A DNA stretch of 64,000 nt from an uncultured Bacteroidales bacterium (GCA_937949745.1 CALECM010000105.1:42877-106876); one strand, 5' to 3'; shown: positions 1 through 64,000, counted from the first letter of the stretch. Notes: a model not told the origin generated them from the sequence alone. Numbers and translations are program-made.

Positions 1-397
1 GAGCTAACGCCATGAAACCGTGATCCTCGGCCGCTTTCAGATGCAGTTCGGTAGTCGCGCGGTTTCCACCGTAAGCCGTATTGGCATCGATAATAGTGCC
101 GTTAACCAATCTTACCAGATCCCCGATAAGTTCAGGCTTAAGGTAATTGTTCCCGCCGGGTTCTCCCATGCTCATCTTAACCGCAACTTTACCATGGGCC
201 TCCCGTCCGAGCGCCTCATAAATCTTAATCAGGTTTTGCGGTGTAATTTCTTTGATAAAATAAACGGTAGCTTCACCGCCGCTGACGTTTTCCCGGGATT
301 CATTCGGCATCGCTTTACTCTTGTTTGAATTGCAGGAAGTAGCGACCAGGGCACTTCCAAGCATGACAATAAGCGATAAAATGATCGATTTTTTCAT
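1..397 (-). CDS. DUF362-like lipoprotein, N-terminal part (gene continues beyond the left edge of the window)
   Basis: Absent from the ORF track because no stop lies in the window. Reverse-strand translation from the ATG at 395-397 stays open to base 1: MKKSIILSLIVMLGSALVATSCNSNKS...VYFIKEITPQNLIKIYEALGRE..GKVAVKMSMGEPGGNNYLKPELI..NTAYGGNR. Lipobox ATSC. The motif series matches my recollection of DUF362 proteins. This makes + strand ORF 20..328 spurious. Confidence 0.7.
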   Translation of the reverse strand, partial: MKKSIILSLIVMLGSALVATSCNSNKSKAMPNESRENVSGGEATVYFIKEITPQNLIKIYEALGREAHGKVAVKMSMGEPGGNNYLKPELIGDLVRLVNGTIIDANTAYGGNRATTELHLKAAEDHGFMALA

Positions 398-422
398 ATT
401 TTCCTTTTTAAATGTTATGATA

Positions 423-1037
423 TTATTTTAATAGCGGAAGTAACTCTTCCTCATATATTTTCCGGCTTATGATCCGGTAATGGGGAGCATAAGCGTCGTT
501 ATAAGCTTTGCTGTGATGACCTACATAGATACCTTCCTGCAGCTTTTTATTGATCTCCTCCAGGTCTGCTTCATAATCCGGTAACGATAGGTCCATCGAT
601 CTGATGACGGCTTCAATCCGGGACCATTCTTTTTTCCATTCATCCATAGAAACTTTCTCCGCTTCGTTAGCGCTTCTTATCAACGCATCCAACAGGAGTT
701 TCGCAGGAATAAGCCCGTTTTTAACGACCGACAGATTTACCCGGTAGAAATTGTGTTGCCATCCGGCCGGTTCAGCGGTTTCCCCCGTTATTTCCTGATA
801 AGCATCCAGTTCCCGACGGAGATAACGACCCGCGGCAGCCGTATCCTGAATAAGATGTCCGGGCCCGAACCTGTCCTGAAAGAAGTTTTTATAAATGTCC
901 TTGAGTGTCGATTCCGGATATTTTTCCATTTGATTTCGTACTGCCTCGCGTACCTGTTTTTCAAAATCATCATTACCTGCGGCCAACAGATTCGGAGTGA
1001 TCGCCATCAAAAATAAAATACAAAAAAACAGTCTCAT
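423..1037 (-). CDS. hypothetical secreted protein
   Basis: ORF track 423..1067. I prefer the internal Met at 1037 because MRLFFCILFLMAITPNLLAAG reads as a signal peptide. No family recognised. Confidence 0.55.
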   Translation of the reverse strand: MRLFFCILFLMAITPNLLAAGNDDFEKQVREAVRNQMEKYPESTLKDIYKNFFQDRFGPGHLIQDTAAAGRYLRRELDAYQEITGETAEPAGWQHNFYRVNLSVVKNGLIPAKLLLDALIRSANEAEKVSMDEWKKEWSRIEAVIRSMDLSLPDYEADLEEINKKLQEGIYVGHHSKAYNDAYAPHYRIISRKIYEEELLPLLK

Positions 1038-1272
1038 ATTCAGCATTATATAATCATAGAATTTCATGGTTAAATTATGGCCTATCCCATCATGAATACA
1101 GGCCCATAATCTTTGTCGCTGTAAAACTAATAATAATTATAATTAAAAGACATTATTCCATATTTTTTTAATAAATCTGATTAATACTTTAAAATATTTT
1201 TCCTGTATTACATGGGGACTCAATGTTATCCGATCCGATATTCGGATACGGAGGTTTTATTCCGATAATGAT

Positions 1273-1280
1273 TATCTTTG
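1273..1280 (+). promoter_or_regulatory. Bacteroidota -7 box (TAnnTTTG)
   Basis: TATCTTTG, 188 nt upstream of the MATE ATG at 1469. Confidence 0.45.
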
Positions 1281-1295
1281 CAGCAGTAATTCATT

Positions 1296-1400
1296 AGAGT
1301 TTTATTATGAAATGGCAACTCTGTATTTAGCTATCCTGCCTGAGGCATGCCGGGGAACCTCTCTCCGGTACTGATCGGTGTGCCTATTCCTTTACAGAGT
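1296..1400 (+). promoter_or_regulatory. candidate structured 5' leader (possible riboswitch or attenuator) of the MATE gene
   Basis: Nested pairings read directly from the sequence. P1 is 1318-1325 (actctgta) with 1393-1400 (tacagagt), 8 bp. P2 is 1343-1352 (aggcatgccg) with 1376-1385 (cggtgtgcct), 10 bp including 2 G-U. An alternative hairpin, 1296-1301 (agagtt) with 1317-1322 (aactct), competes with P1. Confidence 0.35.
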
Positions 1401-1468
1401 AATCAATCTATTTATTAACGATTCATGCCGCACTTATCACAGTGCCGCATCATATGCCTTTTATTAAA

Positions 1469-2788
1469 ATGAATTATACATATAAAAAAATCTGGCTTAT
1501 CAACCTGCCCATCATGGTGAGCCTGTTAATGGAACAATTAATCAACCTGACGGATTCTGTTTTCCTGGGACACGTCAGTCAAACCGATCTGGGGGCATCG
1601 GCTTTGGCCACGATGTATTATACCGCCGTTTATATGCTCGGTTTCGGGTTCAGCCTCGGCGCCCAGGTTGTGATCGCGAGGCGTAACGGTGAAGGAAAGC
1701 TTACGGACATTGGTAAAGTATTCTATCAGGCCCTTATTTTTTTATCGTTTTTCGCCGTTGTCGTTTTCCTGTTGTCCAAATTATTTTCACCCGCATTATT
1801 ACGGTTGTTTATTTCCTCGGATAATGTTTACCGGTCTGCGATGCGATATATCGAATGGAGGGACTACAGTTATCTTTTTGCCTTTCCGTTGCTGGCTATC
1901 CGGGCTTTTTTTATCGGGACGACCAATACGAAAGTGCTTACGGTCAATTCAATCATTATGGTCATTTGTAATATCCTTTTCAATTATTTACTGATCTTCG
2001 GAAAAGGCGGATTTCCCCGGCTGGGGATCAGCGGAGCCGCAATCGGATCATCGCTGGCCGGACTGGCAGGCCTGGTGTTCCTGATCATCTATATGTGGCT
2101 GCAGGTAGACAAAAAAAGATACGGATTACGGTTTATATTCGACTTCAGGTTGTCGCTCCGTCTTTTAAGCATATCCGTCTGGACGATGATCAGGTCGTTT
2201 TTTTCCATCGCGCCGTGGTTTCTCTTTTTCGTCGTGATCGAACATTTAGGGGAACTCGAATTGGCAGCCGCCAATATCGTAAGAAGTATCTCCATGATTT
2301 TTTTTGTGATCGTCAACTCATTTGCCACAACCACGATCTCATTAGTCAGTACCCTGATCGGCGCCGGGCAGCCTGAAAAAGTGATGCCGGCATGCCGCAG
2401 GGTTATCAGGCTCAATTACGCCATCGGCATCCCGCTGATATTGCTGGCATTGATTTTTTCGGAAAATATTCTACGGCTGTTCACACCTGATCCGGAGGTT
2501 ATCCGGACGGCATTTTATCCTTTCTGCGTCATGCTGTCCACCTTCATTCTTTCCGTTCCGGCATACATCTATTGTAATACGGTGATCGGAACCGGAAACA
2601 CTAAAACAGCCTTTATCTTCCAGATGATCAATATTGTGGTTTATCTGATTTATCTTTCCATCCTGTCCCGGATTTCTCAGATTCCGCTCGCGGTATACTG
2701 GACAGCGGAACAACTTTACGTTATGGTATTGCTTATTCTTTCCCTGCTATATCTGAAGCGGAACAAATGGCAAAATAAGAATTTATGA
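1469..2788 (+). CDS. MATE family efflux transporter
   Basis: ORF 1442..2788. About 12 hydrophobic segments. N-terminal KKIWLINLPIM..EQLINLTDSVFLGH is typical of MatE domains. Start at Met 1469 (MNYTYKK) preferred. Confidence 0.8.
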   Translation: MNYTYKKIWLINLPIMVSLLMEQLINLTDSVFLGHVSQTDLGASALATMYYTAVYMLGFGFSLGAQVVIARRNGEGKLTDIGKVFYQALIFLSFFAVVVFLLSKLFSPALLRLFISSDNVYRSAMRYIEWRDYSYLFAFPLLAIRAFFIGTTNTKVLTVNSIIMVICNILFNYLLIFGKGGFPRLGISGAAIGSSLAGLAGLVFLIIYMWLQVDKKRYGLRFIFDFRLSLRLLSISVWTMIRSFFSIAPWFLFFVVIEHLGELELAAANIVRSISMIFFVIVNSFATTTISLVSTLIGAGQPEKVMPACRRVIRLNYAIGIPLILLALIFSENILRLFTPDPEVIRTAFYPFCVMLSTFILSVPAYIYCNTVIGTGNTKTAFIFQMINIVVYLIYLSILSRISQIPLAVYWTAEQLYVMVLLILSLLYLKRNKWQNKNL

Positions 2789-2804
2789 TTATTGGAATAA
2801 GATG

Positions 2805-2823
2805 CTGAGCGAAGCGAAGGATG
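2805..2823. repeat. half-copy of the dispersed palindromic repeat family (consensus about GTCATCCTGAGCGAAGCGAAGGATC)
   Basis: ctgagcgaagcgaaggatg. Its inverted partner lies about 550 bp away at 3370-3395. Confidence 0.6.
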
Positions 2824-2922
2824 AAAACACGAGGAAGCCATAATTCATTGATTCAACAGTTTCGGCAATGGATGACAAATTTATGTATCTTAATATCCAA
2901 AACAATAGTTTAAGAATATTCC

Positions 2923-2950
2923 ATACTTTTTTCCTTGATGAAAAAAGTAT
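2923..2950. repeat. perfect 10-bp-stem hairpin
   Basis: atactttttt (2923-2932) / aaaaaagtat (2941-2950), 8-nt loop. Confidence 0.7.
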
Positions 2951-3017
2951 CAAAAAAATCAAGGCAAAAGAATGCTCCCCTCTCTGCAAAATCTCTAACC
3001 AGCCCGGAAAGGCAGAC

Positions 3018-3061
3018 GCAAAAAGAAGGCCCGCACATCTTCCGGAAAATCTTCTTTTTGC
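3018..3061. repeat. perfect 11-bp-stem hairpin
   Basis: gcaaaaagaag (3018-3028) / cttctttttgc (3051-3061), 22-nt loop. Confidence 0.7.
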
Positions 3062-3231
3062 TATATGCTCACTCACGTTCGCATCCTTTCCGTCCTGTAA
3101 GAATTTTGCATTCACACGCTGCGGCCTCTCCTTTTGCCTTCCTCACGCATTAACTGTTGAAAAATATAGAACTCGACTTCCCCGATGCTGAAGTGGTCAC
3201 TTTAAATTTTAATGCGTGAAAAATGAAGGTT

Positions 3232-3298
3232 CTTTGGCGTAAAAAACTGCAAACTGTTTAAGGAGCATCAGCGACAAGTTTTTGCAGTTTAGCCAAAG
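3232..3298. repeat. long imperfect palindrome
   Basis: Outer stem ctttggc (3232-3238) / gccaaag (3292-3298). Inner stem aaactgcaaa (3244-3253) / tttgcagttt (3281-3290). Confidence 0.65.
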
Positions 3299-3369
3299 GT
3301 TCTTAGATTTTGATAATATGAAGCCGACCAGCTCAGGGAGCGGGTGTTATCTCCCTCATTATACTTTTA

Positions 3370-3395
3370 GATCCTTCGCTTCCGCTCAGGATGAC
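3370..3395. repeat. half-copy (inverted orientation) of the dispersed palindromic repeat family
   Basis: gatccttcgcttccgctcaggatgac. Confidence 0.6.
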
Positions 3396-3496
3396 AATAT
3401 GAGAAGATCTCATCTCCGTTGATTGAATCCACTTAAAAGTAGGTCAGGAACTCCAGGTATGATATAAAATCAGAGAGGGGAAATCCAAAAAAACTC

Positions 3497-3504
3497 TATC
3501 TTTG
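3497..3504 (+). promoter_or_regulatory. Bacteroidota -7 box (TAnnTTTG)
   Basis: TATCTTTG, 44 nt upstream of ATG 3549. Confidence 0.5.
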
Positions 3505-3548
3505 TTGGGAATAAATTTTCTAACCAGAAATTTACTACTATCCAAATT

Positions 3549-4913
3549 ATGAAAAAGACCATATTCCTTTTGTTGTTATCGATATTTTTTCTGGAAGGAT
3601 GCAAAAAGAAGGAAAATACGGATAAAGAACCGTTAGGATATGATTATTATGTAGCTATAGACGGACATGACCAAAATCCAGGCACTTTTGAAAAACCTTT
3701 CAGAACCATCCAAAAAGCCGTGCAACAGGCAGAACCCGGCAATATTATTTGTATCATGGAAGGAAAATACCCGGAAAAGATTGCCATCACGAATTCCGGC
3801 ACACCTGAAAAATATATTACGCTGCGTTCCTATCCGGACGACGAGGTGATCATCGACGGAACCGGCATAGAACTTCTTATACCCGACCAGGCGCTGATCC
3901 GTTTTGAAGATGCACACTATTTTAAAATCGAAGGGATCACCATCCGGAATTCAAAGTCCTGCGGAATTTACGGAAAGAACGGATCTTCCAATATCGTCAT
4001 TGAGAAGTGTACCGTAAAAAATTGTATCGCCCCGGGAATTTGTTTCGGCGCCGACTTTATCGGGACTGAAAACATAAAAGTACTACGCAATTGGGTGGAT
4101 AACTGCTCGCAATACAGTCGTGAAGCGATATCCTTACGTACAGTGGATAAATTTGAAATAGCATACAATAAAGTAACCAATGTGTTGAAAGAAAGTATCG
4201 ATGTAAAATCAGGATGCAGGAACGGTTCCATCCACCACAACGAAATCGTGAACTCAGGGCTGAGCGCGGCCATTTACCTGGACGCGGGATATGCAGATAA
4301 GCCCGTTAATGACGGACAATATAATATCCATGTTTACCAGAATAAGATTGTTAATCCTTTTACCATAGGCATATCTATTGCTTCGGAAATGGGTAATGTC
4401 TGCCGCGATATCCACGTCTACAATAACCTCATCTACGACCTGAATAAAGGACAGGGCTCCGGTATTAAGGTGGCTGACCACACGGATGACAACAGTACGC
4501 ACATAGGACACCTGGAAGACATTTATATCTATAATAATACGGTGTATGGCCGGGCACAACAAGGTATTTATGTGAATATGCCGTCTATCAAAAATATTGT
4601 GATCCGTAATAACATTTCAGTCAATAACTGGATCCCCATTAAGATCAAAGAAGGTGTCGGGATCGATGTGTCGGAGGTAATTATTGAAAACAACCTCAGT
4701 TACGGTTCCTTGCAAACCGGTGATTTCGGAATTAATCCAGTCCTGGAAGATCCCCAATTCGTAAATATTAACGAAGGTAATTTCGAGTTGAAAAGAACTT
4801 CGCCGGCTATCGACAGGGGAATCGCAAACGGAGCACCGCGTATAGACTTTAAAGGAACTCCCCGTCCGCAGGGAAACGGATATGACATCGGCGCTTTCGA
4901 ATATGTAAATTAA
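3549..4913 (+). CDS. lipoprotein with right-handed parallel beta-helix repeats (pectate-lyase fold, DUF1565-like N-terminus)
   Basis: MKKTIFLLLLSIFFLEGC lipobox. YYVAIDGHDQNPGTFEKPFRTIQKAV. Repeated short N/I/V-rich rungs. C-terminal GYDIGAFEY. Confidence 0.7.
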   Translation: MKKTIFLLLLSIFFLEGCKKKENTDKEPLGYDYYVAIDGHDQNPGTFEKPFRTIQKAVQQAEPGNIICIMEGKYPEKIAITNSGTPEKYITLRSYPDDEVIIDGTGIELLIPDQALIRFEDAHYFKIEGITIRNSKSCGIYGKNGSSNIVIEKCTVKNCIAPGICFGADFIGTENIKVLRNWVDNCSQYSREAISLRTVDKFEIAYNKVTNVLKESIDVKSGCRNGSIHHNEIVNSGLSAAIYLDAGYADKPVNDGQYNIHVYQNKIVNPFTIGISIASEMGNVCRDIHVYNNLIYDLNKGQGSGIKVADHTDDNSTHIGHLEDIYIYNNTVYGRAQQGIYVNMPSIKNIVIRNNISVNNWIPIKIKEGVGIDVSEVIIENNLSYGSLQTGDFGINPVLEDPQFVNINEGNFELKRTSPAIDRGIANGAPRIDFKGTPRPQGNGYDIGAFEYVN

Positions 4914-5007
4914 AAGGCCTTTTCCTGTTTTCAGAATTTTCTGAACCAATTCCAATATTACCCGATAAAAAAACTATTTTGGACAACTCCATCCGGAATA
5001 GTCATTG

Positions 5008-5015
5008 TATTTTTG
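5008..5015 (+). promoter_or_regulatory. Bacteroidota -7 box (TAnnTTTG)
   Basis: TATTTTTG, only 7 nt upstream of ATG 5023. Implies a leaderless or near-leaderless mRNA. Confidence 0.45.
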
Positions 5016-5022
5016 TAGTACA

Positions 5023-6174
5023 ATGAATTATGAAATCTATAACAGCGATTATTGCCAGAGTTGCGGTATGCCTCTCCGGTTCGATGTGGAAGAATACCTG
5101 GGAACCAATGCAGATCATACCCCGAGCCATGAATATTGCTACTATTGCCTGAAAGACGGGAAATACGTAGTGGATATTCCCATGGAAGAAATGGTTGATA
5201 TTTGGGTGAAATATACCGGCAAGTATAATGAATATGCCGGGACTAAATATACCCCGTCGGAATTACGGACTTTATTGAATAAAAGACTCCCCACTTTAAA
5301 ACGCTGGAAGCAAAAGCTCACTACGCGTAATGTTCATCAGGAAGCGGTAAGAAAGATCAAAAATTATATCAGTCAAAACCTTTTCTCCCCGATCAATCCT
5401 CTCCATTTGTGCGAAACCGCACATCTTTCCCTTTATCATTTCCGTAAAATCTTCAAGGATATTACCGGAGAAAATATCGGAAGTTATATCCAGCGGCTGC
5501 GGCTGGAATATGTGGCTCATCATCTTTTATTCACTTCCCTGTCAATAATTGATATCCTGAAACAGACCAATTACCAGACAAAACACAGTCTATCCAAAGC
5601 TTTCAAAAATCATTTCGGTCTTTCCATGACGGATTACCGGAAACGTTATCAATATTATTCAAAAACAAACGAGCCATGGTCTTACCTCCCTCTGACTATT
5701 CCTCAGGTAAGGCGTTTGCCTGCCTTCAGGGCGCTTTGTTATCCGGTAGAAAATGCCTATCTCAATAAAGACCACTACCGGGCAGTGTGGCACAAAATCG
5801 TCCGTTACCGGGAAAAATACGGAAACCACGACGAAAAACCACAATATATAAGTATCAGTATGGATAATCCGCTGATCACCCCACCGGAAAAATGCCGCTT
5901 TTATTTAGGGACTTTAACAGAAGGAGAATCCGGAGTTAAAGGCGGATTCAGTGAAATAGAAATTCCGGGAGGATTATTTGCGGTTTTCAGGCACAGCGGA
6001 AACTATTCTTTCCTGCCTGAATTGTACCGGTATATCCATCAGCAGTGGCTTCCCCAAAGTAATTATATGCGACGGTCACCCATGAGTTTCGAACATTACA
6101 TGAACAATCCGAAAAACACAGAACCGGCAGCATTACTTACGGAGATATATATTCCCGTTGATAAAAAATACTAA
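5023..6174 (+). CDS. AraC-family regulator with N-terminal zinc-ribbon module and C-terminal GyrI-like effector domain
   Basis: ORF 5005..6174; Met at 5023 preferred because the -7 box overlaps the earlier start. CQSCGMPL...EYCYYCLKDGKY zinc ribbon. AraC HTH (LSLYHFRKIFKDITGENIGSYIQRLRLEYVAHHL...KAFKNHFGLSMTDYRKR). GyrI-like tail (GGLFAVFRHSGNYSFLPELYRYIHQQWLP...TEIYIPV). Confidence 0.75.
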   Translation: MNYEIYNSDYCQSCGMPLRFDVEEYLGTNADHTPSHEYCYYCLKDGKYVVDIPMEEMVDIWVKYTGKYNEYAGTKYTPSELRTLLNKRLPTLKRWKQKLTTRNVHQEAVRKIKNYISQNLFSPINPLHLCETAHLSLYHFRKIFKDITGENIGSYIQRLRLEYVAHHLLFTSLSIIDILKQTNYQTKHSLSKAFKNHFGLSMTDYRKRYQYYSKTNEPWSYLPLTIPQVRRLPAFRALCYPVENAYLNKDHYRAVWHKIVRYREKYGNHDEKPQYISISMDNPLITPPEKCRFYLGTLTEGESGVKGGFSEIEIPGGLFAVFRHSGNYSFLPELYRYIHQQWLPQSNYMRRSPMSFEHYMNNPKNTEPAALLTEIYIPVDKKY

Positions 6175-6184
6175 AACCGAGATT

Positions 6185-7009
6185 ATGATAGAATTACCAG
6201 AAGCCCTGACATTAGCCAGGCAGTCAAACGAAATACTCGCCGGTAAAAAAGTCGTTCATGTCTTTAATGCCACCAAATTACACCGGTTTACTTTTTTTCA
6301 TGATGATCCGTTGGAATATGATACGCAACTCAGGGGAAAGACCATCGAATCGGCGAAAGGATACGGTATATTTGTCGATCTTGTTTTTACCGGAGGAACA
6401 ATATTAAGTATTGGCGACGGTACTAATATGAAATATGGAAATCCGGGCGATACAATCCCGGCTCATTATCAGTTACTGATTACTTTTGAAGATGAATCTT
6501 TTCTGGTATTCACGGTTGCTATGTACGGTTCCATCGGTGTATACCCCGACGGAATCATCGAAGAAAAATACCACACGTTGAGCGCCTCCGGTATCTCTCC
6601 GCTGAGCGGGAACTATACTGAAGAAATTTTTCGAAAACTCTTTACCGGAACCAAAAAAGATCTGTCGGCCAAAGCATTGCTCGCCACCGAACAGCGTATC
6701 CCCGGTGTCGGGAACGGCGTATTGCAGGATATTCTGTTCAATGCCCGGATCCATCCTAAACGGAAAATATCCACTTTTTCCGAAAAGGACAGATCGGTGC
6801 TTTTCCGTTCTTTAAAAACTACCTTACAGGAAATGACCGATCTAAACGGACGGGATACCCAGAAAGATCTCTTAGGTAATAACGGGGTTTATAAAACTAT
6901 TTTATCCGCCAAAACCTGGAAAAATCCCTGCCCTGTTTGCGGAGGCGAAATCGTGAAAGAAAATTTCCTTGGCGGGACCATTTATTACTGTCCGGCCTGC
7001 CAGTTATAA
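6185..7009 (+). CDS. Fpg/Nei-family DNA glycosylase-like protein (H2TH plus C-terminal zinc finger), N-terminus MIELPEA
   Basis: ORF 6158..7009; Met at 6185 gives MIELPEA, aligned to the canonical MPELPEV. H2TH-like EQRIPGVGNGVLQDILFNARIHPKRK. Zinc finger CPVCGG...YYCPACQ. Confidence 0.65.
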   Translation: MIELPEALTLARQSNEILAGKKVVHVFNATKLHRFTFFHDDPLEYDTQLRGKTIESAKGYGIFVDLVFTGGTILSIGDGTNMKYGNPGDTIPAHYQLLITFEDESFLVFTVAMYGSIGVYPDGIIEEKYHTLSASGISPLSGNYTEEIFRKLFTGTKKDLSAKALLATEQRIPGVGNGVLQDILFNARIHPKRKISTFSEKDRSVLFRSLKTTLQEMTDLNGRDTQKDLLGNNGVYKTILSAKTWKNPCPVCGGEIVKENFLGGTIYYCPACQL

Positions 7010-7035
7010 ACTTATCCTTATCATAAAAACAAAAT

Positions 7036-7506
7036 ATGGCAAAATTAACAGATATTATGTTATTACAACAGCCGGCACAGCCGGCCCTTATTCTTGAAAA
7101 GCGTGGGAGTATCAACAATTTCAGCCGACTGATCGGCGAAGGCTTTCAGAGGATAGGCTCTTATATGGAAGAACTCGGAGAACTTCCGACGGATATTCCC
7201 AGTGTGGAGTACCCGGCTTACGAGGAAATGACTGATGATAATATCGGATTGATCATAACATTTTACACTCTCCGATCTCTTCCGGGAAAAGGCGACATCC
7301 GGTCCGTAACCATTCCAGCAAGGAAGATGATCGCCTGTCTTCATCAGGGCAGTTACGACGCTTTGGCTCACCTATACCGGGAAATGGCCGAATGGATCCG
7401 GCAAAAGGGATATGAACCTACCGGCACCAGTATCGAACACTATTACACCGGTCCGGAAACCCCCGAAGCGGAACAGATCACCCGTATCGTAATGCCGCTA
7501 AAATAG
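7036..7506 (+). CDS. GyrI-like small-molecule-binding domain protein
   Basis: 156 aa. The pattern ..ACLHQGSYDALAHLYREMAEWIRQKGYEPTGTSIEHYYTGP...ITRIVMPL is typical of SbmC/GyrI-like effector-binding domains. Lies 26 nt after the Fpg-like gene. Confidence 0.6.
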   Translation: MAKLTDIMLLQQPAQPALILEKRGSINNFSRLIGEGFQRIGSYMEELGELPTDIPSVEYPAYEEMTDDNIGLIITFYTLRSLPGKGDIRSVTIPARKMIACLHQGSYDALAHLYREMAEWIRQKGYEPTGTSIEHYYTGPETPEAEQITRIVMPLK

Positions 7507-7569
7507 AAATTCCGTATCGGAAAACCATATCCGGGAAAAAAGAAATAAGCATTATTTTAAGGTGCTATT

Positions 7570-8505
7570 TTAAAATATGGTGAATTGATCGTTTCTCAGA
7601 CTTTTAACCGGGCGTTCTTTAATGATGTCATCTTCCGATACATGTCCTATGAGCAGTGGTGAAGCCGGATCATGTTTTCCCATATTGGATTTAGCGGTGA
7701 GATAATTTCCCTTGATAGCATAACAATAGACACATCCGTTGAGGCAACTTTCGTAAGTTCCGATATCGATGCTTTCAATGCAATTACAAATATCCCGTTG
7801 ATTCTTGTCTTTTTTCGCAGAAATATTATATCCGGTAATCCGCTCAATCAGTTTTTTATCCACGCACAAACCGCCCGGTATTCCGAGATGAGTTAAATCC
7901 ACTTTTATCGTACAGGTATCCAGTTCTATCGGATATTTATCAATGGTTGACTTAAAAGAAACAGCCATCTCCTCGATTTCATCTGTCTCTAACGGATTGA
8001 TATCCAGACGTACAACTGTAGACTTAATATGACGGTAATGGTCGATAAATCCCAGCATGCACTTTTCCGTATGGTCTTTCAAACCTTCCGCTATTTCTGC
8101 GAAGGCTTCCCGGTGAAAAACCACATCATACTTTTTGTTGGTCAGTATAGGGTCGTAGCGCCAGATCACTTTTTCCTTACCTATCTTGTCGGAAAGACAT
8201 TTAAATATCCCGATTCTTTCTTTCACTGAAGGCAGGTTATTTTCGATATCCCGTCCATAAGGATTTAACGTAAACTGGAAATAATAATGATAATCCCTTA
8301 ACATATCCAGCTTATCCAGTATCGGAACCGGATTTTTAGTCCAGAAAACAATACAATCCACAACATCAGGTTTCAGGCTGATTTTACTGATCATTTTAGG
8401 ATTGTAGGGATTAGGGACCAATACATACTGTTCTTTAATCCTGTTGAAAAACCACTTTGAATAAAAAGCCGGAATATCCGTCCTGCGGCTGGCACTGATT
8501 ATCAT
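7570..8505 (-). CDS. DUF1848 domain protein (uncharacterised, Cys-cluster)
   Basis: N-terminus MIISASRRTDIPAFYSKWFFNRI and C-terminal CNCIESIDIGTYESCLNGCVYCYA match my recollection of DUF1848. Confidence 0.7.
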   Translation of the reverse strand: MIISASRRTDIPAFYSKWFFNRIKEQYVLVPNPYNPKMISKISLKPDVVDCIVFWTKNPVPILDKLDMLRDYHYYFQFTLNPYGRDIENNLPSVKERIGIFKCLSDKIGKEKVIWRYDPILTNKKYDVVFHREAFAEIAEGLKDHTEKCMLGFIDHYRHIKSTVVRLDINPLETDEIEEMAVSFKSTIDKYPIELDTCTIKVDLTHLGIPGGLCVDKKLIERITGYNISAKKDKNQRDICNCIESIDIGTYESCLNGCVYCYAIKGNYLTAKSNMGKHDPASPLLIGHVSEDDIIKERPVKSLRNDQFTIF

Positions 8506-8521
8506 ATCATAAAATTAATTT

Positions 8522-8529
8522 CAAATATA
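8522..8529 (-). promoter_or_regulatory. Bacteroidota -7 box (TAnnTTTG)
   Basis: TATATTTG on the minus strand, 16 nt upstream of the DUF1848 ATG at 8505. Confidence 0.45.
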
Positions 8530-8744
8530 ACAAATCCTTCCATATCAGGTTTACCCGGATTAACATTAGGTATTATAAGACCGGAAATCCGCAATATAAA
8601 ACCGTCTGATGAAATTGTACAGGCTTTCGGAATGCTGCCGATTCTACTTTGTCGAAAATTAACCAGCCTCCTATCAAGAATTCTTCAATATCAAAGTATT
8701 GATGAAATTTTTCCCTGGGTTGTTGCATACATTGGATATCCTCA

Positions 8745-9170
8745 TTATTGTCCCGGAATATAATTAATCATCCAGTGGATACCAAATTTATCCGTAATCA
8801 TGGCATACAATTCCGCCCAAAACGTTTTTTGAAGCGGCATGGTTACATTTCCTTCTTCCGAGAGTTTTTCGAATAAATATTTTGCTTCCTCTTCACTTTC
8901 AGCATTCAGGGTAAGAGAAACATTATCTCCAAATGTTATCTTCCGGTTTACAGGCGAATCCGATCCCATTATATAGACTTTTTCGCTTACAGGCAAAAGT
9001 GTATGGAGGATTTTGTTCATATCGGCCGGAGGAATATTGGCTTTTTCCGCATCGGGTAAATCTTTATACCTGGATATGAATCTTCTTTTCACATTAAATA
9101 CGAATTCATAGAAAGTAAAGGCTTCTTCGCAATTACCATCAAAAATCAAATAGGGCTCTATATTTTTCAT
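8745..9170 (-). CDS. VOC-superfamily protein, PhnB/YjdN-like
   Basis: ORF 8745..9242; Met at 9170 (MKNIEPYLIFDGNCEEAFTFYEFVF) removes the overlap with the upstream gene. ...FWAELYAMITDKFGIHWMIN is typical of the PhnB-like family. Confidence 0.6.
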   Translation of the reverse strand: MKNIEPYLIFDGNCEEAFTFYEFVFNVKRRFISRYKDLPDAEKANIPPADMNKILHTLLPVSEKVYIMGSDSPVNRKITFGDNVSLTLNAESEEEAKYLFEKLSEEGNVTMPLQKTFWAELYAMITDKFGIHWMINYIPGQ

Positions 9171-9199
9171 TATTCCTCTTCCTTTTGTTATTAAACATA

Positions 9200-9604
9200 T
9201 TAAGACTGCATACCTTTCATATCCATAAAGAATATTTCCCACAGATGCGCATCGGGATCTTCGAAACGTATGCCGTACATTTCTGAAGGTTCGGTGAATT
9301 TATCGACAATTTTCCCTCCTGCTTTTTCTATTTTATCAGCCTGATTATTTACCTCTTCCTTGCTATCGGCTGATAAAGCCACAATTACTTTGGGTGATTC
9401 CTCCGCATTCCCAATGGGCTTCTTTGTAAATGATTGGAAAAACTCTGCAGCAAGTAACATGACTGATGCTTTATCATTTACTATCATCATGGTGGCCTTC
9501 TCGTCGGTAAAATCCCGGTTAAACTCAAATCCGATTTTGGTATAAAACTCTACCGAACGTGCAAGATTTTTAACCGGGAGATTAATAAATACTTCTCTGC
9601 TCAT
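9200..9604 (-). CDS. VOC-superfamily (glyoxalase/bleomycin-resistance fold) protein
   Basis: MSREVFINLPVKNLARSVEFYTKIGFEF...GIRFEDPDAHLWEI. Lies 29 nt upstream of the next VOC gene on the same strand. Confidence 0.65.
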   Translation of the reverse strand: MSREVFINLPVKNLARSVEFYTKIGFEFNRDFTDEKATMMIVNDKASVMLLAAEFFQSFTKKPIGNAEESPKVIVALSADSKEEVNNQADKIEKAGGKIVDKFTEPSEMYGIRFEDPDAHLWEIFFMDMKGMQS

Positions 9605-9790
9605 AATTAAATAATTTTCGTTTATTCATATAGAACAGGCAGCAGCGTATATTAGTTTTCTATAAAATAATATTTATTGATTGCAGGAAGTTTGTATCCA
9701 ACGGATTACTTATTGGATTGATAATGATGTTTAAAATTTAAAATCAATGACATTGTCAATTTTTCGGTTGTGAGAAAGCTCATAGAATAT

Positions 9791-9798
9791 TAACTTTG
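9791..9798 (+). promoter_or_regulatory. Bacteroidota -7 box (TAnnTTTG)
   Basis: TAACTTTG, 142 nt upstream of the ada ATG at 9941. Confidence 0.35.
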
Positions 9799-9940
9799 CC
9801 ATTGAAATATTTCACCTCACAAATAGGTGTACGGAAAAATAAATGTAGTTTTTAAAAGGTTATCAGGAAAATTATCGAACAGTGGCTTTCCGGATGAGAC
9901 AGCGACCGTATGTGATTCCGTAACGATTAAAATAAAATGT

Positions 9941-10987
9941 ATGGAAACTGAAAGAGAGATATTTTATAAGGCATTAATGGAAAGGGACAGTTCTTTTGAA
10001 GGAGTGTTTATAGTCGCAGTAAAAACGACCGGAATATTCTGTCGTCCCACCTGTCCGGCAAAGCCCAAACCGGAAAATATCGAGTTTTTCCGTTCAACAC
10101 AGGATGCTATGGAGAATGGTTACAGACCGTGCAAAATTTGCAAACCTTTGGAGAAACTAGGAAATCCTCCTGACGGTATCAAGCAGTTATTGAAGTATCT
10201 GGAAGAAAATCCTTCGATTAAAATTACGGATACCAAACTAAAGGAAATGGGACTTGAACCCAATCAGGTTCGCAGATGGTTTCTGAAAAACTATAAGCAA
10301 ACTTTCCATACCTACCAGAGAATGTATCGGGCTAATACTGCCTTTCAGCGGATACAATCCGAACAAAATATAACGAATGTAGCATACGATTCGGGGTACG
10401 ATTCCTTAAGCGGATTCGGAAATATGTTCAAAACCGTCATAGGATCTTCTCCGCAGAATAGTAAAAACAAACGTATTGTCAATGTTACCTATATCGAAAC
10501 AGACCTGGGATTGATGGTAGCAGCCGCGACCGAAAAAGGAATCTGTATGTTTGAGTTTTCAGATTACAAATTGATTGATTTAGAATTCCGGCAACTGAGT
10601 GAGGAGTTTAAAGCCCCGCTCGTTCAGGGTGAAAATCCTCACTTTGATACACTCAGGAAGCAGTTAGAGGAGTACTTTAATGGGGAACGGAAAAATTTTG
10701 ACATTCCATTGGATTTAGCCGGTACGAAATTTCAAAAAAAGGTATGGCTGTCTTTAGTGCAAATTCCTTATGGCTCGACAACCACCTACGCAAAACAAGC
10801 TGAACTTTTAGGCAAACCCACTGCCGTAAGGGCTGTGGCCAATGCCAATGGAAAAAATAAAATCTCCATAATCCTGCCTTGCCACAGGGTTATCGGTACT
10901 GACGGAACACTTACGGGTTATGGCGGTGGGATATGGAGAAAAAAGAAATTGTTGGAATTTGAGAAAGAAAATATGAGGACCATATAA
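9941..10987 (+). CDS. ada: bifunctional Ada: methylphosphotriester-DNA methyl acceptor, AraC HTH and O6-alkylguanine-DNA methyltransferase
   Basis: ORF 9827..10987 (GTG); ATG 9941 preferred. N-terminal Cys4 domain GIFCRPTCPAKP...YRPCKICKP. AraC HTH region. C-terminal active site ILPCHRVIG. Confidence 0.8.
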   Translation: METEREIFYKALMERDSSFEGVFIVAVKTTGIFCRPTCPAKPKPENIEFFRSTQDAMENGYRPCKICKPLEKLGNPPDGIKQLLKYLEENPSIKITDTKLKEMGLEPNQVRRWFLKNYKQTFHTYQRMYRANTAFQRIQSEQNITNVAYDSGYDSLSGFGNMFKTVIGSSPQNSKNKRIVNVTYIETDLGLMVAAATEKGICMFEFSDYKLIDLEFRQLSEEFKAPLVQGENPHFDTLRKQLEEYFNGERKNFDIPLDLAGTKFQKKVWLSLVQIPYGSTTTYAKQAELLGKPTAVRAVANANGKNKISIILPCHRVIGTDGTLTGYGGGIWRKKKLLEFEKENMRTI

Positions 10988-11056
10988 AGCCAGCATGCTA
11001 TTTACCATTACTTATTAAGTTTACTTAAATTTTGTCTATTTTCGGAAGTCTTTTGT

Positions 11057-11064
11057 TATATTTG
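11057..11064 (+). promoter_or_regulatory. Bacteroidota -7 box (TAnnTTTG)
   Basis: TATATTTG, 16 nt upstream of ATG 11081. Confidence 0.5.
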
Positions 11065-11080
11065 TAAAAAAGAAAATAAG

Positions 11081-11695
11081 ATGAATATACTCTTAATTAA
11101 TGGAAGCCCCCACAGCAAAGGGAATACTTTTACCGCTTTGTCAGAAGTAGCGGAGACGCTGGAAAAAGAAAACATCCAAACCGAGATTTTCCATATCGGC
11201 AACAAGGCGGTACAAGGTTGTATCGCCTGCTACAAATGCTTTGAACTGGGAAGATGTATATTCCAGGACGAACCCTATAACAATTTAAGGGAAAGCCTGC
11301 GGAAAGCGGACGGAATCATCATCGGTACTCCGGTTTATTATGCCGGACCAAACGGATCGTTATGCGCTCTCCTGGACCGGATATTTTATTCCTGCGGTGA
11401 TTTATTACAGTATAAGCCGGGAGCATCGGTAGCGGTATGCCGGAGAGGCGGCGCGAGTGCTGCTTTCGACAGGCTGAACAAATATTTTACCATTTCCAAT
11501 ATGCCGGTGGTGGCTTCCCAATACTGGAACAGTGTCCACGGCCTTATGCCGGGCGAAGCGTCACAGGATGCGGAAGGTTTGCAAACCATGCGGACTTTGG
11601 GAAGGAATATGGCCTGGATGTTAAGGAACCTGCACTCCGGAACAGCGCCACGTCCCGAACCGGAAATCCGGCAATCCACCAATTTCATCCGGTAA
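11081..11695 (+). CDS. flavodoxin-fold NAD(P)H-dependent FMN reductase / iron-sulfur flavoprotein (Isf-like)
   Basis: MNILLINGSPHSKGNT. Compact Cys motif CIACYKCFELGRC (C-x2-C-x2-C-x5-C). GTPVYYAGPNG. Confidence 0.65.
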   Translation: MNILLINGSPHSKGNTFTALSEVAETLEKENIQTEIFHIGNKAVQGCIACYKCFELGRCIFQDEPYNNLRESLRKADGIIIGTPVYYAGPNGSLCALLDRIFYSCGDLLQYKPGASVAVCRRGGASAAFDRLNKYFTISNMPVVASQYWNSVHGLMPGEASQDAEGLQTMRTLGRNMAWMLRNLHSGTAPRPEPEIRQSTNFIR

Positions 11696-11718
11696 TATAG
11701 TATCCAAATCCATATCAG

Positions 11719-12474
11719 ATGTATATTGAGTATCCTGCAGATATACGGTTGCAGCATCTTATAGACACCTACTGGGTAAGCGACGGCTTCCTGAAAGATC
11801 CGGTTTCACAACGGATTCTGCCCGATGGTTGTGTGGATATCATTTTTAACTTCTCAGGCGATCAAACAAACGGAAAAGTTGTCCCGGAAGAGCCCCGAAT
11901 AATAGGCACTATGACCACTGTCCTTCAGATCCATCATCAGCCGGGACAGGTCCAGATGATGGGTATTCGTTTCCGTCCCGGCGGAATTACCGCTTTTACC
12001 CGGATGCCGGTGGACGAAATTACCGATAAGCGTATTCCGTTGGATTTTGCGGATACCCTTTTCGATTCATATTTCTATGATTCTCTTCCTGATAAAGATT
12101 TAACCCGGCGATTACACCACATCGACCGTTATCTGACAGCAAAGTTGGGTCAATGTTTTATACCGGACAACCGGATTTTGCATGCCGCTTCACTGGTAAA
12201 GAACAGCCACGGGTCAATGTCTATGCGGAAATTAGCGCAAGAAGCGTGCCTGAGCGAAAGACAATTTGAACGCAAGTTTAAATCCGCCGTCGGTATCACA
12301 CCCAAATATTTCAGTAAGGTTGTCCGGTTCCAATATGCCCGTCACTTCCTGAAGTCACATCCCCAAGCGCCGTTCGACACCGTGGCCTCCTGTTGCGGAT
12401 ATCACGACCGTTCCCACCTTCATAAAGATTTCTGTCAATTAGGCCAATTCACTCCTTCGGAATTACTTCCCTGA
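11719..12474 (+). CDS. AraC-family transcriptional regulator
   Basis: C-terminal HTH (MRKLAQEACLSERQFERKFKSAVGITPKYFSKVVRF...GYHDRSHLHKDF). N-terminal ILPDGCVDIIFNF sensor-like domain. Confidence 0.75.
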   Translation: MYIEYPADIRLQHLIDTYWVSDGFLKDPVSQRILPDGCVDIIFNFSGDQTNGKVVPEEPRIIGTMTTVLQIHHQPGQVQMMGIRFRPGGITAFTRMPVDEITDKRIPLDFADTLFDSYFYDSLPDKDLTRRLHHIDRYLTAKLGQCFIPDNRILHAASLVKNSHGSMSMRKLAQEACLSERQFERKFKSAVGITPKYFSKVVRFQYARHFLKSHPQAPFDTVASCCGYHDRSHLHKDFCQLGQFTPSELLP

Positions 12475-12557
12475 CCAGTTTTTCGCTGTAAGAAAATCAT
12501 TTTTTTCTAAATCATAAGAATGTCCATTTTTTACAATTTTTTCTCTGCGGGGGATTT

Positions 12558-12565
12558 TATTTTTG
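12558..12565 (+). promoter_or_regulatory. Bacteroidota -7 box (TAnnTTTG)
   Basis: TATTTTTG, 74 nt upstream of ATG 12640. Confidence 0.45.
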
Positions 12566-12639
12566 TACTCCTTATTTAGATAAGGTAAACTCAATAATGA
12601 AGGGTAAAATTAAGAAATATTAACACCTAAAAAGAAAAT

Positions 12640-13863
12640 ATGGACACTTTATCATTAATCAAAAAGGCAGAAAAACATTTGCAAACCTTATGTTCGGAAA
12701 TACCGGAACGCCGGGTAGGCGGTCCGGGCAATCTTAGAGCTACCGCCTATGTAAAGGAATACTTTAGTCATGCCGGCTGGAAAGTGGAAGAAACCCCGCT
12801 TTCCGTGATGGACTGGAAAGGAGACGGAGCAAAATTAACCTGTGGTACGCAAACATTCGAAGTATTTTCTTCCCATTATTCTTTGGGATTCTTGGGTGAA
12901 GGCGAACTGGTGGCTGTAGATACACCGGAGAAACTGGAAAAAAGCGATATCACCGGTAAATTAGTATTGCTTCACGGAGCCATCGCTTCCGAACAGATCA
13001 TGCCTAAGAATTTCATCTTTTATAATCCCGAAGAACACTGTAAAATCATAGCTTTACTTGAAAAAGGTAAACCCAAAGCGATCATATGCGCCACGGGGCA
13101 CAACCCGGCGGCTGCAGGCGGCGTATATCCGTTCCCGCTCTTTGAAGACGGCGATTTCGACATTCCGTCGGTTTATATGAAAGATACTGAAGGAGAAAAA
13201 TTACTCGGATGCGTAGGACAAACTATTTCGCTGGAATCAAAAGCATCACGGATACCGGCAATCGCTTTTAACGAGATCGCCAGGAAAGAAGGAACTTCTC
13301 CGAAACGTATCGCCGTTACGGCGCATATCGATGCGAAAATTGGAACTCCAGGTGCCATCGATAACGCTACCGGAGTAACGGTATTATTGCTGCTGGCCGA
13401 CCTGCTGAAAGATTATGCGGGAAAATATCCCGTGGAACTGATTGCTTTTAACGGGGAAGATTATTACGCCGTACCCGGACAAATGAAATATATTCAACAA
13501 AATATGCATAATTTTGATAAAATACTGCTGAATATTAACATTGACGGTGCAGGATACAAAGACGGGCCTTCCTGTTTCTCCAGTTTTCAACTTCCCGAAG
13601 ATATAGACAAGAGCGTGAAACAGGTAATTGAAGAATATCCGGACATTGTGGAAGGATTACCATGGTATCAGGGAGATCACAGTATTTTCCTGCAAAACGG
13701 ATGCCCGGCGATCGCGGTAAGTTCGGACTGGTTTATCCGGAATATGGAAAACCAGGAGATTACCCATACCCCGAAAGATAACCTGGAAATCGTGAACTAT
13801 AAACGGGTAGCGGAATGCGCGCTCGGCATCAAAACTCTTATTGATTACCTTAATGAAAATTAA
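12640..13863 (+). CDS. M28-family metallopeptidase (no signal peptide seen)
   Basis: AVTAHIDAKIGTPGAIDNATGVTVLLLLA and ...FNGEDYY.. metal-ligand patterns of M28 aminopeptidases. Confidence 0.65.
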   Translation: MDTLSLIKKAEKHLQTLCSEIPERRVGGPGNLRATAYVKEYFSHAGWKVEETPLSVMDWKGDGAKLTCGTQTFEVFSSHYSLGFLGEGELVAVDTPEKLEKSDITGKLVLLHGAIASEQIMPKNFIFYNPEEHCKIIALLEKGKPKAIICATGHNPAAAGGVYPFPLFEDGDFDIPSVYMKDTEGEKLLGCVGQTISLESKASRIPAIAFNEIARKEGTSPKRIAVTAHIDAKIGTPGAIDNATGVTVLLLLADLLKDYAGKYPVELIAFNGEDYYAVPGQMKYIQQNMHNFDKILLNINIDGAGYKDGPSCFSSFQLPEDIDKSVKQVIEEYPDIVEGLPWYQGDHSIFLQNGCPAIAVSSDWFIRNMENQEITHTPKDNLEIVNYKRVAECALGIKTLIDYLNEN

Positions 13864-13955
13864 GGCTCAAATATCCGCTATCATCGTTATTGGCAATCCA
13901 TATCTACTATGATATATAAAACTGATAAATGCTTTAAGTCATATGAATACTTTTT

Positions 13956-14020
13956 GTCATTCTGAGTGTAACGAAGAATCTACCAATACAATATAGATCC
14001 TTCACTACGTTCAGGATGAC
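13956..14020. repeat. complete inverted pair of the dispersed palindromic repeat family
   Basis: gtcattctgagtgtaacgaagaatc (13956-13980) and gatccttcactacgttcaggatgac (13996-14020). Confidence 0.7.
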
Positions 14021-14093
14021 GAAAGGTATGTTTTCATATTTTAATGGAAAAATAAAAGTCGGATTTTTACACGGTTCATATTCCGGAATAGAC

Positions 14094-14101
14094 TACTTTT
14101 G
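14094..14101 (+). promoter_or_regulatory. Bacteroidota -7 box (TAnnTTTG)
   Basis: TACTTTTG, 22 nt upstream of ATG 14124. Confidence 0.45.
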
Positions 14102-14123
14102 CTTTAATCTAAAATCATGAAAT

Positions 14124-14525
14124 ATGAATAATCACATGGAATATGTTTCATTATCACCTAATGTAGGGGTAACGGACGTGAACGAAACCGTAAAGTTCTA
14201 TACTGAAATACTCGGATTCAATCTTGTATTAAGCAATCCCGAAAGCGGGAAACTGGAATGGGCGATGGTTGCCAACGGTAATGCCGTGATTATGTTCCAG
14301 GAGATAGAAAGCCTAAGGAACGAATATCCGGCTTTGAAAGAACGTGCTCCAATGGGCACCCTCACTTTCTATGTGAAAATTAAAAACATGAAACCGTTAT
14401 ATGAAAAACTGAAAGATACCGCCTTTATAGCCAATGGTATCCATCAAACATTTTACGGTGCCGACGAATTTGCTGTTTTCGACAATAACGGTTATATTTT
14501 AACCATAACCGAAGATAAGGAATAA
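14124..14525 (+). CDS. VOC-superfamily protein
   Basis: VTDVNETVKFYTEILGFNLV...GADEFAVFDNNGYILTI. Confidence 0.65.
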   Translation: MNNHMEYVSLSPNVGVTDVNETVKFYTEILGFNLVLSNPESGKLEWAMVANGNAVIMFQEIESLRNEYPALKERAPMGTLTFYVKIKNMKPLYEKLKDTAFIANGIHQTFYGADEFAVFDNNGYILTITEDKE

Positions 14526-14598
14526 GATAATCTTACGGAGGATCAGAATTTACCGTCCGTCGAACTATTGAAAGAGTATTTAGAGATGTTAAATTCTT

Positions 14599-14606
14599 TA
14601 TCTTTG
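14599..14606 (+). promoter_or_regulatory. Bacteroidota -7 box (TAnnTTTG)
   Basis: TATCTTTG, 64 nt upstream of ATG 14671. Confidence 0.5.
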
Positions 14607-14670
14607 TGATTCGATACAGGAAAATACCGCACAACAATTATCGGAAAAAGTTGTTTTAAATAAAAAAATT

Positions 14671-14955
14671 ATGGAAGATCAAAAAATTTGTCAAAGCTGT
14701 GGTATGCCGATGAATGCCGAGGAAGATTTCGGCACCAATCAAGACCAGACCATCAATGAAGAATATTGTAATTATTGTTTTAAAAACGGAGGTTTCGCCC
14801 ATAATATCACCATGGAGGAAATGATCGAACACAACCTTCATTATCTGGATGTATATAACCGGGACGCGGAACAAAAAGTAACCGAAGAGGAAGCCAGGGA
14901 ACAAATGAGGGAATATTTTCCTACCCTGAAAAGGTGGCATAAAACTAAATCATGA
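14671..14955 (+). CDS. stand-alone zinc-ribbon protein (same module as the N-terminus of the 5023..6174 regulator)
   Basis: CQSCGMPM...EYCNYCFKNGGF...FPTLKRWHK parallels CQSCGMPL...EYCYYCLKDGKY...LPTLKRWKQK. Confidence 0.6.
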   Translation: MEDQKICQSCGMPMNAEEDFGTNQDQTINEEYCNYCFKNGGFAHNITMEEMIEHNLHYLDVYNRDAEQKVTEEEAREQMREYFPTLKRWHKTKS

Positions 14956-15356
14956 AATTTAAGGATTTATCCGTTACCTTCCATACGGATAAAATAACCG
15001 AATGCGTGGATTATTATATAAAATATTTCCACGCTAAAATGGTTTTCGACGCCGGATGGTACGTGACGGTCAGACTGGAAAGTGATAAAAATTCCCCAAT
15101 ATTTATCTCTTTCCAGTCTTCTGAAAAAATAACAAGGAATAACTTTACCGGCGGCGTGACCCTTAATTTATTGACCGGGGACGTGGACGAATATTATCGT
15201 GAATTGAAAAAAAGCGGAATTCTCTTTTTGGAAGAGATTACGGACCATACTTGGGGAGACCGCGCCTTCAGCGTACAGGATCCCATCGGTAATATCGTAT
15301 ATATTTACTCCGAAAGGGAAATGGGTGACGAATATAAACCGGCGATAAAAGAATAG
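14952..15356 (+). CDS. VOC-superfamily protein
   Basis: Start ATG overlaps the upstream stop (ATGA at 14952-14955). ...TDHTWGDRAFSVQDPIGNIVYIY. Confidence 0.6.
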   Translation: MKFKDLSVTFHTDKITECVDYYIKYFHAKMVFDAGWYVTVRLESDKNSPIFISFQSSEKITRNNFTGGVTLNLLTGDVDEYYRELKKSGILFLEEITDHTWGDRAFSVQDPIGNIVYIYSEREMGDEYKPAIKE

Positions 15357-15465
15357 AAGAATCCGGAAAAATAGACGGAATATTCATGGGAAACCGGTAG
15401 TATCTGATATTCGGTTATACTCCACTTAAAAATCTGACATTATATAAAAATAACAGCGAATTGTA

Positions 15466-16368
15466 ATGAATATCACTTTACGGCCCTGGTCTAAGAATGA
15501 CCTGGATATCCTGATTGAATACGCCAATAATCCTCATATCGCACAAAACCTGAGAGACGGATTTCCTCATCCTTATACCCGTCAGGACGGAAAAACCTTT
15601 ATCTCTTCGGTTTGTACCGAAAATCCCACGAAAGTATTCGCCATCACCATTGACAACAACCATCCTATAGGCTCCATCGGAGTATTTCCGCAAACCGATA
15701 TCCACCGGAAAAATGCCGAAATAGGTTATTGGCTCGCCGAACCTTTTTGGGGAAAAGGAATTATGGCGGAGGCGGTCAGGCAAATGGTCGATTACGGATT
15801 CCGCACTTTCGATATAAACCGCATTTTTGCCAGTCCTTTCGGAAATAACAAAGCTTCCCAACGGGTTTTGGAAAAATCAGGTTTTACATTGGAAGCCCGA
15901 CTTGAGAAAACATTATACAAAGACGGTAAATTCCTGGACGAATATATTTACGGTATCAGAAGGAATGAAGGAAAAGTTACAAAAATCCTGCCCGTCGTAG
16001 AAAAGATAAACATCGTGATCGATTGCCGGAACGCCGGAACCATGGCTGAGTTCTACAGCAAATTGCTGAATTGGGACTGGACACATCCCCGTGGCAACGG
16101 ATGGGCCGCGATCACATCACCCGTCACAGGCATGGTCATCGCATTCCAGGAAGTAGAGCATTATCGTGCGCCCGTCTGGCCGTGGAAACCTGAAAAGCAA
16201 GGACAAATGCTCCACCTTGATTTCTATGTGGATGATCTTGAAAAAGCCGTGGCTTTTGCTTTGGAATGTGGCGCCGTACCAGCCACCGAGCAATATTTTA
16301 CCACTTCCCGTACCCTTTTTGATCCCGAAGGACACCCTTTCTGCCTAGATACCGATGAACCGGAATAA
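15466..16368 (+). CDS. GNAT N-acetyltransferase (RimJ/RimL-like) fused to a C-terminal VOC-like domain
   Basis: N-terminal half: IGYWLAEPFWGKGIMAEAVRQMVDYGF...NKASQRVLEKSGF. C-terminal half: VIDCRNAGTMAEFYSKLLNWDW...HLDFYVDDLEKAVAFALECGA...LFDPEGHPFCL. Confidence 0.65.
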   Translation: MNITLRPWSKNDLDILIEYANNPHIAQNLRDGFPHPYTRQDGKTFISSVCTENPTKVFAITIDNNHPIGSIGVFPQTDIHRKNAEIGYWLAEPFWGKGIMAEAVRQMVDYGFRTFDINRIFASPFGNNKASQRVLEKSGFTLEARLEKTLYKDGKFLDEYIYGIRRNEGKVTKILPVVEKINIVIDCRNAGTMAEFYSKLLNWDWTHPRGNGWAAITSPVTGMVIAFQEVEHYRAPVWPWKPEKQGQMLHLDFYVDDLEKAVAFALECGAVPATEQYFTTSRTLFDPEGHPFCLDTDEPE

Positions 16369-16495
16369 AAGTAAATAATGGTAGCCGATATTGAACAAAA
16401 AGCATCAAAGGATACTTTTTCTCCAATCCTACCCACTCGTGGCGAAGCGATAATTTATTTATTAGCAACACATTAGGCAATTCAAAAATTATATG

Positions 16496-16503
16496 TATCT
16501 TTG
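16496..16503 (+). promoter_or_regulatory. Bacteroidota -7 box (TAnnTTTG)
   Basis: TATCTTTG, 192 nt upstream of ATG 16696 (141 nt upstream of the alternative start at 16645). Confidence 0.4.
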
Positions 16504-16546
16504 CAATATGTTTAAAACCACACATAAATCGGATTTGGTAAGGTAA

Positions 16547-16606
16547 ACAATCTGTATTTCTGACACAGATTGTACATTCGTTCACTCCCGGATAAATCCC
16601 CGGGAG
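16547..16606 (+). promoter_or_regulatory. two stem-loops in the methyltransferase/rsgA leader (candidate attenuator or small RNA)
   Basis: Hairpin A is 16547-16555 (acaatctgt) with 16565-16573 (acagattgt), 9 bp. Hairpin B is 16585-16591 (ctcccgg) with 16600-16606 (ccgggag), 7 bp and GC-rich, followed by cagtttct...agtttttt. Confidence 0.3.
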
Positions 16607-16695
16607 CAGTTTCTATATTAATTTAGTTTTTTAATCCGCATACAATGATGAAAGCCATTGTTATACTTTCCGTGTATGCAAAATATATTAAGACA

Positions 16696-17475
16696 ATGAG
16701 TAACGAAAATAAAACCATTCACGAATTCGATTTTAATTTAATCTGTGAATTTTTTTCCAACATGGAACGACAAGGCCCCGGAAGCCCGGAGGTAACACTT
16801 AAAGCATTGAGTTTCATCGATAACCTTACCGACAGATCCCGTATCGCCGATCTCGGTTGCGGTACGGGCGGTCAGACAATAGTTCTGGCCCGGCACGCGC
16901 CGGGAGAGATTACCGGACTTGACCTGTTTCCCGGGTTTATCGATATCTTAAATCATAATGCAGAACGGCTTGACCTGAACGGCAGAGTAAAAGGGATTGT
17001 CGGATCAATGGATAACCTTCCTTTTCAGTATGGGGAATTAGACCTGATCTGGTCGGAAGGAGCCATTTACAACATCGGGTTTGAAAGGGGACTCAATGAG
17101 TGGCGTAAATACCTGAAAACAGGAGGTTATATTGCCGTTTCCGAGAGTTCCTGGTTTACAGACGAAAGACCCGCAGAGATTCACAATTTCTGGATGGATG
17201 CTTATGCTGAAATGGATACGATCCCCAATCAGGTGGCCAAGATACACAAAGCGGGGTATCTTCCCGTCGCCGCTTTTATTCTCCCTGAAAACTGCTGGAC
17301 CGATCATTATTTTACTCCAAAAAAGACCGTTCAGGAGATCTTTCTCAAGAAATATGCAGGAAACAAATCAGCGGAGGAATTCAGCAGGCTTCAATTCTAC
17401 GAAGAAGAATTATACCACAAGTATAAAGAATTTTACGGCTATACATTTTTCATCGCAAAAAAGACCACACCATGA
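16696..17475 (+). CDS. class I SAM-dependent methyltransferase
   Basis: ORF 16645..17475; Met 16696 (MSNENK) preferred. Motif [13 protein letters not shown]. ...[11 protein letters not shown]. Confidence 0.75.
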
Positions 17476-18527
17476 TCAATCTGCATAATTACGGTTGGAA
17501 CGATCAGTTAAGCCAACTTAAAAAAGTATCAACTTATAATACTCTTACACATGGTCGTATAGCTGTCGTGCACCGCACATGCTATGAGGTTATTTCCGAA
17601 GACGGATTGTTTCTCTGTGAATTAACGGGAAACATGATATATGGAAAATCTGATTTTGAATTACCCTGTACCGGCGATTGGGTCATTTTTCAACCTCTGG
17701 AGGAAAATAAAGGGATCATAGTGGATATGTTACCCCGCGAACGGACATTGTATCGTAAGAAAAGCGGAACGGTGGCCGATAAACAGGCCATCGCTTCGTA
17801 TGTGGATAAAGCATTTATCGTACAAAGCCTTGACGATAATTTCAATGTTCGCAGAGCGGAACGTTTCATGATTCAGATACGGGAAGAAAGAATCCATCCC
17901 ATATTGGTACTCAATAAAGCCGATCTGGACTTCGACAGGCAAAAAATCGAAGAAGAGATCCGGCACATTACCTGTCGAATGCCCGTATTTTTTACGAGTA
18001 TTCATCATCCTGAAACCATTCTTCCGTTAAAGGAATATATATCGGAAGGCGAAACAGTTGTATTCGCCGGTTCTTCGGGAGTGGGAAAAAGTTCTCTGGT
18101 GAACGCGCTTTGTGAAAAGCCGGTATTGCTGACGTCCGGAATAAGCCTTTCCACAGGAAAAGGACGGCACACTTCCACCCGCCGGGAAATGGTATTGATG
18201 GAAGGATCGGGACTCTTAATCGATACTCCGGGAGTGCGGGAATTCGGACTGGCTATCGAGAATCCTGATTCACTGGCGGAAGTACTGGATATTTCCGACT
18301 ATGAAAAATCGTGCCGTTTCAAGGATTGCGGACATGTCAACGAACCCGGCTGTGCCGTTTTGGAAGCGGTAAGCAACGGCACACTGGATCCTAAGGTTTA
18401 TGAAAGTTATCTGAAACTTCGACGCGAAGTTTGGCATTTCTCCACTTCGGAACATGAAAAACGTAAAAAGGAGAAATCTTTGTCAAAACTTGTAGATGAA
18501 GTAAAGAAACGTAAGCCAAATTTCTGA
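17472..18527 (+). CDS. rsgA: ribosome small-subunit-dependent GTPase A
   Basis: [38 protein letters not shown], zinc motif [17 protein letters not shown] overlaps the methyltransferase stop (ATGA). Confidence 0.85.
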
Positions 18528-18540
18528 TATTAACTAACCA

Positions 18541-18572
18541 GTGCGGGTATTAAGCCCGCACTTTTATTTTTT
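18541..18572 (+). terminator. rho-independent terminator after rsgA
   Basis: gtgcggg-tattaag-cccgcac stem-loop followed by ttttatttttt. Confidence 0.8.
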
Positions 18573-18620
18573 ACATATCGAAAAACGATTGTCCTATTAT
18601 TAGCTTTCTCTTTCTGACGG

Positions 18621-20708
18621 TCATGGAATAAACGGACTCTTGTTCCCGGAATAGGTAATGGTTAACTTGTGCATTGCCCTGGTAATCGCTACATACAACA
18701 TATTACGGTCAATTTCGGAAGAGTAATTACCTTCATCGACCTGAGGAATCATAACCTCGTCAAATTCCAGTCCTTTGGCCATATGAGCCGACATGACCAT
18801 GATTCCTTTTACAAAAGCCGAACTCCGGTGGGTTATCAAATAAATATTGTCTGTCGTTTTTTTAAGGTTTTCACTCATTTCCTTAGCCAGGGATTCTGTT
18901 TTGCAGATGATGGCAAGGGATTGATAACCGGATTTATGGTAAGCGGACAGTAGGTCGGCGATACCACGGATTTCTTCTCCGGCATTTTTAAATTTCTGGA
19001 TTTGAGGCGGAGCTCCGTGCCGGAGGACCGGTTCCAGTTCTTTATTAATCCGTATTTGTTGCGCGAAACCCGTAATCTCAAAGGTGGACCGGTAACTTTT
19101 ACATAATTTTATCACTTCTCCGGTCCCCAAAACTTTTCTAATCATATCTTCCGTCGAAGAACAGTATGGGTTGACCGATTGTCCGGCATCGCCTAAAAGC
19201 GTCTTACGGCAGGGATAAAGTTTTTCTATTACTTTGTATTGTACCGGCGTATAGTCCTGCATTTCATCGATCAAAAGATGTTTGATACGGGATTGGTTTT
19301 GATTTCCGTCCAAGGCCAGGTGAAGATAGGCTAAAGGCGCCAGATCCGCGTACTCCAGCGTACGGTTTTTCCCCATCCTGAACATTTCGGGTTTCCCGAT
19401 CCATTCAAAAAAATCCCGGTAAAGCTGAAGATCATGATTTCCGCCAAACATCTTTTTGATCTCTTTTTTCAATCTGTTCCGTTCGGCGGAAATCACCGTA
19501 AACCGATATCGGATTTCCACCATTTCAATAATATAATCCGCCATTACTTCAAAACGTTGCCGGACAGGATAGCGGTTGAAGTTCCTGAATTGCGTTTCTA
19601 TAAATTCCGCAGTGATGGTAACATATTTGGTAAATTTAGGATCTATCGCTTTATATTTGGCCAGTTGCACATCGGTAGCTTTGAAGTAATGATTCTCCAC
19701 ATGGATGATAAACCGGTCAAGCAGATATAAAAAATCACAGGACGACTTAAATTTCATCCGGTCGATCACTGCCGGACCGGGTTTATCCAACAGAGTCGTT
19801 ACCTGTTCGAAAAAATCCTGATATTGATATTTATCATCCAATACTGCGGAAAGGATCTGTTCCATACCGGTTCCCGGAATTGTTTCCTCACCCAGTTCCG
19901 GTAATACATTAGAGATATAATCGGCAAAAACCTTATTGGGGGAAATGATCAGGATATCTCCGGAAGATACGGTTCCTTTCATAGTATAAAGTAAATAGGC
20001 GATACGATGTAAGGCGATGGATGTTTTTCCCGAACCGGGAACGCCCTGGATAACCAGCGTGTCCGCTTCCTGGTTGCGGATCACCCGATTCTGTTCCCGC
20101 TGGATAGTAGCCACAATATTTTTCATTTTATCATCCGCATTGGCGGAGAGTTCTCTTTGCAGAATATCGTCATGTATCGTCAGAGAACTTTCAATCATAT
20201 ATTCCATCATACCTTTACGGATCCGGTATTGCCGCTTCAGGGAAATATCGCCTTTTATTTCACCCGCCGGAGAAGAATAGGAAGCCTCACCGGGTTCGTA
20301 ATCGTAAAACATGCTGCATACCGGAGCCCGCCAGTCATAGATCAGGTTCACTTTATTTTTGAAATCATGAAAAGTGTGTATCCCGATATAAACCGGTAAA
20401 ATACTCTCTTTATCATTCTCCCGGAAATCTATTCGTCCGAAATAAGGAATATCCAGTATCTTACTTAAACGATTACTTTTGCCAATCACATTTTCCCCCA
20501 ATGCGTAATGATTGAGGATACTTTCACGCATGGAACGGATCTCATGCGGATCGATATCTTTATTCGACCATATATAATCTTTATATTCACTTAAAGTATC
20601 GACATGGTTTTTGACTGAAATATCCGTGTTTTCAAGGGCATTTTTTATTATGGATATTATTTTCTCCAAATATTCCCTTTCCTCTTTTTCCGTTTTGTTA
20701 AATATCAT
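18621..20708 (-). CDS. helD: HelD-like UvrD/Rep superfamily-1 helicase (RNA-polymerase-associated type)
   Basis: N-terminal PYFGRIDF region. Walker A GVPGSGKTSIALHRIAYL. DEMQDY. C-terminal AHMAKGLEFDEV...YVAITRAMHKL. Confidence 0.65.
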   Translation of the reverse strand: MIFNKTEKEEREYLEKIISIIKNALENTDISVKNHVDTLSEYKDYIWSNKDIDPHEIRSMRESILNHYALGENVIGKSNRLSKILDIPYFGRIDFRENDKESILPVYIGIHTFHDFKNKVNLIYDWRAPVCSMFYDYEPGEASYSSPAGEIKGDISLKRQYRIRKGMMEYMIESSLTIHDDILQRELSANADDKMKNIVATIQREQNRVIRNQEADTLVIQGVPGSGKTSIALHRIAYLLYTMKGTVSSGDILIISPNKVFADYISNVLPELGEETIPGTGMEQILSAVLDDKYQYQDFFEQVTTLLDKPGPAVIDRMKFKSSCDFLYLLDRFIIHVENHYFKATDVQLAKYKAIDPKFTKYVTITAEFIETQFRNFNRYPVRQRFEVMADYIIEMVEIRYRFTVISAERNRLKKEIKKMFGGNHDLQLYRDFFEWIGKPEMFRMGKNRTLEYADLAPLAYLHLALDGNQNQSRIKHLLIDEMQDYTPVQYKVIEKLYPCRKTLLGDAGQSVNPYCSSTEDMIRKVLGTGEVIKLCKSYRSTFEITGFAQQIRINKELEPVLRHGAPPQIQKFKNAGEEIRGIADLLSAYHKSGYQSLAIICKTESLAKEMSENLKKTTDNIYLITHRSSAFVKGIMVMSAHMAKGLEFDEVMIPQVDEGNYSSEIDRNMLYVAITRAMHKLTITYSGNKSPFIP

Positions 20709-20750
20709 GTTTTATTTTATATATTGCGTAAACAGTCATCAAAATGCCGG

Positions 20751-20758
20751 CAAAATTA
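20751..20758 (-). promoter_or_regulatory. Bacteroidota -7 box (TAnnTTTG)
   Basis: TAATTTTG on the minus strand, 42 nt upstream of the helD-like ATG at 20708. Confidence 0.4.
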
Positions 20759-20817
20759 CATCTATAGCATTGATTATCAAATAGCTATTTATAGCCATAG
20801 GTTAAGGAATATTTTAC

Positions 20818-20825
20818 TATTTTTG
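20818..20825 (+). promoter_or_regulatory. Bacteroidota -7 box (TAnnTTTG)
   Basis: TATTTTTG, 16 nt upstream of ATG 20842. Confidence 0.45.
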
Positions 20826-20841
20826 AACAGGCATAAAAGCA

Positions 20842-21423
20842 ATGGACATACTCGAAATTTCAGAAAAAAGGCAAAGAAAGGCACGGGAGATTATCAGCAC
20901 CCTCCATCTCATCCGGCTATGGGAAAATATAGGTTCGACGGTAAATATCGTGGGCTCCCTGAAAACAGGTTTATTGATACACCGGGATATGGATTTCCAT
21001 ATTTACTCGGATAAGATATCTATTACGGATAGTTTTTCCGTGATGGGAGAACTGGCGGAAAAAGGTGTACTGCAGGATATCCGGTATAAGAATCTCCTCG
21101 ATACCGAAGAGGAATGTCTGGAATGGCACGCTTTATATAAGGATGAGGATGATGAACTTTGGAAATTCGATATGATTCATATCCGTAGCGGTTCAAAATA
21201 TGACGGGGTTGTTGAAAAAGTAACCGATGCCATAATACGCCGGCTGACACCGGAAATACGCAAAACGATCCTTCGGATTAAATATGATATGCCTGAAGAT
21301 ATGATCATTCCCGGTATTGAGGTTTATCATGCCGTGTTCACGGGAAAAGTAAAATCGTATAAGGAGCTGTTGGAGTGGCGTAGAACAAACCCGCTGACAA
21401 ACAGCCTGGAATGGCTTCCCTAA
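20842..21423 (+). CDS. minimal nucleotidyltransferase-fold protein (hypothetical)
   Basis: IVGSLKTGLLIHRDMDFHIY fits the hG[GS]-x9-13-Dh[DE]h signature of the Pol-beta NTase fold. The rest is unassigned. Confidence 0.45.
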   Translation: MDILEISEKRQRKAREIISTLHLIRLWENIGSTVNIVGSLKTGLLIHRDMDFHIYSDKISITDSFSVMGELAEKGVLQDIRYKNLLDTEEECLEWHALYKDEDDELWKFDMIHIRSGSKYDGVVEKVTDAIIRRLTPEIRKTILRIKYDMPEDMIIPGIEVYHAVFTGKVKSYKELLEWRRTNPLTNSLEWLP

Positions 21424-22187
21424 TCCAGTATTCCTAAAACGGAAACCTGGTTTACCGCCTCCATCATATTGTCGACTTTTAATTTTGCCAGTATATTTTT
21501 CCTGTGGTTATGGATCGTATAAATGCTGACATTCAGTCGTGCGGCAATCTCCTTACTTAAGAGTCCCCTGCGGATCATCGCCAATATTTCCTTTTCCCTG
21601 GATGTAAGAGTAACAGCGGATCCCGCATTATGATCGGGCCGGATAATTTCCCCGGTTTTGCGATTGATAACGGTACGTCTGACCTTACCACTGTAATTCT
21701 GGTCAGGAGCGATATCCATAACTCCCATAATGATCCACGCCTTATTGTTCTTGTCCTGTTGTATCACCTGCTGGCGACTGATTACATTCACATACCGTCT
21801 TTTCGCATCACATACGCGGTATTGGAATATCTGTTGGTAGTCATTCCTCTGTGCGGAAGGAAGGGAGTAAATAAATTGTCCGTGTTTTACCTGATATTCC
21901 AGGATTTGTTGCCGGTCATCGGGATGGATCCTTTCTTCCAGCAAATCACCATGCTCCCTGATGGTTTTGATCCATCGCGGATTATATCCGAATATCCGGG
22001 AAAAGTGATCCGATGCGAAATCATAAATACCTTTAAAAACGTCCACGGTAAAAATACATCCGGAAGCAAAGCGGGAAAAATTGCTGATATTTTCCCGCTT
22101 TTGTTCCCACAATTTATAATCTACATCCAAAGGTGAAATTTGTTGCCGGTCCCATAATTCTTTTACGACGGATTTTTCTTCTAACAT
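21420..22187 (-). CDS. PAS-like sensor domain with LuxR-type HTH transcriptional regulator
   Basis: C-terminal LTSREKEILAMIRRGLLSKEIAARLNVSIYTIHNHRKNILAKL. Confidence 0.7.
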   Translation of the reverse strand: MLEEKSVVKELWDRQQISPLDVDYKLWEQKRENISNFSRFASGCIFTVDVFKGIYDFASDHFSRIFGYNPRWIKTIREHGDLLEERIHPDDRQQILEYQVKHGQFIYSLPSAQRNDYQQIFQYRVCDAKRRYVNVISRQQVIQQDKNNKAWIIMGVMDIAPDQNYSGKVRRTVINRKTGEIIRPDHNAGSAVTLTSREKEILAMIRRGLLSKEIAARLNVSIYTIHNHRKNILAKLKVDNMMEAVNQVSVLGILD

Positions 22188-22304
22188 AAGGCAAAAATAA
22201 CGATAATATGTTATGAGAATTGACCCGGCTACTTACGTCTATGACTATGGACGAGTTTATTTGTCCGCTCGCTGGCTTCGATGAACTCAGCCAGCGAGTT
22301 TCTT

Positions 22305-22400
22305 TTATCCTGAGCGAAGTGAAGGACCTTAAGAAATAAATGAATTTTCATCCAATATCCAAATCCCTATTTAGAGTTCTTCACTATCGTTCAGAATGAC
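22305..22400. repeat. inverted pair of the dispersed palindromic repeat family
   Basis: ttatcctgagcgaagtgaaggacc (22305-22328) and gttcttcactatcgttcagaatgac (22376-22400). An extra 10-bp hairpin, ctcgctggct / agccagcgag, lies at 22268-22298. Confidence 0.65.
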
Positions 22401-22454
22401 AGAAGTGACCCAACAGCCGTATATCAATTGTCAAATACCTTGAATCGGCTATAT

Positions 22455-25400
22455 CTAGTCCACTTTAACACATCGTATGCTGGCTCCGTTAACCGCTTTC
22501 ATGTCTTCGATCTGAAGTACCGGACAAAGGTAACGGATATGGGCCGTTTTTCCGGATGTTGCGGTCCAGAAATAAGCATCTCCCAATAAGAAATAGAAAG
22601 AGCGGACAGCGCTGTCATAATATCCAGCCGGTAAAGCCGAAAAGCCGGTCGTATTGGTAGCCGTATTATCCTGCAGCCATTCTCCCGGAGAACGAAGCGC
22701 GTCACTACCGTATGGAATTAAAGTCTCATATTGTTTTACTGTCGGTAATACCCATCCTTCCGGACATATACCGGGTGTTCTTCCCATCGTATCCGCGGAA
22801 CCCTGTCTTGAAGCCGCATCCCAGGTATACAACCGGCCGTAGCGTTGCCTGTTCAGGTTGGTATCCGGATAAAGTCCTGCCTGATAAACACCAGACTGTA
22901 TCGCATTTCCATCGCGGTCCAGTGTGGAAATTAAATTCTCTGCAGTCCAGCAATCGCATCCTATGCGGACGGTGGAATACTCATTATTTTCGTAATCGAC
23001 AGCAATAACCGTGACTACGGAATCGACGGTCCTGTTAATAGTCCATATCGTATCATTAATTCCACAGGGACTATTATTAATTACGATCCAATAAGAACAG
23101 GAAATAACAGAATCGCAGACATCGGTAGCGGTCCATATCACTTCATGGATTCCGGCGCCGAAAACATACCCTTGCGGGATATTATTGGAAAGTACGATCC
23201 CCGGATCGATTCCGGCGCTGTCTCCCCAATGTATTACCGTAGGAAGGGACAGGTCGATATCAGCATTACAAACGCCATAAGGAAGTGTGATCAAGGTATC
23301 CTCACGGCAAACTATTTCGAAAACACCCGGATTATTGCAGGCATAAACCGAGAGCATCAGAGGATTCACATCAGGGGTGTATGCTTTAAATATCGTATTA
23401 TAGAAATTGGATGGACGGGCATTTTTAATGGTAGTCCCGTCGTTATTTATAGCTGCCTGATATAAAGTATAATTGGAAGAATAATCGAGATTATGCATTT
23501 TTACATTCCATAAATAAGTGTTGTCACAGGCAATTCCGGAGCCGTCGTGAGAAATCACATACGAGGGGTCCTGACGGAATGGATCATCTATACTGTTTTG
23601 GAAAACCACGTCGACGGGAATATCATTGTAATATGGAAGATCAAAGCCGCCCACTGTTCCATCGGATGTAATATATTTGATGGTCGGATTATAAATCATA
23701 CAGTAATCTTTCGCCATACTCCACAGAAGACTCTGGATATTATCCAACTGAACCGTAGGATTTAAATTACCTTTCACGATATAAGTACCGTCCGCAATAT
23801 CATAAAATACACCATTGGTTATATCATTATTACCATCGAATTGGCTCCTGGTGAGTATCTCCATGGCAAAGCTGTTAACATCTCTTGGGATCCATCCGGA
23901 ATTCAAACGGGCAAAACGGTACATACCCGGAAAAGAAATGCTGCGGCTGCAATATTGTTGTATGCGTATTTTTTTATCAGCAGGCATATCCAGTGTGCCG
24001 GCAAAAATAATATTCCTGTTCCCACTATTGATATGATTGTCGGCAAAAACCATACTGTTTGAGATTGAAACGGCATAATCGTTCCCCGCGTTCGTTGAGA
24101 CCTTGATATCCCTGAAATAAATACCGTCGGCAGTGGAAAGTTCTATCAGACTGTAATCCGTATTCAGGGAAGCACTTTCAAAAGTGATACCGGAAAGATA
24201 ACGCCGGGCGCGAACATTCCTTTCTTCCCCGTCTTCTACGAATAATACCGATTTATTTGTAGAGGCGGTGGAAACAGAACTTCCGATATTCCAGAAAGTA
24301 ATGTTATCCATAACCAAACTATCGCTTTGCATACCTCCGCTTATCGCAAAATAATAATCATCCAGTTCGATATTATTCCCATCAAATACAAGATTTTCCA
24401 ACAGGATGGGATAACTAAAATTATAGCGGACTTTATTTCCCCCGGGAACATCCGACAAGATTACCGACGGATTACCGACATCGGAAGAAGCCCCGACAAT
24501 CTGGATTCCCGGTTTGTTAAATATATTACCTGCCTCCACCATACTGAAATTTCCTTCGTCGACGAAAATAGTACGCGAAGAATGATCGGAAGGCTGCCCC
24601 AGAACATTAACATCCATACCGGCAAATATTTTACAATCGAAAGTAGTATTGGCATACGGGATAAAAACCGGAACCGTTTTATCAGGATCAATCGCGATAC
24701 TGTCGGCGTACCTTTGCAACAAAACCTGATCGTCAGTAACCAGATAATAAGGACCGGTGTAACGTATGGTAGGACTTGAAAGCGGAGTAATCACAGGCGG
24801 CGTAAAATCATGATCCACAGATACCGGAGTAACCGTATTATCAGCTTTGGAAACCACGGGGAAAAGCGGATTTTGCCTGAGTAGCGTTATCGTATCTTTA
24901 TAATAATGCGAAGAAGAAGTGATCCCGCAACCGTTTTCCGCATGAAGAGTCAATATCCTGCCGTCATCGTTAATGGATTGAATGGTATAGTGTAAGGTAT
25001 CCTCGTCAGGACCTGAAGCCAGTAGAATATTCCCATCGATATACCATTGATAATTGGTGATCGGGGAACCGTTATCAACCGCGCGTACACTAACGGCAAG
25101 ATGTCCTCCGACCGGCAATGTAGGTATTTGGGTAAAATATTCCAGGGAAGGAACATCCACCACATTGATTATAATTCCGTCACTTTTCACCCAACCGCAT
25201 CTGGTATTAACCTCATAATACAATTGTTTACCGTCATCCCATAAAATAAGCGTGTCATTCTCCGGATCAAAATATTGACGGTCCAATATCCATCTTCCCG
25301 TACCCGGGATGATAATACTGGAAGGATCGGAAACTGCAGGAGGATTGATATAACCCAATACATTTCCCGAACAAATAGTATCTATGGTCGGGAGCGGACC

Positions 25401-28400
25401 GAAGACAGGAAGATTATCTTTTTTCACATTAACCGGAGCAACGTAACTACAACCGTTCTGAGATATCCCTTTAACATAATAAGTACCGGCAGCATTCACG
25501 TTCGAGGGATCGGACACCGGATTAGTACATAAACTATCCGTATAATAAGTCAATGCTATTTGGTCGATACTACCCGAGGAAGGTGTCAGTGAAGTAAGAT
25601 CAACTCCGTAAGATCCGCAAATCACAACGGTATCGAATGCAAACGGTGAAAGCGCAAGCACATGAAGCAGAAGATCTTCACCTTCTCCATAGTCCTTAAA
25701 CATACAATTATAAAAATTAGCATGTTGAGAATTTGCCACTCTGTTATTCCCGTCTGTTACCGCATCATTTAAACTAAAATAACCGGAAAAATCAATATTA
25801 TGGATTTTAATATATTCACTGTTGGAAGAAGGAAAAGCGATGGCTGCTCCGCTATATTCCACCATCATGGGTTGTTGGTGTACCGGTTTAAGAATACTAT
25901 CCATGATGATCAGGTTAACAGGGAGCGTACCAAAATCCGGAATATTAAAATTTCCTGTTTGCCGGCTGTTATCTGCTGCGATCTTAATATTTATATCCGG
26001 TAATTCACAGTAATCTTTGGCATTTCCAGTATATAAATTCTTAATATTATTTAGTTGCGTATTAATATTGCCTTGTGGCTTTATAAGGTAAACCCCTTCG
26101 AGGGCATCGTAATAAGCCGTGTTGGAGCCCGGAGTTGCCGACGCAAAAAGAGCGGCATTTTTTATCGCTATGGCTGAACTGCTTGCGGAGGTATTACCCG
26201 GATTCCATCCTGAAGTTTTCATTTCCAGATACCTGAAGTTTTCGGGAAGGGAGATCCGGCGGCTTCCGTACCTGGATATCCCTACTGATTTGGCGGAAGG
26301 TATTTCGAACGTGCCAGCAAAAATAATATCCGTACAAGGATCCTGCGGAGAAGGAGGAGCTGAATTGGAAATATCGATCGCGTGTTTATTACCTACCGAC
26401 GGCAAAATTTTAAGGTTACGGAAATATATTCCCTGGGTACTGTTAATGTTAATAGCGCTATAAGTAGACCACAGTTGTGCTGATTCTATTGTGATATCAA
26501 TGAAATATCTCCGTAAAGTGGTATTGATCTGGTCGGCAGCACCGGCGTAAAAGTTAAGTACGGAATATTGAGTCATACGGGGTGAAAAACTACTGGATCC
26601 GATATTACGGAATTTAACCTTACGCATGACCAGTCCATCCGTAGTACCGGAAATTGTCATGTAATATTTATGCGATCCTGATCCGGCAAAGGCTACATTT
26701 TCACCGTCAAAAATTACATTATCGAAAAGCATATTGGGTAAAAACCTGTAAACCGCGTGGGTCGCATTGGCGCCGCCGCCGGTATTAGGACCTATGGAAG
26801 AAGCTCTTTCCGGATAAAAATCCTGGTCAAATCTTCCGACATATTTTATTCCGGTTTTAGCAAAAGCACCGTCTCCATATGCCGAAAAATAATAGATACC
26901 CTCATCTAAAAAATAGGTCGCACCGGCTACGAGCGATGGTGTCGAGATGACCCCGTTCGGCACGAGAATTACCGTACACGGGTAAGACCGGTTAGAGTAT
27001 TCAATAAAAAGATCCCTCATTTCTCCGTGTTGGATCGGAATACCATTATAAAGATCCTGCCGGGTAACATAATAATATTCCCCCATGGTATTGGTATGGT
27101 CGATCACAGGATCCGCAAAATCCTCACCGATAGTCACCGGAAAAATACCGGCGTCCGTAGTAGTGGCCATTGGGAAACCAGGATTTTCCGGTAATGTCAT
27201 GATCGTGTCGGTAATATATTTGTCTTTGGTAGTGGTCCCGCAGGCATTGGTCACCCCTATCGATAAAAGTTTTTCATCATCATTTTCCCGAACCACATAC
27301 CGCAATGTATCGGTGGTTTGTCCGGAAATCACGGTTCCGTCTACCGCCCATTCATAACCGGTTACCGGAGAACCGTTAGCGTTTGCCTTAACCACAACCT
27401 CGAGCGTCTCACCGGCGCAAAGCGTGTCGATAGCCGAAATAAGAATAATCTCCGGTTTGCCTGATACGTCGACGGGAACAGCATTGCTTTTCACCATACC
27501 ACAGGCAGTAGTGTTAATTTCATATCGTAATAATTTCCCGTCATCCGACCTTTCCATTGTATCCGTAGCAGGATCCAATACGATACCGTCCAATGTCCAT
27601 TTTCCACTACCCGGAATCATGATATTATCCACATCCGTAATAGCGGGAGGCGTTTGCATTCCTAATTCAATTCCTTCACAAAGAGGTGCCGGAACAGTTA
27701 TGGTCGCCATCTGGGGCAATGAGTTTACCGTTACCGTACAACTTCCACCAGCCGGCAAACCGCTGTTATTGGCATCTCCCACACTGACCAGGGTATAGGT
27801 GGTAATTCCCGGTGAGGCAGGATTAACCCTGATAATATAAGGACTGGTATAGATATTCGTAATGTTTTTGTTTGAAATGCCGTCGTTATAGGTAAGCGTC
27901 CAGGGGGCGATTCCGGTAAAGGAAAAGATAACCTCTGCGGTCCCGTTTTCACATAGAGTTGTATCGGCGCTGATAGTAACCGTAGGTATGGCGTGCCATA
28001 AAGCGCCCAAAGTGATGGTATCCGTTATCGTAAAAGGAATTTCATCCCACCTTGTGCCGTTTCTCAGGATTTCCCATCCCACGAAGGAATAGCCGTCCCG
28101 GACAGGATTTTCGTGATATCCTGATATTAAACCGCCGTTATGTGTTATTTCATAATAATTTTTAGCATTATCCGAAGTATCTTTTTGGTAATATTCCGCA
28201 CCTTTATAAAGCAGGTCCGGCATAGAAGTCCACTGTCCGCCGCGCGCGTCGAATTTAGCCCATAGAATCTCTATCGCTCCCACATCGGGATTATTCATAT
28301 CCCTTGTATATCCGCGTTGATCATCCGGAAAGGTGGTGGCTACGCCCTGCCTGTAAGCCAGACCAAAGACATCTTTTCCGTCATTGGGCAACAGGGAAAC

Positions 28401-29840
28401 CGTCGGGATAGACCGGTAAAACCGATTATCGGATTCATTGGGATTTCCTGCGAGATGTCCGTTAAAATTTTCCCATAAAACAGGAAGGGAATTCCCGAAA
28501 ACATTCTGCAAGGTCATATCGGAAGACAATGTCGAACCGTTATCGTAACCGAGATTTTTGTTTGTTGTAACATTGGGAAAAGTTGGATTTAAAAGTGCCT
28601 TTCCGCCGACATTGGCATGATTATTGGTAATTTCCTGAGAACCGCTTAGAATATAATTACCCAGAATAATATTATTTTTCATCGTAAAGGTCGGCCGGCC
28701 GGAACTGCTGGCATGGAATCCTATCCCACCACCCCGTGGGTAACTGCTTCTGGTATAATTACGGATAATCGTATTATTTTCCAAAATTACCGGTGTGGCT
28801 AAGGATGCTTGTATCGCTCCTCCCGAAGTGGCCACATTGATTGTACTACCGTAAGTCGCCGGATTGGCATCAATACCTTCATTACCATACATGGTGCAAT
28901 TCACAATGTTATTCACGGCACCCTGACCATAATTTTCCATAAAGACCGCGCCTCCGTCATCAGCCGCCGAATTCTTATAGAAAGTGGAATTACGGAGATC
29001 CAGTATCGTGTAGTTTGAAGCTCCCCCGAAAATTGAAATAGCGCCTCCGTCCGAAGATCCGTCAGGAAGCAATGTCCTGTTACCTTCGAAATAACAGGAA
29101 TCGATCATTAACCGGCATCCTGCAGCATTGTAAGAAGAAATGGCTCCACCTTTCGTTAAGGCGTAATTCTCCAGGAAAACAGAGTTGGTTATTTTTAATG
29201 TTGAGCTGATATTGATTACCCCTATGGCGCCGCCTGAATAACCCCCTGCGCCGGTTGAAACATTTTTATAAAAAGTACAATGATTGACCGTTAAATTACC
29301 GGTTCCCTTAATGGCTCCACCGTGATCACCTCCGGTATTATAAGTAAAGGTACAATTTTGCACTTTGATATCGGTCGCAGCATATACCAATCCTCTGCCA
29401 GCATTGGAAGTAAAATTTACGTTATCAAAGACATAAATACCGGAATTATTAGAACTAATATTTATGCCGCCGCCGTCCGTGCCGTGTTGATTATTATCAA
29501 TATCGGTCTGGGTCCTTCTTCCTTTAAAAGTAATATTGCGAACGGTAATGGTACCGGCAGACGCACTTTTTGTAAAAGTAAAATGCCTTTGGTTATTCAG
29601 GATCTGTAAAGTTTTCCCGTTCCCGTCAATGATAAAGTCAAGTGCATGCGGTACAGAAAGAGAAATCCCTGTTATATCCGTAGGGAAACTATTGGAGAGT
29701 TGGATAATATCACCCGCCTGAGCAGCTAAGACAGCATCAATAAGTTCCTGTTCAGTATCTACCGGAACAGTTCGTTGCGCCAGGAGTCCCGGCAATGTAA
29801 ATAAACAAAAGAGTGCAATAAAAAAATATTTTTTTTTCAT
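22455..29840 (-). CDS. giant (2461 aa) secreted multidomain protein: Pmp-type beta-helix, Listeria/Bacteroides repeat, Ig-like domains, two ~700-aa paralogous modules, HYR-like domain, C-terminal FISUMP domain
   Basis: Signal peptide MKKKYFFIALFCLFTLPGLLAQ. Repeated GGAI motifs (GGAIKGTG, GGAIGVIN, GGAISSYN, DGGAISIF, DGGAVFME, SGGAIQAS). GYSFVGW repeat. C-terminus CWTAENL...YGRLYTW...CPEGWVLPT...GFSALPAGY...FWTAT...SIRCVK. Confidence 0.8.
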   Translation of the reverse strand: MKKKYFFIALFCLFTLPGLLAQRTVPVDTEQELIDAVLAAQAGDIIQLSNSFPTDITGISLSVPHALDFIIDGNGKTLQILNNQRHFTFTKSASAGTITVRNITFKGRRTQTDIDNNQHGTDGGGINISSNNSGIYVFDNVNFTSNAGRGLVYAATDIKVQNCTFTYNTGGDHGGAIKGTGNLTVNHCTFYKNVSTGAGGYSGGAIGVINISSTLKITNSVFLENYALTKGGAISSYNAAGCRLMIDSCYFEGNRTLLPDGSSDGGAISIFGGASNYTILDLRNSTFYKNSAADDGGAVFMENYGQGAVNNIVNCTMYGNEGIDANPATYGSTINVATSGGAIQASLATPVILENNTIIRNYTRSSYPRGGGIGFHASSSGRPTFTMKNNIILGNYILSGSQEITNNHANVGGKALLNPTFPNVTTNKNLGYDNGSTLSSDMTLQNVFGNSLPVLWENFNGHLAGNPNESDNRFYRSIPTVSLLPNDGKDVFGLAYRQGVATTFPDDQRGYTRDMNNPDVGAIEILWAKFDARGGQWTSMPDLLYKGAEYYQKDTSDNAKNYYEITHNGGLISGYHENPVRDGYSFVGWEILRNGTRWDEIPFTITDTITLGALWHAIPTVTISADTTLCENGTAEVIFSFTGIAPWTLTYNDGISNKNITNIYTSPYIIRVNPASPGITTYTLVSVGDANNSGLPAGGSCTVTVNSLPQMATITVPAPLCEGIELGMQTPPAITDVDNIMIPGSGKWTLDGIVLDPATDTMERSDDGKLLRYEINTTACGMVKSNAVPVDVSGKPEIILISAIDTLCAGETLEVVVKANANGSPVTGYEWAVDGTVISGQTTDTLRYVVRENDDEKLLSIGVTNACGTTTKDKYITDTIMTLPENPGFPMATTTDAGIFPVTIGEDFADPVIDHTNTMGEYYYVTRQDLYNGIPIQHGEMRDLFIEYSNRSYPCTVILVPNGVISTPSLVAGATYFLDEGIYYFSAYGDGAFAKTGIKYVGRFDQDFYPERASSIGPNTGGGANATHAVYRFLPNMLFDNVIFDGENVAFAGSGSHKYYMTISGTTDGLVMRKVKFRNIGSSSFSPRMTQYSVLNFYAGAADQINTTLRRYFIDITIESAQLWSTYSAININSTQGIYFRNLKILPSVGNKHAIDISNSAPPSPQDPCTDIIFAGTFEIPSAKSVGISRYGSRRISLPENFRYLEMKTSGWNPGNTSASSSAIAIKNAALFASATPGSNTAYYDALEGVYLIKPQGNINTQLNNIKNLYTGNAKDYCELPDINIKIAADNSRQTGNFNIPDFGTLPVNLIIMDSILKPVHQQPMMVEYSGAAIAFPSSNSEYIKIHNIDFSGYFSLNDAVTDGNNRVANSQHANFYNCMFKDYGEGEDLLLHVLALSPFAFDTVVICGSYGVDLTSLTPSSGSIDQIALTYYTDSLCTNPVSDPSNVNAAGTYYVKGISQNGCSYVAPVNVKKDNLPVFGPLPTIDTICSGNVLGYINPPAVSDPSSIIIPGTGRWILDRQYFDPENDTLILWDDGKQLYYEVNTRCGWVKSDGIIINVVDVPSLEYFTQIPTLPVGGHLAVSVRAVDNGSPITNYQWYIDGNILLASGPDEDTLHYTIQSINDDGRILTLHAENGCGITSSSHYYKDTITLLRQNPLFPVVSKADNTVTPVSVDHDFTPPVITPLSSPTIRYTGPYYLVTDDQVLLQRYADSIAIDPDKTVPVFIPYANTTFDCKIFAGMDVNVLGQPSDHSSRTIFVDEGNFSMVEAGNIFNKPGIQIVGASSDVGNPSVILSDVPGGNKVRYNFSYPILLENLVFDGNNIELDDYYFAISGGMQSDSLVMDNITFWNIGSSVSTASTNKSVLFVEDGEERNVRARRYLSGITFESASLNTDYSLIELSTADGIYFRDIKVSTNAGNDYAVSISNSMVFADNHINSGNRNIIFAGTLDMPADKKIRIQQYCSRSISFPGMYRFARLNSGWIPRDVNSFAMEILTRSQFDGNNDITNGVFYDIADGTYIVKGNLNPTVQLDNIQSLLWSMAKDYCMIYNPTIKYITSDGTVGGFDLPYYNDIPVDVVFQNSIDDPFRQDPSYVISHDGSGIACDNTYLWNVKMHNLDYSSNYTLYQAAINNDGTTIKNARPSNFYNTIFKAYTPDVNPLMLSVYACNNPGVFEIVCREDTLITLPYGVCNADIDLSLPTVIHWGDSAGIDPGIVLSNNIPQGYVFGAGIHEVIWTATDVCDSVISCSYWIVINNSPCGINDTIWTINRTVDSVVTVIAVDYENNEYSTVRIGCDCWTAENLISTLDRDGNAIQSGVYQAGLYPDTNLNRQRYGRLYTWDAASRQGSADTMGRTPGICPEGWVLPTVKQYETLIPYGSDALRSPGEWLQDNTATNTTGFSALPAGYYDSAVRSFYFLLGDAYFWTATSGKTAHIRYLCPVLQIEDMKAVNGASIRCVKVD

Positions 29841-29979
29841 TATGGTTATTTTAGAAGGTTTTCATGTGGTTTAACTCAAATAGGATAGTTATATCATAGT
29901 CACTATATTCCATAATCCAGCCATAATGCTATTTTGAAGAAATAAGATTTACGTTCTTAACATACCCGTTTTGAGGGTG

Positions 29980-29987
29980 CAAAAATA
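29980..29987 (-). promoter_or_regulatory. Bacteroidota -7 box (TAnnTTTG)
   Basis: TATTTTTG on the minus strand, 139 nt upstream of the giant-protein ATG at 29840. Confidence 0.35.
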
Positions 29988-30181
29988 CTAAAAATAAATT
30001 ACAAAATGCTTTAATCTATTAAGATATTACACTTTTACGGCAGAATTGTTAATATTCAACAGGATAAAAAAACATAAAGTTGAAAATATTAAACAGGATA
30101 AAAAATAAATAATATTTAAACCATTATTTTTTTACCGTTTATTAAAGAAAATATGTCAATTATATAAGATTTTCGGTCAAT

Positions 30182-31051
30182 CTATTTACCAGAACTCTTA
30201 GGTTCCACATAGTGAGGTATTTTATTCCTGTTTACGATAGAATAAATAAGAAAGCCGATACCGAGTATAACAAAAGGAATACTGAGGATCTGTCCGATAT
30301 CCAGCCGCATGAAAGATTCTTTGGCTACCTGTACTTCCTTGAAATATTCAATAATGAAACGCGCCGTAAATACCACGATGAGCAGAATTCCTGTCGTTCT
30401 GCCGGGAGGAACGTTTCCTTTGGCGATTTTGAAATAATAGAAAACCAGTCCGATATAAGTCAGGAAATAAACAAGGGCTTCATAAAGCTGGGCGGGATGA
30501 CGTAATGTACCGGCGATTCCTGGACCGCCACGGGTAAAATTGAATGCCCACGGAACATTGGTAATACTTCCCACGATCTCATGATTCATTAAATTCCCAA
30601 TTCTAACCAAAGCCGCCGCAATAAGTACTACCACAGCCAGGCGGTCGATGAGCCAGAAGAAATTCATCTTATGTTTCCAGGCGAAATAGACCATGAAAAG
30701 CACGATGGCAATAACGCCCCCGTGGCTTGCCAGTCCCTGAAAGCCCGTAAAATTCCAGTCTTCGTCAAAAGGCAATATGATCTGGAGAGGTGCCCTTATA
30801 AAATATTCGGGTTCGTAAAACAGGAAATGACCTATACGTAATCCCACAATGGTCCATACGATGGTCCATATAGCCAGTTTATCCAGTAATCCCTGTGAAA
30901 GTTTTTCGTATTTGAAAATCCGCTGTAAAGTAAGGTAAGCCAATAAAAACCCGACACCCAAAAAGATGCCGTACCACCGTAATTCAAAGGACCCGACGGA
31001 TAAAGCAACCGGGTCTACCGTCCAGTTGATAAAAGCTAAAAAAGAGTTCAT
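30182..31051 (-). CDS. lgt: prolipoprotein diacylglyceryl transferase
   Basis: LRWYGIFLGVGFLLAY, GLRIGHFL, HGGVIA, HPAQLYEAL motifs. Confidence 0.85.
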   Translation of the reverse strand: MNSFLAFINWTVDPVALSVGSFELRWYGIFLGVGFLLAYLTLQRIFKYEKLSQGLLDKLAIWTIVWTIVGLRIGHFLFYEPEYFIRAPLQIILPFDEDWNFTGFQGLASHGGVIAIVLFMVYFAWKHKMNFFWLIDRLAVVVLIAAALVRIGNLMNHEIVGSITNVPWAFNFTRGGPGIAGTLRHPAQLYEALVYFLTYIGLVFYYFKIAKGNVPPGRTTGILLIVVFTARFIIEYFKEVQVAKESFMRLDIGQILSIPFVILGIGFLIYSIVNRNKIPHYVEPKSSGK

Positions 31052-31069
31052 AAAGTGGAATTAAAAAGG

Positions 31070-31077
31070 CAAAAATA
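31070..31077 (-). promoter_or_regulatory. Bacteroidota -7 box (TAnnTTTG)
   Basis: TATTTTTG on the minus strand, 18 nt upstream of the lgt ATG at 31051. Confidence 0.5.
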
Positions 31078-31122
31078 CAAAAAAAAGGTTAAGACCGAAA
31101 AGGGACGATTAAAGGTTTTTAG

Positions 31123-31130
31123 TACCTTTG
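31123..31130 (+). promoter_or_regulatory. Bacteroidota -7 box (TAnnTTTG)
   Basis: TACCTTTG, 37 nt upstream of ATG 31168. Confidence 0.5.
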
Positions 31131-31167
31131 CTCGGTTAATTATGGAAATAACTTAAAAAATAATCAT

Positions 31168-32565
31168 ATGAACCCCATGTTTAATGCTTCCGTTTATCAA
31201 AAACGACGTGAAAATTTAAAAAGACAAATTAAATCCGGTATTGCCCTGTTCTTAGGAAATGATGAGGCTTCCATGAATTATCCTTCCAATACTTACCGTT
31301 ATAGACAGGATAGTAATTTTATCTATTTTTTCGGTATATGGGCTTCGGGACTTGCGGCCGTTATAGATTTTGACGAAAACAGAGATATCATTTTCGGCAA
31401 TGATTTCGAGATAGACGATATTATCTGGATGGGTGACCAGCCCACAATCAGTTCTCTTGCGGAAAAGGCAGCCGTACAGGACTCCCGCCCGCTACCCGCA
31501 CTGGCGGATTATATCCGGAAAGCAATTTCCCAGGGAAGGACCATACATTTTACGCCGCCATACAGAGGACATAATAAAATTACCTTATCGGATCTGACCG
31601 GAATACCGGTAAATGAAGTGAGGGAAAAAGCTTCCGTGGAATTAATCAAAGCTATCGTGAATTTAAGGTCGGTTAAAGAAGATGTGGAGATCGCTGAAAT
31701 TGAAAAAGCCTGCGCCATAGGTGTGGAAATGCATAAAATTGTCATGCGGGGTTGTAGACCCGGAGTTCCCGAACTTGAACTGGCGGGACGCGCCGAAGGG
31801 GTCACTTTATCGCAGGGTAACGGCGTATCATTTCCGGTGATCCTGTCTCAACATGGTGAAACGCTACACAATCATTCTCATGACGGCATTCTGCAGGAAG
31901 GTCGCCTACTGTTGATGGATGCCGGTGCGGAAGGCCTTATGGGTTATGCTTCCGACTACACCCGCACATTACCCGTTTCAGGGAAATTTACGGCCAAACA
32001 ACAGGAAATATATGAAATCGTACTCCGTGCCAACTTAAGCGCTATCGAGGCTGCCAAACCCGGTATTTATAACCGGGAATTACACCGGCTTGCTTCGGAA
32101 ATCATGGCTTCGGGACTCAAAGAACTGGGACTTATGAAAGGGGATATCAAAGAAGCGGTGGAATTAGGAGCCCATGCCCTGTTTTTCCCTCACGGACTGG
32201 GCCACCAGATGGGTTTGGATGTTCATGATATGGAGGATTTGGGAGAAAATTACGTAGGTTATGATGATACGATAGAGCGAAGCGGGATTTTCGGATGGGG
32301 TTCCTTACGTATGGCGCGGGAATTAAAACCCGGATTTATCGTAACCGTAGAACCCGGACTCTATTTTATTCCCCAGCTTATCGATATCTGGAAAAAAGAA
32401 AATAAATTCACGGACTTTATTAATTATGATAAAGTGGAAGAATACCGGGATTTCGGAGGTATCAGGATTGAAGATGACGTACTTATTACGGAAACCGGCC
32501 ATAAAGTATTAGGCCCGCCGCTGCCCAAAACCGTTTCGGAACTGGCTGATATTATTGGAAAATAA
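31168..32565 (+). CDS. aminopeptidase P family (M24B Xaa-Pro aminopeptidase)
   Basis: YRQDSNFIYF N-terminal domain. Metal ligands in LLMDAGAE..YASDYTRT, HGLGHQMGLDVHD, VTVEPGLY, GGIRIEDD. Confidence 0.8.
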   Translation: MNPMFNASVYQKRRENLKRQIKSGIALFLGNDEASMNYPSNTYRYRQDSNFIYFFGIWASGLAAVIDFDENRDIIFGNDFEIDDIIWMGDQPTISSLAEKAAVQDSRPLPALADYIRKAISQGRTIHFTPPYRGHNKITLSDLTGIPVNEVREKASVELIKAIVNLRSVKEDVEIAEIEKACAIGVEMHKIVMRGCRPGVPELELAGRAEGVTLSQGNGVSFPVILSQHGETLHNHSHDGILQEGRLLLMDAGAEGLMGYASDYTRTLPVSGKFTAKQQEIYEIVLRANLSAIEAAKPGIYNRELHRLASEIMASGLKELGLMKGDIKEAVELGAHALFFPHGLGHQMGLDVHDMEDLGENYVGYDDTIERSGIFGWGSLRMARELKPGFIVTVEPGLYFIPQLIDIWKKENKFTDFINYDKVEEYRDFGGIRIEDDVLITETGHKVLGPPLPKTVSELADIIGK

Positions 32566-32670
32566 TTTATTTTTCACGGGAATTAAATTTCCCGGACCTT
32601 ATAGAGTCCATATTCTACATTGCCTGTAAGGCAGGTTCGTGTGTTGAATAAAGATTTATAAAATATTGAT

Positions 32671-34002
32671 ATGATCATTATGAAAAAATTAATGGGCCTT
32701 TTTTTCTTATTTCCTTTATTCTTACAGGCTCAGGAAATCTATGACCTGGAAAAATGTATCGAAACCGGACTGGCCTATAATTATGATATCAGGATCGTGA
32801 GGAATAACCAGCAAATCGCTGAAAATAACGTAACCATTGGTAACGCAGGCTATTTACCCACACTTGATTTTTCCACCGATTATTCCGGAACATTGAATAA
32901 TTTACAGCAGCAGTATCCGACTAACGGAGATGAAATGATCACCAGTAAAAATATTCTGAATGATGCTGTAAATCTGGGAATAAATCTGAACTGGACGGTT
33001 TTCGACGGTTTAGCCATACAGACCAATCATACCCGTCTGAAAGAATTGCAGGAAATGGGTGAATTGAATACCCGCCTGGCTATCGAGAATTTTATTGCCG
33101 AAATTGCCGGGGAATATTATAATTACCTGCAACAAAACATACAATTCAATAATTTGAAAGCCGCCGTGGATCTTTCCAAAGAACGTTTACGCATTGTAGA
33201 GGCCAATTACAATATCGGATCCATGTCCAGGCTCGATCTGCAACAGGCCAGAGTCGATTTTAATACGGACAGTTCGCGGCTGGTCAAACAGCGGGAGATG
33301 GTCTTTTCATCCAAGATCACGCTGAATACGCTGATGGGCCTCTCGGATGTGGAAAAGCCTGTCATGACCAACGATACCATTATCGTGATGGATACGTTGC
33401 CCACGAAAGAAGAACTTTGGCAACACGCATTACAGCATAACGCATTTTTATTATTATCTGAAAAAGAGATTTATTTAAGCCGGCTCGATTTAAAGACCCT
33501 GCAAAGTGTCAATTATCCTTATCTGAGGATCAATGCGGGGTATGGGTATACCCACAGCCGCAACCATAATCAACTTTCATTTTATAATAAACAAAATACC
33601 CTGGGCCTGAATTACGGCGTGACACTGGGCATCAGGATTTTCGACGGAACGAACCGTAACCGCCAGCAGAATAATGCCAGAATTACCATTGAAAACAGGA
33701 AACTGGAATATGACCAGTTATTGTTGAATATCAAAGGTGACTTTTCAAATCTGTGGATGGCCTATCAGAATAATATGGCGCTGTTGAATCTGGAAGCCGA
33801 GAATGTAAAAACGGCGGAAGATAATTACGAAAATGCCATTGACCGGTATAAACTGGGAGATCTTTCGGGCATTGAATTAAGGGAGGCCCAGAATAGTCTT
33901 TTAGAAGCGGAAGAAAGACTGGTCCATACCCAATACAATACGAAATTATGTGAGATTTCCTTACTCCAGGTTAGCGGGAGAATATCGGCTCTCCTTAATT
34001 AG
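32671..34002 (+). CDS. TolC-family outer-membrane efflux protein
   Basis: Signal peptide ending LFLQAQE. Duplicated coiled repeat architecture with LDLQQARVDF / LREAQNSLLEAE. Confidence 0.75.
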   Translation: MIIMKKLMGLFFLFPLFLQAQEIYDLEKCIETGLAYNYDIRIVRNNQQIAENNVTIGNAGYLPTLDFSTDYSGTLNNLQQQYPTNGDEMITSKNILNDAVNLGINLNWTVFDGLAIQTNHTRLKELQEMGELNTRLAIENFIAEIAGEYYNYLQQNIQFNNLKAAVDLSKERLRIVEANYNIGSMSRLDLQQARVDFNTDSSRLVKQREMVFSSKITLNTLMGLSDVEKPVMTNDTIIVMDTLPTKEELWQHALQHNAFLLLSEKEIYLSRLDLKTLQSVNYPYLRINAGYGYTHSRNHNQLSFYNKQNTLGLNYGVTLGIRIFDGTNRNRQQNNARITIENRKLEYDQLLLNIKGDFSNLWMAYQNNMALLNLEAENVKTAEDNYENAIDRYKLGDLSGIELREAQNSLLEAEERLVHTQYNTKLCEISLLQVSGRISALLN

Positions 34003-34045
34003 AAGATGAGGCTGGTAGAATCTATATAGATTACTTTCTATTCTT

Positions 34046-34107
34046 CTGCTGTAACTGAGGATTCGATTTTCAATAACATACAGATCCTTCGTTTCACTCA
34101 TGATGAC
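34046..34107. repeat. degenerate inverted pair of the dispersed palindromic repeat family
   Basis: ctgctgtaactgaggattc (34046-34064) and gatccttcgtttcactcatgatgac (34083-34107). Confidence 0.5.
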
Positions 34108-34138
34108 CAAAAGTTTAACTGTCCGGGCATCTTCGGTA

Positions 34139-36799
34139 TTAAACCTTATTTTTCTTTCTGAATAATCTTTCTATCGCTTTTATGATTTCCATAACAGGCA
34201 GCGGAGCAATGGAAAGCCCTATTACCCATAACCACTGATCCTTGTTGAGATCCGATACATGGAAAATATTTTCCAGGGCCGGGATTTCCAGAACGATCAC
34301 CATTAGACCGATGACGATTGCCAGGGCTCCGAGCAGATATTTATTCTTGAACATTCCCTTAAAAGCGGAAAATTTAGTAGACCGTACATTAAATACATGG
34401 GTAATCTGTGTGAAAGCCAGTACGGCGAAAGTCATGGTCTGGGCAATTTCAATCCCCGATCTCATTCCGATACGGAAGGCAATCAGTGATAAGATCGCAA
34501 TCAAACTACCCTGAAGAATGATCCTTACAGAGAAAGGACGCGTCATAATGCCCTGGTGGGAATCGATAGGTTTCCGTTTCATAATATCGGGATCCGCGGG
34601 GTCCACACTAAGCGCAAGGGCGGGTAGACTATCGGTAACCAAATTGATCCAGAGTATATGGATGGGCAACAACGGTACCGCCCAATTCGCCACTATAGCG
34701 ACAAAAAGTACTAATATCTCACCAATATTGGTGGACAACATAAACTGGACTGCTTTGAGGATATTATCATAGATCCGGCGTCCTTCTTCCACAGCGGTAA
34801 CGATCGTGGCAAAATTATCATCCGTCAGCACGACATCCGCCGCTTCTTTAGAAACGTCAGTTCCCACTATTCCCATCGCCACACCGATATCAGCCAGTTT
34901 AAGTGCAGGCGCGTCGTTAACACCGTCTCCGGTCATCGCGACAACCGCACCGTTTTCCTGGAACGCTTTCACAATCCTGACCTTATGTTCCGGAGTAACC
35001 CTTGCGTATACTGCAATAGAATTCACTTTATCTTTCAGCTCTTCATCGGACATTTTTTCCAATTCCGAACCCGTTAAGGCAAGATCCTCTTTTTGTTTAA
35101 TACCCAGAGAATCGGCAATAGCCACAGCCGTAATTTTATGGTCACCCGTAATCATCACCGGCTTAATTCCCGCAGTCCTGCATTTTTCCACGGCTATCTT
35201 TACTTCCTCCCTCGGCGGATCAATCAATCCCAGCATGCCCACAAACACCAGGTCCTTCTCCAAAGTTGCAGGTTCCACAACATCGGGAAGCGAAGTTAAT
35301 TCTTTGGTGGCCACAGCCAGAACGCGTAACGCGTTTTCCGCCATATGAAGATTGGCTTCATCGATTTTTCGCCTGTCTTCCGGTGTTATCTCACGGATAT
35401 TGTCTTTATCCTTAATACGGGTGCAACAAGCCAATACCTCATCCAGACCGCCTTTGGTAAAGGCTGTCATTTTATCCTCCCTACGGTTAACCGTGGTCAT
35501 CATTTTACGTTCGGAGTCAAAAGGTATTTCGGCAATACGTGGAAAAGTTTGTTCCAACTCATCTTTAATGATACCGAATTTTATTCCCAGATCCAGCATC
35601 GCTGTCTCGGTAGGATCTCCATTGGTAACGAATTTACCATTTTCTTTACTCAGAATACTGTCGTTAGCCAATATCGAGATATCGATAAGATTCTCATATT
35701 TTTTAATGGATCCATCGTTTATATCCGTAACATCTTCGGTGATTCCGTCTGCATAAATTTTTACTACGGTCATTTTATTCTGGGTAAGCGTACCGGTCTT
35801 ATCGGAACAGATCACCTGGGTACTTCCTAAAGTTTCCACAGAAGGAAGAGTCCTGATGATCGCATTTTTTTTCACCAGACGCTGAACTCCGACCGCCAGA
35901 ACGATTGTGGAAACTGCGGGCAATCCTTCGGGAATAGCAGCAGCAGCGAGACTGACCGCTGTCATGAACATTTCCATGATCCCTTTTCCGTAAAGTATTC
36001 CGATCACGAAAATGATAGCACAAATAATAATGGCTGCGATACCTAAGAATTTCCCCAGTTTATCCAGCCTTTTCTGTAATGGGGTTTTAACATCCGGTAC
36101 GGATTGGATCATGGAGGCTATCTTTCCGACTTCCGAAACCATGCCGATAGCCACTACAACACCTTTTCCCCTTCCGTAAGTCACATTAGTAGCGCTATAA
36201 GCCATATTTACCCGATCACCCAAAGGGACATCATCCCCTTCGATAGGAAGAGTATTTTTTTCACTCGGTACGGATTCCCCGGTAAGCGCCGCTTCCTGGA
36301 TCTTTAAATTAACTGCTTCCACCAAACGTAAATCGGCAGGAATTGAATCGCCTGTTTCCAGTATTACGACATCTCCCGGTACCAATTCCCTGGATTCGAC
36401 AACTTTCATTTGTCCGTCCCGTAATACCTTACTGTGGGGTGACGAAAGTTTTTCAAGGGCATCCAGTGATTTTTCAGCTTTCGCTTCCTGTACCACCCCA
36501 ATAACGGCGTTCAGGATGACAATCACCAGGATAATGATAGCATCGGTAAATCCTTCGCCGTTTAAATATCCCACTACTCCAGAAATGATAGCGGCAACCA
36601 GGAGCACGATGATCATAAAACTCTTAAATTGCTCTAAGAATTTAATCAATAAGCTTTTGTGCTTCTTTTTGGTAAATACATTCCATCCGTATTCCTGACG
36701 GCGTTTTTCAATTTCATTTTCTGTGAGGCCTTCCGAGAAGGAAGTTTTAAAGTTTTCTTTTATTTCCTCAATAGTTTGGTTAAAATAATTTGTTTTCAT
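34139..36799 (-). CDS. P-type (P2) cation-transporting ATPase, Ca2+-ATPase-like
   Basis: ORF 34139..36826; Met at 36799 (MKTNYF) preferred. TGES, DKTGTLT, KGGLDEV, MITGDH, GDGVNDAPAL. Confidence 0.85.
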   Translation of the reverse strand: MKTNYFNQTIEEIKENFKTSFSEGLTENEIEKRRQEYGWNVFTKKKHKSLLIKFLEQFKSFMIIVLLVAAIISGVVGYLNGEGFTDAIIILVIVILNAVIGVVQEAKAEKSLDALEKLSSPHSKVLRDGQMKVVESRELVPGDVVILETGDSIPADLRLVEAVNLKIQEAALTGESVPSEKNTLPIEGDDVPLGDRVNMAYSATNVTYGRGKGVVVAIGMVSEVGKIASMIQSVPDVKTPLQKRLDKLGKFLGIAAIIICAIIFVIGILYGKGIMEMFMTAVSLAAAAIPEGLPAVSTIVLAVGVQRLVKKNAIIRTLPSVETLGSTQVICSDKTGTLTQNKMTVVKIYADGITEDVTDINDGSIKKYENLIDISILANDSILSKENGKFVTNGDPTETAMLDLGIKFGIIKDELEQTFPRIAEIPFDSERKMMTTVNRREDKMTAFTKGGLDEVLACCTRIKDKDNIREITPEDRRKIDEANLHMAENALRVLAVATKELTSLPDVVEPATLEKDLVFVGMLGLIDPPREEVKIAVEKCRTAGIKPVMITGDHKITAVAIADSLGIKQKEDLALTGSELEKMSDEELKDKVNSIAVYARVTPEHKVRIVKAFQENGAVVAMTGDGVNDAPALKLADIGVAMGIVGTDVSKEAADVVLTDDNFATIVTAVEEGRRIYDNILKAVQFMLSTNIGEILVLFVAIVANWAVPLLPIHILWINLVTDSLPALALSVDPADPDIMKRKPIDSHQGIMTRPFSVRIILQGSLIAILSLIAFRIGMRSGIEIAQTMTFAVLAFTQITHVFNVRSTKFSAFKGMFKNKYLLGALAIVIGLMVIVLEIPALENIFHVSDLNKDQWLWVIGLSIAPLPVMEIIKAIERLFRKKNKV

Positions 36800-36933
36800 G
36801 TATATAAATTTCTTTTGGAAAACCATTTCCGGTTTCCTCCCTATATTAAATGATTATGATGGATATTTGTTTAATTACGTTGAGCTTTGTGGCACAATCG
36901 GGGAAACTCTATTATGGAGGACAATTCATATAC

Positions 36934-36968
36934 AAAAATTTTTGCCTGACCGTTTGGTCAGGCAAAAA
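36934..36968 (-). terminator. rho-independent terminator after the DUF2723 gene
   Basis: On the minus strand: ttttgcctgacc-aaac-ggtcaggcaaaa (13-bp stem including the A/T extension) followed by tttttg. Confidence 0.7.
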
Positions 36969-37045
36969 TACTATTTTTTTAATTCAAATAGAATAAATTG
37001 GATTTTTTATTGATAAAAATATGTAAGATACAATATATCAATTAT

Positions 37046-40000
37046 CTATCGCAATGTACTTCTTATCATTTGTTCCATTTGCGGATTTATATCTTTCACT
37101 ACAGCCAGATATTTTTCAATAACCTGAATACCTTTTTGTGCAGTAGCTTCATTTCCGGTCACATTACATAAACTTACTATAAGGCTCAAATTCTGGAGGT
37201 CATTCGCAATACTTTGGAAATCTTCCATTTTCTTTATTTTCCCTTCCAGTGATCTGTTGAGATCATTAATATAAACCTCACCTGTACGCTCTATTTTAAT
37301 CTGTTTAAATACAGGTTCCAGAAGTTTTATTTTTTCCTCATTCAAAATCAGCATCATTTGATTCAGGATGATAAAATTATCATTGATATGTTCCATCTGG
37401 ATCTGGACAGTACGGTCATTACTATTTTCCAGCCAGTTGAAATCTTCCACGAGATGGCGGACAATAATATTGACGATATCTAATCCTTTTTGCTGAGCCG
37501 ATTCGGTCGGAATATTAAAATAAGTTTCCGCATAATAAATATTGGCCAAAGAATAGTACCACTGATAAGTCAGTTTATACGGGAATATGCTTTCGGGCAA
37601 AAGCTCATTTCCAAAATCCAGAACCTCTTCAGCCTTTTGCGGATTTCCTTCATCCAGCAGGGATTGTCCCAAATGCCTGTACAGACTTCTGATAAGATTG
37701 ATCAAACGCACGTTATCTTCGGAATGATAAACCCGCGGATCGTTAAATCCTCCCCACAGATACGGATAAGGTTCTTTCGCGGGAGCATCCGGATAATTTA
37801 CCCTGTCTACCCTGCTATGGTCGCTAAATACATGCATCAGGTTATTATACAGGATTTCGCTGTCGATACGGCCGTTTTCATATCCGGGTCTCCTGGGTGT
37901 TTTGATGGGAACCAAACGGTAAGCCAATCCTTCCAGCTGGAAATATTCCTCAAGGCCGAGATAGGCTTCTGCCCCGGTGGTAGAAGCGTAATAAATGGGA
38001 CGTTCCCAATTATTATTGGCCAGGATATCCATCATTACGATATAGGCTTTATAAAAAGCATTATCCCGTGTAGAAGTTGCGTTCCATGTGAGGCGGTCTA
38101 CGATCAGGGAATCCAGGCCGGGTTTCACAGTCCCGTTCGCCAATACTTTTTCTTTATCCACAGGCAGGGAGAAACTTGCCGGAATAGGCCGTCCGTTCCT
38201 GTACCCGTCATTGGTCAGTACGATACGCCGCTGGTTATCAAATTCCGGCGATTTTACATAGTCCACGATGTCTTTCAAATTATAATACTGATTACCCGGT
38301 TTATCCAGGACAAGCACATCGCGGGTTCCGTCTTTATACTGATCCCATGTAAGGGTGATAGGTAGCGGATCCGAATTATACACCTGTCTCTTCATCTGGT
38401 CTATATACCATCCCGCCGACAAAAGGCTAAGGTTGCAGACCCTCACGTCGGTACGGTATCCTTCCACTTCCTGGGCATACCAAAGCGGGAAAGTATCGTT
38501 ATCTCCCAGAGTAAAAAGAATCGCATTGGGAGCACATGAATCGAGGTAATTCTTAGCGATAGCCAGCGCCGTATAACGGTGAGAACGATCGTGGTCGTCC
38601 CAATTCTGGGATGCCATGATCCCGGGAACCAGTCCCACGCATAACAAGGTGGTCAGTACCGCAGCGCCTACCTGTATCCGGCTATTTTTAATTCTCTCGA
38701 ACAGGGAATAAATACCGAAAACCCCGAAGCCTATCCAGATGGAAAAGGCGTAAAACGAAGCCGCGAAGGCGTAATCCCTTTCTCGGGGCTGGAAAGGATA
38801 CATATTGAGATAGAAGGCTATGGCCAGTCCGGTCATCGCGAACAAAAGCAGTACAATAAAAGAATTGGAAAGATCTTTTCGCGAATAGAATATAATACCT
38901 ATGATACCAAGGATAAGCGGAAGCAAGTAGTATTTATTGTGGCCGGGGCGTTCCATGGAAGGCGGCAGGTCCTGCTGGTTTCCCACAAGCAGGTTATCCA
39001 CGAACGGTATACCGGTTACCCAATTACCGTTATAGAGATCGCCTCTGCCCTGAATATCATTCTGACGTCCTGCAAAGTTCCACATAAAATATCTGAAATA
39101 CATATAATTAAACTGATATGTATGCAGGAATTTCATATTCATATTGTGGGTCGGCACCTTATTCCGGTTAATATGCCGGAGGGCTTCCTTATCCGATTCC
39201 GAATCCGAATTATACTGGTTTTTCATCCAGCTGATATATTCATTCCGTTTTTCATATGACCACATACGCGGGAAGAACATGTTATCCTGATAAATATATT
39301 CCACATTTTTCCTGGGATCGGATACCACATATTTTTTGGTTTTTTCATCCCTTACATAAACCGGATTACCGTCTTTGGTCCCGACAGGTCTGGAATTGTA
39401 GGAATGACCGTAAATCAGTGGATTGGATCCGTATTGCTCCCGGTTGAGATATGCCAGTAAAGCTACGGCGTCGTCGGGATTATTTTCATCTATGGTAGGA
39501 TTGGCATTCGAACGGATGATCAACGTCAGGAATGTGGAATAACCGATCAATAAAAAGATAAAACTGAATATCCCGGCCTGAAGGACTTTTTTGTCTTTTT
39601 TAAATCCATAATAAAGACCTACACCTACCAGGGCAAAAATGATCAGGAAAAAGATAATAACACCCGAATTGAAAGGCATACCGATCTTATTCACAAAGAA
39701 TATATCGAATTTTCCGGCCAGGTTCACGATCTCGGGAATAATACCATAGAGAATCGCGGCCAGCAGTACAAAAGAAAACACCAAAGAGAGGAAAACCCCC
39801 CATTCGGCCTTGGATCTGATAGTACCTTTTTTAATACATATATATAATAAAGGAGCCGTAATGAATATCCATATCAGGATCATCATCCATGTCGAGAAGA
39901 AAATACCGGCAAAGAAGGAAATAATCGCTAAAGTCAAGACCACACCCATCGAAGTCGCATTTTTGGACATCTTGAAGTACATCACCAGTACGATAGCGGG

Positions 40001-40606
40001 TAAAGTCAATAAATTCAATAAATGGACCCCGATAGACAATCCTACCAGATAAGCGATCAAAACGATCCAGCGATGCGGGTTGACTCCGGCAATACGATGA
40101 TCATATTCATAATCCCATTTCAGGATACACCAGAATACGAGTGCGGTAAAGAAAGAGGACATGGCATATACCTCGCCTTCAACCGCGGAAAACCAGAAAG
40201 TATCCGTAAATGTATAAGTTAAGGCGCCTACCAGTGCTGAGCCGAACAAAGCTATTTCGCGGCCGGTGGTCATTCCGCCGAGTTTATTTACCAATTTCCT
40301 TCCCAGCATGGTCATGGTCCAGAAGAGGAGCATGATTGTGAGACCGCTGCATATTCCCGACATAATATTCACGCTTAATGCGACTTTGGTCACATCGCCG
40401 GCAAATAAAGTAAAGAAATGCCCTATCAGCTGGAATGTCGGGGCTCCGGGCGGATGTCCCACTAATAATTTGTATGTGGTAGCGATATATTCGCCGCAAT
40501 CCCACCAGGAAGCGGTTGGTTCTGCGGTCATGATGTAAACGGCAGAGGCAATAATACCTAATGCCCATCCCATTATGTTGTTAATTGTTTTATAACGCTT
40601 TGTCAT
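37046..40606 (-). CDS. DUF2723 (TMEM260-like) polytopic membrane protein with large C-terminal soluble region
   Basis: TAEPTASWWDCGEYIATTYKLLVGHPPGAPTFQLIG N-terminal signature, followed by many TM segments. Confidence 0.75.
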   Translation of the reverse strand: MTKRYKTINNIMGWALGIIASAVYIMTAEPTASWWDCGEYIATTYKLLVGHPPGAPTFQLIGHFFTLFAGDVTKVALSVNIMSGICSGLTIMLLFWTMTMLGRKLVNKLGGMTTGREIALFGSALVGALTYTFTDTFWFSAVEGEVYAMSSFFTALVFWCILKWDYEYDHRIAGVNPHRWIVLIAYLVGLSIGVHLLNLLTLPAIVLVMYFKMSKNATSMGVVLTLAIISFFAGIFFSTWMMILIWIFITAPLLYICIKKGTIRSKAEWGVFLSLVFSFVLLAAILYGIIPEIVNLAGKFDIFFVNKIGMPFNSGVIIFFLIIFALVGVGLYYGFKKDKKVLQAGIFSFIFLLIGYSTFLTLIIRSNANPTIDENNPDDAVALLAYLNREQYGSNPLIYGHSYNSRPVGTKDGNPVYVRDEKTKKYVVSDPRKNVEYIYQDNMFFPRMWSYEKRNEYISWMKNQYNSDSESDKEALRHINRNKVPTHNMNMKFLHTYQFNYMYFRYFMWNFAGRQNDIQGRGDLYNGNWVTGIPFVDNLLVGNQQDLPPSMERPGHNKYYLLPLILGIIGIIFYSRKDLSNSFIVLLLFAMTGLAIAFYLNMYPFQPRERDYAFAASFYAFSIWIGFGVFGIYSLFERIKNSRIQVGAAVLTTLLCVGLVPGIMASQNWDDHDRSHRYTALAIAKNYLDSCAPNAILFTLGDNDTFPLWYAQEVEGYRTDVRVCNLSLLSAGWYIDQMKRQVYNSDPLPITLTWDQYKDGTRDVLVLDKPGNQYYNLKDIVDYVKSPEFDNQRRIVLTNDGYRNGRPIPASFSLPVDKEKVLANGTVKPGLDSLIVDRLTWNATSTRDNAFYKAYIVMMDILANNNWERPIYYASTTGAEAYLGLEEYFQLEGLAYRLVPIKTPRRPGYENGRIDSEILYNNLMHVFSDHSRVDRVNYPDAPAKEPYPYLWGGFNDPRVYHSEDNVRLINLIRSLYRHLGQSLLDEGNPQKAEEVLDFGNELLPESIFPYKLTYQWYYSLANIYYAETYFNIPTESAQQKGLDIVNIIVRHLVEDFNWLENSNDRTVQIQMEHINDNFIILNQMMLILNEEKIKLLEPVFKQIKIERTGEVYINDLNRSLEGKIKKMEDFQSIANDLQNLSLIVSLCNVTGNEATAQKGIQVIEKYLAVVKDINPQMEQMIRSTLR

Positions 40607-40680
40607 GCTGGATATGATTAATTTATATTGATCTGTATATTAAAACCGGTATTATCTCACCGGGCCGGAAATGCCTTCAA

Positions 40681-41703
40681 CTAATACGAAAGCGCTTCGA
40701 ATTGCTGGAGGAACCGGATATCGTTTTCAAATAATAACCTGATATCGTTAATTTTATATTTTAACATAGTCATTCTTTCAATACCGATGCCGATCGCATA
40801 ACCACTATATTTCTCCGGGTCAATGCCGCAATTCTCCAATACGTTGGGATCTACGATACCGCAACCTAATATTTCCACCCAACCCGAATGCTTACATATA
40901 GGACATCCTTTACCTCCACAAATCTGACAGGAAATATCCATCTCTGCGGAAGGTTCCGTAAACGGGAAAAAAGAGGGTCTCAACCGGATCCTGGTTTCCT
41001 GTCCGAACATTTCCCGGGCAAAGAAGAGAAGCGTTTGCATCATATCGGCAAATGAAACATTTTCGGCAATGTACAGTGCTTCTACCTGGTGGAACATACA
41101 GTGGGAGCGCGCTGTGATAGCTTCGTTACGGTAAACCCGTCCCGGACAAATCACCCTGATCGGCGGTGTTTCCGTTTCCATGGCACGCACCTGGATAGAA
41201 GATGTATGGGTTCTCAACAAAACATCCGGTTTCAATTCGATAAAAAAGGTATCCTGCATATCACGGGCAGGGTGTTCTTCCGGAAAATTCAAAGCGGTAA
41301 AAACATGCCAGTCGTCTTCAATCTCGGGACCGTCCACGATCTCGAATCCGATTTTTTCAAAAATAGAGCATACCTCATCCATTACGACTGAAACAGGATG
41401 TAATGATCCCGGTTTTACAGTTACTGCGGGCCGTGTAAGATCGCTACCGCTTTCCCGGTATGTAATGCCTGATTCCAGCTTTTCTTTTCCCGACTCGTAA
41501 TATTGCTGGGCGCTATTCTTTAATTCGTTAACCTGTTGTCCGAAAGCTTTTCTTTCTTCCGGCGGAATATTTTTAATTTCACCTAACAGCGTTTGCAATT
41601 CACTCTTTTTACTGAGGAATTGTAAACGGAATTGCTCCAGTTGCTCAATATTTTCTATGGAAAAATTTTCAATCTGCTCTTTAATTTTTTCAATAGACGA
41701 CAT
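40681..41703 (-). CDS. pheS: phenylalanine--tRNA ligase subunit alpha
   Basis: HPARDMQDTFF, LRTHTS, GRVYRNE, FHQVE, FPFTEPS, GIGIERM. Confidence 0.9.
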   Translation of the reverse strand: MSSIEKIKEQIENFSIENIEQLEQFRLQFLSKKSELQTLLGEIKNIPPEERKAFGQQVNELKNSAQQYYESGKEKLESGITYRESGSDLTRPAVTVKPGSLHPVSVVMDEVCSIFEKIGFEIVDGPEIEDDWHVFTALNFPEEHPARDMQDTFFIELKPDVLLRTHTSSIQVRAMETETPPIRVICPGRVYRNEAITARSHCMFHQVEALYIAENVSFADMMQTLLFFAREMFGQETRIRLRPSFFPFTEPSAEMDISCQICGGKGCPICKHSGWVEILGCGIVDPNVLENCGIDPEKYSGYAIGIGIERMTMLKYKINDIRLLFENDIRFLQQFEALSY

Positions 41704-41733
41704 CTGTTCTATATCTTTATTATAATTGATCCG

Positions 41734-42387
41734 TTAATTTTCAAGAACCGTAGCCTCGATGATCTTAATATCCTGCTGGGGCCTGTCACGGCCGTCTTTC
41801 GGTTGCGCGGCTATTTTATCCACGGTTTCCATACCTGATAATACTTCGCCGAATACCGTATATTGTCCGTTAAGGTGGGGTGCTCCCCGCATTCCGTCCA
41901 CAATATAAAACTGGGAACCGGAAGATTCCCTGTTGGGGTTCACCTGATCTCCCAGACGAGCGGCTGCCACGGCTCCCCTTTTATGTTGAAGGGTGGGTAC
42001 AATCTCGGCGGGAATAGTGTAACCGGGTCCTCCGGTACCTAAAGCCTGCCCTTTGGCAGCGGTTTTGGAATCCGGATCTCCAGTCTGGATCATAAAATTC
42101 TGGATAACACGGTGGAATAAGACTCCATCATAGAATTTTTCGTTAACCAGTTTAATAAAATTATCCCGGTGAAGGGGTGTTTCATTATAAAGCCCTATGG
42201 TAATATCTCCCATAGTCGTTTTAAGTAATATTTTAGTCATATCTTTTTGTGTTTCCGTTGTGATTTCTTCCGTGGTCTTTTCAGGCTCGCCGGCGGATTT
42301 AGGTTTCTGTTCGTTATTTTTTGCAGAGGTACAGCTTATGAATATACAGCCGATGCATAAGAACATGAATAATTTCGATTTTTTCAT
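41734..42387 (-). CDS. cyclophilin-type peptidyl-prolyl isomerase, lipoprotein
   Basis: Lipobox IFISC. FHRVIQNFMIQTGDP, GSQFYIV, VFGEVLSGMETVDKI. Confidence 0.85.
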   Translation of the reverse strand: MKKSKLFMFLCIGCIFISCTSAKNNEQKPKSAGEPEKTTEEITTETQKDMTKILLKTTMGDITIGLYNETPLHRDNFIKLVNEKFYDGVLFHRVIQNFMIQTGDPDSKTAAKGQALGTGGPGYTIPAEIVPTLQHKRGAVAAARLGDQVNPNRESSGSQFYIVDGMRGAPHLNGQYTVFGEVLSGMETVDKIAAQPKDGRDRPQQDIKIIEATVLEN

Positions 42388-42440
42388 AGAATTAATGATG
42401 AATGTTTAACATATTTTTTCTTGAAATATTTTTAAGGTCG

Positions 42441-42448
42441 CAAATATA
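42441..42448 (-). promoter_or_regulatory. Bacteroidota -7 box (TAnnTTTG)
   Basis: TATATTTG on the minus strand, 53 nt upstream of the PPIase ATG at 42387. Confidence 0.45.
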
Positions 42449-42732
42449 CTTAAAAAATACAATGCTTGATGTCCGCTCCCGGGTTTCTTTATGTAAGAAC
42501 TTTATATTCAACACATAATTTGTTCATCTAAAAGAATAAAAAAATGGTCTAATTGTTAAATTTACAGGGAATTATAATTTCATAAATATACTCCGGCATA
42601 TTAACAAACAACTCATTTCACTTTCCGCTAATTTAGCCGGTAAATAGCCCGATAAATAAAATTGGTAAACTATTATACTTTTCATTTGTTTCACTTTGAC
42701 AAATTAATTTAAGGTCATATTATAATTTTGTT

Positions 42733-42740
42733 TATTTTTG
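42733..42740 (+). promoter_or_regulatory. Bacteroidota -7 box (TAnnTTTG)
   Basis: TATTTTTG, 43 nt upstream of ATG 42784. Confidence 0.45.
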
Positions 42741-42783
42741 CCACTGCAATATTTATATCTTGTATATAAAAAACATTATAAAG

Positions 42784-43170
42784 ATGAAAAAATTAGTTCA
42801 TATTATTCCGGTTATAGCGGGTGTAATCATGTTATTACTTTTATGCACCCAATGTCACAAAGATCCGGTATATAATGCCCGTATTACCTGCCGTTTTTCA
42901 ACAAACGGTATAGATACGGGACAGGTTGCGAGTTTCACCCATCTGGAAATCGGGAAAGCCGACTACGGTGATTTTGCCAAAAGATCGGTGAATACCGACG
43001 TCAGGGGAATCTATGAGACCACATTCCAATATGAAGCCCTTCTGGATATTGTTGGAACCCTCACCACTTATGATGAGGACAGTGTTGCTTATCATTTCCT
43101 CGGTACCGGCCAGATAAAACTCATTCCTGATGAACTTGCCGAAGCCGTTATACTCATGATCCCTCAATAA
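42784..43170 (+). CDS. hypothetical small lipoprotein
   Basis: ORF 42760..43170; Met 42784 gives MKKLVHIIPVIAGVIMLLLLCTQC. No family recognised. Confidence 0.45.
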   Translation: MKKLVHIIPVIAGVIMLLLLCTQCHKDPVYNARITCRFSTNGIDTGQVASFTHLEIGKADYGDFAKRSVNTDVRGIYETTFQYEALLDIVGTLTTYDEDSVAYHFLGTGQIKLIPDELAEAVILMIPQ

Positions 43171-43260
43171 TAGGAAGATTTAAATAATTCTTAAATTATT
43201 TGTTATTAACGATTATTTGACGTTTGTCAGATAATCTATTGTTTAACGAAATCAAACGTT

Positions 43261-44640
43261 TTGAAAAGAAAAAATTGGAGTTTATTATTTTTAGGATTAT
43301 CCACCATGGCATATTTTATCTTTATGCTTTTCGTCTCGGCGGTAAATCCCGATAAAAAACAAATACACCATTCTCCCAAACCTGTCAGGGAATATGCCGA
43401 AATAGAAAGCACTGATACCATTTGCGCCTTATTATTATCGAAAGCATCCGATTATTTTATTTACAAAGGAACCCCTATAGGCTTTCAATACGAATTATTG
43501 ATCGAATTGGGAAAAAATTTAGGTAAGACCATGAATATCACGGTCGAAAACGATCCTAATATAGCTTACGAAGCCATTTTTTCAGGGCAGTACGACATTG
43601 TTGCCATCGATTACAAAAGAAATCCGCTTATTGATTATTATTTAACTTTTTCCGAACCTCATTCAACTTCTTATCCTGTGTTGGTCGGAAAAACGGGATT
43701 CCCGAAGGATAGCCTGACCTGCACGATCGGCATACCGTCGCGGTTCCCTATCGATATCGAACCCGATCTTATACCGGGTACGGAAACGCTGGAAATCTCC
43801 TATCACGAGGATATGACAACGGAAGACCTTTTCGATAAAGTACAGAAAGAGGAAGAACACTATTTGATATGTGATTACAACGAGGCCATTACGCTGCTTC
43901 CCTTTTTCAGCGACCTGAAAGTAGTGGTTCCGGCGGGTCAGGTTTATGACCGTCAATGGAACCTCAACGGAAAAAATCGTGAACTCAACGCGAAGATCAA
44001 CGAGTGGCTTTCAGAATTTAAAGAAAGCAGTAAGTACGAGAAATTGTGCAAAAAATATCTTTCCCCGAAATCCGCCGTAATTAATCATTCTTTTAAAAAA
44101 TCCGGTTATAACAGGATATCCCCTTATGACCAGATTATAAAGAAGAATGCCGAAAAAAGAGGGGTGGACTGGCGATTCGTAACTTCTATTATTTACCAGG
44201 AAACCAAATTCCACACTGATCTGATAGGAATGGGCGGCAGTTTCGGACTTATGCAGATGATGCCTGTAACGGGATCACGTTACGGAGTTGACGAAAATTC
44301 GACGCCGGAAGAGCAAATCATAGCGGGTATCCGTTATATATGCTTTCTTGAAAAGATCTACAAAGATATTCCTGACGACCAGGAGAGGTTGAAATTCATT
44401 GCCGGAGCATACAATTCAGGACCGGGACATATTAACGATGCGCAACGTCTTTGTGAAAAATACGGATCAGATCCTTTCAGTTGGGAGGATGTGGCAGGAT
44501 ATCTTGCATTGAAATCCAAAAGTGAATTTGTAAAGGATCCTGTGGTCAAACATGGATATTATCCCGGCAACCATACCGTTAAATATGTATCCCAGGTAAT
44601 GGACCGTTATGAAGCTTACTCGGTCGTGGTTTCGAAATAA
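43261..44640 (+). CDS. MltF-like lytic transglycosylase (solute-binding-like domain plus SLT domain)
   Basis: TTG start per the ORF track (alternative ATG at 43306). N-terminal TM segment. SLT motifs IIYQETKF, GLMQMMP, AYNSGPGH. Confidence 0.7.
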   Translation: MKRKNWSLLFLGLSTMAYFIFMLFVSAVNPDKKQIHHSPKPVREYAEIESTDTICALLLSKASDYFIYKGTPIGFQYELLIELGKNLGKTMNITVENDPNIAYEAIFSGQYDIVAIDYKRNPLIDYYLTFSEPHSTSYPVLVGKTGFPKDSLTCTIGIPSRFPIDIEPDLIPGTETLEISYHEDMTTEDLFDKVQKEEEHYLICDYNEAITLLPFFSDLKVVVPAGQVYDRQWNLNGKNRELNAKINEWLSEFKESSKYEKLCKKYLSPKSAVINHSFKKSGYNRISPYDQIIKKNAEKRGVDWRFVTSIIYQETKFHTDLIGMGGSFGLMQMMPVTGSRYGVDENSTPEEQIIAGIRYICFLEKIYKDIPDDQERLKFIAGAYNSGPGHINDAQRLCEKYGSDPFSWEDVAGYLALKSKSEFVKDPVVKHGYYPGNHTVKYVSQVMDRYEAYSVVVSK

Positions 44641-44667
44641 TATGATCAGGGAAGCGTTTATTTATTG

Positions 44668-44675
44668 TATTTTTG
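44668..44675 (+). promoter_or_regulatory. Bacteroidota -7 box (TAnnTTTG)
   Basis: TATTTTTG, 19 nt upstream of the purB ATG at 44695. Confidence 0.5.
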
Positions 44676-44694
44676 CACCTTAATTACAGAAATT

Positions 44695-46017
44695 ATGATC
44701 GAGAGATATTCTAGACCTGAAATAAGCACTATCTGGACGGAAGAAAATAAATTCAATGCTTATCTGAAAGTAGAGATCGAAGCTGCTGCTGCCTGGAGTA
44801 AACTGGGAGTAATCCCGGAAAACGAAGTGGAATTGCTCAGGCAAAACGCCTCTTTTGATATTGCCAGGATTCATGAGCTGGAAAAAGAAACCCGGCACGA
44901 TATCGTAGCTTTCACCCGTACGGTAAGCGAATCGTTAGGCAAAGAGAAGAAATGGGTCCACTACGGTCTTACCTCCACAGATGTAGTGGATACTGCCAAT
45001 GGTTATTTACTTAAACAGGTCAACAAAATCTTAAAAAAGGACCTGGCGCGTTTATCGGAGGTATTGAAAAAAAGAGCGTATGAATTTAAAGGTACTCCCT
45101 GTATCGGAAGAACACACGGCGTACATGCCGATATCACTTCCCTGGGATTGAAATGGGCGTTGTGGTATGATGAAATGGAACGGAATATCCGGAGGTTCAA
45201 TGATGCCGCCAATGATGTGGAATGCGGAAAGATCAGCGGTGCCGTGGGTAATTTTGCCAATACTCCTCCTTTTGTACAGGATTATGTATGTGAGCAACTC
45301 GGCATTAACTCCTCTTCCATCTCTACGCAAACTCTCCAGCGTGACCGTCACGCCGCCTATATGGCATCCATTGCGCTGATCGGAGCTACCCTTGAAAAAA
45401 TGGCTACGGAAGTCCGCCACTGGCAAAGGACAGAAGTAAGGGAAGCTGAAGAATCTTTCGGTAAAGGACAAAAAGGATCATCCGCCATGCCTCATAAACG
45501 GAATCCCGTCGGCAGTGAAAATATCGTAGGATGCTCCAGGGTACTCAGGGGTTATATGATCACCACTTACGAAAATGTACCTTTATGGCATGAACGGGAT
45601 ATTTCCCATTCCGCCGCGGAACGCATAGTATTGCCAGACGCAACCATACTACTGGATTATATGTTGAACCGTTTTACGGATATTCTGGAAAATCTCGTTA
45701 TTTTTTCCGAGAATATGCTCAAAAATATTTACCTGACCCAAAAAGTGATCTTCGCCCAACGTGTAATGAACGCGCTCATTAATAAAGGTATGTCACGGGA
45801 AGAGGCCTATGACCTGGTCCAGCTCATTTCCATGACCGCTTGGTTTGAATCCAAAGATTTTCAGGAATTGCTTAAACTCAACAAAGTAGTCTGTCAATAT
45901 TTAAACGTGGAAGAACTTGCCGGTTGTTTTACCCTGGATTACTATTTCGTGCACGTGGATGAGATTTTCGACAGGGTATTCAACAAACAACTTTCTCCCG
46001 TAAAATCATCTTGTTAA
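44695..46017 (+). CDS. purB: adenylosuccinate lyase
   Basis: ORF 44665..46017; ATG 44695 (MIERYSRPEIS) lies 19 nt after a -7 box. SSAMPHKRNP signature. Confidence 0.9.
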   Translation: MIERYSRPEISTIWTEENKFNAYLKVEIEAAAAWSKLGVIPENEVELLRQNASFDIARIHELEKETRHDIVAFTRTVSESLGKEKKWVHYGLTSTDVVDTANGYLLKQVNKILKKDLARLSEVLKKRAYEFKGTPCIGRTHGVHADITSLGLKWALWYDEMERNIRRFNDAANDVECGKISGAVGNFANTPPFVQDYVCEQLGINSSSISTQTLQRDRHAAYMASIALIGATLEKMATEVRHWQRTEVREAEESFGKGQKGSSAMPHKRNPVGSENIVGCSRVLRGYMITTYENVPLWHERDISHSAAERIVLPDATILLDYMLNRFTDILENLVIFSENMLKNIYLTQKVIFAQRVMNALINKGMSREEAYDLVQLISMTAWFESKDFQELLKLNKVVCQYLNVEELAGCFTLDYYFVHVDEIFDRVFNKQLSPVKSSC

Positions 46018-46035
46018 CCCACTTCTTCTTCGGTG

Positions 46036-46380
46036 GGCGCATACCTGACGGCATGCGGAAAGTTATGAGTTTGTAAGGTTACCCAGCGGGAATGCCTAAA
46101 AGCATTCGTTCGTTTTGTGAAAGATATCTTTCATCCACTTTCTAACTTCCTATTTTCATCCTTACAGGCGCTACCTAAAGGCATGCAGAGACTTAGAGTA
46201 GTTTTTCCGGTTACCCAGCGGGAATGCCTAAAGGCATTCGTATGTCCTGATTTTTAATTGAGGATTTGAATTTATCCGAATATCTTTCTTTCAGAGCATT
46301 TTTCTGAATCCCGTCAGGGATTCCCGCGTGGTTGCTTTTCAAATTGGGAATAATTTTTGCATGCCTTTAGGTATGCTCCA
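46036..46380. repeat. cluster of three ~130-bp REP-like units (two direct, one inverted), each with two hairpin boxes
   Basis: ggttacccagcgggaatgcctaaaagcattcgt (46077-46109) is repeated as ggttacccagcgggaatgcctaaaggcattcgt (46209-46241). gcgcatacctgacggcatgcgg (from about 46037) is repeated as gcgctacctaaaggcatgcag (from about 46168). The inverted unit covers about 46305-46380 (gaatcccgtcagggattcccgcgtggtt ... tgcatgcctttaggtatgctcc). Confidence 0.7.
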
Positions 46381-46451
46381 TTGTTATTCCATTCCGAAGA
46401 AAGATTTTTATACTATTATTACCGTAATACTACATCTTTAGATTAAAATGC

Positions 46452-46459
46452 TATATTTG
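46452..46459 (+). promoter_or_regulatory. Bacteroidota -7 box (TAnnTTTG)
   Basis: TATATTTG, 24 nt upstream of ATG 46484. Confidence 0.5.
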
Positions 46460-46483
46460 CACCATACATTAAGGTAAATAACG

Positions 46484-49060
46484 ATGAAAAAAGTTTTTGC
46501 CATCCTGTTCTTTCATACAATTTTATTTGTCTTAAACGTCAGAATTGTAAATGCCCAGATCCCTTCCACACAGGGAACGGAATTTTATTTCTCATTTATG
46601 AGGAACGGTTACCGGTGCCAGCCCTATCCGGAAAATGACAAATTAACGGTTATCGCAAGTGCCGCCAGGAATTGTTCGGTAACGGTAAGCAACCCGAATA
46701 CAGGATGGAGCCAGTCCCATTCTTTAACGGCTAACGGAGTTACCGTCATCGCCATACCGGATCTTCAGGGTTATAATACCGGTTCGGAAATTATTGAAAA
46801 TAAAGGGCTACTGGTTACCTCCACCGATACTATTTCTTTATATATAGCCAATGAAGCTACCAACTCTTTCGACGCCGCCAATGTTTTACCACTGGAAGCC
46901 CTGGGCAGCCACTATATTGTGCAAAACATTTCACCCTCACCCGTTTCCTGCCAAAATGAAAATTTGAGTTGTTTCCTCATCGTGGCCACGGAAGACAGTA
47001 CCATTGTGGATATTACGCCAAAAAAAAACACATTTAACGGGCATAATGCCAATGTTACTTTTTCAATAACCCTTAACAGGGGCAATGCTTATCAGGTCTT
47101 TTCAAGACCGGAAGATCTTAACGGCGATTTTTCAGGGACCGAGATCCAAAGCCGTGACTGTAAAAGAATAGCCGTATTTAACGGGAATGTATTGACCGGC
47201 ATACCTTCGGACCGGGATATGGGAGTGGACCATATTTTTGAACAGGCGATGCCAACGGAATATTGGGGTAAAGAATTTGCCGTTACGGCATCTTTAAACC
47301 GCTCCGGAGATTTTGTACGTATCACGGCCCTGGAAAATAATACCGGAATTTTTATTAATGGTATTTCTGCAACTACTCTCAATAAGGGCGAAACCTATCA
47401 GTTTTTTATATCCGCAAGCAGTCCGAGTTGTTATATTACCAGCAGTCGGCCCTGTGCCGTTAACCTTTATCAAACGACCAGTTTTTACGACAATTCACCA
47501 CTGGGAGATCCGTCTATGGTCTGGATCGCGCCTGTAGAACAACAGATTAAAAAAATAACTTTCAGTACATTTAGCGCTCAGAGCATCACGGAACATTACG
47601 TTAATATCATCACTCATACGGAAACGGTAAACTCCATTCAACTGGATAACCTGAATGTCGGAAATCAATTTACGCCCCTGAATGGAAATCCGGAACTTTC
47701 TTTCGCCCGTATTGTTATCCCGCCGGGAATGCATACTCTTCAAAGTAATTCGGGGTTTACCGCGCATGTATACGGATTCGGACTCACACAGGGCTACGCG
47801 TATTCCGTAGGATCTTCAACCCTGAGTATGGAACGGGAGTTGCTGGTAGACGATATCCCGAGCAGCCAGGTAAGCCTGCATAAAATTTGCCGTGATGATT
47901 CCGTCGCCTTCGAAGTCAAGGTTAATTATGATATAGATTCTGTTTACTGGTATTTCGGAGACGGGAATCATGATGAAGGCGTGAGGTTGAATCACCGGTA
48001 TATCCAACACGGGAATTACGATGTAACCGCCATTATTAAAAGAGCTTTCGTAAATTGTTACGGAAATTTTTATGATACGCTCAATACCCGGATCCATGTG
48101 GGCGAAAGTCCGGTTATTGATGACAGTGTAACGATCTGCCTGCATGATTTCCCGTTCCATTACAAGGATTCCGTTTTCATTAGTCCCGGGAATTATATGG
48201 TAATCGGGAAGTCCTCATTATCCTGTGACACCGTATTTTATCTCTGTTTACAATCCATAACCTCCTATTTATTTGAAACCCACGATACTATTTGTGAAGG
48301 AGAGACTTACCATTTCAGGGGAATGGAAATCTCAACCGGCGGGATTTACGAGGATAATTTTATCACGACTAACGGATGCGACAGTAATTACAAATTAATT
48401 TTAGTCGTTAATCCTTCTTACGATACCCTCATTGAAGACCATATCTGTATCGGAAAGCACTACCGCAGAAACGGCTTTGACCTTCCACCTCATCCTTTAC
48501 CGGGAAATTACGAATACCTTAAAAATTTAAAAACCGAAAGAGGTTGCGACAGTGTGATCGCATTAAAACTTTATATTCCGGAAACAACGGTGAACATAGA
48601 AGTAGACGGAGATCTTTGCGAGGACGGATATTCTGTACTGACCGCCCATACGTCCAATTCAAATATTTTATGGAATACCGGTGAAAGCACTCCTGTTATC
48701 GAAATAGTGAGGCCGGGTAAATATTCCGTGACGGTGGAAGAAAATGAATGCCTCGCTATAGATACGGTATCCATAGAAGGATGCCCTTTCAAACTTTATT
48801 TTCCCAATGCCATTTCCCCAAGGGACGTAAACGGGATTAATGATTACTTCTGTTTATCCAGCACGGACCACATTGCTATTTTCGACATTACCATCTACAA
48901 CCGTTGGGGAAATGTGGTTTTCTTCTCTGCTGATGCAAATTTTCGTTGGGACGGTTCTTTCCGGGGAAGGGTTTTACCGGGAGTGTATACTTACATTATC
49001 CGTATAAAAACTACGGAGGGACCAGGCTATCATTACAAAGGCAGTATTACGGTTCTATAA
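46484..49060 (+). CDS. T9SS type-B (gliding-motility-associated) C-terminal-domain protein with IgGFc-binding-like N-terminal domain and a PKD domain
   Basis: GTEFYFSFMRN N-terminal domain. PKD-like YWYFGDGNHDEG..HRYIQHGNYDVTAII. C-terminus FPNAISPRDVNGINDYF...IYNRWGNVVF...WDG...GVYTYII. Confidence 0.75.
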   Translation: MKKVFAILFFHTILFVLNVRIVNAQIPSTQGTEFYFSFMRNGYRCQPYPENDKLTVIASAARNCSVTVSNPNTGWSQSHSLTANGVTVIAIPDLQGYNTGSEIIENKGLLVTSTDTISLYIANEATNSFDAANVLPLEALGSHYIVQNISPSPVSCQNENLSCFLIVATEDSTIVDITPKKNTFNGHNANVTFSITLNRGNAYQVFSRPEDLNGDFSGTEIQSRDCKRIAVFNGNVLTGIPSDRDMGVDHIFEQAMPTEYWGKEFAVTASLNRSGDFVRITALENNTGIFINGISATTLNKGETYQFFISASSPSCYITSSRPCAVNLYQTTSFYDNSPLGDPSMVWIAPVEQQIKKITFSTFSAQSITEHYVNIITHTETVNSIQLDNLNVGNQFTPLNGNPELSFARIVIPPGMHTLQSNSGFTAHVYGFGLTQGYAYSVGSSTLSMERELLVDDIPSSQVSLHKICRDDSVAFEVKVNYDIDSVYWYFGDGNHDEGVRLNHRYIQHGNYDVTAIIKRAFVNCYGNFYDTLNTRIHVGESPVIDDSVTICLHDFPFHYKDSVFISPGNYMVIGKSSLSCDTVFYLCLQSITSYLFETHDTICEGETYHFRGMEISTGGIYEDNFITTNGCDSNYKLILVVNPSYDTLIEDHICIGKHYRRNGFDLPPHPLPGNYEYLKNLKTERGCDSVIALKLYIPETTVNIEVDGDLCEDGYSVLTAHTSNSNILWNTGESTPVIEIVRPGKYSVTVEENECLAIDTVSIEGCPFKLYFPNAISPRDVNGINDYFCLSSTDHIAIFDITIYNRWGNVVFFSADANFRWDGSFRGRVLPGVYTYIIRIKTTEGPGYHYKGSITVL

Positions 49061-52000
49061 TGTTATCGCGTTTTGCGGATTTTTTAGCTTTCTTTTTATT
49101 TTTCCGCCTGAAAGAATCAAGAATATCTTTCCCGTTATTAAATTCCTGCTTGTATACCAGCGCTACACCGGCCGCTCCGTTATTCCGTTGTCCTATATAA
49201 TCGGATACCAGATATTCGTCATTGGAAACAAAAGCTTTAAGTCGCCAGTTCCCCGGTTCATTAAGCAGGAATTCGATACTGAAATCCCCGATAAAATTGT
49301 TGTAATTCTCTTCCGTAGATCCTTCCGCATAACCGAGATTGGTTTGCAGGATAATCCGGTCGTTCCAAACCGGTATAGAGGCATTTATGCTATATTCCTG
49401 TTCATTTTCCCGTCCCATATTACGCATATTGAAACCCAACTCTCCATATTTAAATTGTTGTGAAAGGAAATTACTAACCACGTTGGATAACATTTCCGAA
49501 CCTGCATCGGTACCGATGGTCGTAATCTGGTCACGGGTGAGATCGTTATCCACGGTAAATTTCGACATAAGGAACAGTGAAAAGAATTGGCGCGCGGCAC
49601 TTCCTTCGTTAGAAGCGTCGATCGCGATATTAAGACGGGCATTATCTTCCGCACTCGCGTTGGGCAGTTCGAAAGAGAATCCGATACTCGGCATCATCAG
49701 ACTTCCGCTCAGGTTGATATAGGCATTGACCGGAGCTCTTCTTGTGGAAGCTTCCGGAATGATCTCATTTAACGGGGCAGTGGTCTTATACAAGGCTTGT
49801 GCGTCTATCTCCGAATTATCAACAGGACCGTTAAAATGGATCGTACCGCCGGGTACAATGTCAAATTTGGCATTCAATAAAACGTCACGCAATGACATGG
49901 CGAATTTTCCCGATACGATCGAGAGTATCCCGGCAAGGTTCAATCCGGCTTCATCCTGGTAGCTAAGTTGCAGGATACCGTCGGCCCGGGCCGTCAGGGA
50001 GCCTCCAATAGAGGGATCCAGGTCAAGCTGGACTTCCGCATCCTTATTAAGTTGGAAAACAAAATCAAAATCCAGTGCCGTACTCGTATTTTCCGCATCC
50101 TGATTCTTACGGGCTGCCCGTTGGGATTGGTCCACTTTAAAACGGATACCTTCACTCTCAAATACCCGTTCGGAAAAAGTAACGGGCAGAAATAATTTAG
50201 TACCGGGCAGGGTAGTTAAGTTGGTTCCTCTAAAAGATAAATTCTCCGTATTCCCGATAATGGAGACATTTCCTGAAACAAAACCGGTACCGTAGAAAGG
50301 CGAATCGGTTTGTTTCGGCGAATTGAGTACCAATAAACGATCGGTGGCTATGGCCAGATCCAATTCAAAATTTTTAAACTTCTGATGATGTACGTATCCG
50401 GTCAGCCGTCCACGGTTCCCATGTATATCCGACAAGATAATATCCGGAAATTCAATTCCTTTCTGATTGAAATATATTTCCTGATTATTCAGGCTGTAGA
50501 CCGTATTCAATGGTTTTATACCTAACTCTCCGTTGTGGACCGTAACTTTACCGTCGAAATAGGTAGAATCGGGATTCGCGATAAAAGAAATCTCACCGGA
50601 AGCGTAACCGGAAACCTCATGGCTGAAAGAAGCCAGAAAAGGTGATAGGAAACCTATCCGTAAAGTATCGATATTAGCCTTAATATCCAGCGATCTTTTA
50701 TCCACATGATAAAAACCGCTGAGATTTGCCAATTTAAGGGCTTCATCGTTATAGTTTCTCAGGTTATAATTTTCGATAACAGCCGAATTGAGTGTCCTCT
50801 CACGGGAGAATAATCCGCCGCTAAAACCGATGGAAGCCCCACCGGGTGCCGCTGCCGAAAGAAAAAGATTCCCGAAATATTCCTCATTGAACATAAAATC
50901 GCTGACAAGTAATTTTCCGGTAACCATCCTTTTATTATTCCAGGATGATAACCTGACTTTCGCCGAAATATCTCCTCCGAAACTCAAATTAATATTTTCA
51001 GCGAAAGTATTAAAAGGCGAAAGGTCGACATTCGTGATGTTCACATTCAGATCGTCATTCTTTTGAAATGAAAATACACCGTCTACACTTAGCCGGCTGA
51101 TTCCGGATTCCAGAATCACATTATCGAAATCGATATGGTCGGACCTGAAATGGACCAGATGATCCCGGTTAAATTGCCAGCGAATGTTTTTTATATCGAT
51201 CAAAGACCTTGCGATCCGTAGTTGTATATCATCTTTATTATTGGCATCCACAATACCGGAAAGATAAGAAATACCGTCCGAAATCGAAGCGGGATTTCTC
51301 CATTGAAATCCGTAATAAATCTGATTGTTAACAAAAGCGGAACCTAAAGCGAGATGCGTAAAAACGATATTGTTCTTTTTCTGCGGGATCAGGATGCTGT
51401 CGGTTCTCAGAGTCAGCTGGAAAGCGGTGTCTACCGCTTCCCTGCCCCGTACATTAAGGTTATGGACCTGCACTATATCTTTATAGCGGATACGACGGCT
51501 GTTGATCTCGAGGGTATCATTCCGGTCGGAACTCAGATAGATATTGCAGGTTGATGAAGGAGCTATGCGTAAACCCGGAACGAAAATCGACAATATATCC
51601 CTGGTCTGGAATGTTTCCACGTTCAACCGGAAATAGGTCTCTTTATCCGGTAAAACGGTTTCTCCGGTAACGGCAATATTGTCATGAAATGCGGGAAATA
51701 AATTCGGGAAATAACGGTATCCCACCAATAATAAAGAATCTACAATTCCGTCCAGTTTATAGTTGGTTGTTAAAGTGGCATTCACAATACCCGAAGTGAG
51801 GATAAACTTATGAAGCCCGGAAGCCGTATTGATAGCCGTTAACCTGATCCTTTCCCCGTCAACCCTTTTATCTTCGATCTTATAAGTAATACCGTCAACA
51901 CCAAAAAAACCGTTGATGCCATCGATGCGCCTGCCGTTTACCATTAATTCCAGTGAATCGAACGAAATTTCGATTGACGGATTTTGCCGGACGAATAAAA

Positions 52001-53672
52001 TCGCTTTGTCTATTCCCTGGGCCGAAGCAGAGTCAACTTCAGGCATATAGCGGACGATATTTCCCGGAGCAAAACGGTCGAAAGAGGCATAACTTTTAAA
52101 GTTGGGGACCGGTGTAGTCAAATCCATGATCCCTGTAAAACGGAAATTGATATTAGTATCGGCCGACACCACCTGGGCACTATATACCTTGCCGTCGATA
52201 CTCCCGTTAATGGTCACATCATGCAAAGGATAACCCAACAGGTCAAAACGGCTGATATTCCCATTTAGAGCAGCTTTGGCGGAAGCCAGTAATTTTTCCC
52301 CGTACCGGGGAGAGCCGGCGGTTCCTTTTATCCCGACGCCACCTGCCACCATACCCATGTATTTATATTCATCCAGTACACGACCCAGATTAAACCCGGG
52401 TGTGGAAATTTTTCCCCTGTATTGCAATCTTTTCCCGACCTCATCCACCTTAAAATCCACCATGGCATTGCCTGCATCCGTATGGACCTTCAACTGAGTT
52501 TCAAAATGGGTCAGTTGTCCCGAATAAAAACCGCTTACACTGGCATTCTTTATATTCATAACCTGCTCCGGAAGGGATATGGTATTACCGCGAGGCAGGG
52601 TAAAATGCGTCAGCTCTTCGAAGTTTACAGCGGCATTATCGATATCGAGATCCATATATACATTACGAATATCCGTGATATTGGCTAATCGCATATCTCC
52701 GGCAAAGGAAGTTTTCCGTCCGTAGCGGACCAGAAAATTTTTAATATCCAGATTATTTACGGGTCCCCTGATATTCCCGGCGATGACTATTTTCTCCCGC
52801 ATTCCGTCGATAGCGGGAGCAAAGGCGGCCACGTCGTCCATATCCAGTATGGAAGGACTGATATCGGCTACGATCGAAACGCTATCCAGAAAAGAACCGT
52901 AACTTTTCCAGCTATCGTAATAAAAAGCCAAATCCATGTAAAGAATACTCTGGGGCGTAACCAGGCGGGCATTATTAAAAAACAGATTACGTCCGTTGAT
53001 CCTGAAATCGGCGGTAGCTTCCTTCAGGGAAAAGCCGGTGTACTGGTCGAAAGCGAGTTTGGTGATCTTGGCGGAAATATCATCCCCGTCAATATTGAAA
53101 TCGCGCGAATAGAAATCAATATCGTTCAATTGAAAAAAGGCATAATCTATTTTACTGTCATCACCATGATTAACCCGTGTCTCATCATTGATCAATGTAA
53201 AACGGCTCTTCCGCAATGTAAGCCTGTCAGCCCGCAACACCAAAGGTTTGGGTTCCTCGCTTTTCATTTTCTGCGTCCATACCGAAATATTAAGGGATTC
53301 ATCCCCTGCATATTTCCGTAATGTAACATCGGCTCCGTTAAATTGCAGATCGCCGAAAGAAAGCTTAAGGGGAGAAAACTGAACATTCCGGATACGGGTT
53401 TTTGCTTTATCTACCCGGATCATATCATTGTTATGATGGTCTTTAATCACGAAACCGTCAATGACCAGCTTTAACGCCGGATTAAGATAGATCCGGTCAA
53501 TGGAAATCTCGGTTTGCCAGTTATCGGAGAGCATGACCGTTACTTTCCGTACCAGCGCATTTTGGACAGGCGGAATGAAGACAAGCGTTACCAGGATCAG
53601 GTCCAATGCAATCAATATCCCTAAAATCCAGAGAATAACGATTGCTATTTTTTTAGTAACTTTGCGTTTCAA
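49047..53672 (-). CDS. TamB-like translocation/assembly module protein (AsmA-like N-terminus, DUF490-like C-terminus)
   Basis: N-terminal TM anchor KKIAIVILWILGILIALDLILVTLVF. Long beta-rich body. C-terminal INLSGSLMMPSIGFSFELP. Confidence 0.7.
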   Translation of the reverse strand: MKRKVTKKIAIVILWILGILIALDLILVTLVFIPPVQNALVRKVTVMLSDNWQTEISIDRIYLNPALKLVIDGFVIKDHHNNDMIRVDKAKTRIRNVQFSPLKLSFGDLQFNGADVTLRKYAGDESLNISVWTQKMKSEEPKPLVLRADRLTLRKSRFTLINDETRVNHGDDSKIDYAFFQLNDIDFYSRDFNIDGDDISAKITKLAFDQYTGFSLKEATADFRINGRNLFFNNARLVTPQSILYMDLAFYYDSWKSYGSFLDSVSIVADISPSILDMDDVAAFAPAIDGMREKIVIAGNIRGPVNNLDIKNFLVRYGRKTSFAGDMRLANITDIRNVYMDLDIDNAAVNFEELTHFTLPRGNTISLPEQVMNIKNASVSGFYSGQLTHFETQLKVHTDAGNAMVDFKVDEVGKRLQYRGKISTPGFNLGRVLDEYKYMGMVAGGVGIKGTAGSPRYGEKLLASAKAALNGNISRFDLLGYPLHDVTINGSIDGKVYSAQVVSADTNINFRFTGIMDLTTPVPNFKSYASFDRFAPGNIVRYMPEVDSASAQGIDKAILFVRQNPSIEISFDSLELMVNGRRIDGINGFFGVDGITYKIEDKRVDGERIRLTAINTASGLHKFILTSGIVNATLTTNYKLDGIVDSLLLVGYRYFPNLFPAFHDNIAVTGETVLPDKETYFRLNVETFQTRDILSIFVPGLRIAPSSTCNIYLSSDRNDTLEINSRRIRYKDIVQVHNLNVRGREAVDTAFQLTLRTDSILIPQKKNNIVFTHLALGSAFVNNQIYYGFQWRNPASISDGISYLSGIVDANNKDDIQLRIARSLIDIKNIRWQFNRDHLVHFRSDHIDFDNVILESGISRLSVDGVFSFQKNDDLNVNITNVDLSPFNTFAENINLSFGGDISAKVRLSSWNNKRMVTGKLLVSDFMFNEEYFGNLFLSAAAPGGASIGFSGGLFSRERTLNSAVIENYNLRNYNDEALKLANLSGFYHVDKRSLDIKANIDTLRIGFLSPFLASFSHEVSGYASGEISFIANPDSTYFDGKVTVHNGELGIKPLNTVYSLNNQEIYFNQKGIEFPDIILSDIHGNRGRLTGYVHHQKFKNFELDLAIATDRLLVLNSPKQTDSPFYGTGFVSGNVSIIGNTENLSFRGTNLTTLPGTKLFLPVTFSERVFESEGIRFKVDQSQRAARKNQDAENTSTALDFDFVFQLNKDAEVQLDLDPSIGGSLTARADGILQLSYQDEAGLNLAGILSIVSGKFAMSLRDVLLNAKFDIVPGGTIHFNGPVDNSEIDAQALYKTTAPLNEIIPEASTRRAPVNAYINLSGSLMMPSIGFSFELPNASAEDNARLNIAIDASNEGSAARQFFSLFLMSKFTVDNDLTRDQITTIGTDAGSEMLSNVVSNFLSQQFKYGELGFNMRNMGRENEQEYSINASIPVWNDRIILQTNLGYAEGSTEENYNNFIGDFSIEFLLNEPGNWRLKAFVSNDEYLVSDYIGQRNNGAAGVALVYKQEFNNGKDILDSFRRKNKKKAKKSAKRDNIIEP

Positions 53673-53689
53673 TTTGCCTTCTTAAAATT

Positions 53690-54718
53690 ATGTCCTATTA
53701 TATTCTGGGTATCGAATCTTCCTGCGATGACACCTCTGCAGCCGTTTTACAAGGGACGACCATATTATCTAACGTTATCGCCGGTCAAAAAGTACATGCC
53801 GAATATGGCGGGGTTGTACCTGAATTAGCGTCAAGGGCACATCAACAGAATATTATCCCGGTTATAGATACGGCACTCAAACTTGCAAAAATAAGTAAAA
53901 ATCAGTTATCCGCCATTGCGTATACGAATGGTCCGGGTTTACTGGGATCCTTGCTGGTAGGAAGTTCTTTTGCCAAAGCAATGGCTTATTGCCTGAACAT
54001 TCCTTTACTGGAAATCGATCATCTTCAGGCACATGTACTGGCGATCTTTGCCGATAAACCCGGGGAAGAAAAACCCAAACCGCAATTTCCGTTCCTGTGC
54101 CTTACCGTTTCCGGAGGCCATACCCAGATCCTGAAAGTAAACAGCTATTCCGATATGGAACTTTTGGGCGGAACAATCGATGATGCGGCAGGAGAGGCTT
54201 TCGATAAAGCCGCTAAAATACTGGGACTCTCATATCCCGGTGGACCTGTAATCGACAAACTGGCCCGGAACGGCGATCCCCACCGTTTTTCATTTTCCAC
54301 TGCTCATCTTTCCGGGATCCGTTACAGTTTCAGTGGTTTGAAAACCTCTTTCCTCTATTTTGTACGGGATAATTTAAAAAGCAATCCCTGTTTTATTGAA
54401 GAGAATATCCATGATCTGGCCGCTTCCATACAATATGCCATTATCTCTTCCCTTACCGATAAAATGAAAGAAGTATTCAGGCAATATGACTGTAAGGACG
54501 TAGCTATCGCCGGAGGTGTTTCCGCTAATTCGGGATTGAGAGATGCGATGCAGGACCTGGCCGGACGATACCAACGCCGGCTTTTTCTTCCGCAGTTAGA
54601 CCTGACGACCGACAATGCCGCTATGATCGCATTATGCGGTTATTTCAAGATGCTTGATCATGATTATTCTTCGATATCGGCTACACCTTATTCGTCAGCG
54701 CGGCAGCCCCTAAAATAG
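53690..54718 (+). CDS. tsaD: tRNA N6-adenosine threonylcarbamoyltransferase
   Basis: ILGIESSCDDTSAAV, GPGLLGSLLVG, SGGHTQ, GEAFDK, AGGVSAN. Confidence 0.9.
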   Translation: MSYYILGIESSCDDTSAAVLQGTTILSNVIAGQKVHAEYGGVVPELASRAHQQNIIPVIDTALKLAKISKNQLSAIAYTNGPGLLGSLLVGSSFAKAMAYCLNIPLLEIDHLQAHVLAIFADKPGEEKPKPQFPFLCLTVSGGHTQILKVNSYSDMELLGGTIDDAAGEAFDKAAKILGLSYPGGPVIDKLARNGDPHRFSFSTAHLSGIRYSFSGLKTSFLYFVRDNLKSNPCFIEENIHDLAASIQYAIISSLTDKMKEVFRQYDCKDVAIAGGVSANSGLRDAMQDLAGRYQRRLFLPQLDLTTDNAAMIALCGYFKMLDHDYSSISATPYSSARQPLK

Positions 54719-55625
54719 CAGCTTCATTTTCATTAAGATGAGAAAGGATGATCCTTACTTTATTTTTATAAATAAAAAGAAGGTTTTCTTCAAAAGACTT
54801 TTGTATTGGTTTTAGCAACAAGTCACCTGCCTTTACCGGTCCACCCATCAGGAAAATAGCTTCGGGAGAAGTATAAGCTACCGCATTAGCCAGTGCCACA
54901 CCTAAAATTTCGCCGGTAATCCGGAAAGTTTTGCGGGCTATCTCGTCCCCGTTAAGCGCCAATGCGGCAATATATTTACTGCTGATAGAATTTTCATCTT
55001 CCGGAACAAAATTTCCACCGTATTTCTTCTTCATTAATTCTATGAAAGTCTTCTTAATACCTCCGGATGAAGTATACTGTTCCAGGCATCCCTTGCGACC
55101 GCAATTACATGAACGTCCGCCCGGATATATAATCACATGCCCCAGTTCGCCCGCATATCCGTCGTGTCCGTATACCAGTTTGCCGTTTACCACAATACCG
55201 CTGCCTACTCCGGTACCCAGGGTGATCATAATGAAATCTTTCATTTCTTTAGCGCCTCCGTATACCAGCTCGCCGAAAGCGGCGGCATTGGCATCATTAG
55301 TAACCACGACCGGAACATTGATCCTTTCCCGGATCATATCCCGCAGGTTCACCTCTCCTTTAAAATTCAAATTTACGGCATTATCGATACGGCCCGTATA
55401 ATAATTTCCGTTGGGGACTCCTATGCCGATACCCGTGACCTCCTTAATGCCGTTAATTTCCATCAGCTCAAGAATAGCCTCTGCCAGATGATCCACATAA
55501 GGACCGGGATCCCCGTATTGTGACGTCGATATCCGGGAACCGGCTATACATTTGCCTTCTCCGTTGACCAGCCCTATATCGGTATTAGTACCTCCGATAT
55601 CCACACCAATAGAAAAAGGTTTCAT
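54681..55625 (-). CDS. ROK-family sugar kinase (glucokinase-like)
   Basis: GVDIGGTNT, NDANAAAFGE, GTGVGSG, GELGH, CNCGRKGCLE zinc motif. Confidence 0.8.
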   Translation of the reverse strand: MKPFSIGVDIGGTNTDIGLVNGEGKCIAGSRISTSQYGDPGPYVDHLAEAILELMEINGIKEVTGIGIGVPNGNYYTGRIDNAVNLNFKGEVNLRDMIRERINVPVVVTNDANAAAFGELVYGGAKEMKDFIMITLGTGVGSGIVVNGKLVYGHDGYAGELGHVIIYPGGRSCNCGRKGCLEQYTSSGGIKKTFIELMKKKYGGNFVPEDENSISSKYIAALALNGDEIARKTFRITGEILGVALANAVAYTSPEAIFLMGGPVKAGDLLLKPIQKSFEENLLFIYKNKVRIILSHLNENEAAILGAAALTNKV

Positions 55626-56893
55626 TGCGCTATATTTAAATAAGTGACTCCGACCAATTTATCATACAAACCGTTTTCGTCCTGTAAATAAATAAGTACG
55701 GTATATTCGTTCTGGGTTTGCCAGTGATTCCCTTCAATATAGGTCTCGTCAATCGTATCGGTTCCGTTCTTAACGTACACATACTGATAATTGTAATAAC
55801 CCTGTTTAAGATAGAGCGCCGCTTCCCAGTAATTATTGACGGGATTATAGGATAATTTAGCATCTTTCCGGATATTCCAGTCCGTAAGTTCCCCGAATAC
55901 GTAAATATCCCCACCCTGAAATTCAAAATCCGGACGTAAGGCGAAATGAGTCATGGCATAATCTTCACGGTTCTGGCCCGGAAAATCGTTATTCCTGAAA
56001 TAACAACGCCCTTTCAGGGTCGTATTGGTTTCATAAGCGCCGAAGGGACGGGCTTTATCTTCCATAATATAGGCCTGATTAACGCCGTCGGTGTATCCGA
56101 GAGATACGATCCTGTTACCGTTATAGCGTAAACTACTGATATCGAAAGTTCTAAATTCTGCACCACCGTTCATAACATTTTCGTTATTATCATAATCAAA
56201 ACTATATTCGCCGGGTACACCCGATCTGTATTTCAGTCCGATAATGGCATTATCCCATCTGCCGTTCTGCATGATCGTAGCATTCAGGTATTGGGCGGGA
56301 TTCCGGATGGAATAACTACCGCTGTTCACTACAAAATCTATTTCCTGTTTGGTGAACATATATTGTATGTCCGTCGCGGCGTGTACATTTCCCGAAATAC
56401 CCACCTGTACCGGTTCCACGATCATCATCCTTCTGGTTAAAACCGGGTTATCCTGGTTGTCATCGTAAACAAAGAGAATATAATTTCCTGATTTGGTTAC
56501 TCTCATCTGATTCGTGGGAAATAATAATTCATAATGCGTATAAGATTGTATGGTATTAAAAGAATAGGAGTAATCGGTAATCTCATCTTCCATAAAGCCA
56601 TCCAGGTATTCTATAGGATTGAGGTCGGTAGGTTTCCAGTCGTGAGTACAATGAATGAGCGTATATTTAAGATAGCGGGATTCATTGGTGATATCATCGA
56701 AGGAAAGCCGTAACAAATCTTCACCGTTTAACTTTATGATCGGCTGACCTAAATCGGAATCATTGACATTCAATTTGATGCTTTTAATTCCGGGAACATA
56801 AATGGCATTATCCGGTTTTATATTCCCGGGAATTTGTGAAATGGCATTGTAAAAGCAACCCATCACCCATAACAAGAGTATTATCTTTCTCAT
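55622..56893 (-). CDS. DUF5103-like protein (family later named T9SS plug protein, first domain)
   Basis: Signal peptide. IKSIKLN...LRLSFDDI...YLKYTLIHCTHDWKPTDLNPIEYLDGF...TDYSYSFNT..YTHY matches my recollection of DUF5103. The 3' end overlaps the ROK gene start by 4 nt. Confidence 0.5.
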   Translation of the reverse strand: MRKIILLLWVMGCFYNAISQIPGNIKPDNAIYVPGIKSIKLNVNDSDLGQPIIKLNGEDLLRLSFDDITNESRYLKYTLIHCTHDWKPTDLNPIEYLDGFMEDEITDYSYSFNTIQSYTHYELLFPTNQMRVTKSGNYILFVYDDNQDNPVLTRRMMIVEPVQVGISGNVHAATDIQYMFTKQEIDFVVNSGSYSIRNPAQYLNATIMQNGRWDNAIIGLKYRSGVPGEYSFDYDNNENVMNGGAEFRTFDISSLRYNGNRIVSLGYTDGVNQAYIMEDKARPFGAYETNTTLKGRCYFRNNDFPGQNREDYAMTHFALRPDFEFQGGDIYVFGELTDWNIRKDAKLSYNPVNNYWEAALYLKQGYYNYQYVYVKNGTDTIDETYIEGNHWQTQNEYTVLIYLQDENGLYDKLVGVTYLNIAQ

Positions 56894-56949
56894 AAAATAC
56901 TATAAATTAATTTCTTAATGATTTCTTTCCATTAAGGCGCTTCGGATTT

Positions 56950-56957
56950 CAAATATA
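56950..56957 (-). promoter_or_regulatory. Bacteroidota -7 box (TAnnTTTG)
   Basis: TATATTTG on the minus strand, 56 nt upstream of ATG 56893. Confidence 0.45.
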
Positions 56958-57077
56958 ATCTTTTTTATTTACTTCTAATTAACACAATTTTATACCCTTA
57001 TTGATCTTTAATTTAAAAATCAATTCTGATGTAAAATTCCGTTAAATACTCATTCATAACACCTGACAAAAAAAATG

Positions 57078-57085
57078 TATTTTTG
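57078..57085 (+). promoter_or_regulatory. Bacteroidota -7 box (TAnnTTTG)
   Basis: TATTTTTG, 18 nt upstream of ATG 57104. Confidence 0.5.
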
Positions 57086-57103
57086 CAGCCTAAAGAAAAA
57101 TAG

Positions 57104-57502
57104 ATGAAAGTAAACAGCCAAAAAGAAACCGTTTTCGCCGCGGCTCCTAAAATTTTTTCCTTAATCACCAATTGTAAAAATTTCGGGGAATTTCTTCCGG
57201 ATCAAATAGAAAACTGGGAAGCAGGAGATGATTATTGTACATTCTCTTTTCAGGGCCTTATCACCTTAACATTGAGGATCGTGGAAAAAGAGGAATTTTC
57301 CAAAGTGGTTTACCGCGCGGAAAACACCCAGAATATCCCGGTAACTTTTACCATCCAAATCGAAGACCTGGGCGAAGAATGCCTTATATGGATAGACTCC
57401 GAAATGGACCTGCCCATTTATTTACAGGGTATGGTGAAAAAAACTTTCCAGAAATTTGTGGATGCCATTGTATTAAAGATCAAAATCGAGGCTGAAAAAT
57501 AA
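57104..57502 (+). CDS. hypothetical protein, possibly SRPBCC/CoxG-like fold
   Basis: 132 aa with an alternating beta-rich pattern and a terminal helix. Ends 5 nt before lptB. Family call is weak. Confidence 0.35.
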
Positions 57503-57507
57503 TTATC

Positions 57508-58239
57508 ATGAAAGGCAGGATCAGAACCGAGAAATTAATCAAAAAATATAAAAACCGTACGGTCGTGAACGACGTCTCTTTCGAGGTGGAACAAGGAGAG
57601 ATCGTAGGACTTCTCGGACCTAACGGAGCCGGAAAAACCACCTCCTTCTATATGATCGTGGGACTTATCAAACCTTTCTCCGGCGAAATCTTCCTGAACG
57701 AAGAAAACATTACGAACCTCCCTATGTATAAAAGGGCAAAACTCGGAATCGCTTACCTGCCACAGGAAGCTTCCGTATTCCGTAACATGAGTGTGGAAGA
57801 CAATATCAAAGCCATTCTGGAATTCACCGACCTTACCAAAGCGGAACAAAAGGATAAACTGGAAAGCCTCATCAGTGAATTCAATATTCAGAAAGTGCGT
57901 AAGAATATGGGGAACAACCTTTCAGGTGGAGAGCGGAGGCGGACGGAAATCGCACGATGCCTAGCTACCAATCCGAAATTTATATTGCTGGACGAACCTT
58001 TTGCCGGCGTGGATCCTATTGCGGTAGAAGATATTCAGAATATCGTAAGCAAGTTGAAAGAAAAGAATATCGGCATTTTGATTACCGACCACAATGTACA
58101 TGAAACTCTTTCAATCACAGATCGTTCCTATCTTCTTTTCGAAGGCCGTATTTTAAAATCGGGAACCTCCGAGGAACTGGCCGCTGACGATTATGTTAAA
58201 AAAATATATCTGGGTAAGAATTTCGAATTGCGGAAATGA
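57508..58239 (+). CDS. lptB: LPS export ABC transporter ATP-binding protein
   Basis: [53 protein letters not shown]. Confidence 0.85.
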
Positions 58240-58311
58240 CAATAAAAAATATTAAATATCAGAGACTTATTACATTAGTGGAATTATTTTTGCTGGGATA
58301 ATATTTTTGTA

Positions 58312-58319
58312 TATATTTG
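58312..58319 (+). promoter_or_regulatory. Bacteroidota -7 box (TAnnTTTG)
   Basis: TATATTTG, 62 nt upstream of the secDF ATG at 58382. Confidence 0.5.
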
Positions 58320-58381
58320 CAGGCTTAAAAAAAATCAATTGAGAATAAAATAGAATATTAATAATCAAATAGATAAAAAAA

Positions 58382-61300
58382 ATGCGTAACAAAGGTCTAG
58401 TTCTTTTCTTTACAATACTCATTGCATTAATCTGCGTGTATTGCCTGTCTTTTACCTTCGTAGCCAGCTCTGTGGAAAAAGATGCCAGAAAATATGCAGA
58501 AGAAAATCTCACCAATCCGTCCACCGAACAATATATTGTACAGACGGCAGCGGGAGACCCCATGTATGAGAAACAATTGAGAGATTCCATCTATAATGAC
58601 AGTGAAAGTCATTACCTGACGGTTATGAAAGATTCTTCCGTATTTTTCGGAATGACCTATAAACAGGTAAAATACAAGGAATTAAACCTGGGTCTGGATT
58701 TAAAGGGAGGTATGAATGTTACGCTGGAAATCTCCATTCCGGATGTAGTGAAAAGTCTGGCTATCAATACCGAAGACGAGCTTTTCGAGAATACTTTTAA
58801 CAAAGCCTTACAACGTTATAATGAAACCAACGGAGATTTTATCGATATTTTCGTACAAACATTCAATACCGAAAAAGCCGCTTTAGGCTTAAATAACGCT
58901 ACTCTCCGTACTTATTTCGGAGACAGGTCGGGGATCAAAAACGCTTCTGACCAGCAGATCAGGGATTTTATCAGGACGGAATCCGACGGAATTGTGGACA
59001 GGACCTTTAAGATATTACGTACCCGTATCGACCGTTTCGGTGTGGCGCAACCTAATATCCAGCGCCTGCAGGGAGGACGTATTTTAGTGGAACTTCCGGG
59101 TATCAAAGAACCGGAACGTGTAACCGACCTTTTGAAAAGTACGGCGAAACTGGAGTTCTGGGAAGTATATAATGATCCGTTTAACGGAATGCCTATCCAG
59201 GAAGCTTTCAGGCAGGCAGATATCAAACTCGGGGAACAATTAAAGTTACAGGAAACGCGGGAAGCGCAGCAGGAAGTTGCGGTAGCCGATACAGCCGTTA
59301 CCGAATCAGATGCTGCATTCGGCCTCGATTTCGATGATGAAGACGAAGATGAAGAATTCGAGGAAACATACGGATTAGGACCGATCCTCAGTAAAGCGGT
59401 TCCCGGCAACGACGGTATTTCCATAGGCTATTTCCGTGAAGCCGATATGAAAGAAGTTGAAAGATTACTTCCACAATTACAAAGGATAATGGGCGGAAAT
59501 AATGTTGTCTTCTATTGGGGAAGCGCGGACCGGAATTTCGGTAACGCATACCCGCTTATTCCTTTAAAGAAAAACAATGACCGTATCGGTCCAAAACTGA
59601 GTTCCGAAACCATCGGAGGCGCAAGGATCATCCGTTCCGCCCGTCAGGATATAGACCAAAATAACCGTATAATAGTCAATATGTCGATGGAAGACCAGGC
59701 TACGGACGAATGGAGAAAGATCACCAAAGCCGCTGTAGATAACAAAACCAAATCGACTTATATCGCGATCGTACTTGATAATTTCGTTTATTCCTATCCG
59801 GGTATCAGAAGTGAAATTCCGAACGGAAACTCCGAAATCTCAGGTAATTTCTCTATTGAAGAAGCGAAGGACCTTGCTACGGTCCTCAATTCAGGAAACC
59901 TGGAAGCGCAGGTAAATATCGTACAGTCCGAAGTTGTCGGACCAACCCTCGGTAAAGAATCAATCAGCGCCGGATTATTGTCAGCGGTACTGGCCTTCCT
60001 GTTGGTACTGGTCTATATGTTCCTGTACTATAGCCGCGCAGGTCTTGTAGCCGACATAGCATTGTTTACCAACGTATTCTTTATATTGGGAATCCTTGCA
60101 TCTCTGGGAGCCGTACTAACATTACCCGGTATCGCCGGTATCGTACTTACTCTGGGTATGGCTGTGGATGCCAACGTAATTATCTTCGAACGTATACGTG
60201 AAGAAATACGTGCGGGTAAGGGAACCCGGATGGCCGTAGAAGAAGGATATAAAAACGCCTATTCCGCCATTATTGACGGTAACGTCACGACCTTGATCAC
60301 AGCCATCGTGCTTTATATTTTCGGGTCAGGTCCGATCCAGGGATTTGCCACCACTCTTATTATCGGTATTTTATCCTCCCTGTTCACGGCGATCTTCATT
60401 ACGAGATTAATTTTCGAAACCCAGCTCAAAAAAGGAAGAACTCTGAAATTCGGTAATAAATATACTATTAACGCTTTCACAAATACCCATTTTGATTTCC
60501 TGAAGACCAAGAAGATATTCTATACACTTTCCGGTACATTGATAGTGGTATGTATTATCTCTTTCGCTACTCTCGGACTTAGTCCCGGTATTGATTTCAC
60601 GGGAGGAAGAAATTATGTGGTACGTTTTGACCAGGAAGTTTCCACAGCAGATGTCAGAGAAGCGGTTGCGGAAGAATTCGGAGGTAATCCGGAAGTAAAA
60701 ACTTTCGGTGGAAACGACCAGGTAAGGATCACGACCAACTATAAGATCGACAGCAACGATCCTGCCATAGACAAAGAAGCTGAAGTGAAATTATATAATG
60801 CCTTAAAAGGCTTTTATGCGAAATCGGATATTTCCGAAACCGATTTTACGCAACAGATGGATCCGCGTGGTATCCAAAGTTCACAAAAAGTACAACCTAC
60901 TATCGCACGTGAGCTTTTAGGAAATGCCATCTGGGCCGTCGTGATCTCTTTGATCCTCATATTTGCCTATATTGCCATAAGGTTTAAAAACTGGCAATTT
61001 GGTCTCGGAGGGGTAATCTCACTGGTACACGATGCCCTGATCACGATAGGATTATTTTCACTTTTCTATAAAGTGATGCCTTTCTCCATGGAAATCGACC
61101 AGTCATTCATCGGGGCTATCCTTACCGTAATCGGTTATTCTATCAATAACGTAGTGATCATTTACGACAGGATCAGGGAAAACCTTGCACTTTATCCTAA
61201 ACGTGACAATTACGTTAATTTCAACTCTGCTGTTAACAGTACCTTGGGCAGGACCGTGAATACGGCCGGGACAACCATTGTGGTGTTATTAGCTATCTTT

Positions 61301-61459
61301 ATTTTCGGCGGGGAAGTGATCCGCGGATTCGTTTTCGCGATGGGCGCCGGTATCATAATCGGTACTTATTCAGGGATCTTTTTCTCCACTCCTTTGGTGT
61401 ATGATTTGTTAAATATCAAAGGGAATAAAATAAAAAGAGCGAAAACAAAACTTAAATAA
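58382..61459 (+). CDS. secDF: fused protein translocase subunit SecDF
   Basis: 1025 aa. LGLDLKGG, two 6-TM blocks, SecD- and SecF-type GxxxxDANVIIFERIRE / IIYDRIRE motifs. Confidence 0.9.
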   Translation: MRNKGLVLFFTILIALICVYCLSFTFVASSVEKDARKYAEENLTNPSTEQYIVQTAAGDPMYEKQLRDSIYNDSESHYLTVMKDSSVFFGMTYKQVKYKELNLGLDLKGGMNVTLEISIPDVVKSLAINTEDELFENTFNKALQRYNETNGDFIDIFVQTFNTEKAALGLNNATLRTYFGDRSGIKNASDQQIRDFIRTESDGIVDRTFKILRTRIDRFGVAQPNIQRLQGGRILVELPGIKEPERVTDLLKSTAKLEFWEVYNDPFNGMPIQEAFRQADIKLGEQLKLQETREAQQEVAVADTAVTESDAAFGLDFDDEDEDEEFEETYGLGPILSKAVPGNDGISIGYFREADMKEVERLLPQLQRIMGGNNVVFYWGSADRNFGNAYPLIPLKKNNDRIGPKLSSETIGGARIIRSARQDIDQNNRIIVNMSMEDQATDEWRKITKAAVDNKTKSTYIAIVLDNFVYSYPGIRSEIPNGNSEISGNFSIEEAKDLATVLNSGNLEAQVNIVQSEVVGPTLGKESISAGLLSAVLAFLLVLVYMFLYYSRAGLVADIALFTNVFFILGILASLGAVLTLPGIAGIVLTLGMAVDANVIIFERIREEIRAGKGTRMAVEEGYKNAYSAIIDGNVTTLITAIVLYIFGSGPIQGFATTLIIGILSSLFTAIFITRLIFETQLKKGRTLKFGNKYTINAFTNTHFDFLKTKKIFYTLSGTLIVVCIISFATLGLSPGIDFTGGRNYVVRFDQEVSTADVREAVAEEFGGNPEVKTFGGNDQVRITTNYKIDSNDPAIDKEAEVKLYNALKGFYAKSDISETDFTQQMDPRGIQSSQKVQPTIARELLGNAIWAVVISLILIFAYIAIRFKNWQFGLGGVISLVHDALITIGLFSLFYKVMPFSMEIDQSFIGAILTVIGYSINNVVIIYDRIRENLALYPKRDNYVNFNSAVNSTLGRTVNTAGTTIVVLLAIFIFGGEVIRGFVFAMGAGIIIGTYSGIFFSTPLVYDLLNIKGNKIKRAKTKLK

Positions 61460-61541
61460 AGTAAACTTTTTGGTATTTGTCATGTCAGAATATTTTCTTA
61501 TCTTAGCGGACTAAAATCGCAATTAGAAAATATTAACAAAC

Positions 61542-64000
61542 ATGAACATATATAAATCCTTAATGATCTGTATAAGTGCCTTCTTGTTAGGTACTTATAC
61601 TTTGAATGCCCAAACATTGAGAGATGCCGATTATGCCTTCAAGCATAACCAATATGAAAAAGCGCTCGAAGATTATAAGAAAGGGATCAAAAAAATCAGC
61701 AAGAACCAGGTTGAAGTAAGAAGGGTAACTTTCCAGATTGCCGAATGTTACCGTATTATGGGCGACCTGAAAAGAGCGGAACAGCAGTATCTCAGACTTG
61801 AAAAAAGGAATTATCAGAAAGATAATCCGATGATCCTTTTCCATTTAGGCAGTATTTATAACCTACGTGGAGAATATGACCAGGCCTTAAAATACTATAC
61901 CGATTTCAAAAAAAGAGCGCCTGATAATGAGCTTATCGACGCCCGGATCGAGGGTTGCCAGAAAGCCAAAATGTGGATTGAGAATCCTACCCGTTACGAA
62001 GTTGAGAATCTCAAAAAATTCAATACCAAACAGAACGAATGGGCTCCCCGCTGGGGAAATCCTGAAAAAATGAACCAGATCATTTTTACATCCAATCGTG
62101 AAGGATCGGTAGGAAAGGGCACTGACCAGTGGACAGGCGGATTTTTTTCAGACCTTTACAGATCCGATAAACCGAAAAGTAAAAATACTGAATGGCCGGG
62201 CGAATGGTCTCCGGTATTACCTTTGGATGAAGGAGAGAAAGTGAATACAGCCGTAAATGAAGGAGAAGCATCCGCCAACAGGAAAGGCGGCGTTATTTAT
62301 TTCACCCGTTGTCCGCAGGATAAGAAAAAAGTAATGGGATGTTACATCTATTCTTCCACCAAACGCGGTAAATCCTGGAGTGATCCTGAAATCGTGGAAC
62401 TGGGTCCCGACTCATTCAATTATGTGCATCCATTTATCATGGACAATGAATTAACACTTTACTTCGCATCGAATATGCCGGGAGGACAGGGAGGTTATGA
62501 TATTTACAAAGCTACCCGTACTAAAAAATCCGGAAAATTTACTTCCATTACCAATTTGGGGCCGAAAGTGAATACTATTGGACAGGAAGTTTTCCCTTCC
62601 ATGAGGAACGATACGACCTTGTATTTCTCTTCCGACGGTCACGTGGGAATGGGTGGATTAGACATTTTTTCGTCCGCACTCAAAAACGGACAATTCCAGG
62701 AACCGGAAAACCTGATGTCGCCTATCAATTCCAGTTACGATGATTTAGGCATTATATTTGATGAAACCGAGGCGCTGGATCCGCTTTCCAAATCGCCTTA
62801 TATGGCAAAAGGATTTTTCTCATCCAACCGTCCCGGCGGACGGGGAGGTGACGACATATATTACTTCATCTTACGTCCTGTAGTATTTACTTTAGCCGGA
62901 TTTGTAAGAGACGACGCTACCCTGCAATATATCGACGGCGCCGAAGTAGAAATTATCGGATCGGACGGTTCTTCATACAAAACCCAAACCGACGTTAAAG
63001 GTTATTACTATTTTGATAAGACCAAGATATTGGGTAACGTAACTTACAACATGAGAGTTACCAAACCTAAATACTGGGAAGAAAATAATACGGCTGTACA
63101 AACTACGGTCGGACTTACGGAAAATACCGATTTAAAACAGGATTTCAGGCTTACCCCGATTCCGGTGGAACCTATCGTATTACCGGAAATACTTTACCCT
63201 TTCAACAGTGCCGAACTTAAACCGCAATACAAGGATTCGTTGTTGTATCTCTATGATATTATGGTTAAGAATCCAACCCTTGTGGTTGAATTACGTTCCC
63301 ACACCGACTACCGCGGCTCGGACGAGTTTAACGAAGAACTTTCTCAAAGAAGGGCGCAGGCATGTGTGGATTTCCTTGTCAACGAAAAAGGAATCGATCC
63401 GGAAAGAATCGTACCGAAAGGTTACGGGGAATACAGACCCAGACGATTTACCCAGGATTTACATTACCGTTTTGAAGGCAAAACCTATACTTTCCCGAAA
63501 GGAACGGAGCTGACCGAAGCCTATATCACCGCATTACCGTCCAAAGGTGAACAGGAAGCAGCCAATGCTTTGAACCGGCGTACGGAGTTTATCGTATTGC
63601 GTAGTGATTTTGTACCCAAAGGAGACAGTATCGGAAGAGTTACCGGTCCGATCAGGGTGGTTCAGGAAAGAAGTGTTCCTATTAATATGACCAATGATGT
63701 GGTTAAAGGAACCTGTATAGCAAACGGTAAATCGTTTGATTTTGAAATCGCTCCCGGAAGTAATGAAATACACATGAGTTATACCGCTGCGACCCAATTT
63801 TTACGTGAAATGATAATCACGGTATCCGACTTTGAGGAAAAAGAAAAAGCGATTAAACAGGAAGATGGTTCCATCATCGAAAATTCTGTTCTTTATCTCA
63901 GTGAATTAAGAATCGGTGATGATTACGCGGAAAATGTACCGGTAATCATTAAGAAAGGTCTTTCTTCTACCTTTGTGATCGGAGAAAATTATATTAAGGA
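61542..64000 (+). CDS. TPR + TolB-like beta-propeller + carboxypeptidase-regulatory-like + OmpA_C protein (PG1058-like T9SS-associated architecture), 3' end outside the window
   Basis: Not in the ORF track (no stop in the window). I translated it by hand from the ATG at 61542 and it stays open to base 64000. Signal peptide MNIYKSLMICISAFLLGTYTLNAQ. TPR-like YEKALEDYKKGI..AECYRIMGDLKRAEQQY. Propeller-like LTLYFASNMPGGQGGYDIY / TLYFSSDGHVGMGGLDIF. LAGFVRDDATLQYIDGAEVEIIG. OmpA_C LRSHTDYRGSDEFNEELSQRRAQACVDFL..NRRTEFIVL. Confidence 0.7.
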   Translation, partial: MNIYKSLMICISAFLLGTYTLNAQTLRDADYAFKHNQYEKALEDYKKGIKKISKNQVEVRRVTFQIAECYRIMGDLKRAEQQYLRLEKRNYQKDNPMILFHLGSIYNLRGEYDQALKYYTDFKKRAPDNELIDARIEGCQKAKMWIENPTRYEVENLKKFNTKQNEWAPRWGNPEKMNQIIFTSNREGSVGKGTDQWTGGFFSDLYRSDKPKSKNTEWPGEWSPVLPLDEGEKVNTAVNEGEASANRKGGVIYFTRCPQDKKKVMGCYIYSSTKRGKSWSDPEIVELGPDSFNYVHPFIMDNELTLYFASNMPGGQGGYDIYKATRTKKSGKFTSITNLGPKVNTIGQEVFPSMRNDTTLYFSSDGHVGMGGLDIFSSALKNGQFQEPENLMSPINSSYDDLGIIFDETEALDPLSKSPYMAKGFFSSNRPGGRGGDDIYYFILRPVVFTLAGFVRDDATLQYIDGAEVEIIGSDGSSYKTQTDVKGYYYFDKTKILGNVTYNMRVTKPKYWEENNTAVQTTVGLTENTDLKQDFRLTPIPVEPIVLPEILYPFNSAELKPQYKDSLLYLYDIMVKNPTLVVELRSHTDYRGSDEFNEELSQRRAQACVDFLVNEKGIDPERIVPKGYGEYRPRRFTQDLHYRFEGKTYTFPKGTELTEAYITALPSKGEQEAANALNRRTEFIVLRSDFVPKGDSIGRVTGPIRVVQERSVPINMTNDVVKGTCIANGKSFDFEIAPGSNEIHMSYTAATQFLREMIITVSDFEEKEKAIKQEDGSIIENSVLYLSELRIGDDYAENVPVIIKKGLSSTFVIGENYIK

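Follow-up and report, generated by a model that had tools for sequence, protein, structure and literature searches.

A three-gene operon in an uncultured Bacteroidales bacterium probably encodes, to judge from its sequence, an inducible defense against a DNA-targeting compound. The reading that we adopt, and to which we give about an even chance, is that a drug-sensing regulator (REG) switches on a sequestering GyrI-like protein (GYRI) and a DNA-acting protein of the Fpg fold (FPGL) as one unit. The operon lies in a 64-kb window, the whole stretch of DNA that was analyzed, and has the following elements.

4973..5002, plus strand: imperfect inverted repeat ACTATTTTGGA-N8-TCCGGAATAGT, the putative REG operator, which holds the 14-nt box
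4974-4987, plus strand: conserved 14-nt box CTATTTTGGACAAC, separated from the downstream -7 box by 20 nt
5008..5015, plus strand: -7 box TATTTTTG of a predicted Bacteroidetes-type promoter, 7 nt before the REG ATG
5023..6174, plus strand: REG, a 383-aa regulator open reading frame
6185..7009, plus strand: FPGL, a 274-aa noncanonical Fpg-fold open reading frame
7036..7506, plus strand: GYRI, a 156-aa stand-alone GyrI-like small-molecule-binding open reading frame of the CTR107 type
7510..7522, no strand assigned: short palindrome TTCCGTATCGGAA in the intergenic space where GYRI and DUF1848 converge, a consensus match only

In the proposed mechanism, the three genes would form one transcription unit read from a single promoter just 5' of REG. 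REG would be an activator of the Rob/YgiV type, distinguished by an added zinc ribbon at its N terminus, and would act on the 14-nt box; a xenobiotic held in its GyrI-like domain would alter its activity. Retention of the pocket Glu found in BmrR-type binders suggests a ligand that is probably planar and aromatic, perhaps also cationic. Induction would raise the levels of REG itself, by autoregulation, and of the two cargo proteins, of which GYRI, a CTR107-like binder, would sequester the compound and FPGL, a derived Fpg paralog, would act on the DNA damage caused by the compound or on its DNA-bound form.

An earlier sequence-only reading of this DNA had described three same-strand genes, and recomputing them reproduced the coordinates as well as the intergenic gaps of 10 nt (REG-FPGL) and 26 nt (FPGL-GYRI). 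The -7 box that it had placed at positions 5008 to 5015 is borne out by its conserved position across related loci. The TA-T-TTT positions of the box are invariant in an alignment of related loci (alignment A3), and loci whose sequence farther upstream is unrelated still have the box 3 to 8 nt ahead of the REG ATG. The promoter call is based on this positional conservation and not on motif counts, as TAnnTTTG occurs 70 times in the window versus 58.6 expected, which is not significant alone. A sigma-70 scan returned 6 sites versus 6.0 expected, using a model that is uninformative for Bacteroidetes. Since the -7 box is only 7 nt from the ATG, the REG mRNA, with a transcription start site placed from the box, would be leaderless or nearly so. 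Neither FPGL nor GYRI is immediately preceded by a -7 box on the plus strand, and no terminator was found between the three genes; the palindrome that follows GYRI is possibly a bidirectional terminator that closes the operon.

The inverted repeat upstream of the promoter is probably the REG operator. The region is conserved across the 9 loci of alignment A3, and in a related locus (L002) the repeat arms form a perfect palindrome (12/12). A search with the box pattern CTAT[AT]T[TCA]GGA[CT]AA[CT] found a single occurrence in the window and a single copy in nearly every REG locus, always 5' of the first operon gene, and a scan of related loci with the same pattern found none in FPGL loci without REG. 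Allowing up to two mismatches added just two matches in the window, one of them inside a MATE gene. Among the REG loci scanned, an exact copy of the box was not found in L107 and L080. The occurrence of the box tracks the presence of REG, consistent with a putative role as its operator. That the box is found once in the window, ahead of the first gene, and is absent where REG is absent indicates a single autoregulated transcription unit. AraC/MarA-type proteins usually bind as monomers to asymmetric sites, and the right arm of the repeat is weakly conserved in some lineages; the architecture of the operator is therefore uncertain. The conserved box offers a handle for reporter assays directed at the inducing ligand.

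The gene arrangement recurs far above chance. The trio, or REG with one of its partners, was found in at least 12 REG lineages in the Bacteroidales, and locus lookups showed the trio directly in unrelated samples. Of 14 REG lineages compared (defined at 85% identity), 6 carry REG>FPGL>GYRI, with one variant in addition, 5 carry REG>FPGL, 1 carries DUF3788>REG>GYRI, and 2 carry other cargo. At least 33 of the best 120 REG homologs share a contig with one of the best 120 FPGL homologs, and 25 of the 43 GYRI homologs on contigs of at least 3 kb share a contig with REG or FPGL matches. The survey of other genomes that had been proposed as a check on the operon thus recovered the trio, with very short gaps. 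The notion of a compact operon stands as far as the single conserved promoter/operator and the short gaps are concerned; the trio, however, is not a fixed unit, and FPGL occurs mostly elsewhere. About 43 of 49 sampled FPGL lineages have neither REG nor GYRI beside the gene, their neighbors being unrelated genes, and FPGL is therefore independent of the module. REG in turn has other cargo in other lineages, including GYRI alone, a radical-SAM gene, and a pair consisting of GrpB and a chloramphenicol-acetyltransferase-family (CAT) gene, the last of which fits a xenobiotic sensor.

A rival reading is that the adjacency is incidental, with accessory genes traveling together in Bacteroidales stress islands and having neither regulation nor function in common. 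Consistent with this, GYRI and FPGL are each also found alone in other contexts, and REG and GYRI have been gained and lost among FPGL genes that are more than 85% identical (for example, L025 versus L017-L026). It is nevertheless very improbable given gaps of 5 to 22 nt across related lineages, a 4-nt overlap in one of them, a gene order that is constant across lineages with just 50 to 65% protein identity, and a single conserved promoter/operator located solely ahead of the first gene. A candidate link between FPGL and nearby stand-alone Zn_ribbon_2 or DUF3795 genes (L065, L068, and L075-79) was dropped; the genes that intervene encode an M48 peptidase and an alpha/beta hydrolase. The GC content of the operon (0.41 to 0.47) is within the local range (0.34 to 0.48), so that no signal of horizontal transfer can be read from it. 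No Rfam family and no tRNA were detected in the 64-kb window.

The domains that the sequence-only reading had assigned to REG, FPGL, and GYRI were all correct by Pfam. REG contains three.

5050-5310, plus strand: Zn_ribbon_2 (aa 10-96; Pfam, 84.8 bits), with Cys11/14/39/42
5407-5646, plus strand: AraC-type HTH_18 (aa 129-208; Pfam, 62.6 bits)
5701-6159, plus strand: GyrI-like ligand-binding domain (aa 227-379; Pfam, 114.4 bits), with an F-E-H-Y motif

By homology and domain order, an AraC double helix-turn-helix followed by a GyrI-like domain as in the AraC/XylS type, REG is a regulator of the ligand-binding Rob/YgiV type. The nearest solved structure in phmmer searches was 7R3W, STM3175/YgiV (E value of 2.4e-25 over residues 105 to 379), and the second was Rob (1D5Y, 5e-13), both of which have the same HTH_18 and GyrI-like architecture. 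The GyrI-like domain of STM3175 binds albicidin, a gyrase poison, and autoregulation of STM3175 has been proposed (PMC10414762). Unlike STM3175/YgiV and Rob, REG carries an additional, highly conserved N-terminal Zn_ribbon_2, uses a Bacteroidetes promoter accompanied by a 14-nt box specific to it, and has as downstream cargo an Fpg-like gene, a free GyrI-like gene, or both; it also has E-x-Y in place of the F-x-Y of YgiV homologs. The three-domain architecture is identical in all of the 120 homologs listed among 362, and the zinc ribbon is the most conserved part, at 81% in a comparison with L002 versus 43% for the GyrI-like domain. The ligand domain of REG is 32% identical to GYRI over the C-terminal halves, including S[F/I]EHY. 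Among PLSDB plasmids there was no close relative of REG and no homolog of its zinc ribbon, only generic AraC-GyrI proteins with 25 to 29% identity. The suggestion of an inducible sensing module with coexpressed cargo is well founded, given the Rob/YgiV-type regulator, the co-occurrence, and the common promoter/operator. A search of the accessible literature that combined Fpg, glycosylase, and GyrI-like returned no paper, in agreement with the view that no such pairing had been described, nor did literature searches find a description of the REG regulator type, of the Fpg clade of FPGL, or of the REG/FPGL/GYRI pairing.

The free GyrI-like protein resembles drug binders more closely than it does hydrolases. 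As in the CTR107 type, GYRI consists of one GyrI-like domain (about 155 aa; Pfam, 72.5 bits) and has a pocket Glu, and the residues Glu116, Glu134, Tyr136, and Tyr137 are invariant in its family. Searches of PDB with phmmer matched 9RTM (1.6e-10), CTR107 (3E0H; 1.8e-5), and also EcmrR. The AlphaFold2 model (pLDDT of 92.1) superposed in Foldseek with TM scores of 0.84 to 0.85 on CTR107 and Rho-tag (rmsd of 1.9 to 2.2 Å); CTR107-rhodamine complexes gave the best superposition, followed by the closthioamide binder CtaZ and the C-terminal domain of EcmrR. The stand-alone binders CTR107, SAV2435, and CtaZ have a pocket Glu on the last strands that is kept in GYRI as Glu134. GYRI differs from them in sharing only 21 to 25% identity and in that its operon encodes its own sensor; at the position of its second invariant Glu, Glu116, CTR107 has Ala and EcmrR has Tyr.

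Some GyrI-like proteins hydrolyze cyclopropanoid genotoxins, and YtkR7/lin2189 hydrolases together with the YtkR2 glycosylase pair a GyrI-like protein with a DNA glycosylase against one genotoxin (PMC5684135), a concept that parallels the pairing of GYRI with FPGL. The earlier hint that GYRI might be a cyclopropyl hydrolase of this kind did not hold. CTR107 is nearer (TM score of 0.85), whereas lin2189 ranked 24 to 29 in Foldseek, with 11% identity, an rmsd of 4 to 5 Å, and a target length of 197 to 205 aa, about 45 residues longer than GYRI, and was not found by phmmer with GYRI at E values of up to 1. GYRI has one Trp, Trp120, located in a helix, making the two-Trp aromatic cage of the hydrolases (Trp85/Trp99) impossible. 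The hydrolases have an acidic pair, Glu157/Glu185; Glu134-x-Tyr136 of GYRI matches the hydrolase motif Glu185-x-Tyr187, and the invariant Glu116 is an ambiguous counterpart of Glu157. As GYRI is nearest to the dye-binding CTR107 and not to the cyclopropanoid hydrolases, sequestration is likelier than hydrolysis. YtkR2 is an AlkD-like glycosylase, whereas FPGL has the Fpg fold. A natural-product self-resistance cassette like ytkR2/ytkR7 of yatakemycin producers, for which the conceptual parallel (PMC5684135) speaks, is disfavored to the point of being hardly credible: YtkR7 and YtkR2 are encoded in a biosynthetic cluster, no biosynthetic genes were found next to the operon, either in the window or in the related loci examined, and GYRI falls outside the hydrolase subfamily. 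PADLOC gave no match for REG, FPGL, or GYRI, and membership in an antiphage defense system was rejected.

The middle protein is the most unusual component of the operon. FPGL is divided as follows.

6185-6511, plus strand: N-terminal domain beginning MIELPE, the Fapy_DNA_glyco region
6593-6853, plus strand: H2TH domain (Pfam PF06831)
6926-7003, plus strand: Cys4 zinc finger, C249-x2-C252...C269-x2-C272

By model and profile, FPGL has the Fpg/Nei superfamily fold, an N-terminal beta-sandwich followed by an H2TH domain and a zinc finger, a three-part fold that it shares with bacterial Fpg/MutM. Checking it against Fpg/Nei profiles gave a divided answer: the H2TH domain (37.8 bits; cutoff, 34.7) and zf-FPG_IleRS (21.4; cutoff, 21.3) score above their cutoffs, whereas the Fapy_DNA_glyco N-terminal domain is slightly below (24.4; cutoff, 25.5) and TIGR00577 (fpg), though aligned end to end, reaches 88.4 bits against a cutoff of 203.3. 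The AlphaFold2 model (pLDDT of 97.5) matched MutM/Fpg structures with TM scores of 0.81 to 0.83 and 21 to 24% identity to MutM, and the family profile matched Lactococcus lactis Fpg with an E value of 3e-45. FPGL belongs to a large uncharacterized Fpg clade, for which clustering at 50% identity gives no fewer than 149 clusters with E values of <1e-30; the metagenome scan for FPGL used an alignment of closer members (A2). In a 2011 scheme of nine Fpg/Nei clades, "BaFpg2" is a narrowly distributed clade that includes actinomycetes, with a length of 288 aa (PMC3188539). We do not equate that clade with FPGL.

Residue conservation was counted in 80 diverse FPGL family members sharing only 30 to 50% identity. 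Like Fpg/MutM, the family retains Glu3, next to the nucleophile position (Glu2 of the mature enzyme), in 80/80; Glu6 in 78/80; the phosphate-binding H2TH Asn177 in 75/80; the Fpg-branch pair Lys163 (78/80) and Asp182 (69/80); and the zinc finger residues C249, C252, C269, and C272, each in 79 to 80 members. This pattern argues for a retained DNA-directed function. Arg223, Tyr236, and Gln273 are near invariant and specific to the family. The label "noncanonical" given to the protein earlier is apt, as none of the 80 members has the N-terminal Pro nucleophile and the zinc finger Arg is replaced by Gly in 75 (Gly264 in the window). Position 2 is Ile in 43 members (Ile2 in the window), Leu in 22, Met in 4, Tyr in 4, and Val in 3, and Phe also occurs. 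The absence of Pro2 is secure, because in 61 of the 85 distinct open reading frames homologous to FPGL no possible start lies between the ATG of M-x-E and the in-frame stop upstream of it. The mechanism of Fpg/Nei enzymes is defined by an N-terminal amine nucleophile, and methionine aminopeptidase does not remove Met1 when residue 2 is Ile, Leu, or Met; most members would therefore have no N-terminal amine at the canonical position. The zinc finger Arg of Fpg (R258 in Escherichia coli and R260 in L. lactis) contacts the lesion phosphate. Further unlike Fpg/MutM, the equivalents of Lys57, Met75, and Arg109 (L. lactis numbering) are not conserved: the first position is variable (Ile62 in the window), the second is a gap in 51/80, and the third is Gln, Lys, or Ala (Ala112 in the window). 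Of the void-filling triad Met75/Arg109/Phe111, only the aromatic wedge is retained, as Tyr or Trp. The MAFFT placement of the lesion-capping loop of L. lactis Fpg on FPGL conflicts with the HMMER alignment. Because the nucleophile, the zinc finger Arg, and the Lys57/Met75/Arg109 equivalents are missing, FPGL may not be a glycosylase.

FPGL could be a catalytically dead DNA binder of the Fpg fold that reads lesions or intercalators, shields DNA, or works together with the regulator. The losses at the nucleophile and at the phosphate-binding Arg extend across the family, and H2TH domains have noncatalytic DNA-binding roles in ribosomal protein uS13 and topoisomerase VI-B, two proteins that the FPGL profile search matched weakly. 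We regard this as unlikely, since, even among members as divergent as those counted, Glu3 never varies and Glu6 hardly does, both sitting where helix A starts, and these residues, together with Arg223, Tyr236, and Gln273, give the site the look of an active one and not of a decayed one.

A general stress regulon of the mar/sox/rob kind would assign FPGL a conventional role: REG would sense redox-cycling or membrane-active xenobiotics, FPGL would repair secondary 8-oxoG/Fapy lesions, and GYRI would be a generic drug sponge. REG is homologous to Rob and MarA, and the SoxS/MarA/Rob regulon of E. coli includes a repair enzyme, endonuclease IV. An AhpC-family gene adjoins FPGL in lineage L048, and the Lys163-Asp182 pair of the Fpg branch is retained in FPGL, as is Asn177 (PMC3188539). 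This explanation is unlikely; against it, the residues for 8-oxoG excision (Pro1, Lys57, Met75, Arg109, and Arg260) are missing or unconserved in FPGL, and the score of FPGL is far below the TIGR00577 cutoff (88 versus 203 bits).

Metazoan NEIL3, like FPGL, is an Fpg/Nei member without an N-terminal Pro, and it offers a precedent for a change of chemistry within the fold. Part of the void-filling triad is missing from NEIL3, which acts on interstrand cross-links and single-stranded DNA. NEIL3 differs in exposing Val2 after Met removal, which residue 2 of FPGL should block, and it is distant from FPGL, the profile match being confined to the H2TH region (E value of about 1e-10). A bolder version of the favored reading, which we consider distinctly unlikely, is that FPGL represents a tenth, functionally distinct Fpg/Nei clade that uses a nucleophile other than Pro or Val or is a monofunctional glycosylase dependent on Glu3. 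Such a protein would act on bulky, intercalated, or cross-linking adducts from a specific environmental or gut genotoxin; it would be induced by the genotoxin-sensing GyrI-like regulator, with the paralogous GyrI-like protein mopping up free compound. If true, this would be a toxin-specific inducible base excision defense in bacteria that are not producers of the toxin.

A clade in which the neighboring Glu and the DNA-binding scaffold persist but the Pro never occurs represents either a new catalytic solution or a widespread pseudoenzyme. If the operon works as proposed, it is a compact example of sensing, sequestration, and repair that joins a drug sensor, a protein of a DNA repair fold, and a drug binder, and it might account for how Bacteroidales tolerate DNA-targeting drugs or microbial genotoxins. 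The surrounding window also encodes a MATE pump, two bleomycin resistance-like VOC proteins, and an Ada-type methyltransferase regulator.

The operon consisted of three closely spaced genes, with spacers of 10 and 26 nt, that encode a 383-aa Zn-ribbon/AraC/GyrI-like regulator (REG), a 274-aa Fpg-fold protein (FPGL), and a 156-aa free GyrI-like protein (GYRI). These ORFs, the promoter elements upstream, and the gene that follows are as follows.

4973-5002, imperfect inverted repeat, the window copy of a conserved element
5008-5015, + strand, -7 box TATTTTTG, matching the Bacteroidetes -7 consensus
5023-6174, + strand, ORF, REG
6185-7009, + strand, ORF, FPGL
7036-7506, + strand, ORF, GYRI
7570-8505, - strand, DUF1848 gene, downstream of the operon and convergent with it

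The positions, strand, and gaps of the three ORFs reproduce exactly those of the sequence-only reading, and a Pfam profile search upheld all of its domain calls. REG contains Zn_ribbon_2 (aa 10 to 96), HTH_18 (aa 129 to 208), and GyrI-like (aa 227 to 379) domains, and GYRI contains one GyrI-like domain and nothing else. In FPGL, H2TH scored above the cut-off, the Fpg zinc finger at the cut-off, and the Fpg N-terminal domain just below it. The NCBIfam fpg model aligned with FPGL from end to end, but its score of 88 bits lay below the 203-bit cut-off, so "non-canonical," as the middle gene had been called, is an apt label. A short palindrome lies between the ends of GYRI and the DUF1848 gene.

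The AT-rich window contained 70 matches to the -7 motif, where 58.6 are expected, and the motif by itself is not significant; the promoter call at 5008-5015 was made because related loci conserve the region before the REG start, not from the motif count. The 50 nt 5' of the REG start codon are kept across lineages that have unrelated sequence farther upstream, with the consensus GCCTATTTyGGAyAAC, 5 to 6 variable bases, the partly palindromic rATAGGC, ATTG-TAnnTTTG, and the ATG 3 to 8 nt later. In locus L002, one of the related loci fetched from reference genomes and metagenomes, the two 12-nt arms of the inverted repeat form a perfect palindrome. A 14-nt box within this element, CTAT[AT]T[TCA]GGA[CT]AA[CT], was present in one copy per REG-carrying locus, except in L080 and L107, and always just 5' of whichever gene comes first in the unit, and a pattern search of the fetched loci gave 0 matches in FPGL loci without REG. 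Within the 64-kb window the box has a single match, at 4974-4987, and allowing up to two mismatches adds two sites only, one of them inside a MATE gene. We infer that the box is a REG-specific operator to which REG would bind. The operon would then have a single, autoregulated, and probably leaderless promoter, with a predicted transcription start about 4 nt past 5015.

The nearest solved relative of REG is Salmonella STM3175/YgiV (7R3W; E value of 2.4e-25 over the HTH and GyrI-like domains), followed by Rob. In STM3175, the GyrI-like domain is the binding site for albicidin, a gyrase poison, and the protein has been proposed to regulate its own expression (PMC10414762). Unlike STM3175/YgiV, REG has an additional N-terminal Cys4 zinc ribbon, which is better conserved than any other part of the protein (81% identity to L002, versus 43% for the ligand domain); our guess is that the ribbon mediates dimerization on the palindromic operator. 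The Glu of the E-x-Y strand motif is kept in REG, whereas most YgiV homologs have Phe. Kinship with Rob would also suit a generic Rob-like stress regulon in which FPGL repairs ordinary oxidized bases, an explanation we consider unlikely.

Gene neighborhoods were surveyed in an FPGL-centered set of 96 loci (16 from reference genomes and 80 from metagenomes) that form about 49 clusters at 85% identity. REG and GYRI were the most recurrent operon partners of FPGL in these loci, where REG immediately precedes FPGL in 6 of the roughly 49 clusters and GYRI immediately follows it in 4, and their presence differed even between FPGL genes that are more than 85% identical. The other partners were heterogeneous and included an MBL-fold hydrolase, GNAT acetyltransferases, a glyoxalase, AhpC, DUF2461, DUF4180, a sugar-phosphate-isomerase-type TIM barrel, and a Na/H exchanger, among others. 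The association with FPGL is much tighter when viewed from REG. The REG family is small (362 matches, with the same three-domain architecture in all 120 listed), and at least 33 of the best 120 REG homologs lie on the same contig as one of the top 120 FPGL matches. Among 14 REG lineages, the order REG-FPGL-GYRI was found in 6, plus one variant, and REG-FPGL in 5; one lineage, of abundant gut Bacteroides including B. congonensis, has DUF3788-REG-GYRI, and in the last two REG is followed by a radical-SAM gene or by GrpB and then a chloramphenicol-acetyltransferase-family gene. Of 43 GYRI homologs on contigs 3 kb or longer, 25 shared the contig with REG or FPGL matches; GYRI also occurred without either, among GNAT, MBL, and YjbR genes. 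The three-gene grouping therefore recurs, but most FPGL clusters lack REG, and the module, viewed from all three genes, is real yet modular: its constant part is REG with its candidate operator, and FPGL and GYRI are preferred, separately dispensable cargo. That the operon forms a single transcription unit under REG control, its cargo being linked in function, is likely, and incidental adjacency is very improbable.

Several individual loci illustrate this variation. GYRI is present in L025 (5858-6328) and absent from the otherwise near-identical human-gut contigs L017 to L023 and L026, a presence/absence polymorphism of the third gene inside one species-level group. In the gut Bacteroides loci (L097 to L100 and L104 to L106, including B. 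congonensis), the DUF3788 gene and the start of REG have a 4-nt overlap and the conserved box lies upstream of DUF3788, giving a DUF3788-REG-GYRI unit without FPGL; with 4,358 member sequences in its REG cluster, this arrangement may be the one most often found in the human gut. In Dysgonomonas capnocytophagoides (L101, SOML01000005.1, 4001-5971), a REG homolog that also has the box upstream is separated by 13 nt from the gene for a 273-aa radical-SAM protein, which takes the place of FPGL downstream of it, and RteC-like and integrase genes a few kilobases downstream suggest a mobile-element context. A Tannerella sp. metagenome bin (L107, 4001-6504) has the REG homolog followed by GrpB and the chloramphenicol-acetyltransferase-family gene, with no exact 14-nt box. 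In Parabacteroides sp. Marseille-P3160 (L016, 6001-6231), the FPGL homolog is reduced to its C-terminal 77 residues and appears to be a truncated gene remnant. Candidate cultured carriers are Parabacteroides sp. PFB2-12 and Proteiniphilum for the REG-FPGL arrangement and B. congonensis for DUF3788-REG-GYRI.

The FPGL model, which is of very high confidence (pLDDT 97.5), matched MutM/Fpg with a TM score of 0.83 at 21 to 24% identity. An exhaustive search, which covered 1.84 billion cluster representatives, placed at least 149 proteins in the FPGL clade at E values below 1e-30. None of the 98 full-length proteins among these matches starts with Met-Pro; their N termini instead read M-[I/L/M/Y/V/F]-E-[L/I]-P-E. 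The start codon is secure, because in 61 of 85 distinct ORFs no earlier start is available between it and the preceding stop. For methionine aminopeptidase to remove Met1, residue 2 must be Gly, Ala, Ser, Thr, Cys, Pro, or Val. Since residue 2 falls outside this specificity in most members, Met1 should be kept in them, and the canonical N-terminal amine would therefore be absent from its position.

Residue states in 80 diverse FPGL-clade members mapped onto L. lactis Fpg
Pro nucleophile position: Pro in 0/80
Glu3: 80/80
Glu6: 78/80
Lys57 (L. lactis Fpg): variable
Met75 (L. lactis Fpg): gap in most members
Arg109 (L. lactis Fpg): Gln, Lys, or Ala
Phe111 (L. lactis Fpg): Tyr or Trp
Lys163: 78/80
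H2TH Asn177: 75/80
Asp182: 69/80
Cys4 zinc finger: intact
Zinc-finger Arg: Gly in 75/80

The clade carries the Lys163-Asp182 pair, the state reported for the Fpg branch and not for the Nei branch (PMC3188539), and has signatures of its own in Gly-Gly-Arg223-Asp, Tyr236, and Lys258. The invariance of Glu3 speaks for a functional active site, and the missing nucleophile and zinc-finger Arg argue against canonical chemistry; both a new catalytic solution and a DNA-binding pseudo-enzyme would fit these patterns. A noncatalytic FPGL seems to us decidedly unlikely, and excision by FPGL of an adduct of the inducer can be proposed only tentatively.

The AlphaFold2 model of GYRI (pLDDT 92.1) gave its best superpositions with CTR107 and with a rhodamine-binding protein engineered from it (TM score of 0.84 to 0.85; rmsd of 1.9 to 2.2 Å), followed by the STM3175 ligand domain, the EcmrR C-domain, and the closthioamide binder CtaZ. 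The sequence-only reading had hinted at hydrolysis of cyclopropanoid alkylators, a suggestion that fared poorly: the cyclopropanoid hydrolase lin2189 ranked 24th to 29th, with 11% identity and 40 to 50 more residues, and was not found by a phmmer search with GYRI at E values up to 1. The defining features of such hydrolases are Glu157/Glu185 and an aromatic cage with Trp85 and Trp99 among its residues (PMC5684135), whereas GYRI has one Trp only. GYRI does have two invariant Glu residues, Glu116 (7381-7383) in a long helix and Glu134 (7435-7437) in the pocket. At the position equivalent to Glu116, CTR107 has Ala and EcmrR has Tyr, and the REG ligand domain also lacks Glu there; a catalytic role for Glu116 is possible. 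Sequestration is a better-supported reading of GYRI function than hydrolysis. That the operon is a biosynthetic self-resistance cassette is scarcely credible. The C-terminal halves of the REG ligand domain and GYRI are 32% identical, S[F/I]EHY included, and are thus compatible with related ligands.

In the most likely account, the operon as a whole would be autoregulated and ligand responsive: the GyrI-like domain of REG would sense a xenobiotic, REG would activate the promoter at the conserved box, GYRI would sequester the sensed compound, and FPGL would handle the consequences of that compound on DNA. We give this full account an even chance of being right, and the experimental path for the operon is clear and cheap. 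The known kinds to which it relates are Rob/YgiV-type sensing modules and Fpg-fold proteins. The searchable literature contains no description of the REG regulator type, the FPGL clade, or a pairing of Fpg and GyrI-like proteins, the last as the sequence-only reading had supposed. A catalogue entry for the clade, though no study of it, may already exist, since the NCBI Conserved Domain Database presumably holds several "uncharacterised bacterial FpgNei_N subgroups," one of which may record that the N-terminal Pro is replaced.

Over its first 12.5 kb, the window reads like a genotoxin/xenobiotic island, with the following genes around the operon in addition to DUF1848.

1442-2788, MATE efflux pump
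8745-9604, - strand, VOC/glyoxalase protein with a bleomycin-resistance-like N terminus, one of two VOC/glyoxalase proteins
9827-10987, Ada-type protein with Ada zinc, AraC HTH, and O6-methylguanine methyltransferase domains
FMN reductase and AraC-DUF6597 regulator, completing the gene cluster at 8745-12474

These neighbors lend circumstantial support to a DNA damage theme for the operon. Four other loci also have a MATE gene within 3 kb of their FPGL gene, and a public metagenome holds a nearly identical contig. The DUF1848 protein of the window (7570-8505, - strand; 346.9 bits) has a radical-SAM-like Cys cluster and matches the PADLOC model "RTasDUF1848" (E value of 7e-46), which is tied to defense reverse transcriptases. 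In L095, a DUF1848 gene (5886-6944) follows the FPGL gene after 40 nt on the same strand; the link between FPGL and DUF1848 may be due to chance, because it was seen in two lineages only.
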